Part shown: positions 1-6,095 of the stretch, piece by piece
How the letters are laid out: every line of letters starts with the position of its first letter
How positions within the stretch are numbered: position 1 is the stretch's first letter
IMG/VR virus record: IMGVR_UViG_2744054675_000004
Span: 1 to 6,095 of that record
Direction: 5' to 3' (one strand)
Source of the DNA: a virus
Taxonomy: Duplodnaviria > Heunggongvirae > Uroviricota > Caudoviricetes
Length of the DNA stretch: 6,095 bases
Position numbers and translations under genes: made by a program
Notes under the pieces: model-generated
The model's database searches: none
What the model saw: the letters and a program-made list of their open reading frames with translations, nothing else
Told to the model about the DNA's origin: nothing

Positions 1-205
1 TTTCATGTCGTGCATTGTTTGCAATGATTTTTGCTTCATAAGCAGAAATTACGTCATCTTCATGAATATCTTTCAGAAAGCTGGTGTCAAGACGTTGTAC
101 TATTTCAGCGTTCATTGATCGCTTATTGGCTTTTGCAGAAATTTCTATTTTTTCTTTTACTTCGACGGGAAGTCTGATCCTTAGTTGTGGATCTTCTCTG
201 CTCAT
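1..205 (-). CDS. mnt: Mnt-like ribbon-helix-helix repressor, 3' end runs off the window (partial)
   Basis: Minus-strand ATG at 205..203 opens a frame with no stop before position 1; it is absent from the ORF track because it is incomplete. Translation starts MSREDPQLRIRLPVEVKEKIEISAKANKRSMNAEIVQRLDTSFLKD, which matches my recollection of the P22 Mnt N-terminus (MARDDPHFNFRMPMEVREKLKFRAEANGRSMNSELLQIV). It is divergent from the arc/ant genes, as in P22 immI. Confidence 0.7.
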   Translation of the reverse strand, partial: MSREDPQLRIRLPVEVKEKIEISAKANKRSMNAEIVQRLDTSFLKDIHEDDVISAYEAKIIANNARHE

Positions 206-251
206 GTTCTTCACCAAATATTGAGTTACTTGCAATGATTGAAGTATGCCT

Positions 252-311
252 CACCGTGTGCTTGACATCAATGACGCACGGTGTGACAATTATTTTGCCC
301 CACGGTGGGGC
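252..311. promoter_or_regulatory. Divergent mnt / arc-ant control region: candidate sigma70 promoter and RHH operator palindromes
   Basis: TTGACA at 262-267, a 17-nt spacer, then GACAAT at 285-290 (plus strand, reading toward arc). Palindromic heptamers CACCGTG at 252-258 and CACGGTG at 277-283 and 301-307, the last inside the 15-bp near-perfect palindrome GCCCCACGGTGGGGC at 297-311. The CCACGGTGG core matches my recollection of the P22 mnt operator. Confidence 0.45.
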
Positions 312-325
312 TAAGGAGATATGAA

Positions 326-493
326 ATGCAAAAAGCAAAAGAGATGTGTCAACGACGAGTTCGTTTTCCGGACGATGTGAAGTTAGCTATTGAAAGAAAT
401 GGCGAAAAAGAATGCCGAAAGTTCAATACAGAGATTATCTATCAGCTGAGGAAAGTGTATGGACTCACTGGTGAGAAGAATAGCGTGGCATAA
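326..493 (+). CDS. arc: Arc-like small ribbon-helix-helix repressor (55 aa)
   Basis: ATG at 326 preceded by AAGGAG at 313-318. The ORF track starts this frame at an upstream GTG (305), but the ATG with the Shine-Dalgarno is the likelier start. Product MQKAKEMCQRRVRFPDDVKLAIERNGEKECRKFNTEIIYQLRKVYG... has the size and the basic beta-strand-then-helix pattern of P22 Arc, and sits first in the ant operon as in P22. Confidence 0.65.
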   Translation: MQKAKEMCQRRVRFPDDVKLAIERNGEKECRKFNTEIIYQLRKVYGLTGEKNSVA

Positions 494-503
494 AACAGCG
501 AAG

Positions 504-514
504 CCCCACGGTGG
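504..514. promoter_or_regulatory. Second CCCCACGGTGG copy in the arc-ant intergenic region (candidate operator or RNA structure)
   Basis: CCCCACGGTGG at 504-514 repeats the core of the 297-311 palindrome. It lies between the arc stop (493) and the ant ribosome-binding site (AGGA at 553-556). Confidence 0.3.
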
Positions 515-565
515 CCAGACCGTCAGGGCTTCAGTATCGTAAAACTACGTATAGGAATTAACGAC

Positions 566-1504
566 ATGACGAGTATAGCAACAGCAGTATCTACTATCAA
601 CGTGCCATTCCACGGCGCAGAGCTTTATGTTGTCAATCACAACGGCGAACCGTATACCCCAATGAAACCTATCGTTGAGGGAATGGGGCTAGACTGGAAA
701 TCTCAACATAAGAAGATTTCTCAACGCTTCTCGAAGGGTATGGTGGAAATCACCATACCTTCTGCCGGTGGGGTGCAAGCCATGATTTGTATGGCTTTAC
801 GAAAATTGGCAGCTTGGTTGAACAGCATCAGCCCTAACAAAGTCCGCCCTGAAATCCGCGACAAGGTAATCCAGTATCAGGAAGAGTGTGACGATGTGCT
901 CTACGAGTACTGGACTAAAGGCCATGTGGTTAACCCACGCAAAGCTAAAAAGGCGTTGCCGGGTAAAATAACAACTGAACAGCAGGAAGCCATTAAACAA
1001 CTCGTCATGAGTCGCGGTCAGTCTCTGCCAAAAGAAAAACAGGCTAAGGCGATGATCACCATGTGGTCGTCACTGAAATCTCATTTTGGCTGTTCGTACA
1101 AAGAAATTGGTGAAGATCAATTTGCCGAAGCGTTGTCTCTTGTTGCTCGGGTTCCGCTTGAAGGGGAGTATCTCCCTGCTGGATCTGCATCAGAGAATGA
1201 TGAAGTGGCAGTCAAGATGTTAGATGCGCTTCGTGAGGCAATTAAAACACAGACAAAATGTTATGGTTATCCATTGAAGCCAGGCTACCGCAGTCTGATT
1301 CATTCGCCGTCGGGTGTTCTCGGCCTGACGGAGAACTCACTGCTGATGAATCTGCTGAACCAGTTACAGGAAGACGGGCACGATGTATCGGGCGCGGCGG
1401 CGGAGCTGACCACCATGTTCTGCTACATCGTTGGTGTGAGCAAATGCCTGCGTGATATCCAGACGCACGCGGAATACATCAACGACAAGGCAGGGTTCTT
1501 CTGA
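566..1504 (+). CDS. ant: Phage antirepressor (Ant-type N-terminal domain plus conserved C-terminal module), 312 aa
   Basis: Complete ORF in the track. It sits immediately downstream of the arc-like gene in the same orientation (immI synteny). The N-terminal region (VPFHGAELYVVNHNGEPYTPMKPIVEGMGLDWKSQHKKI...) resembles AntA/P22-Ant type antirepressor N-domains from memory. The C-terminal ~75 aa are near-identical to the C-terminus of the 2560..3255 protein. Confidence 0.8.
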   Translation: MTSIATAVSTINVPFHGAELYVVNHNGEPYTPMKPIVEGMGLDWKSQHKKISQRFSKGMVEITIPSAGGVQAMICMALRKLAAWLNSISPNKVRPEIRDKVIQYQEECDDVLYEYWTKGHVVNPRKAKKALPGKITTEQQEAIKQLVMSRGQSLPKEKQAKAMITMWSSLKSHFGCSYKEIGEDQFAEALSLVARVPLEGEYLPAGSASENDEVAVKMLDALREAIKTQTKCYGYPLKPGYRSLIHSPSGVLGLTENSLLMNLLNQLQEDGHDVSGAAAELTTMFCYIVGVSKCLRDIQTHAEYINDKAGFF

Positions 1505-1530
1505 CAGAACGGCGGCACAGGGACGTGCAA
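1277..1530. repeat. Left arm of an inverted repeat (3' end of ant plus ~25 bp downstream)
   Basis: Manual alignment with the reverse complement of 2536-2787 gives about 11 mismatches over ~230 coding nt (~95%). Similarity continues past the stop codon through GGCACAGGGA(C/T)GTGC. Confidence 0.85.
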
Positions 1531-1554
1531 AACGAAACTAGCGTGACATGTCAC

Positions 1555-1580
1555 AGGCCGCTTTCGCGGCCTTGTTTTTA
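1555..1580 (+). terminator. Rho-independent terminator candidate after ant
   Basis: Stem AGGCCGC (1555-1561), loop TTTC, stem GCGGCCT (1566-1572), followed by TGTTTTTA. Confidence 0.55.
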
Positions 1581-1739
1581 ACGAATGCCACCGCCGCCAG
1601 GGCGGGAATCCGCAGAACGCCCACCGCAGCGGGAGCCGTCAGCAGCAGTGTCGCTGTCGTGCTGACAACGACCGGCAAAGGCCTGAGTTGAAGCTACCAG
1701 AGACAATAAAACGAACAGTGCAGCAAATGCTTTTTTCAT
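1578..1739 (-). CDS. Hypothetical small secreted peptide (53-aa precursor with predicted signal peptide)
   Basis: Internal ATG of the track ORF 1578..1811. Product MKKAFAALFVLLSLVASTQAFA|GRCQHDSDTAADGSRCGGRSADSRPGGGGIR has a textbook N-terminal signal peptide with an AxA cleavage motif and a 31-aa, two-cysteine, Gly/Arg-rich mature part. The ribosome-binding site is weak (GGAAA), and the frame is GC-rich and could be fortuitous. Confidence 0.3.
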   Translation of the reverse strand: MKKAFAALFVLLSLVASTQAFAGRCQHDSDTAADGSRCGGRSADSRPGGGGIR

Positions 1740-1816
1740 TGTGAAATTTCCATCTATAAGCCACCTCAATGTGGCGTCAATGAGTGTAGCACTGACTTTT
1801 GTTTCGTCCACAAAAA

Positions 1817-1833
1817 AGCCCGCAGCGCGGGCT
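1817..1833 (-). terminator. Rho-independent terminator ending the minus-strand cargo operon
   Basis: On the minus strand: AGCCCGC, loop GCT, GCGGGCT, then TTTTTTG. The hairpin overlaps the TAG stop at 1834..1832. It is A-tract-flanked on the other side, so it may act bidirectionally. Confidence 0.65.
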
Positions 1834-2272
1834 ATTCTTCTTCATCATTAAAAAGCGGATTGTTGTTTCCATCTGATGAAAGGAAAGGTATGTGTTCTCT
1901 TGAAAATCCAACAATGACAATTTCATTATCATTTTTTGCATAATGAATGCATTCATTAGAATGCCTTCCGCCAGGGTTGAAATTTAAGTTAATGGTATAA
2001 TTCTTAAATGTGTTTGGATACCATGTTGGCCCACAATGATAATGCCAATAATTCTCTTGCTCATAATTGTCTGAGCCGGGAATTTTATCATGGTTATCAT
2101 CAACCCACGAGGGCTTGTTTTTTCCAACAAGCGCCCTTCCATTGGCAACATCCTCTAAAAAACTTTGTATGATTTTTATTTCATCATCAGTAAGGAAAGG
2201 TCCGTCTACAGCGAAAGGGGTGTTGCTTTCCCCATGTAGAAAACTATTAGATATTCTAATGTTAAACTTCAA
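1832..2272 (-). CDS. Hypothetical acidic protein, 146 aa, no recognised family
   Basis: This is the 3' 146 codons of the track ORF 1832..2413. I propose a TTG start at 2272..2270 preceded by AGGAG at 2283..2279, because the first 47 codons of the long form overlap the upstream 55-aa gene in another frame and look non-protein-like (W/R-rich). Product MKFNIRISNSFLHGESNTPFAVDGPFLTDDEIKIIQSFLEDVANGRALVGKNKPSWVDDNHDKIPGSDNYEQENYWHYHCGPTWYPNTFKNY...SREHIPFLSSDGNNNPLFNDEEE. The region is AT-rich and net acidic with an acidic tail. Confidence 0.5.
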   Translation of the reverse strand: MKFNIRISNSFLHGESNTPFAVDGPFLTDDEIKIIQSFLEDVANGRALVGKNKPSWVDDNHDKIPGSDNYEQENYWHYHCGPTWYPNTFKNYTINLNFNPGGRHSNECIHYAKNDNEIVIVGFSREHIPFLSSDGNNNPLFNDEEE

Positions 2273-2292
2273 GGAAAACTCCTGATGTGCTT

Positions 2293-2460
2293 CTATTTGG
2301 AGCGAAATGCCGCCTTGAAGTCGCTGAAAGATGTTCCTGTCTGGTAAACCATATCCTTGTCGCGCTCTTTGCTTGCGCGGCCAAGCATAACTTTTCCAAT
2401 GACATCCCAGCATTGCTTGGCTTGTTTATTGTGCTGAGTACGATTTTTCAACGCTGTCAT
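2293..2460 (-). CDS. Hypothetical small basic protein, 55 aa, first gene of the cargo operon
   Basis: Not in the ORF track (below its size cut-off). ATG at 2460..2458 with a strong Shine-Dalgarno (minus-strand AAAGGAGG, 6-nt spacer), stop TAG at 2295..2293. Product MTALKNRTQHNKQAKQCWDVIGKVMLGRASKERDKDMVYQTGTSFSDFKAAFRSK is net basic. Confidence 0.5.
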   Translation of the reverse strand: MTALKNRTQHNKQAKQCWDVIGKVMLGRASKERDKDMVYQTGTSFSDFKAAFRSK

Positions 2461-2472
2461 ATCGCGCCTCCT

Positions 2473-2515
2473 TTACCTTTAAGGTAATAGTACGCTATTC
2501 ACCCACAGTCTGCAA
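2473..2515 (-). promoter_or_regulatory. Candidate sigma70 promoter with overlapping TTACC-N5-GGTAA operator (site 1) for the cargo operon
   Basis: Minus strand reads TTGCAG (plus 2515..2510), 17 nt, TACTAT (2492..2487). Palindrome TTACC-TTTAA-GGTAA at 2473-2487 abuts the -10 and the Shine-Dalgarno. Confidence 0.4.
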
Positions 2516-2535
2516 TCTGTACAGAATTATTTAAA

Positions 2536-2787
2536 GGCACATCCCTGTGCCACCGCCCGTCAGAAGAACCCTGCTTTGTCGTTGATGTACTCCGCGTGCG
2601 TCTGGATATCACGCAGGCATTTGCTCACACCGACGATGTAGCAGAACATGGTGGTCAGCTCCGCCGCCGCGCCCGATACATCGTGCCCGTCGTCCTGTAA
2701 CTGGTTCAGCAGATTCATCAGCAGTGAGTTTTCCGTCAGGCCGAGAACACCAGACGGCGAGTGAATCAGGCTACGGTAGCCGGGCTT
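2536..2787. repeat. Right arm of the inverted repeat (3' end of the Bro-N antirepressor gene plus ~25 bp downstream)
   Basis: Reverse complement aligns to 1277-1530; see left arm. Confidence 0.85.
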
Positions 2788-3255
2788 CAGCGGGGCGCTG
2801 TAGGTTTTGTTCTCTATCTTCATCGCCTGCATTACTGCTGACGCCGTGGCGTTGGCTACCTGGTCGGCAACCATCTTTATGCGTTCTTCCTGCGGGAGCG
2901 AGTTTTTAATGTAACTTCCGGTGCGGCGGATCTGAGGAAGAACCTCACCTGTAACCCATTTACGAAAGCGGTAGGGGATAGTGCCTGGTGTCACCGCATC
3001 GCGGCAGCGGAGGATCAGTGTGTAGAGGCCTGACTCGGAGATGATGATCGATTCTTGCTCACCGCCAGGGGTGTCGGTTGAAGCGACGCCCTTCTCATCA
3101 TCATCAAGTTTTCGAACAGCATCTCGATGGTTTGCTATGCCTATAGCCCGACAAACATCTGAAGCGATAAACCATGGCTCACCATTAATGACGATTACCC
3201 GTATATCGGCTTGGGATTCGAAAGAAAAAATGGACGTGCTTTTTGTAGCTGTCAT
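2560..3255 (-). CDS. Bro-N-domain antirepressor-like protein sharing the Ant C-terminal module, 231 aa
   Basis: Complete ORF in the track. The N-terminus (FESQADIRVIVINGEPWFIASDVCRAIGIANHRDAVRKLDDDEKGV ... FRKWVTGEVLPQIRRTGSY) fits the Bro-N domain signature from memory. The C-terminal 75 aa (KPGYRSLIHSPSGVLGLTENSLLMNLLNQLQDDGHDVSGAAAELTTMFCYIVGVSKCLRDIQTHAEYINDKAGFF) differ from the 566..1504 protein at a single residue (E/D). Confidence 0.8.
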   Translation of the reverse strand: MTATKSTSIFSFESQADIRVIVINGEPWFIASDVCRAIGIANHRDAVRKLDDDEKGVASTDTPGGEQESIIISESGLYTLILRCRDAVTPGTIPYRFRKWVTGEVLPQIRRTGSYIKNSLPQEERIKMVADQVANATASAVMQAMKIENKTYSAPLKPGYRSLIHSPSGVLGLTENSLLMNLLNQLQDDGHDVSGAAAELTTMFCYIVGVSKCLRDIQTHAEYINDKAGFF

Positions 3256-3451
3256 AGTGGTTACCTTTTAGTCTGGTTAATCACCACTACCGACGCCAAT
3301 CGGTTGGTGGTGAACTGTGCAGGGTTGGCGTAACCGGCTAAAAGGACCCGGCGCACCTTTCGGTGCCCCCACACAGCCCACCATAATACGAATGTGGCCG
3401 TGCTATACGCATAAAAAAACCGCTTGCGCGGTGAATGCGCCTTTTAGTAAT

Positions 3452-3489
3452 CCGGGACGCCAATCCCGGCACTGGATTTTTCCAGTGCC
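3452..3489. other. Tandem perfect hairpins in the divergent intergenic region
   Basis: CCGGGA-CGCCAA-TCCCGG (3452-3469), immediately followed by GGCACTGGA-TTTT-TCCAGTGCC (3468-3489; 9-bp perfect stem). No T-tract follows on either strand. Confidence 0.35.
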
Positions 3490-3524
3490 CGATTACTATG
3501 ACACAAGAGGAGTGCGATGTAAAT

Positions 3525-3539
3525 TTACCGCAAAGGTAA
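3525..3539. promoter_or_regulatory. TTACC-N5-GGTAA palindrome, site 2
   Basis: TTACC-GCAAA-GGTAA, centred about 93 bp upstream of site 3. Confidence 0.4.
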
Positions 3540-3616
3540 TGATAAGCGCGGAGGTATATAAAAATCAACCGTATTTGGTTGGTGGCGTTTAGCGCTTGAT
3601 CACCTGAAAGCAAGAT

Positions 3617-3633
3617 ATTACCTTTAAGGTAAT
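3617..3633. promoter_or_regulatory. TTACC-N5-GGTAA palindrome, site 3, just upstream of the 242-aa gene
   Basis: ATTACC-TTTAA-GGTAAT ends 20 bp before the ATG at 3653. The half-sites and spacer are identical to site 1. Confidence 0.45.
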
Positions 3634-3652
3634 GTTATTGTGAGGAAAAGCA

Positions 3653-4381
3653 ATGGAAGTTTTCTGGATAGTTGTTGGTGTGGTTGCGGTGATTATTTAC
3701 GTTATCAACCAGAACAAGACTAAGATCTCTGATCGTACGGTCGTTAATCATAACAAAACGATAAAGACCGAAGATGGGGAGATAACGATTAATCGTACAC
3801 AGGTGATAGAACACACCTCTACTCAGTTTCAAAAAACTGGAGGTAATGCGCCTAATATTTCCGCACCTCCTGCTTATGATAGTGCGGTAATCCAGACATA
3901 TTATAAACAGCAGGAGTTAGCAAAAGAGAGGCAACTGATTCAGCCAAAGCCGTTTACAGCTGAGCTTCCACCTGGAGTGTCAACGCCTCCGGCATATCAT
4001 GGAAGATTCCCTGGTGATGACATATCGTCTCAGTCATCTAAAAAAGCACCTCAGGCAGTATCAGAGCCAGCAAGAATACCTTCTGTATCGCCGCCAAAAG
4101 AAGAATCAGCTAACAGAGTTTCAAGTGGTAGCAAGCAGTGCTTGCGATGCAGAATAAACCTTCCGTATGAGAAGTTCAGGAAATCGTCAAAAAATCCAGA
4201 TGGATTGACTAAGTGGTGTGCAAGGTGTCTCGATGGCCCAAAGAATACACGTCATATGAAGTGGTGCCCAATTTGTAATGTCCGCAGAAAACGAACCAGC
4301 TTTTACCCTAATAATCAAAATGCGGATGGCTTAATGGCATGGTGTAAAACGTGCTGGGACGAGCACAAAGCGAAACGATAG
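3653..4381 (+). CDS. Hypothetical membrane-anchored protein with a Pro-rich linker and C-terminal tandem CxxC zinc-ribbon repeats, 242 aa
   Basis: Complete ORF in the track, with AGGA 7 nt upstream of the ATG. N-terminal hydrophobic helix EVFWIVVGVVAVIIYVI followed by NQNKTK. Low-complexity middle with two PPAY motifs. C-terminus has C-x2-C ... NPDGLTKWC-x2-C and C-x2-C ... NADGLMAWC-x2-C (8 Cys in 4 CxxC pairs). It is followed directly by a terminator. Confidence 0.65.
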   Translation: MEVFWIVVGVVAVIIYVINQNKTKISDRTVVNHNKTIKTEDGEITINRTQVIEHTSTQFQKTGGNAPNISAPPAYDSAVIQTYYKQQELAKERQLIQPKPFTAELPPGVSTPPAYHGRFPGDDISSQSSKKAPQAVSEPARIPSVSPPKEESANRVSSGSKQCLRCRINLPYEKFRKSSKNPDGLTKWCARCLDGPKNTRHMKWCPICNVRRKRTSFYPNNQNADGLMAWCKTCWDEHKAKR

Positions 4382-4404
4382 GCCGCTCTAGCGGCCTTTT
4401 CTTT
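4381..4404. terminator. Bidirectional rho-independent terminator between convergent genes
   Basis: GGCCGC-TCTA-GCGGCC followed by TTTTCTTT on the plus strand. The same hairpin lies directly after the stop of the minus-strand gene 4403..4660. Confidence 0.65.
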
Positions 4405-4660
4405 ATGTGGTTTGTTTTCGTAATTGTTCGGCACAATAGTCGAGATGTGTTTGCAGATCCTGCATAGACATCTGTGAGCTGGTGACGTAGTTAATCAGTG
4501 CAGTCAGTTCGGCAAGTGGGCCATCGACATTAAATCCATCCTTATCGAGATCCCGGAGTAATTTCATCAAGTGCGATCCCTCCACCAGTGACCTGACGCC
4601 TCCCGGCGTGTGAATCCTTTCGGTAAATCCGTCTTCCAGTGGATAGTGATACTGCTGCAT
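4403..4660 (-). CDS. Stand-alone homolog of the antirepressor C-terminal module, 85 aa; candidate SOS-inducible antirepressor
   Basis: Track ORF 4403..4678 starts at a TTG; the ATG at 4660..4658 with GGAG 8 nt upstream is the likelier start. The product (…HTPGGVRSLVEGSHLMKLLRDLDKDGFNVDGPLAELTALINYVTSSQMSMQDLQTHLDY…) aligns with the C-terminal module of both antirepressors (HSPSGVLGLTENSLLMNLLNQLQEDGHDVSGAAAELTTMFCYIVGVSKCLRDIQTHAEY) at roughly 40-45% identity by eye. A LexA box lies 20 bp upstream. Confidence 0.65.
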   Translation of the reverse strand: MQQYHYPLEDGFTERIHTPGGVRSLVEGSHLMKLLRDLDKDGFNVDGPLAELTALINYVTSSQMSMQDLQTHLDYCAEQLRKQTT

Positions 4661-4679
4661 CTTATCTTCTCCATGCAAT

Positions 4680-4699
4680 AACTGTATATTTATACAGTA
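4680..4699. promoter_or_regulatory. LexA (SOS) box
   Basis: AACTGTATATTTATACAGTA matches the E. coli consensus TACTGTATATATATACAGTA at 18 of 20 positions, with CTGT-N8-ACAG intact. It lies 7 bp upstream of the Shine-Dalgarno of the minus-strand gene 4403..4660. Confidence 0.7.
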
Positions 4700-4735
4700 T
4701 CAAATAATTTGTTTGCTATCCAGCACGTTTTGCAA

Positions 4736-4752
4736 ATTACCCGAAAGGTAAT
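4736..4752. promoter_or_regulatory. TTACC-N5-GGTAA palindrome, site 4
   Basis: ATTACC-CGAAA-GGTAAT in the divergent region between the LexA-boxed small gene and the tailspike gene. Confidence 0.4.
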
Positions 4753-4855
4753 ATCTATTGGTATTTATAGTCTTTCTATCCATATGTGGTTTTTCAGGTA
4801 ATAGAATAACCAGATATGCGGCGCAACGGGTGCTGCGACTATCTGGAGATTTAAC

Positions 4856-6095
4856 ATGACGGTCTCAACCGAAGTTGACCACAACGAATACACTGGTAAC
4901 GGAGCTACGACATCATTTCCGTATACCTTCCGTATTTTCAAAAAAACCGACCTGGTTGTTCAGGTGTCTGACCTGAACGGGAACGTAACAGAATTGGTTC
5001 TGGATACCGGTTATAAGGTAACTGGAGCGGGCACTTATAGTGGCGGTGAAGTGGTTCTCCCGTCGCCGCTTGCTGCTGGCTGGCGAATTACGATAGAGCG
5101 TGTGCTTGATGTGGTGCAGGAGACTGATCTTCGCAATCAGGGAAAATTTTTCCCCGAAGTTCATGAAGATGCATTTGACTACCTGACGATGCTGATCCAG
5201 CGATGTTTTGGGTGGTTCAGACGTGCATTGATGAAACCATCTTTGCTTGCAAAATATTACGATGCAAAGCAAAACAAAATTTCTAACCTTGCAGATCCAT
5301 CATTTGAGCAGGACGCTGTAAATAATCGCTCAATGCGTAATTATGTCGATGCTGCAATCGCCGGGGTTGTTGGTGGTTTTGGTTGGTTTATACCGTCAGG
5401 AAGCGGGGCAAGACAACGAACATTTCAAAGCAAAATGAGGGATATAATTTCTCCTTGTGATTACGAAGATAATATTTTTATGATTAAGGAGTTGATATCC
5501 AAAGGCAAAAATGCCGCTGTTTTTAACTCATATTATACTTTTGTTATTACTGTTGGCGAATGGGGTGATTACCCTACACTCAAAGATGCAATCATTGCAG
5601 CCCAGTCAATGAGGCCTATGTGGGATGGTGGTAATGCTTTCTGCGAAATAAGAATTAAGACCGGGCATATTATCAACTATCAAATTGAATTCAGTTCAGG
5701 TGTTGATTTGTCTTGGATTAAAATAACATCAGAAGACTCAGTGGTTTTCTCTGACACTCGTTTGTTTACTAAAATCGTTAGAACGTATTACGAATACAAG
5801 TATTTATTTTACATTTGCGATGCAGCAAAAAGTCCTGTATTTGCTATTCAGATCGAAGAAAATAGAGATGATAGCGATGTTTGTGCATTTATTGTAACTC
5901 AAAAAGCTGAACTTAATTTCTATCCGTATTCAGGTGCTCGAAAGTTCTACGTTGGAATTCATGGTAGTTTTGGTGCAAAAATTAGTGCATATCATACCGG
6001 ATGTGCTCCTGATGAGGAAAGTGTTGCTGCATATATGCCAGAAGGGTATTACGTATGTGATTTTTCTTATAGCAGATACTCTTCCCTGCAACTGG
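4856..6095 (+). CDS. Tailspike / tail fiber protein, 5' part (runs off the window)
   Basis: ATG at 4856 with GGAG 7 nt upstream; open to the window end (absent from the track because there is no stop). The N-terminus (EYTGNGATTSFPYTFRIFKKTDLVVQV ... QNKISNLADPSFEQDAVNNRSMRNYVDAAIAG) resembles the T7 gp17-type tail-fiber N-terminal particle-binding domain from memory. The downstream AT-rich part contains GDYPTLKDAI, reminiscent of the P22 tailspike motif SDYPTLQDA at the start of its beta-helix. Confidence 0.8.
   Translation, partial: MTVSTEVDHNEYTGNGATTSFPYTFRIFKKTDLVVQVSDLNGNVTELVLDTGYKVTGAGTYSGGEVVLPSPLAAGWRITIERVLDVVQETDLRNQGKFFPEVHEDAFDYLTMLIQRCFGWFRRALMKPSLLAKYYDAKQNKISNLADPSFEQDAVNNRSMRNYVDAAIAGVVGGFGWFIPSGSGARQRTFQSKMRDIISPCDYEDNIFMIKELISKGKNAAVFNSYYTFVITVGEWGDYPTLKDAIIAAQSMRPMWDGGNAFCEIRIKTGHIINYQIEFSSGVDLSWIKITSEDSVVFSDTRLFTKIVRTYYEYKYLFYICDAAKSPVFAIQIEENRDDSDVCAFIVTQKAELNFYPYSGARKFYVGIHGSFGAKISAYHTGCAPDEESVAAYMPEGYYVCDFSYSRYSSLQL

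Follow-up and report, generated by a model that had tools for sequence, protein, structure and literature searches.

A probable P22-type secondary immunity (immI) switch with three putative operators in a TL-2011b-like Escherichia coli prophage

Genes of the region

The window, by which we mean the whole stretch of 6,095 bases of viral DNA analysed in this work, starts with two repressor genes and an antirepressor gene. The 5' part of an mnt-like gene (68 codons, 1..205, minus strand) extends past the left end of the window, and its translation reads MSREDPQLRIRLPVEV... To its right, on the plus strand, there are an ORF for an arc-like protein of 55 aa (326-493) and the ant antirepressor gene of 312 aa (566-1504), which are separated from each other by a spacer of 72 nt (494-565). 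An earlier note on this DNA had recognised the gene order of the P22 immI region, with mnt leftward and with arc and ant rightward, and the ORFs, at 205, 326-493 and 566-1504, bear this out. P22 immI with its Arc and Mnt repressors is a textbook system for DNA recognition by a beta-sheet and for antisense control.

The similarity to P22 is clear for the first and the last of these genes. The N-terminus of the Mnt-like protein is a ribbon-helix-helix, MSREDPQLRIRLP, which matches the Pfam family Arc (PF03869, E 2e-15) and shares 51% identity with residues 1-37 of P22 Mnt; the top match in the PDB is also P22 Mnt (1MNT, E 1.2e-7). On the C-terminal side, no alignment to P22 Mnt is found within the 68 residues that the window holds. 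The full-length protein, taken from an identical E. coli prophage, has 143 aa, whereas P22 Mnt has 83 aa, so that the C-terminal parts differ in length. The Ant protein contains the P22_AR_N domain (Pfam PF10547, E 6e-45), aligns with P22 Ant over 217 aa at 39% identity, and belongs to PHROG 524 (‘anti-repressor Ant’).

For the arc-like protein, the similarity to P22 Arc is weak at the sequence level. A single pairwise comparison gives 33% identity with an E value of 4e-5, hhalign aligns the two at E 2e-4 with a probability of 45%, and PHROG 228 (‘Arc-like repressor’) matches at E 3e-5, with no match in Pfam or NCBIfam. When a profile of 15 arc-like homologues was compared with the PDB, Arc was reached only at E values of 0.2-0.7. 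The sole PDB matches to the single sequence were repeat proteins of the TAL effector type, which we judged to be spurious. From 13 aligned database homologues, AlphaFold2 gave a model of the monomer that has a low confidence (pLDDT 56) and shows two helices at the positions of those of Arc and no strand. In the sequence, residues Q9, R11 and R13 fall in a predicted beta-strand. Among the relatives described below, the Mnt-like proteins start with MSREDPQ(L/F)R(I/V)RLP throughout, and the Arc-like proteins with M(E/Q)(K/R)A(K/R).M.Q(R/K)(R/K)(V/I)R(F/I)P.

As to the source of the DNA, positions 1-1600 are 95% identical to Escherichia phage TL-2011b, and prophages in several E. coli chromosomes match positions 1-700 at 100% identity. 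In TL-2011b, the region is flanked by genes for internal virion proteins and by a large gene, which is annotated as tail fibre in an E. coli copy. A similar placement is known from P22, where immI sits between gene 16 and the tailspike gene. Unlike in P22, the carrier here is a prophage of the TL-2011b type and not a P22-like phage.

Promoters and operator-like palindromes

A promoter scan predicts a rightward promoter for arc and ant, the analogue of P22 Pant, at 262..290 on the plus strand (TTGACA-17-GACAAT, 10/12 matches). It has a TG before the -10 hexamer, and is kept in 27 distinct relatives that were found by protein. In the opposite direction, a mnt promoter (Pmnt) can be read from the sequence at 243..271 on the minus strand, consisting of TTGATG (271..266) and CATACT (248..243) at a spacing of 17. 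This promoter would be a weak one (8/12 matches), and the scan does not call it since it stays below the threshold of the tool; the relatives show the layout TTG(C/A)(T/A)G-17-CATAAT at this place. Taken together, the two predicted promoters appear to stand back-to-back, overlapping only at their -35 hexamers and pointing apart. P22 has another layout, in which Pant (14793-14821) faces Pmnt (14826..14798), the two overlap nearly in full, and one Arc operator serves both. Such a near-full and opposed overlap, with one polymerase excluding the other, does not occur in the layout predicted here.

The heptamer CACSGTG is found exactly 4 times in the window, where 0.59 copies are expected, and none of 200 dinucleotide-preserving shuffles reaches at least 4 copies. 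All four copies, which the earlier note had reported, are confirmed, one as CACCGTG (252-258) and three as CACGGTG (277-283, 301-307, and 507-513). The first three are the cores of conserved 15-bp sites, and the relatives reveal that the central base of these sites is free (N), not just C or G.

Site 1 (GCCTCAC-C-GTGTGCT) is located at 248..262 inside the spacer of predicted Pmnt, site 2 (GACGCAC-G-GTGTGAC) at 273..287 in the Pant spacer, where it overlaps the -10 hexamer, and site 3 (GCCCCAC-G-GTGGGGC) at 297..311 over the predicted Pant transcript start. If Pmnt is right, each of the two promoter spacers would thus be filled by one site, and the third site would cover the start of Pant. Site 3 is the 15-bp perfect palindrome that the earlier note had placed over the predicted ant transcript start; it reads GCCCCACGGTGGGGC, has the heptamer at 301 as its centre, and begins 7 nt past the Pant -10. 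Site 1 of the window is a hybrid of both half-site types, where relatives show GCCCCAC-N-GTGGGG. On this basis, we describe the three sites as putative operators of 15 bp, which consist of inverted 7-nt half-sites of the pattern GTG-N-G-N-C around a free central base. A search of the TL-2011b genome that allowed up to 2 mismatches returned no further copy of the operator.

Conservation among related loci

We have collected relatives in three ways. The first set comprises 62 viral contigs found via the Arc-like protein (62-100% identity), the second one more than 119 contigs found via a 20-nt block of the promoter, and the third one 15 species genomes from the genera Proteus, Xenorhabdus, Kluyvera, Pluralibacter, Rouxiella, Yersinia (Y. 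pestis), Raoultella, Dryocola, Mixta, and Pantoea. The set found via the Arc-like protein is unbiased, and contains 27 distinct control regions; all sets together contain 74 distinct regions (about 75).

In the 27 regions, the order of elements is constant. Site 1 has the form ATTATG-CCCCAC-N-GTGGGG and Pant the form TTGACA-nCAATGACGCACGGTGT-GACA(A/C)T, with site 2 inside. Then follow 5-8 variable linker bases, site 3 as G(C/T)C(C/T)CAC-N-GTG(G/A)GGC, and a sequence that varies up to the ribosome-binding site. The mean pairwise identity is 92% for the operator/promoter block, 89% for site 3, and 79% for the arc coding sequence, while it is only 38% in the linker, 50% downstream of site 3, and 52% in the mnt leader. 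That is, site 3 is a conserved island between a variable linker and a variable downstream sequence, and site 2 is nearly unchanged among relatives whose arc coding sequences average 79% identity. The same pattern, in which the sites are kept and the intervening sequence drifts, extends over the 74 distinct regions. In these, the centre of site 1 is G in 47, C in 19, T in 5, and A in 2 regions, and the one left is a variant with a shifted register. Conserved palindromes with any base at the centre are what is expected of a site for a dyad-symmetric protein.

One may ask whether the repeated heptamers arose by chance, or are features of the promoters that no repressor binds, given that they overlap promoter elements that are themselves conserved. 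We consider this highly improbable, because four copies appear in 0 of the 200 shuffles, and because promoter spacers and +1 regions are normally unconstrained, whereas the palindromes here are kept across families of Enterobacterales. The isolated conservation of site 3 between its variable flanks and the match of its core to the mapped Mnt operator of P22 speak in the same direction.

Sites 1 to 3 as putative operators also have similar half-sites. In Xenorhabdus and Mixta, site 3 contains half-sites of the site 2 type or hybrids (GTCACACCGTGTGAC; GCCTCACGGTGTGAC), and it follows from these hybrids that one half-site pattern is common to all three sites. Both repressor genes are present in nearly all relatives, and the rare exceptions look frameshifted, truncated, disrupted, or missed by the search pattern. 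The gene order is identical in all related loci examined, leaving aside a few in which a gene is disrupted or was not recognised. Given that the sites come with both genes in nearly every locus, comparing loci does not help to tell apart what each repressor does.

Operators of P22 and assignment of the repressors

The annotated Mnt operator of P22, AGGTCCACGGTGGACCT, lies just 3' of the Pant -10 (TTGACA-17-TATATT in P22). Site 3 is its analogue: it has the same place relative to the promoter, and the core CCACGGTGG is common to both, which adds to the likeness to P22 immI seen in the Mnt and Ant proteins. The likeness to immI as such had been pointed out in the earlier note. The best half-site of P22 Mnt is GTGGACC (PMC2726951). 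The half-site here is GTGGGGC and differs from it at positions 5-6. The Mnt-like protein has Gln in place of His6 and Arg in place of Asn8, and the change of the half-site accompanies these replacements. Residue 6 of Mnt is, as we take it, tied to the outer half-site, and a link between the changed residues and the changed bases may be inferred. The contacts between Mnt and its operator are reportedly dealt with by Knight and Sauer in 1989 and by Man and Stormo in 2001.

For Arc, the comparison with P22 gives a different result. The conserved site at 273-287 occupies the position of P22 Oarc between the Pant -35 and -10, without any resemblance to it. In place of the single Omnt and the single, unrelated Oarc of P22, there are three related palindromes here. 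We have also considered whether window positions 229-243 (TTGCAATGATTGAAG) could be a remnant of P22, made up of the Pant -35 and the left half of Oarc, and have rejected this, as 210 of 2000 shuffles gave an equal local alignment.

By analogy with P22, site 3 may be assigned to the Mnt-like and site 2 to the Arc-like repressor. Position is the only guide to this assignment, because the sites have one half-site pattern and both proteins have Q/(R or K)/R in the strand. In detail, the strand that faces the DNA carries Q/R/R in the Mnt-like protein and Q/(K or R)/R in the Arc-like one; the corresponding residues of P22 are H/N/R (Mnt) and Q/N/R (Arc).

Such a similarity raises the possibility that both ribbon-helix-helix paralogues bind all three palindromes, and that differences in affinity, oligomeric state, and timing run the switch, in place of the separate operators that Mnt and Arc have in P22. 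Every half-site indeed fits GTG-N-G-N-C, site 1 of the window is itself a hybrid, the strand residues of the two proteins are similar, and the half-sites of the site 2 type or hybrid half-sites in site 3 of Xenorhabdus and Mixta are against a strict partitioning. On the other hand, P22 Mnt and Arc have near-identical strand residues yet unrelated operators, which makes shared strand residues a weak argument in either direction. In addition, the N-terminal arms of the two repressors here are unlike each other (MSRED in the Mnt-like and MQKAKEMC in the Arc-like protein). Overall, binding of all sites by both proteins seems to us possible, though somewhat unlikely, and in the following we keep to the assignment of site 3 to the Mnt-like and site 2 to the Arc-like protein as the working one.

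A predicted sar RNA in the arc-ant spacer

The spacer at 494-565 had been put forward as a candidate slot for an antisense RNA, and this proposal has gained support from two sides, an RNA family match above the gathering score and a promoter at the position of P22 Psar. On the minus strand, Rfam family RF00262 matches positions 564..497 over the full length of its model (1-68/68) with 44.8 bits, where the gathering score is 43 (E 7e-7). The score of the window is 1.8 bits over the threshold, which is on the low side for this family, and four relatives score 59-61 bits. Based on the ends of P22 sar, we predict a sar-like antisense RNA of about 74 nt at 492..565 on the minus strand. It would cover, in antisense, the ant ribosome-binding site (AGGA, 553-556) as well as the 5' UTR, and its predicted fold has two hairpins with -24.1 kcal/mol and a z score of -2.3.

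The promoter scan has detected an analogue of Psar (TTGATA-17-TATACT, 10/12) on the minus strand at 572..600, inside ant codons 3-12, with a TG before its -10 (577..572). A minus-strand promoter, which the earlier note had suggested to look for, is thus predicted, though inside ant and so outside the region of 206-565 that the note had delimited. P22 and nearly all relatives have a -10 of the form TAnnnT at a distance of exactly 6 nt from the ATG complement of ant. This offset is kept despite differing N-termini of Ant (MTSIA, MNIVA, MKSVS, MPNLA, and others).

At the other end, folding gives a candidate sar terminator hairpin at 500..532 on the minus strand. The next letters on that strand, GCUGUUUUAU, overlap the arc stop codon. 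As a U-run follows the hairpin on the minus strand and none does on the plus strand, the hairpin should be the terminator of a leftward RNA. A terminator scan of positions 1-800 found nothing, because the stem of the hairpin is bulged. We have folded 14 hairpin variants, drawn from 23 variants and including in addition that of P22, and they differ in their inner stems and all have folding energies between -17 and -25 kcal/mol. An alignment fold shows compensatory changes in 4 of the 11 pairs.

These features resemble those of P22, where sar runs from 15090 to 15021: a spacer of about 70 nt, a promoter in ant codons 3-12, and a terminator abutting the arc stop codon are the same in both. The likeness to sar at the level of RF00262 likewise includes the full-length match, both hairpins, and the antisense position to the ant ribosome-binding site. 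The terminator differs in its inner stem, which is ACGGU/ACCGU here and ACUG/CAGU in P22, and also in its loop.

The hairpin forms in the RNA of the plus strand too, and the Rfam score of the window is near the threshold. It could then be argued that the hairpin acts just on the rightward arc transcript, as a terminator, attenuator, or stabiliser, and that there is no functional antisense RNA. We hold this to be very unlikely, since AGUAUCGU, which comes after the hairpin on the plus strand, has no U-run, whereas the minus strand has the U-run given above. Moreover, a near-consensus promoter on the minus strand stands at the exact position of P22 Psar, and its -10 is kept in ant codons 3-4 across unrelated N-termini of Ant. 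The spacer therefore seems to encode a predicted sar antisense RNA that belongs to RF00262.

The fourth heptamer

The remaining copy of the heptamer (507-513) is in the spacer, where it lies in the inner stem of the sar hairpin (ACGGT/ACCGT), in the 3' arm on the sar RNA. CACNGTG is present in only 1 of 23 hairpin variants. The claim of a set of palindromic heptamers has thus to be divided: three of them are cores of conserved putative operators, and the spacer copy is part of the sar terminator stem. We conclude that the fourth heptamer is most likely a by-product of this stem and not an operator.

The argument for a working fourth operator at 503-517 (GCCCCACGGTGGCCA), which would couple repressor binding with the sar terminator or form a loop with site 3, is that 12 nt, GCCCCACGGTGG, repeat site 3 exactly; by our estimate, the chance of such a 12-mer repeat within 550 nt is about 0.01. 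Against it stands the rarity of the heptamer among the hairpin variants, and also the fact that a set of 12 loci has a hairpin that differs in one base (CAACGGTG); of the loci found by protein, 6 that have the identical Arc protein show this variant. In addition, the G5 conserved in half-sites is missing from the right half (GTGGCCA). The parts of the repeat have their own place in the hairpin: GCCCC is the outer stem, which is conserved in P22 too, and ACGGT pairs with ACCGT inside. The distance from site 3 to the fourth heptamer, 206 bp or 19.6 helical turns, would put the two out of phase. Overall, a function as an operator is quite unlikely.

Proposed working of the switch

Based on the above analyses, the region is, with rather high probability, a secondary immunity (immI) switch of the P22 type in a TL-2011b-like E. 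coli prophage, with a model of three operators. This reading draws on genes and an RNA that have homologues in P22, and on the conservation of operators, promoters, and the hairpin. The assignment of proteins to sites, the mnt promoter, and the production of sar RNA are the inferred parts of the model.

The functions are taken over by analogy from those described for P22 in passages of PMC11016777 and PMC2629481. In a lysogen, the Mnt-like repressor on site 3 would silence arc and ant, and since ant is proposed to be silent, the main repressor of the prophage would not be inactivated. Upon infection, Mnt would be absent and Pant would fire. The Arc-like repressor would then build up and close Pant via site 2, and possibly Pmnt via site 1. 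Finally, the antisense RNA of about 74 nt, from a promoter in the first ant codons, would pair with the ant ribosome-binding site and stop the translation of leftover ant mRNA.

We may extend this model, tentatively, and we regard the extension as rather unlikely to hold in full. In it, the operator pattern is shared at the back-to-back promoters, and competition, affinity, and oligomeric state choose between maintenance by the Mnt-like and early shut-off by the Arc-like repressor; in the lineage of the window, a change of one base in the sar terminator might have added a weak fourth site.

Relation to other systems and distribution

The immI regions are known to be mosaic, as described in passages of PMC2629481 for the ‘ant moron’ of P22-like phages (epsilon34, CUS-3, ST64T, and L), in which the repressor/operator part is exchanged, and sar and the start of ant are kept. 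Our comparison with CUS-3 gives 94% identity to window positions 500-1169, i.e., to the sar and ant part only, with other repressors to the left. This kind of system is already known, and the set of three related operator palindromes is previously undescribed as far as the literature passages that matched the searched terms go. These passages contain no mention of the repressor/operator module here (Mnt N-terminus MSREDPQLRIRLP plus CAC-N-GTG palindromes), and no paper on TL-2011b immunity was found among them.

Conservation of the variant module extends from Proteus and Xenorhabdus to Escherichia, Yersinia, and Pantoea, and its predicted promoter layout is different. It appears to represent a natural change of specificity, with Gln6/Arg8 for His6/Asn8 and GTGGGGC for GTGGACC. 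It may be of use to test how the specificity of ribbon-helix-helix proteins evolves, and whether operators can be shared by two paralogous repressors.

In the RefSeq annotation, the Arc-like gene is hypothetical, the start of ant is set at 602, and sar is absent. That is, the predicted sar RNA, the Arc-like gene, and the true start of ant are all overlooked by the present annotation of such prophages. The prophages that carry this immI variant are found in Shiga-toxin-producing and other E. coli, and they also have a second antirepressor module, of the C4/isrK type.

Two convergent antirepressor genes with a common C-terminal domain

On the minus strand of the window, positions 2560-3501 hold a second antirepressor module, which is of the phage P1/Gifsy-1 type. 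Rfam matches have been obtained there for isrK (3488..3413, 76.7 bits) and for the C4 antisense RNA (3388..3303, 77.7 bits), and the C4 target sites a1b1 (3501..3449) also give a match of 39.5 bits, which is below the threshold. Downstream of these isrK/C4 elements lies a Bro-N antirepressor-like ORF (3255..2560), all of them on the minus strand. The window therefore carries two convergent antirepressor genes, each with a different predicted antisense-RNA circuit.

We have found that the 3' ends of these two genes form the arms of a 270-nt inverted repeat (1236-1505 and 2559-2828), which are 90% complementary and 1053 nt apart. At the protein level, the last 101 residues of the two antirepressors are 83% identical, with only one difference in the last 78. 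The C-terminal domain is common to both proteins, and inversion could possibly take place between the two repeat arms. In addition, a stand-alone ORF of 91 codons (4403-4678, minus strand) is 42% identical to the Ant C-terminal domain (E 5e-16), which brings this domain to three copies in 6 kb.

Between the two antirepressor genes there is also a 193-codon ORF on the minus strand (1832-2413). Its equivalent in Escherichia phage TL-2011b is annotated as a YafO-family toxin, and that in an E. coli copy as a frameshifted DUF2335 gene.

The immI-type region and its relatives

In the RefSeq annotation of E. coli 2015C-4498 (related locus L186, 6326-6493 and 6602-7504), whose sequence is identical to window 1-700, the Arc-like gene is called a 'hypothetical protein' and no sar RNA is annotated. 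The ant start given there corresponds to window 602, while the P22-like ATG is at 566.

The mnt-like gene is intact in the window and in most relatives. In the TL-2011b reference (NC_019445 ~30910; L001 ~6177, equivalent to window ~177), it has one additional base, GATCCC instead of GATCC, and because of this extra base the annotated Mnt-like product starts at an internal Met and is without the DNA-binding strand. Across the related loci L004-L201, the N-terminus of the Mnt-like protein is almost constant, while it is followed by at least four C-terminal parts of different length (86-91, 117, 124, and 142-152 aa), which look mutually unrelated by eye. Apparently, the DNA-reading head has been swapped among different oligomerisation or effector domains.

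Most relatives have also conserved the element TTCACAATA(T/A)GTAAAT directly downstream of the predicted mnt -10, upstream of the operator-like palindrome of the predicted mnt promoter (site 1), e.g., at ~1390-1405 in the related locus L040; it is absent from the lineage of the window. The element forms an inverted repeat with imperfect arms, TTCACA-ATA-TGTAAA, and may represent an additional regulatory site in the mnt leader.

What the first reader, a model, noticed from the sequence alone, without database searches (positions are those of the whole stretch)
1277..2787. Two antirepressor genes with different N-terminal domains share a ~95% identical 3' module arranged as an inverted repeat around the cargo
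The last ~230 nt of the + strand ant gene and of the - strand Bro-N gene are almost identical at nucleotide level (one amino-acid difference in 75 residues), and the similarity runs ~25 bp past the stop codons, while the N-terminal domains are unrelated. This points to recent recombination or gene conversion and modular domain swapping. The two arms are in inverted orientation ~1 kb apart, so homologous recombination between them would invert the cargo segment without damaging either gene, moving the cargo operon from downstream of the Bro-N gene to downstream of ant.
Basis: seen in the sequence. Interest (0 to 1): 0.65.

Follow-up and report, generated by a model that had tools for sequence, protein, structure and literature searches.

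The report
Inverted antirepressor modules flank flippable cargo
Two converging phage antirepressor genes end in nearly identical copies of a repressor-binding domain, and related E. coli prophages carry the ~1 kb accessory-gene cassette between these copies in either orientation, so recombination between the copies does flip it; this is an ordinary recombination mechanism seen in an undescribed place.

Summary
Window 1275-1528 and 2537-2789 form an inverted repeat. The 230 coding nt are 95.7% identical, with every difference at a third codon position and one E/D change. Homology continues ~24 nt past both stops.

The shared module is a full copy of the SPC32H-type small antirepressor (PDB 5D50, which binds the phage repressor). 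Here it is fused to a P22_AR_N domain (ant) and to a Bro-N domain. A third, diverged, stand-alone copy with a perfect LexA box lies at 4403-4660.

The window is the immI-like region of a phiV10/TL-2011b-like (Uetakevirus) E. coli prophage. The inter-arm segment is a cassette hotspot with at least 9 different cargos. The cargo here is a predicted RelE-fold toxin with a small upstream ORF.

The predicted alternative orientation exists in nature:
- 3 of 36 complete E. coli genome records carry it.
- One IMG/VR contig carries it.
- Two near-isogenic pairs differ essentially only by the flip: ETEC4085 versus UTAK-6, and an IMG/VR contig versus TL-2011b.

Breakpoints lie inside the arms and no invertase gene is annotated, so homologous recombination is the likely cause. 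The arms come from a population-wide allele pool (dS about 0.21), so they are not a recent copy. Whether flipping changes expression was not tested.

The parts
566..1504 (+). ant gene: P22_AR_N N-terminal domain fused to an SPC32H-Ant-like C-terminal module
   Evidence: ORF. Pfam P22_AR_N covers residues 12-121. Residues 231-307 match PDB 5D50 chain E, E 6.8e-14.
1275..1528 (+). Left arm of the inverted repeat: last 76 codons of ant, the stop codon and a ~24-nt post-stop hairpin
1529..2536 (.). Unique invertible segment (cassette hotspot) between the arms
   Evidence: Found in both orientations in relatives. At least 9 different cargos occupy this position.
1555..1579 (+). Terminator-like hairpin plus T-run directly after ant, lying inside the invertible segment
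1578..1739 (-). 53-aa signal-peptide/membrane protein gene (mem53), conserved in most relatives
   Evidence: ORF. phrog_14503, E 2.4e-40. tblastn map of relatives.
1817..1833 (.). Palindromic bidirectional terminator hairpin after the cargo operon; a recombination joint in ETEC1749
1832..2272 (-). 146-aa cargo protein (TTG start) with a predicted RelE/ParE-superfamily toxin fold
2293..2460 (-). 55-aa upstream ORF with a strong RBS; putative antitoxin partner
   Evidence: ORF. Annotated as a CDS in relatives. Its position relative to the toxin-fold gene; the function is inferred.
2473..2515 (-). Cassette promoter-like site (TTGCAG-17-TACTAT) with the palindrome TTACCTTTAAGGTAA at its -10 and start region; flips with the cargo
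   Evidence: Sequence. Palindrome statistics. Conserved upstream of different cargos, with variable DNA starting right after the palindrome. The promoter was read by eye and is not among the hits.
2537..2789 (-). Right arm of the inverted repeat: last 76 codons of the Bro-N gene, the stop codon and the post-stop hairpin
2560..3255 (-). Bro-N antirepressor gene with the same SPC32H-Ant-like C-terminal module
   Evidence: Pfam Bro-N covers residues 17-107. Residues 150-226 align to 3-79 of the 86 residues of 5D50_E, E 1.9e-13.
4403..4660 (-). Third, diverged (~43% aa), stand-alone copy of the module: orthologue of the SPC32H small antirepressor Ant
   Evidence: 5D50_E, E 1.7e-47. phrog_450. Annotated at 258 nt in relatives.
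4682..4697 (.). Perfect LexA-box consensus CTGTATATTTATACAG, 22 nt upstream of the stand-alone antirepressor gene
   Evidence: sequence.

Best explanation
The two arms are two copies of one functional module. The module is a complete SPC32H-type small antirepressor domain (the part that binds and disassembles the phage Rep repressor) plus a short post-stop hairpin. In two convergent genes of an immI-like region of a phiV10/TL-2011b-like prophage it is fused to different N-terminal domains (P22_AR_N and Bro-N).

The module stays nearly identical at nucleotide level across many genes and phages. It is under strong purifying selection, presumably for binding the conserved Rep, and its alleles are continually exchanged by homologous recombination.

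The arms bracket a hotspot where accessory cassettes sit between a conserved promoter/operator and terminators. The cassettes are often toxin-antitoxin-like. General homologous recombination between the arms (host RecA or the phage's own RecT/exonuclease) occasionally inverts the whole segment, sometimes with gene conversion of an arm. Both antirepressor ORFs are preserved.

After a flip, the cassette and its promoter lie co-directional with ant instead of the Bro-N gene. The strong terminator then sits behind the Bro-N gene instead of ant.

Shown: the repeat, the identity of the module, the hotspot, natural inversion isomers, and breakpoints inside the arms. Inferred: which recombination enzyme acts, binding of the module to Rep, and any effect of orientation on expression. 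I consider the flip most likely a near-neutral structural polymorphism.
For: Repeat anatomy.

Module identity:
- It matches the PDB 5D50 antirepressor.
- SPC32H Ant is described as a tetramer that binds two Rep dimers and breaks the Rep tetramer (PMC9638917).
- The Bro-N antirepressor ORF4 of phage ZX5 carries this module at 95.7% nt. Over-expressing it shifted ZX5 towards lytic growth (PMC9782041).

Context.

Hotspot: at least 9 cargo types lie between the same flanks.

Flipped forms:
- ETEC4085 (L003), ETEC1749 (L004), SCU-387 (L115) and IMG/VR contig L046.
- In a junction-specific search, 3 flipped versus 33 native among the complete E. coli genome records listed with ant.

Isogenic pair 1, L046 versus TL-2011b:
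- The 5,968-nt left flank is 99.97% identical.
- The inverted segment is 100% identical from position 5874 to the contig end.
- The crossover maps to a 55-nt interval inside the arm.

Isogenic pair 2, ETEC4085 versus UTAK-6, both complete genomes:
- The re-inverted ETEC4085 query matches UTAK-6 in one piece, 2,614 nt at 99.3%.
- There are 2 differences in the 1,006-nt cargo, none in the right arm or in the right-hand gene up to its start, and 14 plus 1 indel confined to the ant arm. That arm has become like the other arm.

Other points:
- Arm alleles, including the post-stop SNPs, are shuffled between gene types.
- TL-2011b encodes RecT-like and exonuclease VIII proteins. Its only annotated site-specific recombinase is the integrase.
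Against: - No read-level evidence that both orientations coexist in one culture, and no measure of rate.
- L046 ends inside the right arm, so for that contig a short-read assembly could have chosen the orientation arbitrarily.
- ETEC4085 does not show the simple reciprocal chimeric-arm pattern. Both its arms are of the antA-arm type, so either conversion accompanied the crossover or the true ancestor differed from UTAK-6.
- Flipped forms are a minority (~8%). The native orientation is the only one seen in the 23 single-arm IMG/VR relatives examined. This could mean flips are rare or mildly deleterious.
- Several of the 33 native records are probably clonal, and ETEC4085 and ETEC1749 may share one flip event, so independent inversions number about three.
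- The cargo carries its own promoter-like site and terminators, which argues against a strong regulatory effect of orientation.
Confidence: 0.8

Rival explanations
1. The flipped arrangements arose by cassette replacement, not by in situ inversion. A donor phage in which the cassette already lay downstream of a module-bearing gene recombined with the recipient. One crossover fell in the module and the other in a terminator or in the second arm.
For: - In the 23 single-arm IMG/VR loci that carry the module (L005-L027) the cassette sits co-directionally behind an N-domain+module gene. The unit 'module -> promoter -> cargo' therefore travels together.
- ETEC1749 is a composite of two converging cassettes joined exactly at the palindromic terminator. 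That needs inter-molecular recombination.
- Arm alleles form a common pool.
Against: - In both near-isogenic pairs the flanks, the cargo and mem53 are the same sequences on both sides of the comparison. Only orientation and arm SNPs differ.
- A donor supplying an identical cassette in the opposite orientation would itself have to be an inversion isomer.
- No P22_AR_N+module gene followed co-directionally by cargo was found outside the two-arm context.
Confidence: 0.12
2. The alternative orientation is an assembly artefact, because a 250-bp inverted repeat makes the orientation of the enclosed segment ambiguous.
For: L046 terminates 34 nt into the right arm, as expected when an assembly graph breaks at a repeat. 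The longest perfect run between arms is 59 nt, which is longer than many assembly k-mers.
Against: - Three flipped cases are RefSeq 'complete genome' chromosomes from three different strains, with two different cargos and a composite.
- The arms carry diagnostic SNPs every ~20-25 nt.
- The ETEC4085 ant arm shows a coherent conversion tract, not a random join.
- The assembly methods of those genomes were not checked here.
Confidence: 0.05
3. It is a programmed invertible element, like Mu G / P1 C segments or shufflons. A site-specific recombinase acts on the short palindromic hairpin at the inner edge of each arm and switches which antirepressor operon expresses the cargo.
For: - A conserved small palindrome (GGCACAGGGATGTGCC) lies exactly at the inner boundary of homology in both arms.
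- The strong terminator and the cargo promoter flip together, so the transcriptional wiring does change.
Against: - No invertase or second recombinase is annotated in the complete TL-2011b genome, and no further long ORF lies between the arms in the window.
- The L046 crossover maps 14-69 nt upstream of the stop codon, inside the coding arm and not at the hairpin.
- The ETEC4085 tract spans the whole arm.
- Orientation is strongly skewed, ~92% native.
- No alternative coding ends are created.
Confidence: 0.03

Closest known systems
SPC32H Ant-Rep antirepression system (PDB 5D50; Kim & Ryu 2013 and Kim et al. 2016, as cited in PMC7380047 and PMC9638917)
   Same: - The shared module aligns to residues 3-79 of the 86-aa Ant.
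- The stand-alone copy at 4403-4660 is a close orthologue (E 1.7e-47).
- That copy has a perfect LexA box, matching the LexA-controlled antirepressor paradigm.
- The host phage is of the same epsilon15-like type.
   Different: Here the domain also occurs as the C-terminus of two larger fusion proteins with P22_AR_N and Bro-N heads. No LexA-box match lies near either fusion gene's start. The two fused copies form an inverted repeat. Rep binding by the fusions is untested.
P22 immI region (mnt-arc-ant) and P22 Ant
   Same: - Gene order: an Arc-family (Mnt-like) gene, an arc-like gene, then ant with a P22_AR_N domain, next to the tailspike gene.
- The region is an accessory module that many relatives lack.
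   Different: The C-terminal half is not P22_AR_C; no Pfam hit was found. It is the SPC32H-type domain. P22 has no second convergent antirepressor and no inter-gene cassette hotspot, as far as I recall.
Site-specific invertible segments of phages (Mu G/Gin, P1 C/Cin, e14 P/Pin) and shufflons
   Same: A ~1 kb phage segment bounded by inverted repeats is found in both orientations in natural isolates.
   Different: - Those systems have a dedicated serine or tyrosine invertase.
- They have short fixed crossover sites.
- They swap alternative 3' coding ends of tail-fibre or pilin genes.
- Here there is no invertase, crossovers are distributed within 250-bp coding arms, and the coding sequences are unchanged.
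Domain shuffling in Bro-N / KilA-N / Ant-type phage regulators (Iyer et al. 2002, recalled from memory) and phage 'boundary sequence' mosaicism
   Same: One C-terminal module is combined with three N-domain families. There are sharp homology boundaries at the domain junction and at terminators.
   Different: The specific pairing with the SPC32H Ant domain, and its consequence (an intragenomic inverted repeat that mediates inversion), were not found in the literature searched.
Prophage accessory-gene or defence hotspots (for example the P2/P4 hotspots, recalled from memory; hyper-variability hotspots, bioRxiv 10.1101/2024.10.15.618418, title and abstract only) and recombination between prophage repeats in E. 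coli O157 (PMC8743559, title and abstract only)
   Same: Conserved flanks enclose many alternative small cassettes, several of them toxin-antitoxin-like. Homologous recombination between phage repeats produces inversions.
   Different: The flanks here are inverted copies of a coding domain inside one prophage, and the inversion is ~1 kb rather than chromosomal scale. No cargo protein matched PADLOC defence models.

Membership tests
SPC32H-type small antirepressor (Ant, PDB 5D50) | Sequence homology across the whole ~86-aa domain | tested here: met
   Ant C-terminus E 6.8e-14. Bro-N protein C-terminus E 1.9e-13, covering residues 3-79 of 86. Stand-alone copy E 1.7e-47.
SPC32H-type small antirepressor (Ant, PDB 5D50) | SOS (LexA) control of the gene | tested here: met
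   Met only for the stand-alone copy: a perfect CTGT-N8-ACAG box at 4682-4697. The only other match, with one mismatch, is at 3361-3376 and is at chance level. Ant has arc/mnt-type neighbours instead.
SPC32H-type small antirepressor (Ant, PDB 5D50) | Binds the cognate Rep repressor and disassembles its tetramer | not testable with these tools
   Inferred from homology. Indirect support: over-expression of ZX5 ORF4, which carries this module, promoted lytic growth (PMC9782041).
P22 Ant (P22_AR_N + P22_AR_C) | P22_AR_N domain | tested here: met
   PF10547, E 5.9e-45.
P22 Ant (P22_AR_N + P22_AR_C) | P22_AR_C C-terminal domain | tested here: not met
   No Pfam hit in the C-terminal half at E <= 0.01. 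That region matches 5D50 instead.
Bro-N family antirepressors | Bro-N N-terminal domain | tested here: met
   PF02498, E 2.3e-21, residues 17-107.
Site-specific invertible DNA segments (Gin/Cin/Hin/Pin type, shufflons) | Linked invertase or recombinase gene | tested here: not met
   No further long ORF lies between the arms in the window; the seven principal gene products scanned gave no recombinase domain. The complete TL-2011b annotation has only the integrase plus RecT and exonuclease VIII.
Site-specific invertible DNA segments (Gin/Cin/Hin/Pin type, shufflons) | Fixed short crossover site at the repeat boundary | tested here: not met
   The L046 crossover interval lies 14-69 nt upstream of the stop codon. 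ETEC4085 shows an arm-wide conversion tract.
Site-specific invertible DNA segments (Gin/Cin/Hin/Pin type, shufflons) | Both orientations coexist in one population | not testable with these tools
   Needs read-level data.
Homologous-recombination inversion between inverted repeats | Extended inverted homology with runs above the minimal processing segment | tested here: met
   254 nt at ~95% with a longest perfect run of 59 nt.
Homologous-recombination inversion between inverted repeats | Natural isomers that differ only by orientation, with breakpoints inside the repeats | tested here: met
   TL-2011b versus L046. UTAK-6 versus ETEC4085.
Type II toxin-antitoxin, RelE/ParE superfamily (cargo) | Toxin with a RelE-like fold | tested here: met
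   [not shown]
Type II toxin-antitoxin, RelE/ParE superfamily (cargo) | Small adjacent antitoxin gene and demonstrable toxicity or neutralisation | tested here: inconclusive
   A 55-aa ORF with a strong RBS lies directly upstream but has no family hit. Toxicity is not testable here.
Phage accessory-gene (moron) hotspot | Many alternative gene sets between conserved flanks | tested here: met
   At least 9 cassettes, with variable DNA beginning right after the conserved palindrome and ending at the terminator or mem53.

The most novel reading that the evidence does not exclude
The inverted Ant-domain modules and the enclosed cassette form a recombination-driven flip-flop and cassette-capture platform. 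The conserved arms let any phage carrying the module acquire or exchange cassettes. Flipping re-assigns the cassette (here a RelE-fold toxin-antitoxin pair) and the strong terminator between two differently regulated antirepressor transcription units. One unit (ant) sits beside arc- and mnt-like genes; the other (the Bro-N gene) has the candidate Rep-operator palindrome upstream. The result would be heritable, reversible differences in when the cargo or the antirepressors are expressed.
Probability: 0.15. Interest if true: 0.7.

Novelty: new variant of a known kind. Interest (0 to 1): 0.5.

Why it matters
- The finding identifies the conserved 3' module as the actual repressor-binding antirepressor domain. 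This prophage type therefore carries three versions of one anti-repressor, each in a different regulatory setting. The stand-alone copy has a LexA box. Ant sits next to arc- and mnt-like genes. The Bro-N gene has the genome-wide palindrome upstream.
- It gives a concrete, sequence-resolved example of a coding repeat inside a phage serving both as a hotspot boundary for accessory cassettes and as a substrate for inversion, with natural before-and-after pairs.
- For genome analysis, it warns that the orientation of this segment is polymorphic and can be mis-assembled.
- For phage biology, it offers a tractable system for measuring homologous inversion rates and testing whether cassette orientation matters.
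- It does not reveal a new mechanism.

Tried and rejected
- **Within-genome homogenisation of the arms (concerted evolution).** Arms in the same genome are not significantly closer than arms from different genomes: 8.8 versus 9.4 differences, permutation p = 0.085. I therefore do not claim recent conversion for this window.
- **Defence-system identity of the cargos.** No PADLOC hit for 10 cargo proteins. No NCBIfam hit for the window's small proteins. Pfam recognises only YafO_toxin, DUF4760 and DUF2335 among the cassettes.
- **Direct sequence link between the 146-aa cargo protein and YafO.** BLASTP was not significant (E 1.5). Only the fold search links it to RelE-type toxins.
- **Flipped forms among isolated phages.** None was found. 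Only TL-2011b carries ant in the phage collection, in native orientation.
- **Invertase.** None is annotated.
- **Prior description in the literature.** Three full-text searches found no description of this repeat, hotspot or inversion. The Kim & Ryu 2013 paper is not held, so its content is cited second-hand.
- **Arc or Mnt as the binder of the TTACC-N5-GGTAA palindrome.** Rejected, because the palindrome is also present in relatives that lack the arc-ant module. In TL-2011b it clusters around the HTH repressor gene.
Full report
**1. Observation**

The inverted repeat is real.
- The repeat finder reports arms 1236-1505 / 2559-2828 (270 nt, 90%) and a second short pair, 1510-1528 / 2537-2555, beyond the stop codons.
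- A codon-registered comparison shows that identity is 17-43% in 30-nt windows starting before 1235. It passes through a short 53-67% transition and rises sharply at ~1275.
- Positions 1275-1504 versus 2560-2789 have 10 mismatches in 230 nt (95.7%). All are at codon position 3, and there is one E/D replacement.
- Over 76 codons, dS is 0.21 and dN/dS is 0.027. The longest perfect run is 59 nt.
- Homology continues through a small hairpin, GGCACAGGGA(C/T)GTGC. It ends at 1528 on the left and 2537 on the right, with a 1-nt indel.
- The two N-terminal domains are different Pfam families: P22_AR_N (566-1504, +) and Bro-N (2560-3255, -).

**2. Context**

The window matches the region between the internal-virion genes and the tailspike gene of phiV10/TL-2011b-like (Uetakevirus) E. 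coli prophages. The gene order is:
- the 3' end of an Arc-family (Mnt-like) gene, and an arc-like gene
- ant
- a 53-aa membrane protein (mem53, 1578-1739, -)
- a 146-aa and a 55-aa two-gene cassette (1832-2272 and 2293-2460, -)
- the Bro-N gene
- a 242-aa zinc-ribbon protein (3653-4381, +)
- an 85-aa gene (4403-4660, -)
- the tailspike gene

**3. What the shared module is**

The C-terminal 77 residues of both proteins match the 86-aa 'anti-repressor protein' of PDB 5D50. E is 6.8e-14 for Ant and 1.9e-13 for the Bro-N protein, and the alignment covers residues 3-79. The stand-alone 85-aa gene is a close orthologue (E 1.7e-47).

5D50 is the Rep-Ant complex of Salmonella phage SPC32H. That Ant is described as a tetramer that binds two Rep dimers and breaks the repressing tetramer (PMC9638917). 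The review PMC7380047 groups SPC32H (Kim & Ryu 2013) with the Salmonella prophages whose antirepressor is made after LexA self-cleavage. Consistent with this, a perfect LexA box, CTGTATATTTATACAG, lies at 4682-4697, 22 nt upstream of the stand-alone gene.

The arms are therefore two fused copies of the repressor-binding domain proper, and the window encodes three versions of it. The Bro-N antirepressor ORF4 of phage ZX5 carries the same module at 95.7% nt identity. Over-expressing it promoted the lytic cycle (PMC9782041).

**4. Modularity**

In related loci the same module, at about 95% nt identity or more, is joined to several different heads:
- several P22_AR_N alleles
- at least five Bro-N alleles (53-77% aa identity to the window's N-domain)
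- AntA-type heads (PF08346)

RefSeq also annotates ORF6N-type partners.

Arm divergence shows no structure by gene type or by genome:
- within a genome, 3-15 differences in 231 nt, mean 8.8
- between genomes, ant arm versus the other arm, 9.4
- ant arm versus ant arm, 8.0
- other arm versus other arm, 8.6
- permutation p = 0.085

The post-stop SNPs also occur in all combinations. The arms are therefore drawn from one population-wide allele pool. The ~95% identity reflects purifying selection plus frequent exchange. It does not reflect a recent copy event in this genome.

**5. The inter-arm segment is a cassette hotspot**

Between the same flanks, relatives carry at least nine different cargos:
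- the 55-aa + 146-aa pair found here
- a 59-aa ORF + a YafO toxin
- a 108-aa ORF + a YafO-like 170-aa protein
- a DUF4760 protein
- a 108-aa ORF + a DUF2335 protein
- a 72-aa + 125-aa pair
- a 211-aa protein
- a 74-aa membrane protein
- a 69-aa + 272-aa pair

Variable DNA begins immediately after a conserved promoter-like stretch that ends in the palindrome TTACC-N5-GGTAA. It stops at a palindromic terminator, or at mem53.

The IMG/VR relatives that carry this cassette (L005-L027) lack the arc-ant module and have a single arm. In them the cassette always lies co-directionally behind the N-domain+module gene.

**6. Test of the inversion idea**

I built the in-silico flipped isoform and searched 5,426 complete E. 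coli genomes.
- ETEC4085 matched from the ant N-domain through the flipped cargo in a single piece. Its annotation shows ant(+), 55-aa(+), 147-aa(+), mem53(+), then a converging AntA-type antirepressor.
- ETEC1749 has the 55/146 cassette flipped and facing a native YafO cassette.
- A junction-specific query gave 3 flipped records (ETEC1749, ETEC4085, SCU-387) against 33 native among the records listed with ant.
- SCU-387 carries a third cargo (210-211 aa) plus mem53 in the flipped orientation.
- Among the IMG/VR loci with ant, 13 are native and one (L046, YafO cargo) is flipped.

**7. Near-isogenic pairs**

(a) L046 versus phage TL-2011b.
- The 5,968-nt left flank is 99.97% identical.
- The segment is inverted and 100% identical from position 5874 to the contig end.
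- The crossover lies between 5873 and 5929, which is 14-69 nt upstream of the ant stop codon.
- Caveat: the contig ends 34 nt into the right arm, so a short-read assembly could have chosen the orientation.

(b) ETEC4085 (flipped) versus UTAK-6 (native). Both are complete chromosomes.
- The re-inverted ETEC4085 sequence matches UTAK-6 over 2,614 nt in one piece at 99.3%.
- The left flank is essentially identical.
- The cargo differs at 2 of 1,006 nt.
- The right arm and the right-hand gene are identical up to the gene's start; two mismatches lie ~290 nt beyond it.
- The other 14 substitutions and one indel all lie in the ant arm. That arm has become like the other arm: the arms differ at 12 sites in UTAK-6 and at 5 in ETEC4085.

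Pair (b) is the pattern expected for a crossover with an associated gene-conversion tract. Alternatively, the ancestor's arm may already have been converted.

The three flipped two-arm genomes measured have low arm divergence (3, 5 and 5 differences; L046's right arm is truncated).

**8. Mechanism**

No invertase is annotated in the complete TL-2011b genome. It does encode RecT-like and exonuclease VIII proteins. The breakpoints are distributed inside the coding arms, not at a fixed site. Homologous recombination, by host RecA or by the phage recombinase, is therefore the best-supported mechanism.

Inversion leaves both ORFs intact, because the arms encode the same peptide apart from one E/D position.

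What changes is the wiring.
- The strong terminator at 1555-1579 now follows the Bro-N-side gene instead of ant.
- The cassette, with its promoter-like site (TTGCAG-17-TACTAT, 2487-2515, read by eye) and its palindrome, becomes co-directional with ant.

The cassette carries its own signals (for the terminators). The native orientation predominates at ~92%. I therefore judge the flip most likely near-neutral. A regulatory role is not excluded and was not tested.

**9. Other recombination joints**

Terminator hairpins also act as joints.
- In ETEC1749 the two converging cassettes share the palindromic hairpin AGCCCGC-GCT-GCGGGCT exactly.
- L039 joins the ant terminator to the similar hairpin that follows the 242-aa gene in the window (4380-4397). 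This deletes mem53, the cargo, the Bro-N gene and the 242-aa gene.

**10. Novelty**

All the ingredients are known:
- the SPC32H Ant domain
- the P22-type immI module
- domain shuffling of Bro-N and Ant regulators
- accessory-gene hotspots
- inversion by recombination between inverted repeats

Three literature searches found no description of this repeat, this hotspot or its inversion polymorphism. It is a new variant of a known kind. The finding is solid and of moderate interest.

Noticed in passing
window 2473-2487, 3525-3539, 3618-3632, 4737-4751; L116 (TL-2011b) 14 sites: The palindrome TTACC-N5-GGTAA occurs 4 times in the window (0.1 expected) and 14 times in TL-2011b (0.9 expected). Pairs flank the HTH repressor gene gp10. 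Single or paired sites precede the integrase gene, gp14, the terminase gene, gp25, the cargo, the Bro-N / 242-aa divergent region and the stand-alone antirepressor gene. It is a candidate genome-wide operator of the phage Rep. If so, the 'cargo' promoter would be repressed in lysogens, which is unusual for a moron.
   Followed up: partly
window 4682-4697 and 4403-4660 (-): A perfect LexA box lies 22 nt upstream of an 85-aa orthologue of the SPC32H small antirepressor (PDB 5D50, E 1.7e-47). This is the likely SOS-induction switch of this prophage. The listed 91-aa TTG ORF probably starts at the ATG at 4660.
   Followed up: yes
[not shown]
   Followed up: partly
L004 (ETEC1749) 5130-5150; window 1817-1833: In ETEC1749 a flipped 55/146 cassette and a native YafO cassette converge on one shared palindromic terminator hairpin, and mem53 is absent. 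The terminator palindrome itself seems to serve as a recombination joint.
   Followed up: partly
L039 5925-6040; window 1555-1572 and 4380-4397: Two similar terminator hairpins (AGGCCGC-N4-GCGGCCT) follow ant and the 242-aa gene. L039 appears to be a deletion between them that removes mem53, the cargo, the Bro-N gene and the 242-aa gene.
   Followed up: partly
window 3653-4381 (+): This 242-aa protein has an N-terminal hydrophobic segment and two C-terminal Cys-rich zinc-ribbon repeats. The repeats weakly resemble endonuclease VII, HNH and Lar-like PHROG families. The gene is present or absent among relatives, and is disrupted or only a misc_feature in TL-2011b.
   Followed up: no
window 2790-3255 (-) and 566-~900 (+); loci L001-L050: Mosaicism also occurs below domain level. 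Among relatives only the first ~70 residues of the Bro-N proteins and the first ~100 residues of the P22_AR_N proteins vary strongly. The rest of each protein is nearly invariant.
   Followed up: no
window 1-1541 versus relatives H4-H9 and L005-L027: Many relatives match the window only from position 1542 onward and lack the whole mnt-arc-ant block. That block ends 13 nt after the left arm, so it is an optional insertion, and the inverted repeat exists only in phages that have it.
   Followed up: partly
L001, L038, L043, L049 (inter-arm region): Several relatives have a precise internal deletion that fuses the 3' part of mem53 to the cargo terminator, so mem53 is lost while the flanks stay conserved.
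   Followed up: no

Follow-up and report, generated by a model that had tools for sequence, protein, structure and literature searches.

The window, by which we mean the whole 6,095 nucleotide stretch analysed (IMG/VR record IMGVR_UViG_2744054675_000004, positions 1 to 6,095), belongs to an epsilon15/phiV10-like prophage of E. coli. Between two antirepressor genes, ant and bro, it carries a pair of small minus-strand genes with the following features.

1236..1505, plus strand: left arm of an inverted repeat, 270 nt, at the 3′ end of ant (shared Ant/Bro C-terminal domain)
1810..1833, minus strand: intrinsic terminator AGCCCGC-GCT-GCGGGCT, overlapping the TAG stop codon; left junction of the exchangeable cargo
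1832..2272, minus strand: gene for a 146-aa acidic protein, putative toxin; TTG start, pI 4.9, predicted RelE/ParE-superfamily fold
2279..2283, minus strand: Shine–Dalgarno sequence AGGAG, seen by inspection, 6 nt ahead of the TTG that starts the 146-aa gene
2293..2460, minus strand: gene for a 55-aa basic partner, putative antitoxin; pI 10.1
2467..2473, minus strand: Shine–Dalgarno sequence AAGGAGG, seen by inspection, 6 nt ahead of the ATG that starts the 55-aa gene
2473..2487, no strand assigned: palindrome TTACCTTAAAGGTAA, a copy of TTACC-N5-GGTAA; right junction of the exchangeable cargo
2487..2515, minus strand: candidate promoter, with a putative −35 TTGCAG (2510–2515), a 17 nt spacer and a putative −10 TACTAT (2487–2492)
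2559..2828, minus strand: right arm of the inverted repeat, 270 nt, at the 3′ end of the Bro-N antirepressor gene

The two genes are separated by 20 nt. The original prediction described them as a minus-strand pair encoding a basic 55-aa and an acidic 146-aa protein, and the ORFs and their pI values bear this out, as they do the WHYHCGP motif and the acidic C-terminal tail (NDEEE) of the larger protein; the strong Shine–Dalgarno signal that it claimed is present ahead of both start codons. The cassette is also, as stated there, more AT-rich than its neighbours, with 35.6 % G+C in the 146-aa gene and 46.4 % in the 55-aa gene against 48.8 % in ant and 53.3 % in bro. When the two ORFs are compared with homologues from Pectobacterium, Serratia, Erwinia, Proteus and Klebsiella, saturation is seen at synonymous sites (pS 0.7–0.9) whereas pN stays at 0.24–0.45, and as judged from these alignments both are real genes under purifying selection. 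The TTG start of the larger gene is the one annotated by RefSeq for WP_000671199.1, and a non-ATG start is found in four of six loci of the family. A 193-aa long form, the competing reading of this gene, is ruled out because the homologues have in-frame stops two to four codons upstream of the TTG/GTG start, and because the N-termini of the family align at MKF/MKI (three members have longer called N-termini).

The nesting of the cassette between inverted antirepressor repeats is confirmed, the two arms being 90 % complementary and the Bro-N domain being found in the right-hand gene, and so is the intrinsic terminator, whose stem at 1817–1833 has seven pairs (six of them GC) and a loop of three, followed by T6 (tail TTTTTTGTGG). 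The cassette is not self-contained as had been supposed, however, since its promoter/operator and terminator sides are common to two unrelated cargos that occupy the slot elsewhere, one of which, in a sibling prophage, pairs a YafO-family toxin with a basic protein of 108 aa encoded upstream. Homology to the prophages with other cargos ends on the left at 1817 (L002) or 1833 (L137) and resumes on the right at 2472/2473. Because the promoter/operator and the terminator are kept when these cargos replace the pair, they are parts of the slot; the deviant base composition of the 146-aa gene (35.6 % G+C) is what had been called typical of a moron, whereas the signals stay behind when the cargo is replaced. 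The existence of one phage-controlled expression slot common to alternative toxin-like cargos is of interest for the way in which accessory genes are gained and controlled by prophages.

The palindrome at the right junction had been taken as the operator of a self-contained operon. It is present, but its sequence marks it as one copy of a phage-wide operator-like site and not a private one: TTACC-N5-GGTAA occurs four times in the window against 0.01 expected, and phage phiv142-3 has ten copies, all at operon starts and including both sides of the repressor gene. An MqsA-type operator was rejected, since ACCT-N3-AGGT is contained in the perfect copy and is absent from the others. As for the proposed sigma70 promoter, a consensus match exists, at GTGGCA-16-AATAAT (2526–2553, 9 of 12 positions), and a match is all that it is, the sigma-70 scan returning four sites in the region where 1.6 ± 1.5 are expected. 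We think that TTGCAG-17-TACTAT is the better sigma-70 candidate; it abuts the palindrome, and its TTGNNN-22 nt-TTACC geometry is that of the early-left promoter of phiv142-3.

The original prediction could assign neither protein to a known family, and this stands as far as sequence-family libraries are concerned. No Pfam or NCBIfam family model matches either protein of the pair, or the 30 close and 103 distant homologues of the 146-aa protein, and this holds for the RelE, ParE, YoeB, YafQ, HigB, YafO and BrnT models in particular. Searches of PDB sequences with the protein and with the family profile returned nothing relevant (a match of the profile to a cytochrome c555 trimer is a spurious helix match), and the BFVD viral fold library gave no meaningful match. 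At the fold level the protein can be placed, and the statement is therefore superseded. Its AF2 model (pLDDT 93.4, pTM 0.88) is a compact α/β fold that superposes on the solved structures of RelE, YoeB, YafQ, HigB and ParE, and RelE/ParE-superfamily families head the Foldseek results for this model, at E-values of 0.25 or worse. From the model, the protein most likely belongs, as a divergent member, to the RelE/ParE fold superfamily, which would thereby gain a family missed by present annotation libraries.

At the motif level the 146-aa protein is closest to YoeB, RelE and YafQ. When it was aligned by hhalign to a four-sequence YoeB profile, residues 3–124 corresponded to YoeB 1–81 (P = 0.002–0.005), with GKNKPS opposite GKGKPE and H127 within one residue of His83/Tyr84 of YoeB. 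Invariant or nearly so are G50, K51, N52, K53, S55, W56, W76, H77, Y78, H79, Y111, S124 and H127; across 103 representatives H79 never varies, and conservation reaches 90 % or more at G50, N52, K53, S55, H77, Y78, Y111 and H127. The predicted strands of the RelE-like core, or the positions just past the last of them, hold the invariant Lys, His and Tyr residues. Membership of the YafO family was suggested by the YafO cargo of the slot and by a motif order that is similar by eye (a helix, G-[KR]-[ND], xHxH and a terminal P..H), but it is unsupported: the Pfam YafO_toxin profile (PF13957) matches neither the protein nor its relatives, hhalign comparison with a YafO alignment is not significant (P 0.09–0.11), and BLASTP against the YafO-family protein of the slot gives an E-value of 1.3.

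The 55-aa partner is far less conserved than the 146-aa protein. It has counterparts at six other loci, at further ones and on plasmids. Its conserved core reads CWD.IGKV(M/I)LGR ... Y..G.S..DF..A, and its length ranges from 55 to 211 aa, the N-terminus varying freely while the short motif is kept; the Pasteurellaceae and Neisseriaceae partners are 160–211 aa long with a hydrophobic N-terminus. Eleven partner variants have no Pfam match. AF2 predicts helices only for the 55-aa protein, one long and basic and one short (pLDDT 68), and neither Pfam nor the model reveals a recognisable DNA-binding domain of the RHH, HTH, AbrB or Phd/YefM type. The small partner of the 146-aa family is of a new type.

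Of 5426 complete E. coli genomes, 77 have the pair, always with both genes, and 1359 match the 6-kb window in at least some part, as befits the horizontally exchanged, AT-rich accessory cassette that had been proposed. The profile search of the 146-aa family yielded 118 representative clusters, and the family is carried by Enterobacterales, Pasteurellaceae, Aeromonas, Vibrio and Neisseriaceae in prophages, in chromosomes and on very small cryptic plasmids. The loci in Pectobacterium, Serratia, Erwinia, Proteus, Klebsiella, Pasteurellaceae and Neisseriaceae have a small homologous partner gene upstream, and at all loci examined other than L157, L153 and L156 the two genes are adjacent, either overlapping or with no more than about 30 nt between them. 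The first of these is a false positive (ribosomal protein L13), and the other two are weak matches in which the upstream ORF is not recognisably related. Recurrence of the pair at other prophage loci, a check that the original prediction had put forward, was found in several prophage accessory slots, and it extends to plasmids and chromosomes. There are 37 plasmid records with the pair, mostly of 2.7–4.6 kb. Plasmids of 2,959 bp, such as NZ_CP032420, are among them; one of this size encodes just the pair and a protein annotated as helix-turn-helix, which presumably serves in replication. In Erwinia the pair is flanked by accA and by a gene of the Pfam IF-2B family, and in a short contig from a sequencing-run assembly it adjoins glpX, the homologue there being most similar to those of Pasteurellaceae. 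Such mobility is typical of toxin–antitoxin modules.

Since the larger protein is RelE/YoeB-like in fold, the pair is most likely a toxin–antitoxin module, and we give a probability of about 0.6 to its being a new, so far unclassified, type II toxin–antitoxin-like module of the RelE superfamily. As in type II operons, a small partner gene lies upstream and the two genes remain paired across unrelated genomic contexts. Toxin–antitoxin, abortive-infection and anti-defence roles had all been entertained for the cassette; the first is favoured by the fold, by the recurrent adjacent pair and by the YafO-family pair in the same slot, whereas PADLOC-DB 2.0 defence models, which match neither protein nor the alternative cargos, give no direct support to the other two.

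As a toxin, the 146-aa protein would most likely be a ribosome-dependent mRNA endonuclease, with K51/K53, H77/H79, Y111 and H127 as its probable active site. The 55-aa protein would be translated first from a transcript common to both genes, would most likely hold the 146-aa protein inactive by binding it with the conserved core and the C-terminal motif, and may be made in excess, as the TTG with which the putative toxin gene begins is a weak start. The pair would be cargo in a fixed expression slot of the prophage. Since the slot promoter carries the general operator of the phage, at which the phage repressor would act, and a terminator closes the slot, transcription upon prophage derepression is probable, rather than autoregulation by the pair.

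The YoeB–YefM and RelE–RelB systems, type II systems of the RelE/ParE superfamily whose toxins are ribosome-dependent mRNA endonucleases, are similar in having a small partner gene directly upstream and in their plasmid, prophage and chromosome locations, and the G-K-x-K-P loop, the Trp strand and the His after the last strand of the 146-aa protein align with YoeB. The 146-aa protein differs by some 60 additional residues, with its N-terminal extension, insertion of about 25 residues (80–107) and acidic tail, by a pI of 4.9 rather than a basic one, and by the lack of any sequence-model match; in its basic partner neither a Phd/YefM nor a ribbon-helix-helix domain is found, nor any resemblance to RelB or YefM. 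YafO–YafN, with its ribosome-dependent mRNA interferase of E. coli, is linked to this locus by the YafO-family toxin in the identical slot of the sibling prophage, and YafO shares a pI that is not basic (7.0 for K-12 YafO, with a median of 6.8 for the wider family), but the partner is unrelated to YafN and, as described above, the 146-aa protein and YafO show no family relationship in the sequence comparisons. Phd–Doc of phage P1, a prophage and plasmid addiction module, is likewise a two-gene module of a temperate phage or plasmid with the antitoxin first, and the present pair, with homologues on tiny plasmids, plausibly stabilizes its element; Doc has the Fic/Doc kinase fold, unrelated to a RelE-like one, and Phd–Doc is autoregulated, whereas the slot promoter here carries the general phage operator instead.

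Several observations count against a toxin–antitoxin module. An acidic putative toxin with a basic partner is the reverse of most RelE-type pairs, the size and hydrophobic N-terminus of the Pasteurellaceae and Neisseriaceae partners are odd for an antitoxin, and the partner has neither a recognisable DNA-binding domain nor a private operator. No sequence model matches, the Foldseek E-values are at least 0.25, and in one contig the partner has a 1-nt deletion while the 146-aa gene is intact, although only one assembly shows this, possibly in error. As natural experiments the frameshifted variants of the 55-aa gene are uninformative, because two of the three have the look of homopolymer or assembly mistakes and affect both genes.

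A published knockout also bears on the pair. The GenBank 'orf10' of phiv142-3, a virulence-associated prophage gene, is an out-of-frame ORF nested in the 146-aa gene; its frame is interrupted by 5–13 stops in each of ten sequences, those of the window gene and of nine homologues. The primer arms of PMC7724020 match window positions 2143–2202 (minus strand) and 1924–1983 (plus strand) exactly, and define the following deletion.

1984..2142, minus strand: delta-orf10 deletion of phiv142-3, removing codons 44–97 of the 146-aa gene

The GKNKPSW and WHYHCG motifs fall within it. The annotation of orf10 is therefore in the wrong frame, and the knockout removed conserved motifs of what is, from the model, a RelE-fold protein. 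The mutant is viable with normal growth in LB, as loss of a toxin would give, and shows reduced growth and survival in serum, kps transcripts about 2-fold down and loads in blood and heart that fall to 7–8 % (PMC7724020); the serum and kps phenotype is not that of classical addiction. In chicken serum the transcript rises 2^4.12-fold in a phiv142-3 lysogen, together with those of orf40 and orf41, early genes that likewise have operator-bearing promoters.

These data fit an alternative that we regard as unlikely, though it deserves weight, namely that the pair is a prophage-controlled RNA-cleaving or ribosome-binding regulator with its inhibitor or chaperone, without growth-arresting addiction, which is turned on at partial derepression and remodels host expression as a means of host takeover or of lysogenic conversion affecting serum resistance and capsule genes. 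The phage-wide operator-like site in the promoter, the serum induction together with operator-linked genes, the phenotype of the deletion, and an acidic surface and ~25-residue insertion unlike classical RelE toxins all speak for it. The effects are modest, however, and come from one published study, in which the complementation construct is undefined and the design was based on the wrong reading frame; moreover, since the pair is found on 3-kb cryptic plasmids and in chromosomal gaps, without phage or TTACC palindrome, phage-specific regulation cannot be its general function. A broader and more doubtful proposal is that the slot is a general cassette-exchange socket of epsilon15-like phages that is flanked by the phage operator and a terminator hairpin, swaps RelE-like nuclease/inhibitor pairs, is gated by the prophage repressor and fires only on partial derepression (for example in serum), reprogramming host translation and raising capsule-type virulence traits, the pair being a conditional mRNA interferase whose role is neither addiction nor defence.

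Many prophage toxin–antitoxin modules serve as effectors of anti-phage defence or exclusion. That the pair acts in this way in the prophage, through abortive infection or the exclusion of competing phages, would accord with its location in a variable accessory slot with alternative cargos, but we consider it improbable given the negative PADLOC result for all three cargos and an operator-bearing promoter that suggests low expression in the stable lysogen, when defence would be needed. Slightly less probable still is a reversal of roles, in which the small basic protein would be active, toxic or nucleic-acid-binding and the acidic RelE-fold protein a dead enzyme that serves as neutralizer or as a decoy for host antitoxins or ribosomes (anti-defence): the charge pattern, the retention of the acidic tail in the enterobacterial clade and the long basic helix predicted for the partner would fit, but the strong conservation of the larger protein with its invariant Lys, His and Tyr residues in the core suggests an enzyme, a partner that varies in its N-terminus and keeps a short motif looks like a neutralizer rather than a toxin, and a small gene upstream of a fold-bearing toxin is the usual type II arrangement.

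The window belongs to an Escherichia coli prophage of the epsilon15/phiV10 type (Uetakevirus). Of 5426 complete E. coli genomes, 1359 match some part of the 6-kb window. Its cassette (1817-2515, minus strand) is 99.9 % identical to phage phiv142-3 (MN187550), a Uetakevirus according to NCBI, and lies in gene order between the gene of a 53-aa protein and a Bro-N antirepressor gene. The features of the region are as follows.

305-493, plus strand: Arc-like gene
566-1504, plus strand: Ant, with a P22_AR_N domain
1578-1739, minus strand: 53-aa signal-peptide protein
1817-1833: canonical terminator, with T-run
1832-2272, minus strand: 146-aa ORF with TTG start, pI 4.9, WHYHCGP motif and NDEEE tail; AGGAG 6 nt ahead of the TTG
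2293-2460, minus strand: 55-aa ORF, pI 10.1; AAGGAGG 6 nt ahead of the ATG
2473-2487, 3525-3539, 3618-3632 and 4737-4751: palindrome copies
2560-3255, minus strand: Bro-N antirepressor
3653-4381, plus strand: 242-aa protein
4403-4660, minus strand: 85-aa protein, with a tail fibre/tailspike gene beyond

Judged by sequence comparison, both ORFs of the cassette are genes. Between the window and homologous loci of Pectobacterium, Serratia, Erwinia, Proteus and Klebsiella, synonymous change is saturated in both (pS 0.7-0.9) whereas non-synonymous change is 0.24-0.45; frame 0 is the only open frame in 10 homologues, and RefSeq has the same two CDSs, annotated as hypothetical proteins. A 193-aa form, which the original prediction had allowed as the true frame, is wrong: three homologues have a stop in the same frame 2-4 codons before the TTG or GTG start, so that it cannot exist there, and the N-termini of the family line up at MKF or MKI, except in three members with longer called N-termini. 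The 146-aa gene starts with TTG or GTG at four of six loci compared (window 2270-2272 and loci L003, L011 and L013), which suggests a conserved weakness of initiation compared with the upstream partner.

The two minus-strand ORFs, their Shine-Dalgarno sequences, the terminator, the lower G+C content (35.6 % in the 146-aa gene versus 49-53 % in the flanking antirepressor genes) and the inverted antirepressor repeats were all seen as originally described. These repeats (1236-1505 and 2559-2828; 270 nt, 90 % complementary) encode the C-terminal domain common to Ant and Bro. The plausible sigma70 promoter is the weak point of the cassette description: the best site in a promoter scan scores 9/12, and the sites in the region do not exceed the chance count.

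The view that the 146-aa protein belongs to no known family stands as far as matches in Pfam, NCBIfam and PADLOC are concerned, of which there are none, and in PHROGs it and its partner fall into the function-unknown entries phrog_5954 and phrog_8607. A word-indexed search gave 34 homologues and an exhaustive profile search 118 representative clusters (E ≤ 0.001); none of 103 representatives scanned matched a toxin family model. The predicted fold, however, is RelE/ParE-like: RelE/ParE-superfamily proteins ranked first in Foldseek, with E-values that are not significant, for an AlphaFold2 model of pLDDT 93.4 and pTM 0.88 built on a 30-sequence alignment. A fold search of BFVD with the model returned nothing. 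In an hhalign comparison with a four-sequence YoeB profile, picked after the fold result was known, residues 3-124 of the query were placed on YoeB 1-81 (P = 0.002-0.005), with GKNKPS on YoeB GKGKPE and the last strand on the last strand of YoeB, a sequence echo that is weakly concordant with the fold. Membership of the YafO family, an initial idea, failed both by hhalign against YafO and by BLASTP against the YafO-family protein found in the same slot of a sibling prophage. Across the family, H79 is invariant and conservation reaches 90 % or more at G50, N52, K53, S55, H77, Y78, Y111 and H127; these residues may form an RNase-type active site.

At the loci examined, a homologous small gene lies directly upstream of the 146-aa homologue. 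The lengths of its product are 56 aa (Pectobacterium), 57 aa (Serratia), 58 aa (Erwinia), 60-62 aa (Proteus and small plasmids), 102 aa (Klebsiella) and 160-211 aa (Pasteurellaceae and Neisseriaceae). Conservation is confined to a core of few residues, [AG][DK].V[LMI]L[SG]R, and a C-terminal patch, [ST]..[DE]D[FI]; the N-terminal part is freely variable. No Pfam domain was matched by the partners, and the model of the 55-aa protein is helical and of low confidence; the protein probably folds on its target, without a DNA-binding domain. The 160-211-aa partners (loci L140-L152, L154 and L155, from Pasteurellaceae, Kingella and Neisseria) have a hydrophobic N-terminus resembling a signal peptide or membrane anchor, which is unusual for an antitoxin, and share with the 55-aa protein just its short C-terminal motif. 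Six measured partners of 55-102 aa have a basic pI of 8.8-10.1, those of 60-62 aa on plasmids span pI 6.7-9.8, and the large proteins of seven measured loci are acidic (pI 4.8-5.8); since the median pI is 6.8 in the wider family and 7.0 in K-12 YafO, charge alone is no argument against a toxin. In a metagenome-derived contig (L166, 1451-2078) a 1-nt deletion outside any homopolymer truncates the partner and leaves the 146-aa gene intact, which could reflect an assembly error or tolerance of the large protein without a full partner.

The distribution of the pair is as expected of a toxin-antitoxin addiction module. It is carried by 37 plasmid records, mostly cryptic plasmids of 2.7-4.6 kb, from E. 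coli, Salmonella, Citrobacter, Klebsiella, Edwardsiella, Providencia and Aeromonas; one of 2,959 bp has, besides the pair with its partner unannotated, only an annotated helix-turn-helix protein, presumably for replication. In Erwinia the pair is flanked by accA and an IF-2B-family (Pfam) gene, and in phages of Serratia and Pectobacterium it stands beside Bro/KilA antirepressors. It is also present in a lambdoid nin region, in a P22-like remnant and, adjacent to glpX, on a short contig of a sequencing-run assembly, where the homologue is closest to those of Pasteurellaceae. Both genes are present in every one of the 77 of 5426 complete E. coli genomes that have it.

Slot borders were drawn by comparison with two sibling prophages, L002 and L137. 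Homology with L002 extends to 1817 and resumes at 2472, and with L137 to 1833, resuming at 2473, so that window 1818-2472, L002 4818-5687 and L137 3334-4029 hold three alternative cargos. That of L002 is a basic 108-aa protein with a 170-aa toxin, YafO-family by its NCBI name and by a sub-threshold Pfam YafO_toxin match (E 7e-4); that of L137 is a single 210-aa protein of unrecognized family. As the junctions fall on the terminator hairpin at one end and on the palindrome's inner edge at the other, the regulatory sequences are part of the slot, and the exchanged part runs only from Shine-Dalgarno site to stop codon. Contrary to the original proposal, the cassette is thus not self-contained, its ends being kept in L002 and L137 with other cargos.

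The operator palindrome originally predicted is present at the cassette but is not private to it. The window has four copies of TTACC-N5-GGTAA, where 0.01 would be expected, and the phiv142-3 genome of 39 kb has 10 (shuffle mean 0.03), at 4758, 5138, 6153, 23656, 26472, 29902, 29964, 32294, 33006 and 33068, always intergenic and at operon starts. The phiv142-3 sites stand ahead of Bro, the cassette, the 85-aa gene, the structural operon and terminase, and at orf38, which directly follows the replication gene orf39; one more separates the Cro-like gene from the repressor, and a pair lies directly past the repressor gene, in front of the early-left operon, so that the dual-HTH repressor gene is flanked on both sides. 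Phages of IMG/VR in which the palindrome occurs 3-7 times per 10 kb have the same layout around a repressor of the same architecture. At the cassette the palindrome directly follows TTGCAG-17-TACTAT, and its spacing from TTGCAG equals that of TTGACA-22 nt-TTACC at the phiv142-3 early-left promoter. We infer that the prophage repressor binds these sites. The repressor of sibling phage ZX5, whose function was shown by overexpression, is reported to be identical in sequence to phiv142-3 Orf43, in a study that gives no definition of the operator (PMC9782041); a literature search found no paper defining TTACC-N5-GGTAA.

The analysis establishes the fold, the conserved pairing, the mobility and the structure of the slot. 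The reading that we consider most likely, with a confidence of roughly 0.6, is a toxin-antitoxin-like pair that is new within the RelE/ParE superfamily, has a novel small partner and travels as exchangeable cargo in a slot gated by a repressor; the 146-aa protein would be a toxic, catalytically active component neutralized by its partner. Of the functions first suggested (toxin-antitoxin, abortive infection or anti-defence), fold, pairing and mobility favour the first, while defence found no match in PADLOC. Pointing against a toxin-antitoxin pair are the lack of a sequence-model match for it, the reversed pattern of charge, the absence of a DNA-binding domain from the partner, the long hydrophobic partners of Pasteurellaceae, and the one contig with a frameshifted partner and intact large gene.

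A published mutant bears on this locus. The phiv142-3 'orf10' (QGF19616.1) of a serum-resistance and virulence study (Li et al., 2020; PMC7724020) is in GenBank a 52-aa ORF nested out of frame in the 146-aa gene, and its frame has 5-13 stops in 10 of 10 sequences (the window gene and nine homologues). With arms that are exact matches to window 2143-2202 and 1924-1983, the knockout deletes window 1984-2142 (MN187550 6498-6656) and so takes codons 44-97 out of the RelE-fold protein, GKNKPSW and WHYHCG among them. The mutant grew normally in LB and to lower yield in chicken serum, with serum survival of about 60 %, kps transcripts down about 2-fold, and blood and heart loads 7-8 % of wild type; the orf10 transcript rose 2^4.12-fold in serum, orf40 and orf41 likewise being up (PMC7724020). 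That the knockout is viable is consistent with the loss of a toxin, and the joint rise of the transcript with early genes under operator control is consistent with a slot governed by the phage repressor. Since the complementing fragment is undefined in that study, the phenotype could belong to either frame.

Other genes of the region deserve mention. The 85-aa protein is a stand-alone Ant/Bro-N C-terminal domain (42 % identity over 74 residues, E 2e-15), so this domain is encoded three times in the window. Rfam matches identify C4 antisense and isrK RNAs (3303-3388 and 3413-3488, both minus strand) in the leader of the Bro-N antirepressor gene, as in P1-type immI control, and a sar RNA (497-564, minus strand) between the Arc-like gene and ant, as in P22-type immI control; two kinds of antirepressor control are therefore combined here. 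The 242-aa protein has CxxC pairs and a sub-threshold Stc1-like zinc-ribbon match; phiv142-3 lacks it together with its palindrome copy (window 3548-4402), and this indel begins 8 nt past the second copy, a position which suggests that cassettes are gained and lost beside operator copies. The 53-aa protein, with a signal-peptide-like N-terminus, a Gly/Arg-rich tail, 57 % G+C and its own terminator (1555-1572), matches phrog_14503 ('membrane associated protein', moron category) and accompanies all three slot cargos; its 5′ part is removed in L001, a related locus, by a deletion of window 1617-1808.

What the first reader, a model, noticed from the sequence alone, without database searches (positions are those of the whole stretch)
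2473..4752. Recurrent palindrome TTACC-N5-GGTAA at four intergenic positions suggests a single regulator controls the accessory genes
Sites at 2473-2487, 3525-3539, 3618-3632 and 4737-4751 share perfect 5-bp half-sites with variable 5-bp spacers (TTTAA, GCAAA, TTTAA, CGAAA). All lie in promoter-proximal intergenic DNA: site 1 overlaps the predicted -10 of the cargo operon, site 3 ends 20 bp before the 242-aa gene, sites 2 and 3 are about 9 helical turns apart, and site 4 is between the LexA-boxed gene and the tailspike gene. Conserved half-sites with an unconserved spacer favour a dimeric DNA-binding protein over an RNA hairpin. I do not recognise this as a known operator.
Basis: seen in the sequence. 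Interest (0 to 1): 0.7.

Follow-up and report, generated by a model that had tools for sequence, protein, structure and literature searches.

The report
Operator sites of prophage repressor Rep
The four palindromes are real and are most likely copies of the operator that the master repressor of epsilon15-like prophages uses at about a dozen promoters across its genome, so the accessory genes here fall under the ordinary lysogeny switch; the type phage's database record already annotates this motif as a repressor site.

Summary
Observation confirmed: four exact TTACC-N5-GGTAA sites at the stated coordinates, against 0.01 expected by chance.

The window comes from an epsilon15-like (Uetakevirus) E. 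coli prophage, 95-99% identical to phage TL-2011b and a JNEC-KY171 prophage. The palindrome is not special to the accessory genes.
- Each related genome has 8-11 exact copies, more than 200-fold over expectation.
- It is the most enriched 5-Nk-5 palindrome in three genomes.
- Every copy is intergenic.
- Copies flank the repressor gene on both sides.
- There are no exact copies in 34 kb of flanking host DNA.

The epsilon15 RefSeq record already annotates ATTACC-N5-GGTAAT as "protein_bind: repressor". One annotated site is the orthologue of site 4. The repressor in the relatives is a homologue of the SPC32H Rep protein (PDB 5D50). The window's 91-aa gene with the LexA box is the matching antirepressor Ant.

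Sites 1-3 sit in fixed register with predicted promoters: for the cargo operon, for a P1-type c4-antirepressor module, and for the 242-aa gene.

It was wrong to treat the motif as unknown and as specific to accessory genes. Verdict: new members of a known kind; modest interest.

The parts
2473..2487 (.). Operator site 1, TTACC-TTTAA-GGTAA
   Evidence: Exact match. Homology to TL-2011b, lost across the cargo genes at 1856-2471, resumes at 2472, one base before the site.
2487..2515 (-). Predicted promoter of the cargo operon: -35 TTGCAG (2515-2510), 17-bp spacer, -10 TACTAT (2492-2487). The last T of the -10 is the first T of the operator.
   Evidence: PWM score 8.4. The same register recurs in 22 strong predictions across related genomes.
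1832..2460 (-). Cargo operon: 55-aa gene (2293-2460) and 146-aa gene (1832-2272), function unknown
   Evidence: phrog_8607 and phrog_5954, both of unknown function; no Pfam or NCBIfam match. TL-2011b carries a YafO-toxin pair in this slot.
3525..3539 (.). Operator site 2, TTACC-GCAAA-GGTAA
   Evidence: Exact match. Conserved in TL-2011b, KY171, phiv142-3 and phiV10.
3539..3568 (-). Predicted promoter TTGATT-18-TATCAT reading leftward into the c4-antirepressor module; its -10 abuts the operator
   Evidence: score 11.2.
3498..3525 (+). Predicted rightward promoter ATGACA-16-TAAATT, face to face with the leftward one across site 2
   Evidence: score 9.8. Function not established.
3303..3501 (-). 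Leader RNAs of a P1/P7 immI-type module: c4-a1b1 targets (3501-3449), isrK-type sRNA with terminator (3488-3413), C4 antisense RNA (3388-3303)
   Evidence: Rfam: C4 77.7 bits (gathering score 45), isrK 76.7 bits (gathering 50), c4-a1b1 39.5 bits (below gathering 46.7).
2560..3255 (-). Bro-N antirepressor gene (231 aa) with a C-terminal domain related to SPC32H Ant
   Evidence: Pfam Bro-N, E 2.3e-21. C-terminus 42% identical to the 91-aa Ant, E 2e-15.
3618..3632 (.). Operator site 3, TTACC-TTTAA-GGTAA
   Evidence: Exact match. Part of the 3548-4402 cassette that phiV10 and phiv142-3 lack.
3596..3624 (+). Predicted promoter of the 242-aa gene: TTGATC-17-TACCTT, with the -10 inside the left half-site
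   Evidence: score 8.7. The same register occurs in 9 strong predictions elsewhere.
3653..4381 (+). 242-aa accessory gene, function unknown, with cysteine-rich zinc-ribbon-like C-terminal repeats
   Evidence: phrog_6762 of unknown function, plus weak matches to zinc-ribbon parts of endonuclease VII and Lar families; Stc1 match below the Pfam cut-off.
4737..4751 (.). Operator site 4, TTACC-CGAAA-GGTAA, orthologue of the annotated epsilon15 repressor site 19895-19911
   Evidence: Seven-genome alignment of the ant-tailspike spacer.
4403..4678 (-). Small antirepressor Ant (the mechanical ORF call gives 91 aa from a TTG start; relatives annotate 85-86 aa), the protein partner of Rep
   Evidence: PDB 5d50_E 'Anti-repressor protein', E 1.7e-47.
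4682..4697 (.). LexA box CTGT-N8-ACAG overlapping the predicted ant promoter (TGGATA-17-TACTGT, minus strand)
4781..4807 (+). Second conserved element, CATATGTGGTT-N5-GGTAATAGAAT, probably the tailspike (late) promoter, 44 bp right of site 4
   Evidence: The same element follows the operator before the head operon in TL-2011b, epsilon15 and BUCT711.

Best explanation
The four palindromes are operators for the master lysogeny repressor (Rep) of an epsilon15-like (Uetakevirus) prophage. Rep is a helix-turn-helix protein that binds palindromic sites as a tetramer, so one tetramer can hold two operators. In the lysogen, Rep is expected to occupy a-TTACC-wwWww-GGTAA-t sites placed in fixed register with sigma-70 promoters. 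The site either starts at the last base of the -10 hexamer, contains the -10 itself (TACCnT), or lies in the promoter spacer. In this window that would silence three units: (1) the leftward cargo operon, (2) the leftward P1-type c4-RNA/Bro-N antirepressor module and possibly a rightward promoter at the same site, and (3) the 242-aa gene. Site 4 occupies a genus-wide conserved position between the LexA-controlled ant promoter and the tailspike promoter, and its target is unclear. After DNA damage LexA releases ant, Ant removes Rep from DNA, and all these units should switch on together with the lytic genes. Shown here: the enrichment, the genome-wide distribution, the positions flanking the repressor gene, orthology to annotated sites, and the promoter register. 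Inferred: that Rep binds these particular sites, and the direction of the effect (repression).
For: (1) There are four exact sites against 0.01 expected. (2) The window is 95-99% identical to the Uetakevirus phage TL-2011b and to a JNEC-KY171 prophage. (3) In TL-2011b and phiV10 there are 14 sites with at most one mismatch, against 0.6-0.8 expected. In an unbiased count of all 5-Nk-5 palindromes, TTACC-N5 ranks first in TL-2011b, SPC32H and Klebsiella phage BUCT711, at 213-286 times expectation. (4) All 10 exact sites of TL-2011b lie in the 11.8% of the genome that is non-coding (p about 5e-10). (5) All 11 exact sites of the KY171 region lie in the 41-kb prophage and none in 34 kb of flanking chromosome. 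(6) Sites lie on both sides of the repressor gene in every genome: TL-2011b 5172, 5234 | rep | 5946, 5994, and SPC32H 33528, 33604, 33666 | rep | 34390, 34407, 34437. (7) The epsilon15 RefSeq record annotates seven of these sites as protein_bind 'repressor', and site 4 aligns with one of them. (8) TL-2011b gp10 matches SPC32H Rep (5d50_A, E 6.6e-42). The window's 91-aa gene matches its antirepressor (5d50_E, E 1.7e-47). (9) Rep is reported to bind palindromic DNA as a tetramer (PMC9638917). Operator pairs show a recurrent 62-bp spacing in every genome, and 93 bp here; both are near-integral numbers of helical turns. (10) The same repressor sequence in phage ZX5, when overexpressed, cuts lytic-gene transcription by 99.97-99.99% (PMC9782041). 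(11) Among strong predicted promoters near sites, the -10 begins at -5 relative to the site in 22 cases and at +1 in 9. (12) Unrelated cassettes occupying the same two slots in phage EC.W1-9 are again preceded by operator-type sites. (13) Distant homologues of the repressor N-terminal domain in Psychrobacter and Pseudomonas phages have TACC-N5-GGTA or TACC-N4-GGTA pairs on both sides of their cI genes.
Against: The window does not contain the rep gene, so the presence of Rep in the source genome is inferred from relatives. I could not read the primary papers (Kim & Ryu 2013; Kim et al. 2016; Kropinski et al. 2007). I therefore cannot confirm that the operator used in the published Rep binding assays has this sequence. 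The epsilon15 annotation may itself be a prediction. The small Cro-like protein encoded next to rep could bind the same sites and cannot be separated from Rep by comparative data. Site 4 overlaps no strong sigma-70 promoter (best scores 5.1-6.7). The promoter predictions come from a PWM only, and many of the counted cases are orthologous, so they are not independent.
Confidence: 0.85

Rival explanations
1. The sites are bound mainly by another phage regulator rather than by Rep: the Cro-like protein encoded next to rep, or the regulator encoded just before the terminase gene.
For: Sites occur before late operons (terminase, head, tailspike) as well as early ones. Comparative data cannot separate proteins that are inherited together in the immunity module. 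In lambda-type switches Cro and CI share operators (established knowledge).
Against: The epsilon15 record assigns the sites to the repressor. Rep is reported to bind palindromic sites. Distant homologues of the Rep N-terminal domain, in phages that are otherwise unrelated, keep TACC...GGTA sites around their own cI genes. Shared use by Cro would add to the Rep explanation, not replace it.
Confidence: 0.07
2. The palindromes act as RNA hairpins in the transcripts, for example 5'-end stabilisers or boxB-like 5-bp-stem pentaloop elements.
For: With the -10 ending at the first base of the site, transcripts would begin inside or just before the palindrome. The 5-bp stem with a 5-nt loop has the same geometry as lambdoid boxB (my own knowledge).
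Against: The hairpins are marginal, at -2.6 to -3.9 kcal/mol. Across 49 distinct sites the half-sites are held to one sequence rather than varying with compensation. One-mismatch variants (TCACC...GGTAA, TTACC...GGTAT, TTACC...GGTTA) are uncompensated. Sites lie in either orientation relative to the predicted promoters. Some sit in promoter spacers or upstream of the -35, where they would not be transcribed.
Confidence: 0.03
3. The palindromes are primarily recombination 'boundary sequences' at which gene cassettes are exchanged, with no regulatory role.
For: Homology breakpoints lie at or next to the sites: against TL-2011b homology resumes at 2472, and against phiV10 and phiv142-3 it ends at 3547.
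Against: This does not explain the sites around the repressor gene, the fixed register with -10 hexamers, or the 62-bp pairing. The EC.W1-9 cassette brings its own operator with different flanks. Fifteen base pairs is short for homologous exchange. A secondary role as a junction remains possible.
Confidence: 0.05

Closest known systems
Repressor-binding sites of Salmonella phages epsilon15 and SPC32H (Rep, PDB 5D4Z/5D50)
   Same: Identical motif, ATTACC-N5-GGTAAT. Same genus of phage, same dispersed intergenic placement. Site 4 is orthologous to epsilon15 19895-19911. The same Ant partner is encoded next to it.
   Different: The E. coli Rep is only 42% identical to the Salmonella Rep overall, and 53% in the N-terminal domain. 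Sites 1-3 lie in accessory cassettes that epsilon15 and SPC32H lack. No operator is described for the E. coli phages in the one paper I could read (PMC9782041).
Phage P1/P7 C1 repressor with dispersed operators, including the operator at the immI (c4-icd-ant) operon
   Same: A master repressor with many operators scattered over the genome (my own knowledge). Here site 2 stands at the promoter of a module carrying a C4 RNA, its a1/b1 targets and an antirepressor, as in P1 immI.
   Different: P1 operators are asymmetric 17-bp sites bound by a different protein family (my own knowledge). Here the sites are symmetric 5-N5-5 sites for an HTH tetramer. The antirepressor here is a Bro-N/Ant-domain fusion.
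Lambda CI at OL/OR (cooperative binding and looping)
   Same: Operator clusters on both sides of the repressor gene, and paired sites at near-integral helical spacing.
   Different: Lambda confines its operators to the immunity region. This system has them at about ten further promoters. Per the abstract of Kim & Ryu 2013, recalled from memory (the paper could not be opened), Rep is not cleaved on induction and is removed by Ant. The Ant-mediated disassembly of Rep is also described in PMC9638917.
Mycobacteriophage L5 gp71 'stoperators'
   Same: Tens of repressor sites dispersed through a temperate phage genome (my own knowledge).
   Different: Stoperators are asymmetric, orientation-dependent and lie within transcription units to block elongation. 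The sites here are symmetric and promoter-registered.

Membership tests
Uetakevirus (epsilon15/SPC32H-type) Rep operator | Sequence a-TTACC-N5-GGTAA-t with an A/T-rich spacer | tested here: met
   All four sites match. In 49 distinct sites the central spacer base is A or T in 96 of 98 symmetrised counts, and the window's spacers have a central T, A, T and A.
Uetakevirus (epsilon15/SPC32H-type) Rep operator | Identity with sites annotated as repressor-binding in the type phage | tested here: met
   The seven epsilon15 protein_bind 'repressor' features are all ATTACC-N5-GGTAAT. Site 4 aligns with the one at 19895-19911.
Uetakevirus (epsilon15/SPC32H-type) Rep operator | The genome encodes a Rep-family repressor, with copies of the site on both sides of its gene | tested here: inconclusive
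   The window lacks the immunity region. The criterion is met in the closest relatives, TL-2011b, phiV10 and the KY171 prophage. All 16 complete E. coli matches in the phage collection have an identical Rep N-terminal domain.
Uetakevirus (epsilon15/SPC32H-type) Rep operator | The cognate antirepressor Ant under LexA control is present | tested here: met
   The 4403-4678 (minus strand) product matches 5d50_E at E 1.7e-47. A LexA box lies at 4682-4697.
Uetakevirus (epsilon15/SPC32H-type) Rep operator | Intergenic, promoter-registered placement and strong enrichment | tested here: met
   10 of 10 sites are non-coding. Enrichment is more than 200-fold. The -10 register is at -5 or +1.
Uetakevirus (epsilon15/SPC32H-type) Rep operator | Direct, sequence-specific binding by Rep and repression in vivo | not testable with these tools
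   This needs EMSA, footprinting, ChIP or reporter assays. The primary binding papers are not in the library.
RNA hairpin element (boxB-like or terminator) | A stable stem maintained by compensatory changes; for terminators, a U-run as well | tested here: not met
   Folding energy is -2.6 to -3.9 kcal/mol. Half-sites are held to one sequence with no compensatory pairs and only uncompensated single mismatches. No T-run follows the sites. The terminator scan does not list them.
P1/P7 immI module (for the unit downstream of site 2) | C4 antisense RNA and its upstream targets in the leader of an antirepressor gene, transcribed from a promoter controlled by the primary repressor | tested here: met
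   C4 scores 77.7 bits (gathering 45). isrK scores 76.7 bits (gathering 50). c4-a1b1 scores 39.5 bits, below its gathering score of 46.7. A Bro-N antirepressor gene lies downstream and the operator stands at the predicted promoter. Repressor control of that promoter is inferred.

The most novel reading that the evidence does not exclude
The Rep operator may serve two purposes: a regulatory site and the junction at which accessory cassettes are swapped in the hot-spot between the last virion gene and the tailspike gene. If so, any newly acquired gene is automatically wired to the lysogeny switch. The evidence so far is limited but consistent. Cassette breakpoints fall 1 bp and 8 bp from operators. 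Every unrelated cassette seen in these two slots is preceded by an operator. Three antirepressors sharing one Ant-type domain, so presumably all aimed at Rep, are placed under three different controls: LexA, the Arc/sar module, and Rep plus C4.
Probability: 0.25. Interest if true: 0.5.

Novelty: new member of a known kind. Interest (0 to 1): 0.28.

Why it matters
The result turns an apparently new operator into an identified one. The accessory genes of this prophage hot-spot are an unknown two-gene cargo operon (a YafO toxin pair in TL-2011b), a c4-RNA/Bro-N antirepressor module and a 242-aa zinc-ribbon protein. They are predicted to be silent in the lysogen and to fire on induction. That would make them early lytic or induction-phase functions, not lysogenic-conversion genes, which changes how one should look for their roles. 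The analysis also gives a ready operator map of about 11-14 sites per genome for the E. coli Uetakeviruses. The one accessible experimental paper on these phages (PMC9782041) names no operator and says the mode of action of repressor and antirepressor remains to be unravelled.

Tried and rejected
- Chance was rejected: 0.01 sites expected in the window, and more than 200-fold enrichment genome-wide.
- An RNA hairpin or terminator was rejected: weak folding energies, no compensatory variation, no T-run.
- A host-factor regulon has no support. There are no exact sites in 34 kb of flanking chromosome, although only about 0.03 would be expected there. A whole-chromosome scan was not possible, because collection scans need at least 14 specified bases.
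- I looked for a competing palindrome in the rep-cro region. GTGACATGTCAC is enriched, but it sits at the ends of operons, not in the immunity region.
- I tried five times to read the primary papers on SPC32H Rep/Ant and the epsilon15 genome, by DOI and by PMC id. None is held.
- Literature searches for an operator description in phiV10 or the Uetakeviruses found none.
- The exact source genome of the window is not among the complete E. coli assemblies. The best record covers 82% at 95% identity.
- Pfam and NCBIfam gave no function for the cargo proteins.
Full report
**1. The observation**

A pattern scan finds exactly four TTACC-N5-GGTAA sites, at 2473, 3525, 3618 and 4737, with spacers TTTAA, GCAAA, TTTAA and CGAAA. 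Dinucleotide-preserving shuffles give 0.01 sites on average, and none of 200 shuffles reaches four.

**2. Where the window comes from**

The window is a mosaic stretch of an epsilon15-like (genus Uetakevirus) temperate podophage of E. coli.
- It is 95-96% identical over most of its length to Escherichia phage TL-2011b.
- It is 90-99.6% identical to a prophage of E. coli JNEC-KY171.
- It shares segments with phiV10, phiv142-3, HEMP4 and ZX5.

Gene content:

| Coordinates (strand) | Feature | Evidence |
|---|---|---|
| 2-205 (-) | Arc-family gene, partial | |
| 326-493 (+) | Small Arc-like gene | |
| 566-1504 (+) | P22-type antirepressor | |
| 1578-1739 (-) | 53-aa membrane protein | |
| 2293-2460 and 1832-2272 (-) | Two-gene cargo operon, function unknown | |
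| 2560-3255 (-) | Bro-N antirepressor | |
| 3653-4381 (+) | 242-aa zinc-ribbon-like protein | |
| 4403-4678 (-) | 91-aa gene behind a LexA box | |
| from 4856 (+) | Tailspike gene | |

**3. The motif is genome-wide and centred on the repressor gene**

- In TL-2011b and phiV10 there are 14 sites each with at most one mismatch, against 0.6-0.8 expected.
- SPC32H, epsilon15 and Klebsiella phage BUCT711 have 9-11 exact copies each.
- I counted every 5-Nk-5 palindrome (k = 0-9) without prior assumption. TTACC-N5-GGTAA came first in TL-2011b, SPC32H and BUCT711, at 213-286 times expectation.
- All ten exact TL-2011b sites lie in the 11.8% of that genome that is non-coding (p about 5e-10).
- In the JNEC-KY171 chromosome, all 11 exact sites fall in the 41-kb prophage and none in 34 kb of flanking host DNA.
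- In each genome the sites bracket the repressor gene: two or three to its left, where the leftward early operon starts, and two or three between it and the divergent cro-like gene.
- Further sites stand before the replication-region genes, the terminase gene, the head operon, the tailspike gene and, in some phages, the lysis or conversion genes.

**4. The motif is already annotated as the repressor's site**

The curated RefSeq record of epsilon15 carries seven 'protein_bind / repressor / lysogeny' features. Read out, every one is ATTACC-N5-GGTAAT. In a seven-genome alignment of the ant-tailspike spacer, the window's site 4 occupies the same columns as the annotated epsilon15 site 19895-19911. 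The half-sites are invariant there apart from one T-to-C change shared by TL-2011b and phiV10, while the flanks drift.

**5. The proteins**

- The repressor of TL-2011b (gp10) matches SPC32H Rep (PDB 5D50 chain A, E 6.6e-42).
- The window's 91-aa LexA-boxed gene matches the SPC32H antirepressor Ant (5D50 chain E, E 1.7e-47).
- The gp10 N-terminal domain is identical in all 16 complete E. coli matches in the phage collection.
- A later paper summarises the SPC32H work: Rep binds palindromic DNA sites as a tetramer whose DNA-binding pairs come from different dimers, and tetrameric Ant breaks it up (PMC9638917).
- For phage ZX5, whose repressor has the same sequence as phiV10's, overexpressed repressor cut endolysin and holin transcription by 99.97-99.99% and blocked lytic growth. 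The Bro-N antirepressor pushed the phage towards lysis. That paper names no operator (PMC9782041).
- I could not open the primary SPC32H and epsilon15 papers. Equating the published Rep operator with this sequence therefore rests on the epsilon15 annotation and on the comparative evidence here.

**6. Anatomy relative to promoters**

I scored sigma-70 promoters around every exact site in six sequences. Among the strong predictions, 22 have the -10 hexamer starting 5 nt before the site, so its last T is the first T of TTACC. Nine have the -10 inside the left half-site (TACCnT). A few have the site in the promoter spacer. Many of these cases are orthologous, so the count overstates independence.

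In the window:

| Site | Strand | Predicted promoter | Register | Downstream unit |
|---|---|---|---|---|
| 1 | - | TTGCAG-17-TACTAT | -10 ends on the first base of the site | AGGAGG and the ATG of the 55-aa gene follow directly |
| 2 | - | TTGATT-18-TATCAT | -10 ends on the first base of the site | c4-RNA / Bro-N antirepressor module |
| 2 | + | ATGACA-16-TAAATT | -10 ends on the first base of the site | Reads towards site 3 and the 242-aa gene |
| 3 | + | TTGATC-17-TACCTT | -10 inside the left half-site | 242-aa gene |
| 4 | - / + | No strong promoter overlaps it | About 45-59 bp upstream of the predicted start of the ant promoter (TGGATA-17-TACTGT); 44 bp left of CATATGTGGTT-N5-GGTAATAGAAT | That element also follows the operator before the head operon, so it is probably the late promoter |

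Operator pairs show a 62-bp spacing twice in every genome. Sites 2 and 3 are 93 bp apart. Both are close to whole numbers of helical turns, as expected if one tetramer bridges two sites.

**7. What lies behind site 2**

Rfam places three RNA features on the minus strand between site 2 and the Bro-N gene:
- an isrK-type sRNA with its terminator (3488-3413, 76.7 bits);
- the a1/b1 target hairpins (3501-3449, below the family threshold);
- a C4 antisense RNA (3388-3303, 77.7 bits).

This is the layout of the P1/P7 immI operon. There, from my own knowledge, the primary repressor C1 also controls one of the promoters. Site 2 would be the counterpart of that operator.

**8. Cassettes**

- Against TL-2011b, homology is lost across the cargo genes (1856-2471) and resumes at 2472, one base before site 1. 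TL-2011b carries a YafO-toxin pair there.
- phiV10 and phiv142-3 lack 3548-4402, which holds site 3 and the 242-aa gene. The junction is 8 bp beyond site 2.
- EC.W1-9 has unrelated genes in both slots. Each set is again preceded by an operator-type site (3604 exact; 4789 with one mismatch).
- Phage PAS61 has only ant and site 4.

So whatever gene occupies this hot-spot comes with a Rep-type operator.

**9. Rivals**

- **RNA hairpins:** unlikely. Folding energies are -2.6 to -3.9 kcal/mol. Half-sites are held to one sequence rather than covarying. Single mismatches are uncompensated.
- **A Cro-like or other phage regulator sharing the sites:** this cannot be excluded and would be compatible with Rep binding.
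- **A purely recombinational role:** this does not explain the promoter register or the sites around rep.
- **Distant relatives:** phages with a homologous repressor N-terminal domain (36-40% identity; Psychrobacter pOW20-A, Pseudomonas PseuP_224) have TACC-N5-GGTA or TACC-N4-GGTA pairs on both sides of their cI genes, plus one or two isolated copies elsewhere in the Pseudomonas phage. This ties the half-site to this protein family. The recognition-helix residues are not conserved in those relatives, so I treat it as supporting evidence only.

**10. Verdict**

Two parts of it do not hold: the motif is not specific to accessory genes and it is not unknown. It is best explained as the dispersed operator of the Uetakevirus master repressor, and the type phage's record already annotates it. 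Sites 1-3 are new members located in accessory cassettes. Interest is modest.

Noticed in passing
window 3303-3501 (minus strand): The leader of the Bro-N antirepressor gene holds an isrK-type sRNA with terminator (3488-3413), c4-a1b1 targets (3501-3449, below threshold) and a C4 antisense RNA (3388-3303). This is a P1/P7 immI-type module inside an epsilon15-like phage.
   Followed up: partly
window 497-564 (minus strand): A sar antisense RNA match (44.8 bits, gathering 43) lies between the Arc-like gene and the P22-type antirepressor gene. The left end of the window is therefore a P22-type immI module.
   Followed up: no
window 566-1504 (+), 2560-3255 (-), 4403-4678 (-): Three antirepressor genes share the SPC32H-Ant domain (42% identity, E 2e-15 and 5e-16). 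The C-termini of the two large ones form a 270-nt, 90% inverted repeat (1236-1505 / 2559-2828). Each gene has a different predicted control: Arc/sar, Rep plus C4, or LexA.
   Followed up: partly
window 1544-1553: The palindrome (G)TGACATGTCA(C) sits just before terminator 1555-1572. It recurs at the ends of transcription units in every Uetakevirus genome checked. It marks the exact point (1540-1542) where the P22-type immI module is inserted relative to phiV10 and phiv142-3.
   Followed up: partly
window 4781-4807; L001 14875-14897 and 35641-35663; L004 2988-3010 and 19940-19962: A conserved element, CATATGTGGTT-N5-GGTAATA, lies 44 bp (tailspike) or 56 bp (head operon) downstream of a Rep operator. 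It is probably a shared late promoter or activator site.
   Followed up: partly
window 2472 and 3547/4403: Homology breakpoints with relatives fall 1 bp and 8 bp from operator sites. Different phages carry unrelated cassettes in the same two slots, each with its own operator.
   Followed up: partly
L001 5172/5234 and 8227/8289; L002 31953/32015 and 35070/35132; L003, L004, L007: Operator pairs recur at exactly 62 bp start to start, twice per genome, in E. coli, Salmonella and Klebsiella phages (one Klebsiella pair is 63 bp).
   Followed up: no
L006 27397-27417; L002 35132-35152: At the DUF1064 gene the right half-site (GGGGTAA or GAGGTAA) lies 3 nt before the ATG. It probably doubles as the ribosome-binding site, giving a very compact promoter-operator-start arrangement.
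   Followed up: no
window 3498-3568: Two predicted promoters face each other across site 2: plus strand ATGACA-16-TAAATT and minus strand TTGATT-18-TATCAT. They share the operator at their start regions.
   Followed up: no
L010 8762-9706; L009 10907-11819: Siphophage- or myophage-type phages of Psychrobacter and Pseudomonas have CI repressors with a homologous N-terminal domain but an S24-peptidase-like C-terminal part. They carry TACC-N5-GGTA or TACC-N4-GGTA operator pairs on both sides of cI, plus one or two isolated copies elsewhere in the Pseudomonas phage.
   Followed up: partly

Follow-up and report, generated by a model that had tools for sequence, protein, structure and literature searches.

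We argue that a 242-residue protein of an epsilon15/phiV10-like prophage may be an accessory protein of the exclusion or defense type, acting on nucleic acid or on the injection machinery at the inner membrane face, and we would give this reading a probability of about 40%. The gene occupies positions 3653 to 4381 (plus strand) of the window, by which we mean the whole 6,095-nucleotide stretch of DNA that was analyzed. It is a real, well-conserved, and uncharacterized prophage gene under selection. Its product would be a bitopic inner-membrane protein, anchored by an N-terminal helix of 17 residues in such a way that the N-terminus faces outward. In the cytoplasm, there would be a conserved beta-hairpin, then a flexible linker of roughly 100 residues, and finally a strongly basic tandem Cys4 finger of the Stc1/HNH-associated type. 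Expression would be tied to the immunity repressor: here, the -10 element seems to lie inside a copy of a phage-wide operator, and in other phage lineages the gene appears to be co-transcribed with cI. We suggest that the tethered zinc fingers could capture superinfecting nucleic acid on entry, or else the cytoplasmic end of the injection conduit, and that the incoming genome would thereby be stopped from establishing.

Conservation, distribution, and genomic context

The coding sequence (242 amino acids plus a stop codon, with an ATG start) belongs to PHROG 6762, which is annotated as having unknown function. The profile match is full length, with residues 1-242 on positions 1-242 of 242 (E = 1.2e-149). 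Six nucleotides before the ATG, we read a Shine-Dalgarno sequence, GAGGA (3642-3646, plus strand), and a comparison of upstream regions found that its GAGG is kept in most orthologues. The open reading frame has 33 homologues, and the full-length relatives form about 50 clusters at 50% identity. All 60 of the 60 copies in IMG/VR are intact. The overall dN/dS of the gene is 0.25, with values of 0.06 in the zinc domain, 0.07-0.26 in residues 1-58 (which include the membrane helix), and 0.65 in the linker, among close copies. We also considered whether the gene is a pseudogene in phage TL-2011b, because the region is annotated there as a misc_feature and the tblastn alignment was limited to residues 19-242. 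We rejected this idea: the open reading frame is intact there and encodes 242 amino acids, and the gap in the tblastn alignment probably reflects low-complexity masking of the helix.

Judging from where it occurs among sequenced genomes, this is a sporadic accessory (moron-like) gene of temperate phages. The family is present in many prophages of Enterobacterales and Aeromonas, and dozens of further clusters at 50% identity come from metagenomes. Of 5,426 complete E. coli genomes, 128 (about 2%) contain the region with coverage of at least 80%. Phage records matched by the whole window number 271, and the gene is encoded in only 6 of 50,697 phage records. It is missing from phiV10, from epsilon15, and from nearly all of their sequenced relatives. 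Only 2 loci turned up among species-representative genomes, which is expected for a strain-specific prophage gene. The protein has no match among NCBIfam profiles and no match to a defense model in PADLOC-DB 2.0 (only TniQ at E = 2.4). In published work on TL-2011b, on the operators of epsilon15 and phiV10, on Stc1 in phages, and on zinc-containing membrane exclusion proteins, we found no mention of the protein or of the operator.

The gene sits in the immI-like accessory region of an epsilon15/phiV10-like prophage that matches phage TL-2011b at 96%. The flanking genes, a Bro-N antirepressor (2560-3255, minus strand) and a tailspike (starting at 4857, plus strand), had been read correctly in the earlier note. 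That note also called the gene unusual for its position, which was an overstatement: the slot parallels that of sieA in P22, and it is a conserved home. Epsilon15-like prophages of at least six genera (Escherichia, Enterobacter, Serratia, Providencia, Superficieibacter, and others) carry the gene at this site, next to antirepressors and with ejection-protein genes on one side and the tailspike on the other. Where it is not beside cI, the gene sits among three antirepressor-type genes with their C4, isrK, and sar RNAs, and it neighbors a YafO toxin module that is under the same putative operator.

In at least four other lineages, the gene is found 15-43 bp downstream of a CI-type repressor gene and in the same orientation (phiARM81mr and loci L089-L096, L099, L019, and L087). 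The protein encoded upstream of the relative in L087 has no Pfam match, and the one in L089-type loci has only an HTH domain. In the window, the gene is not in a cI operon and not in the slot of rexAB and bstA; a separate promoter in the immI region serves it.

Protein architecture and topology

The earlier note described one N-terminal transmembrane helix, a Pro/Ser/Ala-rich linker, and two CxxC repeats, and we found the protein to be as described and the boundaries of the open reading frame to be exact. The predicted membrane anchor spans residues 1-20 (3653-3712, plus strand), where AF2 places a helix at residues 3-20 with pLDDT of about 90. It contains the only hydrophobic segment in the protein (residues 3-19, mean Kyte-Doolittle 2.7), and the helix is conserved in relatives. 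None of the 42 relatives has a lysine or arginine before the helix, and the next 15 residues contain 3.3 of them on average; in YeP5, a (TK)n repeat follows the helix. This distribution of charge, in 42 of 42 relatives, predicts an N-out/C-in topology, which would put the zinc domain in the cytoplasm. The eight invariant cysteines, in two CxxC...CxxC units, also fit a reducing compartment. A cleaved signal peptide had been named as the outcome that would speak against an anchor. The positively charged n-region of a Sec signal peptide is absent, with 0 K/R before the helix in all 42 relatives and the K/R after it, so the segment is better read as an uncleaved anchor.

The helix is followed by a conserved juxtamembrane segment (residues 21-58; 3713-3826, plus strand), in which the residues of the pattern NQNKTK..SDRTV....TIKTEDGEI.I.RTQV are nearly invariant. 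It is predicted to form a beta-hairpin from strands at residues 26-39 and 42-55, with AF2 pLDDT of only 45-56. Residues 59-158 (3827-4126, plus strand) form a variable linker of low complexity that is 51% P/S/A/Q/T. The pLDDT is below 50 over most of its length, except for one predicted helix at residues 77-93, and neither its sequence nor its length is conserved in relatives. The linker does hold the two PPAY motifs that had been pointed out, at residues 72 and 112. Their conservation fails, though: TL-2011b and the main E. coli cluster have TRPAY in place of the second, and relatives at 63% identity or less retain neither. We reject PPAY as a functional motif here; it looks incidental.

The C-terminal part contains two zinc units that can be aligned to each other, with the shared pattern K.C..C...F...DGL..WC..C and with the four CxxC motifs at residues 163, 189, 205, and 231. 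Unit 1 (residues 159-201; 4127-4255, plus strand) would bind through C163, C166, C189, and C192 and has pLDDT above 90, and unit 2 (residues 202-242; 4256-4378, plus strand) would use C205, C208, C231, and C234. Whether the cysteine pattern is conserved in homologues had been proposed as a check. All eight cysteines are invariant in the 42 relatives, down to 23% identity, and the only other invariant columns are K161, G184, W188, D225, and W230. The domain as a whole is modeled with pLDDT above 90 and is strongly basic, with a net charge of +14 and a pI of 9.9.

In Pfam, the only family that the protein resembles is Stc1 (PF12898), and that match is below threshold (residues 161-193, E = 5e-4, 21 bits as compared to a gathering cut-off of 24.8 bits); the search gave no match to HNH, Endonuclease_7, or anti-sigma families. 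Stc1 matches at E of 0.1 or less occur in 18 of the 42 relatives, the best at 1.6e-5, and related multi-repeat proteins exceed the Stc1 cut-off (for example P0073, at 56 bits). Two successive Cys4 sites, as in Stc1, are present in all 42 sequences, and the best Foldseek match of the protein in the PDB is 2LUY, the solved Stc1 tandem finger. Sequence searches of the PDB gave noise, plus a weak profile match to residues 3-41 of PacI. In BFVD, there were 35 matches at E of 1e-3 or less, and most of these were HNH/EndoVII or "Zn-finger" proteins. Similarly, the PHROG matches are confined to the N-terminal zinc parts of EndoVII, HNH, Lar-like, and primase families, and the zinc unit is repeated 2-10 times in proteins with ResIII/DEAD or SF1 helicase domains. 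By these comparisons, the domain looks like a Stc1-like tandem Cys4 finger, and we infer that it would bind zinc and nucleic acid. A point against our reading is that Stc1 is the only member of the module with a solved structure, and there the module reportedly serves protein-protein contacts. We also considered a nuclease and rejected it, as the protein has no catalytic beta-beta-alpha-Me motif and no conserved His or Asn outside of the cysteine ligands.

Promoter, operator, and terminator

The claim that the gene has its own promoter, overlapped by an operator, held up. A probable -35 element, TTGATC (3596-3601, plus strand), lies 17 nucleotides upstream of a probable -10 element, TACCTT (3619-3624). 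The -10 is in the left half of a perfect 17-bp palindrome, ATTACCTTTAAGGTAAT (3617-3633), which is a candidate operator and which ends 19 nucleotides before the ATG. The geometry of the -35 (TTGAYC) and the -10 is kept in 8 of 9 orthologous upstream regions, and the 17-nucleotide spacing to CTTGA(C/A)C in 7 of the 8 that were aligned, even as the sequence of the spacer differs; the TTACCTT...GGT core is invariant across the orthologues. A scan for consensus promoters did not call the gene's promoter, and both hexamers are weak, so we infer the promoter from this footprinting across orthologues. A candidate CRP site upstream of the -35 in Enterobacter-type orthologues, TGTGACATGTCACA, was rejected: its spacing is 4 nucleotides instead of CRP's 6, and it is absent from the window.

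We counted short palindromes by pattern search. There are 4 copies of the palindrome in the window, as compared to 0.24 expected, and 17 in TL-2011b, as compared to 1.5 expected. Those at 5171, 5233, and 5945 in TL-2011b are in the intergenic regions that flank the HTH repressor gene gp10, and the palindrome is also found at antirepressor, toxin-antitoxin, and early promoters. Because TL-2011b has the same palindrome in the intergenic regions beside cI, and other promoters have it too, ATTACC-N5-GGTAAT is probably the operator of the main repressor. The scattered copies would then outline the regulon of epsilon15-like phages. The palindrome search placed a second copy in the window, TTTACCGCAAAGGTAAT (3524-3540), at the divergent minus-strand promoter of the c4/isrK-antirepressor operon. 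It lies by a promoter-like TTGATT-18-TATCAT (3568-3539, minus strand), and the C4, isrK, and a1b1 RNAs are at 3303-3501 on the same strand.

The gene also has its own intrinsic terminator, as had been reported (4380-4405). It consists of a GGCCGC-loop-GCGGCC hairpin (4380-4397) and a T run, and its predicted fold has an energy of -14.1 kcal/mol (z = -2.3). It lies between convergent genes: the stop codon of an open reading frame on the minus strand (4403-4660) abuts it.

Possible functions and known systems

Of the roles suggested in the earlier note, a membrane-tethered nucleic-acid binder and superinfection exclusion appear to fit best, because the zinc module occurs on HNH/EndoVII nucleases and on helicases and because distant relatives of the gene lie behind cI. 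The regulation of the gene in the window is a counterargument to a defense that is expressed in the lysogen. With the operator lying across the core promoter, a stable lysogen probably keeps the gene silent, and expression would start together with that of the antirepressors at induction or infection. This timing would fit a role in the lytic phase at least as well, and it is the opposite of what we would expect for the relatives in cI operons. Also, the protein has no similarity in sequence or architecture to SieA, Imm, gp15, or Rex. We doubt, but would still raise, a bolder proposal: that the protein is a new kind of defense or exclusion device in one polypeptide, in which a tandem zinc finger that senses nucleic acid is coupled to the inner membrane. 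It might work as a DNA trap that takes hold of the leading end of a superinfecting genome when this emerges from the injection conduit, or as a Rex-like sensor and effector that damages the membrane once DNA has made it cluster, and the family might be a widespread and unrecognized class of prophage immunity in cI-downstream and sieA-type slots.

A helper of the lytic cycle would be a derepressed early protein that tethers DNA to the membrane and either organizes replication or packaging, as phi29 p16.7 does, or pins the host nucleoid and so disturbs division or segregation. Given that the operator overlapping this promoter is shared with antirepressor, toxin-antitoxin, and early promoters, expression would be expected on derepression. 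The cytoplasmic domain is basic and has relatives that are attached to DNA enzymes, and the layout of anchor, linker, and globular domain resembles that of the membrane tethers ZipA and p16.7. Nevertheless, we consider such a helper unlikely. A gene that is distributed so sporadically, and is missing from phiV10, epsilon15, and nearly all of their sequenced relatives, cannot have a core function in replication or packaging, and the cI operons that contain it in several lineages imply expression while the phage is silent.

If the protein acted like Rex, it would be an abortive-infection sensor and effector in one chain: the fingers would sense foreign nucleic acid, clustering via the hairpin would assemble the helices into a membrane lesion, and the infected cell would be stopped or killed. 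In several lineages, the gene is in the slot behind cI that holds rexAB or bstA (PMC8585504), and in the window it adjoins the YafO toxin module under the same operator. The protein also combines a membrane helix, a conserved hairpin that might oligomerize, and a zinc module of the nucleic-acid type. On the other hand, one short helix without conserved polar residues would be a weak pore former, the hairpin is predicted with low confidence (pLDDT 45-56), and PADLOC gave no match, so we think that this mechanism is quite improbable.

Nor do we put much weight on a modulator of the immunity circuit, in which a tethered protein-binding module would sequester or present the repressor, an antirepressor, LexA/RecA, or a protease such as FtsH and would thereby tune the switch between lysis and lysogeny. 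It is true that the gene is always beside immunity genes (either cI or antirepressor-type genes and RNAs), that it is under the putative immunity operator, and that the tandem finger of Stc1, whose structure 2LUY is the best PDB match, is a LIM-like module for protein interactions. But a tethered regulator of this kind would be without precedent in these phages, the zinc module is otherwise found on nucleases and helicases rather than on regulators, and many relatives of this type of phage lack the gene and yet operate the same switch.

In zinc-binding anti-sigma factors, a cytoplasmic HxxxCxxC domain at the N-terminus precedes a membrane helix. The earlier note had suggested an anti-sigma-like factor; a membrane-spanning one, or else a Cys-rich protein that is secreted or periplasmic (such as a spanin-like one), with the hydrophobic segment as a signal peptide or type II anchor, would resemble our protein only in overall appearance, with a single hydrophobic segment at the N-terminus and Cys motifs. 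We regard this reading as hardly credible: K/R residues are found only after the helix in 42 of 42 relatives, which predicts C-in; the helix precedes the Cys motifs (residues 163-234), the reverse order; there is no HxxxCxxC motif and no match to an anti-sigma family in Pfam or NCBIfam; the zinc module is homologous to domains of cytoplasmic enzymes; and the lysis cassette of the related phage TL-2011b already contains an Rz-like spanin.

Exclusion or defense at the inner membrane is the reading that we favor, and it would matter for several reasons. Prophage accessory genes that protect lysogens are a major and poorly charted part of bacterial immunity, and of the proteins that block injection into Gram-negative hosts, only a few are well explained. 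This family is unannotated and matches no catalogued defense system, yet it is under strong purifying selection and is found repeatedly in slots for exclusion genes. Its design is simple to dissect, with an anchor, a linker, and zinc fingers of the type found on DNA enzymes, minus the enzyme. Work on it could also offer an initial route to the function of a zinc module that viral nucleases and helicases carry very widely.

Among known systems, phi29 p16.7 and E. coli ZipA have a similar plan of an N-terminal single-pass anchor, a long linker, and a C-terminal binding domain in the cytoplasm, and p16.7 attaches to DNA at the membrane. Our protein is not homologous to either, and these are core functions, whereas the gene that we studied is a sporadic accessory. 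We compared the protein to viral HNH/endonuclease VII (beta-beta-alpha-Me) nucleases, Hpy99I, and PacI for their N-terminal arrays of zinc fingers. The matches to HNH/EndoVII proteins cover the zinc part only (for example positions 45-95 of 271), and our protein has a membrane anchor where they have the nuclease. Stc1 (PF12898; 2LUY) likewise has two consecutive Cys4 (CxxC...CxxC) fingers, but it is a soluble protein of eukaryotes that serves as an adaptor, linking RNAi to chromatin modification. In contrast, the module that we describe is borne by phages, very basic, and predicted to be tethered to the membrane.

The comparison to rexAB of lambda and bstA of BTP1 concerns placement. The slot downstream of cI where these genes lie is a known hotspot for defense genes that are expressed in lysogens, and BstA combines this conserved placement with a domain of the DNA-binding type (PMC8585504). 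Distant relatives of our gene also lie directly behind a CI repressor gene and in the same orientation. There is no homology to RexA, RexB, or BstA (KilA-N), and our protein would be a single membrane-anchored polypeptide. Finally, SieA of P22, a small protein of the inner membrane, acts by itself to block DNA injection (PMC10883804). SieA has 3-4 membrane helices and no zinc fingers, as opposed to one hydrophobic segment here, and the sequences are not similar: the cytoplasmic FxRYPxEAxxFNK motif of SieA (PMC10883804) is absent from the 242 residues, and none of the PHROG or Pfam matches of our protein carries a SieA annotation. SieA is also expressed in the lysogen, whereas our gene's promoter is overlapped by a putative repressor operator. 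What the two have in common is their setting: each is a prophage accessory gene that lies in the immI neighborhood of a temperate phage with a short tail, flanked by ejection-protein genes and the tailspike.

A predicted membrane-anchored protein with two putative zinc units

The ORF at 3653-4381(+) has every feature that the earlier note described for it. It encodes 242 amino acids, with a Shine-Dalgarno-type GAGGA 6 nt 5' of the ATG, strong hydrophobicity at residues 3-19, and a linker (residues 59-158) of which 51% is P, S, A, Q, or T. The four CxxC motifs in residues 159-242, the Zn domain, form two mutually alignable units (K.C..C...F....DGL..WC..C). When given the family alignment, AlphaFold2 predicted a helix with confidence at residues 3-20 and a beta-hairpin with low confidence at residues 26-55. 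The linker came out as mostly disordered but with one helix, at 77-93. The prediction is confident again for the C-terminal domain (pLDDT > 90, starting near residue 160), where both zinc units consist of a small beta-sheet and then a helix.

The gene is real and is under selection. All 60 of the copies that we extracted from IMG/VR are intact. Among close copies, dN/dS is lowest in the Zn domain (0.06), higher in residues 1-58 (0.26), and highest in the linker (0.65). The protein matches PHROG 6762 (function unknown) from end to end (E = 1e-149). A word-indexed protein search found 33 homologues, from Escherichia, Superficieibacter, Enterobacter, Citrobacter, Salmonella, Serratia, Providencia, Pectobacterium, and Buttiauxella, and an exhaustive profile search found 1,732 proteins (E <= 1e-3); the full architecture of an N-terminal helix and two C-terminal zinc units in 180-240 amino acids occurs in about 50 clusters at 50% identity. 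The alignments conserve the N-terminal helix, a juxtamembrane motif (NQNKTK..SDRTV....TIKTEDGEI.I.RTQV), K161, G184, W188, D225, W230, and all eight Cys, so the Cys pattern is kept among homologues, while the linker is free to vary in both length and sequence. The earlier note had also drawn attention to two PPAY motifs (residues 72 and 112). The second reads TRPAY in Escherichia phage TL-2011b as well as in the largest E. coli cluster, and neither motif is present in relatives at 63% identity or less, so these motifs add nothing and are probably incidental to a proline-rich linker. Of 5,426 complete E. coli genomes, 128 carry the region at a coverage of at least 80%. Because the gene is in just 6 of 50,697 phage records, as compared to 271 records that match the window as a whole, we consider it to be accessory rather than core.

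Is the hydrophobic segment an anchor or a cleaved signal peptide? None of the 42 aligned relatives has a Lys or Arg before this segment, and the 15 residues after it contain 3.3 Lys or Arg on average. (In the relative from Yersinia phage YeP5, a (Thr-Lys) repeat lies behind the helix.) An n-region without charge argues against a cleaved Sec signal peptide, and by the positive-inside rule, the N-terminus would be outside and the remainder of the protein would be cytoplasmic. A cytoplasmic location for the Zn domain fits its eight Cys, which look like two Cys4 sites and would bind zinc. This domain is also very basic (net charge +14, pI 9.9).

The only Pfam family to match the protein was Stc1, and the match is below threshold (21 bits versus a cut-off of 24.8). 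Stc1 also matches 18 of the 42 relatives, and multi-repeat proteins that are related to the zinc module exceed its cut-off. Similarly, the top-ranked structure in a Foldseek comparison to the PDB was the tandem zinc finger of Stc1 (2LUY, E = 4.6e-3). Among predicted viral structures, there were 35 matches with E <= 1e-3, most of them phage or giant-virus proteins of the HNH, endonuclease VII, or "Zn-finger" kind. PHROG profiles of endonuclease VII, HNH, primase, and Lar-like families also match the protein, but the matches are confined to the zinc parts of those profiles. The exhaustive profile search also showed that the zinc unit is present 2-10 times in soluble proteins, some of which have ResIII/DEAD or SF1 helicase domains, HEAT repeats, or winged helices as well. 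Judging from these matches, the Zn domain belongs to the Stc1-like/HNH-associated zinc-finger superfamily, with the protein in the window falling just below the Pfam threshold. In the alignment of relatives, we found no nuclease motif and no conserved His or Asn outside of the ligands. Given this company and the lack of a nuclease motif, the module is, as far as its sequence can tell us, a non-catalytic zinc-finger array of the kind that usually lies beside DNA enzymes, here placed on a membrane anchor. Nucleic-acid binding is a reasonable inference from the DNA enzymes and the charge.

Gene order and predicted repressor control

The window is 96% identical to TL-2011b across 72% of its length, and it also matches parts of phiV10, phiv142-3, vB_EcoP_ZX5, and other epsilon15-like (Uetakevirus) podoviruses. 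In TL-2011b the target region is annotated merely as a misc_feature, yet the ORF is intact there and 96.9% identical. The gene order in the window is an Arc-like repressor (305-493(+), from the first GTG), sar RNA (497-564(-); 44.8 bits, gathering score 43), the P22-type ant gene (566-1504(+)), a small signal-peptide protein (1578-1811(-), from the first GTG), a YafO-type toxin with a small upstream ORF (1832-2413(-)), a Bro-N antirepressor (2560-3255(-)) and its C4/isrK/a1b1 RNA leader (3303-3501(-)), the target gene, an 85-aa ORF (4403-4660(-)), and the tailspike (from 4857(+)).

The perfect 17-bp palindrome ATTACCTTTAAGGTAAT ends 19 nt 5' of the target gene's ATG. This pattern, ATTACC-N5-GGTAAT, occurs four times in the window (0.24 expected): just upstream of the toxin module (2472-2488), of the c4/isrK-antirepressor operon (3524-3540), and of the target gene (3617-3633), and also upstream of the 85-aa ORF (4736-4752), further out than a LexA box. 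TL-2011b has 17 matches (1.5 expected). Around its HTH repressor gp10, two face the leftward early genes and one faces the divergent gp11; others, in pairs or singly, precede gp14, gp25, the integrase gene, and the small terminase subunit gene (which has two copies just upstream). Positions in TL-2011b include 134, 5171, 5233, 5945, 8226, 8288, 11589, 11607, 14818, 33332, 34384, 34477, and 35596, so operators are spread across the entire genome at the starts of many transcription units. Because copies flank the repressor gene on both sides, we infer that the palindrome is the operator of the main repressor. This distribution suggests that epsilon15-like phages have a distributed repressor regulon similar to that of P1, and we found no description of the operator in the literature that we searched.

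Orthologues at just 50-63% protein identity keep a TTACCTT...GGT core upstream. In 8 of 9 aligned upstream sequences, a -35 box, CTTGA(C/T/A)C, lies exactly 17 nt before TACCTT. As the -35 and the gap are conserved while the spacer sequence differs, the predicted promoter is TTGATC-17-TACCTT, with its -10 inside the operator, and a bound repressor should block it. The divergent promoter on the minus strand is laid out in the same way. Downstream of the stop codon, a GC-rich hairpin with a T run (4380-4397) has a folding energy of -14.1 kcal/mol (z = -2.3). So the earlier note's operator-overlapped promoter and terminator hold up, and the promoter geometry extends to orthologues. With the operator over its promoter, a stable lysogen of this prophage probably does not express the gene, which would be activated together with the antirepressors.

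A second perfect palindrome, TGTGACATGTCACA, lies directly upstream of the -35 in most aligned orthologue promoters, about 60-75 nt before the start codons (loci L073-L078 and L009/L072). It is exact in 5 of 8 and has one or two changes in L075 and in an Enterobacter locus (L011); neither the Serratia orthologue promoter nor the E. coli window has it. Its halves look like CRP half-sites, but the spacing is 4 nt.

We also note several features of the neighboring genes. The C4 antisense RNA (3303-3388(-), 77.7 bits) and isrK (3413-3488(-), 76.7 bits) are above the Rfam gathering score, and c4-a1b1 (3449-3501(-)) is near threshold; the three make up the leader of the Bro-N gene, which by its RNA matches is P1/P7-type immI control, with Gifsy isrK-type control, inside an epsilon15-like podovirus prophage. 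The sar RNA lies between the Arc-like repressor gene and ant, so this prophage has two different antirepressor modules, each with its own kind of antisense-RNA control. A 270-nt inverted repeat (1236-1505 and 2559-2828, 90% complementary) encodes a C-terminal module shared by the two otherwise different antirepressors, which suggests that it is their common repressor-binding part. The repeat could mediate inversion of the 1-kb segment with the toxin module and the signal-peptide protein. The 85-aa ORF resembles the last ~76 residues of Ant (42% identity, E = 3e-16). A near-consensus LexA box, AACTGTATATTTATACAGTA (4680-4699; 2 mismatches, none expected by chance), precedes this ORF by about 20 nt, and the ORF looks like a LexA-controlled mini-antirepressor, similar to 186 Tum or the Gifsy antirepressors. 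Finally, the YafO-family toxin gene and its small overlapping upstream ORF (1832-2460(-); annotated as YafO in TL-2011b) have a promoter, TTGCAG-17-TACTAT, that runs into the operator at 2472-2488, so this toxin-antitoxin-like module appears to be under phage repressor control.

Where the relatives are found

Epsilon15-like prophages of Enterobacter, Serratia, Providencia, Superficieibacter, and related hosts have the gene in the stretch from the large ejection-protein genes to the tailspike, with Bro-N, KilA-N/ANT, or Rha regulators as its neighbors. This recurring slot is the positional counterpart of P22 sieA, so the earlier note's remark that the position is unusual adds nothing. In other phage types, the gene is downstream of a CI-type repressor gene on the same strand, with gaps of 18 bp in Aeromonas phage phiARM81mr, 15 bp in IMG/VR loci L089-L096, 18 bp in L099, 23 bp in metagenome locus L019, and 43 bp in L087. 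The upstream repressor has HTH_3 and Peptidase_S24 domains in L099 and L019, is annotated as CI in phiARM81mr, and has a detectable HTH alone in the L089 type; the L087 protein had no Pfam match. In L098 the gene is convergent with cI, and in L097 a zinc-only relative is in an operon of cI, a small membrane protein, and the zinc protein. The cI-downstream slot is a recognised hotspot of lysogen-expressed defence genes such as rexAB and bstA (PMC8585504).

L087 (4567-4878) and L097 (3551-3847), which belong to two distant lineages, encode homologous membrane proteins of about 100 amino acids beside the zinc-finger gene in the cI operon. The L097 zinc-finger protein has no anchor of its own, and the pair could be a split, two-gene version of a membrane-anchored zinc-finger device.

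A possible exclusion factor

This is an accessory membrane protein under selection, with a module of the type found with DNA enzymes, expression tied to the immunity repressor, and repeated residence in two classic exclusion-gene slots (sieA-type and cI-downstream). For these reasons, our leading explanation, with a probability of roughly 0.4, is that it is an exclusion or defence-type factor at the cytoplasmic face of the inner membrane. Its target there would be either incoming nucleic acid or the inner end of the injection conduit.

The main tension is timing. The operator in this phage predicts expression upon induction or infection, while the relatives in cI operons predict expression in the lysogen. 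T4 Imm and Sp are early exclusion functions, and SieA and Rex are lysogenic. As exclusion functions exist for both phases, the tension does not refute this explanation, but it does leave room for three others. A tether between DNA and the membrane in the lytic phase seems unlikely to us. We are more doubtful that the protein is the sensor and effector of a Rex-like abortive infection, and equally doubtful that it is a membrane-tethered modulator of the immunity circuit. The anti-sigma-like role that the earlier note had considered is disfavoured by both topology and homology, as are a secreted or a spanin-like protein, and we think that any of these is very improbable.

PADLOC has no model for this protein, and we found no mention of it in the literature that we searched. 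Among the accessory membrane proteins of prophages, we would rate it as a candidate for the exclusion/defence class whose architecture had not been described, and as solid and testable rather than a surprise. We know of no zinc fingers in the SieA-type or cI-slot exclusion families, and the protein has no sequence similarity to them and a single helix where three or four would be expected. It therefore belongs to none of these families, yet in its action it would be most like them.

What the first reader, a model, noticed from the sequence alone, without database searches (positions are those of the whole stretch)
4403..4699. Near-consensus LexA box directly upstream of a stand-alone copy of the antirepressor C-terminal module
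The 85-aa product is homologous to the C-terminal ~75 aa shared by both larger antirepressors, and its gene sits 20 bp behind an 18/20 match to the LexA box. LexA-controlled small antirepressors are an established way of coupling prophage induction to the SOS response (coliphage 186 Tum, the Gifsy prophage antirepressors). This suggests the conserved C-terminal module is the functional unit, with one copy wired to DNA damage and two others fused to different N-terminal domains under other control. I do not know this specific module to be characterised.
Basis: partly seen in the sequence, partly recalled or inferred. Interest (0 to 1): 0.8.

Follow-up and report, generated by a model that had tools for sequence, protein, structure and literature searches.

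The report
Known SOS-controlled small phage antirepressor
This is the E. coli-prophage copy of a small antirepressor (Ant of Salmonella phage SPC32H) that has already been studied and crystallised; the host LexA protein keeps its gene silent until DNA damage, so the finding is real but already explained, and the only less familiar point is that the same protein module is also grafted onto two other antirepressor cassettes in the window.

Summary
An 18/20 LexA box (4680-4699) lies 19 nt upstream of an 85-aa gene (4403-4660, minus strand). Its product aligns with the C-terminal ~80 aa of both larger antirepressors (42% identity, E about 1e-16).

The module is not uncharacterised. The protein is 88% identical to Ant of phage SPC32H, the antirepressor chain in PDB 5D50. 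Published work describes that Ant as a LexA-controlled tetramer that breaks up the non-cleavable Rep repressor.

The window is about 96% identical to phage TL-2011b, whose genome encodes a Rep homologue. The box, its spacing and an extended -10 (TG-n-TACTGT, the left arm of the box) are conserved across related E. coli, Salmonella and Enterobacter phages. The gene is under strong purifying selection (dN/dS about 0.05).

The 312-aa protein is a P22/CUS-3-type Ant whose P22_AR_C domain has been replaced by this module, and it sits in an mnt-arc-sar cassette. The 231-aa Bro-N protein sits behind isrK and C4 RNAs.

Verdict: an unannotated member of a known system, low to moderate interest. The arrangement of three cassettes carrying one module is the only fresh point.

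The parts
4403..4660 (-). ant: 85-aa small antirepressor (stop codon 4403-4405), orthologue of SPC32H Ant / PDB 5D50 chain E
   Evidence: ORF. 88% identity to SPC32H ant, which is annotated 'anti-repressor protein'. phmmer E=1.3e-47 to 5D50_E. phrog_450 E=1.4e-47. dN/dS about 0.05 against Salmonella and Enterobacter orthologues.
4667..4672 (-). Shine-Dalgarno sequence GGAGAA, 6 nt before the ATG
   Evidence: Read from the sequence. GGAG is invariant in 8 phages.
4680..4699 (-). LexA (SOS) box; reads TACTGTATAAATATACAGTT on the gene strand
   Evidence: 18/20 to consensus, 0 of 200 shuffles. Same position, 19 nt from the ATG, in SPC32H, epsilon15, phiV10, Tyrion and BUCT554, and in 59 of 61 viral contigs with a recognisable start. 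The deposited SPC32H and SPC32N sequences differ by ACAG to AAAG in this box.
4694..4722 (-). Inferred ant promoter: -35-like TGGATA (4717-4722), 17-nt spacer, extended -10 TG (4701-4702) plus TACTGT (4694-4699, the left arm of the LexA box)
   Evidence: CTGGA, TG and TA-TGT are invariant columns in the 8-phage alignment, while the spacer varies. The annotated p95 promoter of phage 186 has the same geometry: -10 is TACTGT, the first 6 nt of its LexA box, preceded by TGc. The strict consensus scan did not call this promoter, so it is an inference.
4736..4752 (.). ATTACCCGAAAGGTAAT, a phage-repressor (Rep) operator-type palindrome between ant and the tailspike gene
   Evidence: Four copies in the window, with 0 of 200 shuffles reaching four. 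Twelve copies each in the SPC32H and TL-2011b genomes, including the rep-cro intergenic region. The equivalent site in the epsilon15 record is annotated protein_bind 'repressor'. Conserved in 8 phages.
4380..4397 (.). GC-rich hairpin between the converging 242-aa ORF and ant; likely the shared terminator
   Evidence: Terminator-like site.
566..1504 (+). 312-aa antirepressor: P22_AR_N domain (residues 12-121) plus a P22/CUS-3-type middle part plus the Ant module (residues ~230-312, nt 1253-1501)
   Evidence: Pfam P22_AR_N E=6e-45, no P22_AR_C. 89% identical to CUS-3 Ant over residues 1-222, then diverges; CUS-3 has P22_AR_C in that position. The C-terminus matches 5D50_E, E=7e-14.
2..564 (.). 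P22-immI-type control region: mnt-like RHH gene fragment (2-205, -), promoter-like TTGACA-17-GACAAT (262-290, +), arc-like gene (326-493, +), sar antisense RNA (497-564, -)
   Evidence: Pfam Arc E=2e-15 and 48% identity to CUS-3 Mnt. Promoter-like site. PHROG 'Arc-like repressor'. Rfam sar 44.8 bits against a gathering score of 43.
2560..3255 (-). 231-aa antirepressor: Bro-N domain (residues 17-107) plus the Ant module (residues ~148-231, nt 2563-2814)
   Evidence: Pfam Bro-N E=2e-21. The C-terminus matches 5D50_E, E=2e-13. 99% identical to phage ZX5 ORF4, whose over-expression lowered lysogen counts about 1000-fold (PMC9782041).
3303..3488 (-). Leader of the Bro-N ant gene: isrK-type sRNA (3413-3488) followed by C4-type antisense RNA (3303-3388)
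   Evidence: Rfam isrK 76.7 bits (gathering score 50) and C4 77.7 bits (gathering score 45). Same order as the Gifsy-1 isrK-orf45-anrP locus (PMC4825925).
3524..3633 (.). Two further Rep-operator-type palindromes (3524-3540, 3617-3633), between the Bro-N ant leader and the divergent 242-aa ORF
   Evidence: The site at 3524-3540 overlaps or abuts two minus-strand promoter-like sites (3568-3539 and 3523-3495).

Best explanation
The 85-aa gene is the ant gene of an epsilon15/phiV10-like (Uetakevirus-type) E. coli prophage, and it is repressed by host LexA.

Proposed mechanism:
1. In a lysogen, LexA sits on the box at 4680-4699. The left arm of the box doubles as the -10 element of the ant promoter, so ant is silent.
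2. DNA damage activates RecA, LexA cleaves itself, and ant is transcribed.
3. Ant assembles as a tetramer and binds the C-terminal tetramerisation domain of the phage repressor Rep. Rep has an HTH domain and no S24 peptidase domain, so it cannot self-cleave.
4. Binding splits the Rep tetramer into dimers that bind DNA poorly. The ATTACC-N5-GGTAAT operators are freed and the lytic genes switch on.

Shown here: the box, the gene, their conserved geometry, orthology to the crystallised Ant, purifying selection, and a Rep homologue with operator-like sites in the nearest relative.

Taken from the literature on the 88%-identical SPC32H protein: LexA control, the tetramer, and Rep disassembly.

Inferred: the exact promoter, and that the two fused copies (P22_AR_N-Ant under mnt/arc/sar; Bro-N-Ant behind isrK/C4 RNAs and operator-like sites) deliver the same Rep-binding module in response to other signals.
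For: Box statistics.

Orthology: 88% identity to SPC32H ant and E=1e-47 to 5D50_E 'Anti-repressor protein'.

Synteny with a divergent tailspike gene in nine related phages.

The LexA box sits at an identical 19-nt distance, with invariant TG-n-TA.TGT, CTGGA, operator and GGAG blocks, while the spacers vary. 59 of 61 viral contigs keep the box.

SPC32H and SPC32N, the phage pair in which the system was defined, differ in exactly the conserved C of ACAG in this box.

dN/dS is about 0.05 with synonymous sites saturated.

TL-2011b, about 96% identical to 72% of the window, encodes a Rep homologue (86 of 198 residues identical) with HTH_3 and no peptidase domain, and carries 12 operator-type palindromes, including one in the rep-cro intergenic region.

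Literature: SOS/LexA-dependent Ant synthesis (PMC7380047 citing Kim & Ryu 2013); an Ant tetramer binds two Rep dimers and breaks the Rep tetramer (PMC9638917 citing Kim et al. 2016); Ant contacts the Rep C-terminal domain (PMC9986798).

The annotated 186 p95 promoter has the same layout, with the -10 forming the left arm of the LexA box.
Against: No experiment exists for this E. coli version.

The window stops before the immunity region, so its own repressor was not seen.

The Rep of the nearest relative is only about 43% identical to SPC32H Rep although Ant is 88% identical, so the pairing is assumed rather than shown.

The consensus promoter scan found no sigma-70 site in 4300-4900.

The two primary papers could not be read here. 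Their content rests on secondary citations and on my recollection of the 2013 abstract.

Klebsiella relatives have a weakened left arm (ATGT instead of CTGT), so LexA control may not be universal in the family.
Confidence: 0.85

Rival explanations
1. The small Ant does not act mainly on the prophage's own Rep. It may target repressors of co-resident related prophages (cross-talk). Alternatively, because Ant is an oligomer, it may form mixed oligomers with the paralogous modules of the two large antirepressors and so modulate them.
For: Three paralogous modules sit in one 6-kb window at 42% identity, with 22 invariant core positions. Ant is reported to be a tetramer. Antirepressors that act on non-cognate repressors, and antirepressors under phage-repressor rather than LexA control, are documented for Gifsy and Fels-1 (PMC3121763). 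Ant is much more conserved than Rep (88% against 43%).
Against: SPC32H, epsilon15 and phiV10 carry only the stand-alone copy (one place per record), and the literature reports that this copy acts on the phage's own Rep. No data exist on hetero-oligomers.
Confidence: 0.1
2. The LexA box serves the divergent tailspike gene (or both genes) rather than ant.
For: The box lies in a 195-nt divergent intergenic region (4661-4855). The consensus scan called no promoter for either gene there.
Against: The box is 19 nt from the ant ATG but 157 nt from the tailspike ATG, with the operator palindrome in between. The conserved TG-n-TACTGT and CTGGATA elements read on the ant strand. A structural gene under direct SOS control would make no sense in a repressed prophage.
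Confidence: 0.04
3. The 85-aa ORF is a non-functional remnant of a duplicated antirepressor 3' end, and the LexA-like palindrome is fortuitous.
For: It looks like a detached copy of the C-terminus of its neighbours. Public annotations mostly call it 'hypothetical protein'.
Against: dN/dS is about 0.05 across genera. Length, start, ribosome-binding site and box spacing are all conserved. It is 88% identical to a protein with demonstrated function and a solved structure. The box never arose in 200 shuffles.
Confidence: 0.01

Closest known systems
Ant-Rep-LexA switch of Salmonella phage SPC32H (Kim & Ryu 2013, J Virol 87:11775; Kim et al. 2016, PNAS 113:E2480; PDB 5D50)
   Same: The protein is orthologous (88% identity, same length). 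The gene sits in the same position, divergent from the tailspike gene. The LexA box is at the same 19-nt distance, the repressor-operator palindrome lies upstream in the same way, and the nearest relative has a Rep homologue.
   Different: The host is E. coli and the phage is a TL-2011b/phiV10-like mosaic. The Rep of the nearest relative is only about 43% identical. This genome also carries two extra antirepressor genes ending in the same module, which SPC32H lacks (one place per record).
Phage 186 Tum and its SOS promoter p95
   Same: A LexA-repressed antirepressor that inactivates a non-cleaved repressor. The promoter has the same architecture, with the -10 TACTGT forming the left arm of the LexA box and preceded by TGn. 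The 186 box is the same 20-mer as the epsilon15 ant box.
   Different: There is no sequence relationship (BLASTP E=0.07). Tum is 146 aa with a DinI-like half, whereas Ant has no Pfam domain.
Gifsy-1/-2/-3 antirepressors GfoA, GftA and GfhA (Lemire et al. 2011, PMC3121763)
   Same: Small antirepressors outside the immunity region, under direct LexA control, that bind non-cleavable repressors. The paper also documents antirepressors under other control acting in trans.
   Different: The Gifsy genes lie in a dinI-ant-irsA operon and form A2B2 complexes. Here ant is monocistronic, and the published orthologue is a tetramer that disassembles a tetrameric Rep.
P22/CUS-3 immI region (mnt, arc, sar RNA, ant)
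   Same: The 312-aa gene has the P22_AR_N domain and is 89% identical to CUS-3 Ant over 222 residues. It has an Arc-like gene, a divergent Mnt-like gene and a sar RNA match.
   Different: The P22_AR_C domain is replaced by the SPC32H-Ant-type module.
P1 immI c4 antisense RNA - ant, and the Gifsy-1 isrK-orf45-anrP locus (Hershko-Shalev et al. 2016, PMC4825925)
   Same: isrK and C4 covariance-model hits well above gathering score lie directly upstream of the Bro-N antirepressor, in the same order as isrK-orf45-anrP.
   Different: The antirepressor ends in the SPC32H-Ant-type module. Rep-operator-type palindromes flank the putative promoter. The short ORF in between is only weakly supported (GTG start, 37 codons).

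Membership tests
SPC32H-type small antirepressor Ant (PDB 5D50; PHROG phrog_450) | Full-length sequence homology to SPC32H Ant in a stand-alone protein of about 86 aa | tested here: met
   88% identity over residues 2-85. phmmer E=1.3e-47 against 5D50_E. phrog_450 E=1.4e-47.
SPC32H-type small antirepressor Ant (PDB 5D50; PHROG phrog_450) | LexA box overlapping the promoter immediately upstream of ant | tested here: met
   18/20 box located 19 nt from the ATG. Same position in 5 other phages and 59 of 61 contigs. The promoter overlap is inferred from the conserved TG-n-TACTGT.
SPC32H-type small antirepressor Ant (PDB 5D50; PHROG phrog_450) | Gene located between the virion/injection genes and the divergently transcribed tailspike gene of an epsilon15-like podophage | tested here: met
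   The tailspike gene starts at 4856 on the opposite strand. Same layout in SPC32H, epsilon15, phiV10, Tyrion, BUCT554 and the Klebsiella phages.
SPC32H-type small antirepressor Ant (PDB 5D50; PHROG phrog_450) | Cognate non-cleavable Rep-type repressor in the same genome | tested here: inconclusive
   The window ends before the immunity region. The nearest relative, TL-2011b, has gp10, which shares 86 of 198 residues with SPC32H Rep and has HTH_3 but no S24 peptidase domain.
SPC32H-type small antirepressor Ant (PDB 5D50; PHROG phrog_450) | LexA binds the box; Ant binds Rep and disassembles its tetramer | not testable with these tools
   Needs EMSA or footprinting and protein-protein assays. 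Known only for SPC32H, from the literature.
Phage 186 Tum family (DinI-fused antirepressors) | Sequence homology to Tum / a DinI-like domain | tested here: not met
   BLASTP E=0.072 for the single comparison. No DinI or other significant Pfam hit.
Phage 186 Tum family (DinI-fused antirepressors) | SOS promoter whose -10 element is the left arm of the LexA box | tested here: met
   186 p95 is annotated with its -10 at the first 6 nt of the LexA site, read as gTGcTACTGT. The window reads tTGaTACTGT. This is a similarity in how the two work, not evidence of homology.
Gifsy-type LexA-controlled antirepressors (GfoA/GftA) | dinI-antirepressor-irsA operon behind the LexA box | tested here: not met
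   ant is the only ORF between the box and the hairpin at 4380-4397. The operon is described in PMC3121763.
Gifsy-type LexA-controlled antirepressors (GfoA/GftA) | Sequence homology to GfoA/GftA | not tested
   The sequences were not fetched. My recollection of the Kim & Ryu abstract is that it calls Ant structurally distinct from the Sipho- and Myoviridae antirepressors.
P22-type Ant (for the 312-aa protein) | P22_AR_N domain and an mnt/arc/sar control region | tested here: met
   P22_AR_N E=6e-45. Arc-family proteins on both sides. sar RNA 44.8 bits against a gathering score of 43.
P22-type Ant (for the 312-aa protein) | P22_AR_C C-terminal domain | tested here: not met
   Absent from the window protein but present in CUS-3 Ant. 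Replaced by the 5D50-type module.
P1 immI / Gifsy-1 isrK-anrP cassette (for the 231-aa protein) | C4-type antisense RNA and/or isrK sRNA in the leader of an antirepressor gene | tested here: met
   C4 77.7 bits (gathering score 45) at 3303-3388 and isrK 76.7 bits (gathering score 50) at 3413-3488, both on the gene strand.
P1 immI / Gifsy-1 isrK-anrP cassette (for the 231-aa protein) | Short upstream ORF (icd / orf45) translationally coupled to the antirepressor | tested here: inconclusive
   A 37-codon GTG ORF at 3261-3374 ends 5 nt before ant. It is annotated 'ash family protein' in ZX5 and has no PHROG hit.

The most novel reading that the evidence does not exclude
One prophage delivers the same Rep-disassembling module through three regulatory cassettes of different ancestry:
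- a 186-p95-like LexA promoter driving the bare module;
- a P22 immI cassette (mnt/arc/sar) in which P22_AR_C has been swapped for the module;
- a P1/Gifsy-type isrK-C4 RNA cassette, flanked by Rep-operator-like sites, driving a Bro-N fusion.

This would mean that the C-terminal domain of modular Bro/KilA-N/Rha/AntA/P22_AR_N antirepressors is an exchangeable unit that sets which repressor is targeted. It would also mean that this phage family integrates SOS, superinfection-immunity and RNA-based signals on one repressor.
Probability: 0.45. Interest if true: 0.5.

Novelty: new member of a known kind. Interest (0 to 1): 0.3.

Why it matters
The core finding adds nothing new mechanistically. It identifies an unannotated E. 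coli orthologue of a system that has been solved genetically and structurally.

Its practical value lies in annotation. The gene is called 'hypothetical protein' in nearly all records, phrog_450 is labelled 'unknown function', and neither Pfam nor NCBIfam has a model, even though the fold is in the PDB.

Parts of the window match 1359 of 5426 complete E. coli genomes, and the closest phage records come from EHEC, APEC and K1 strains. Recognising this SOS-driven induction route matters for predicting which antibiotics will induce these prophages.

If the three-cassette reading is right, it gives a clean natural experiment on what the C-terminal domains of the large and poorly understood Bro/Ant protein families do. 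The experiment is the replacement of P22_AR_C by a module whose target is known.

Tried and rejected
- The primary papers (Kim & Ryu 2013; Kim et al. 2016) and the epsilon15 genome paper are not held. I relied on secondary citations and on the deposited sequences.
- The strict sigma-70 scan of 4300-4900 found no promoter. The promoter was instead inferred from conservation and from the 186 p95 annotation.
- The word-indexed protein search returned only close stand-alone relatives of 85-127 aa, nearly all unnamed.
- The viral-contig scan returned 80 near-identical copies. These were useful only for showing that the box is retained.
- NCBIfam and PADLOC gave no hits for any protein tested.
- Pfam gave only a sub-threshold DUF724 match for the small protein, which I dismissed.
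- Homology to 186 Tum was tested and rejected.
- A search for further LexA boxes (up to 4 mismatches) upstream of the two large antirepressor genes found none. SOS control of those genes is therefore rejected.
- The 'decayed fragment' reading was rejected on dN/dS.
- I did not run structure prediction. At 88% identity to a crystallised chain it would add nothing.

Full report
**What is in the sequence**

The window has exactly one match to the E. coli LexA-box consensus at up to three mismatches. It is AACTGTATATTTATACAGTA at 4680-4699, with two mismatches, and none of 200 dinucleotide-preserving shuffles produced a match. It contains a perfect CTGT-N8-ACAG.

On the minus strand, 19 nt downstream of the box, an ATG at 4660 opens an 85-codon frame that ends at 4403. 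The ORF tool lists this frame from an upstream TTG as 91 aa. A GGAGAA at 4667-4672 and the start of the orthologous annotated and crystallised protein both favour the ATG.

The product aligns without gaps to the C-terminal ~75 residues of two larger ORFs. It is 42% identical (E=3e-16) to the 312-aa ORF at 566-1504 on the plus strand, and 42% identical (E=2e-15) to the 231-aa ORF at 2560-3255 on the minus strand.

**What it is**

The window comes from an epsilon15/phiV10-like podophage of E. coli. It is about 96% identical over 72% of its length to phage TL-2011b. It is mosaic with other Uetakevirus-type phages and with the P22-like phage CUS-3. Parts of it occur in 1359 of 5426 complete E. coli genomes.

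By tblastn, the 85-aa protein is 100-97% identical to unnamed 'hypothetical proteins' of E. coli phages. It is 88% identical to the gene annotated ant, 'anti-repressor protein', of Salmonella phages SPC32H and SPC32N. Against the PDB it matches one sequence only, chain E of 5D50, 'Anti-repressor protein', with E=1.3e-47 over residues 2-85.

The two primary papers are not in the held library. Papers that cite them state the following:
- In several Salmonella prophages, SOS induction and LexA self-cleavage lead to synthesis of an antirepressor that inhibits the lytic repressor by protein-protein contact, citing Kim & Ryu 2013 among others (PMC7380047).
- The C-terminal tetramerisation domain of Rep is the part that contacts Ant (PMC9986798).

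My recollection of the 2013 abstract is that SPC32N differs from SPC32H by two nucleotides. One lies in the LexA site overlapping the ant promoter, making Ant constitutive. The deposited sequences bear this out. In the 6.25 kb around ant they differ at two positions, and one changes ACAG to AAAG in the right arm of the box.

**Evidence that the E. coli copy is functional and wired the same way**

Upstream regions from eight phages (E. coli, Salmonella, Enterobacter, Klebsiella) align into conserved blocks separated by variable spacers. In order, the blocks are the palindrome ATTACC-N5-GGTAA(T), then CTGGA(T/A)A, then TG-n-TA(C)TGT...ATACAGT, then GGAG and ATG.

The LexA box is 19 nt from the start codon in the window, in SPC32H, epsilon15, Tyrion and BUCT554, and in 59 of 61 IMG/VR contigs with a recognisable start; phiV10 has it at the equivalent aligned position. 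The Klebsiella phages have ATGT in place of CTGT in the left arm.

I read the invariant TG-n-TACTGT as an extended -10 element formed by the left arm of the box, with TGGATA 17 nt upstream as the -35. The strict consensus scan did not call this promoter. However, the annotated SOS promoter p95 of phage 186 has exactly this layout: its -10 is the first six bases of its LexA site and is preceded by TGc.

Against its Salmonella and Enterobacter orthologues the gene shows dN of 0.08-0.12 with saturated dS, giving dN/dS of about 0.05. That excludes a decaying fragment.

The window stops short of the immunity region. TL-2011b encodes gp10, which shares 86 of 198 residues with SPC32H Rep. Like Rep, gp10 has an HTH_3 domain and no S24 peptidase domain.

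The palindrome ATTACC-N5-GGTAAT occurs four times in the window, and none of 200 shuffles reached four. It occurs twelve times in each of the SPC32H and TL-2011b genomes, including the rep-cro intergenic region. The epsilon15 record annotates the copy next to its ant gene as a repressor-binding site.

**The two larger antirepressors**

The evidence agrees.

Neither large gene has a LexA box at up to four mismatches.

The 312-aa protein:
- It has a P22_AR_N domain.
- It is 89% identical to CUS-3 Ant over residues 1-222 and then diverges. CUS-3 has P22_AR_C at that point, whereas the window protein has the 5D50-type module.
- It sits in a P22-immI-type cassette: a divergent Arc/Mnt-family gene (Pfam Arc E=2e-15; 48% identical to CUS-3 Mnt), a promoter-like TTGACA-17-GACAAT, an Arc-like gene, and a sar antisense RNA match between arc and ant (44.8 bits against a gathering score of 43).

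The 231-aa protein:
- It has a Bro-N domain plus the module.
- It follows an isrK-type sRNA (76.7 bits, gathering score 50) and a C4-type antisense RNA (77.7 bits, gathering score 45). This is the order seen at the Gifsy-1 isrK-orf45-anrP locus (PMC4825925).
- Operator-type palindromes at 3524 and 3617 flank its candidate promoters.
- It is 99% identical to ORF4 of phage ZX5. Over-expression of ORF4 lowered lysogen titres from 1e9 to 1e6 and repressor mRNA by 75% (PMC9782041). That paper did not notice the small ant gene or the LexA box.

A profile of the module was searched against 1.84 billion representative proteins and found only 61 clusters. Some are stand-alone proteins of 80-95 aa. The others are fusions of 150-319 aa with the module always at the C-terminus. 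The N-terminal partners are Bro-N, AntA, Phage_pRha and ORF6N, in addition to P22_AR_N. The module is thus one more exchangeable C-terminal domain in the well-known shuffling of phage Bro/KilA-N-type regulators, but one whose target is known.

**Comparison with known systems**

The small gene meets every sequence-testable criterion for the SPC32H Ant family. It works like 186 Tum and the Gifsy antirepressors but is not their relative. It has no significant similarity to Tum (E=0.07), no DinI domain and no dinI-ant-irsA operon. Homology to GfoA/GftA was not tested.

**Verdict**

- Observation: confirmed.
- Interpretation: supported, but already established for an 88%-identical orthologue with a crystal structure.
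- Classification: a new, unannotated member of a known kind.
- Interest: low to moderate.

The part I could not find described is the coexistence of three cassettes of different ancestry that all end in the same Rep-targeting module, including a clean replacement of P22_AR_C. I put about 45% on this reflecting a real multi-input design acting on one repressor. The remaining possibilities are cross-talk with other prophages or mosaic leftovers.

Noticed in passing
window 2472-2488, 3524-3540, 3617-3633, 4736-4752: There are four copies of the palindrome ATTACC-N5-GGTAAT, and none of 200 shuffles gave four. The same motif occurs 12 times each in the SPC32H and TL-2011b genomes, including the rep-cro intergenic region, and is annotated as a repressor site in the epsilon15 record. 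These are probably Rep operators scattered in front of accessory and late genes.
   Followed up: partly
window 3303-3388 (-) and 3413-3488 (-): Rfam C4 antisense RNA (77.7 bits) and isrK sRNA (76.7 bits) lie in the leader of the Bro-N antirepressor gene. There is also a sub-threshold c4-a1b1 target match at 3449-3501. The arrangement is that of P1 immI or the Gifsy-1 isrK-orf45-anrP locus.
   Followed up: partly
window 497-564 (-): A match to sar antisense RNA (Rfam RF00262, 44.8 bits against a gathering score of 43) lies between the arc-like gene and the 312-aa ant gene, as in P22 immI.
   Followed up: partly
window 566-1504 (+) vs CUS-3 ant (L095 1566-2489): This is a clean domain swap. The two proteins are 89% identical over residues 1-222. 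After that, CUS-3 has P22_AR_C and the window protein has the SPC32H-Ant-type module.
   Followed up: yes
window 1236-1505 and 2559-2828: A 270-nt inverted repeat, 90% complementary, is formed by the 3' ends of the two large ant genes. It brackets a 1053-nt segment that carries a small membrane protein (1578-1739, -), a protein that RefSeq annotates as a YafO-family toxin in TL-2011b (1832-2413, -) and a 55-aa partner ORF (2293-2460, -). The segment could invert by recombination.
   Followed up: no
window 3653-4381 (+): A 242-aa ORF (phrog_6762, unknown function) has an N-terminal hydrophobic stretch and two C-terminal Cys-rich repeats that weakly match the endonuclease VII, Stc1 and Lar zinc-finger families. 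In TL-2011b this region is annotated only as a misc_feature ('similar to hypothetical protein'), not as a CDS.
   Followed up: no
window 4403-4660 and public annotation: There is an annotation gap. The protein has a solved structure (5D50), yet PHROG phrog_450 is labelled 'unknown function', Pfam and NCBIfam have no model, and PGAP and GenBank call it 'hypothetical protein' in nearly all E. coli records.
   Followed up: yes
L089-L092 (Klebsiella phages), about 20 nt upstream of ant: In the Klebsiella relatives the left arm of the LexA box reads ATGT instead of CTGT, while the right arm is intact. LexA control may be weaker or lost there.
   Followed up: no
L096 9045-9064 (phage 186 p95) vs L086 (epsilon15 ant upstream): The LexA boxes of 186 tum and epsilon15 ant are the identical 20-mer TACTGTATGTTTATACAGTA. 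Both are preceded by TGn, although the downstream proteins are unrelated.
   Followed up: partly
window 4856-6094 (+): The tailspike gene is mosaic. The N-terminal adaptor part is shared with many epsilon15-like phages up to about 5391. The remainder matches a different set of phages (for example JEP4 at 5681-6095).
   Followed up: no
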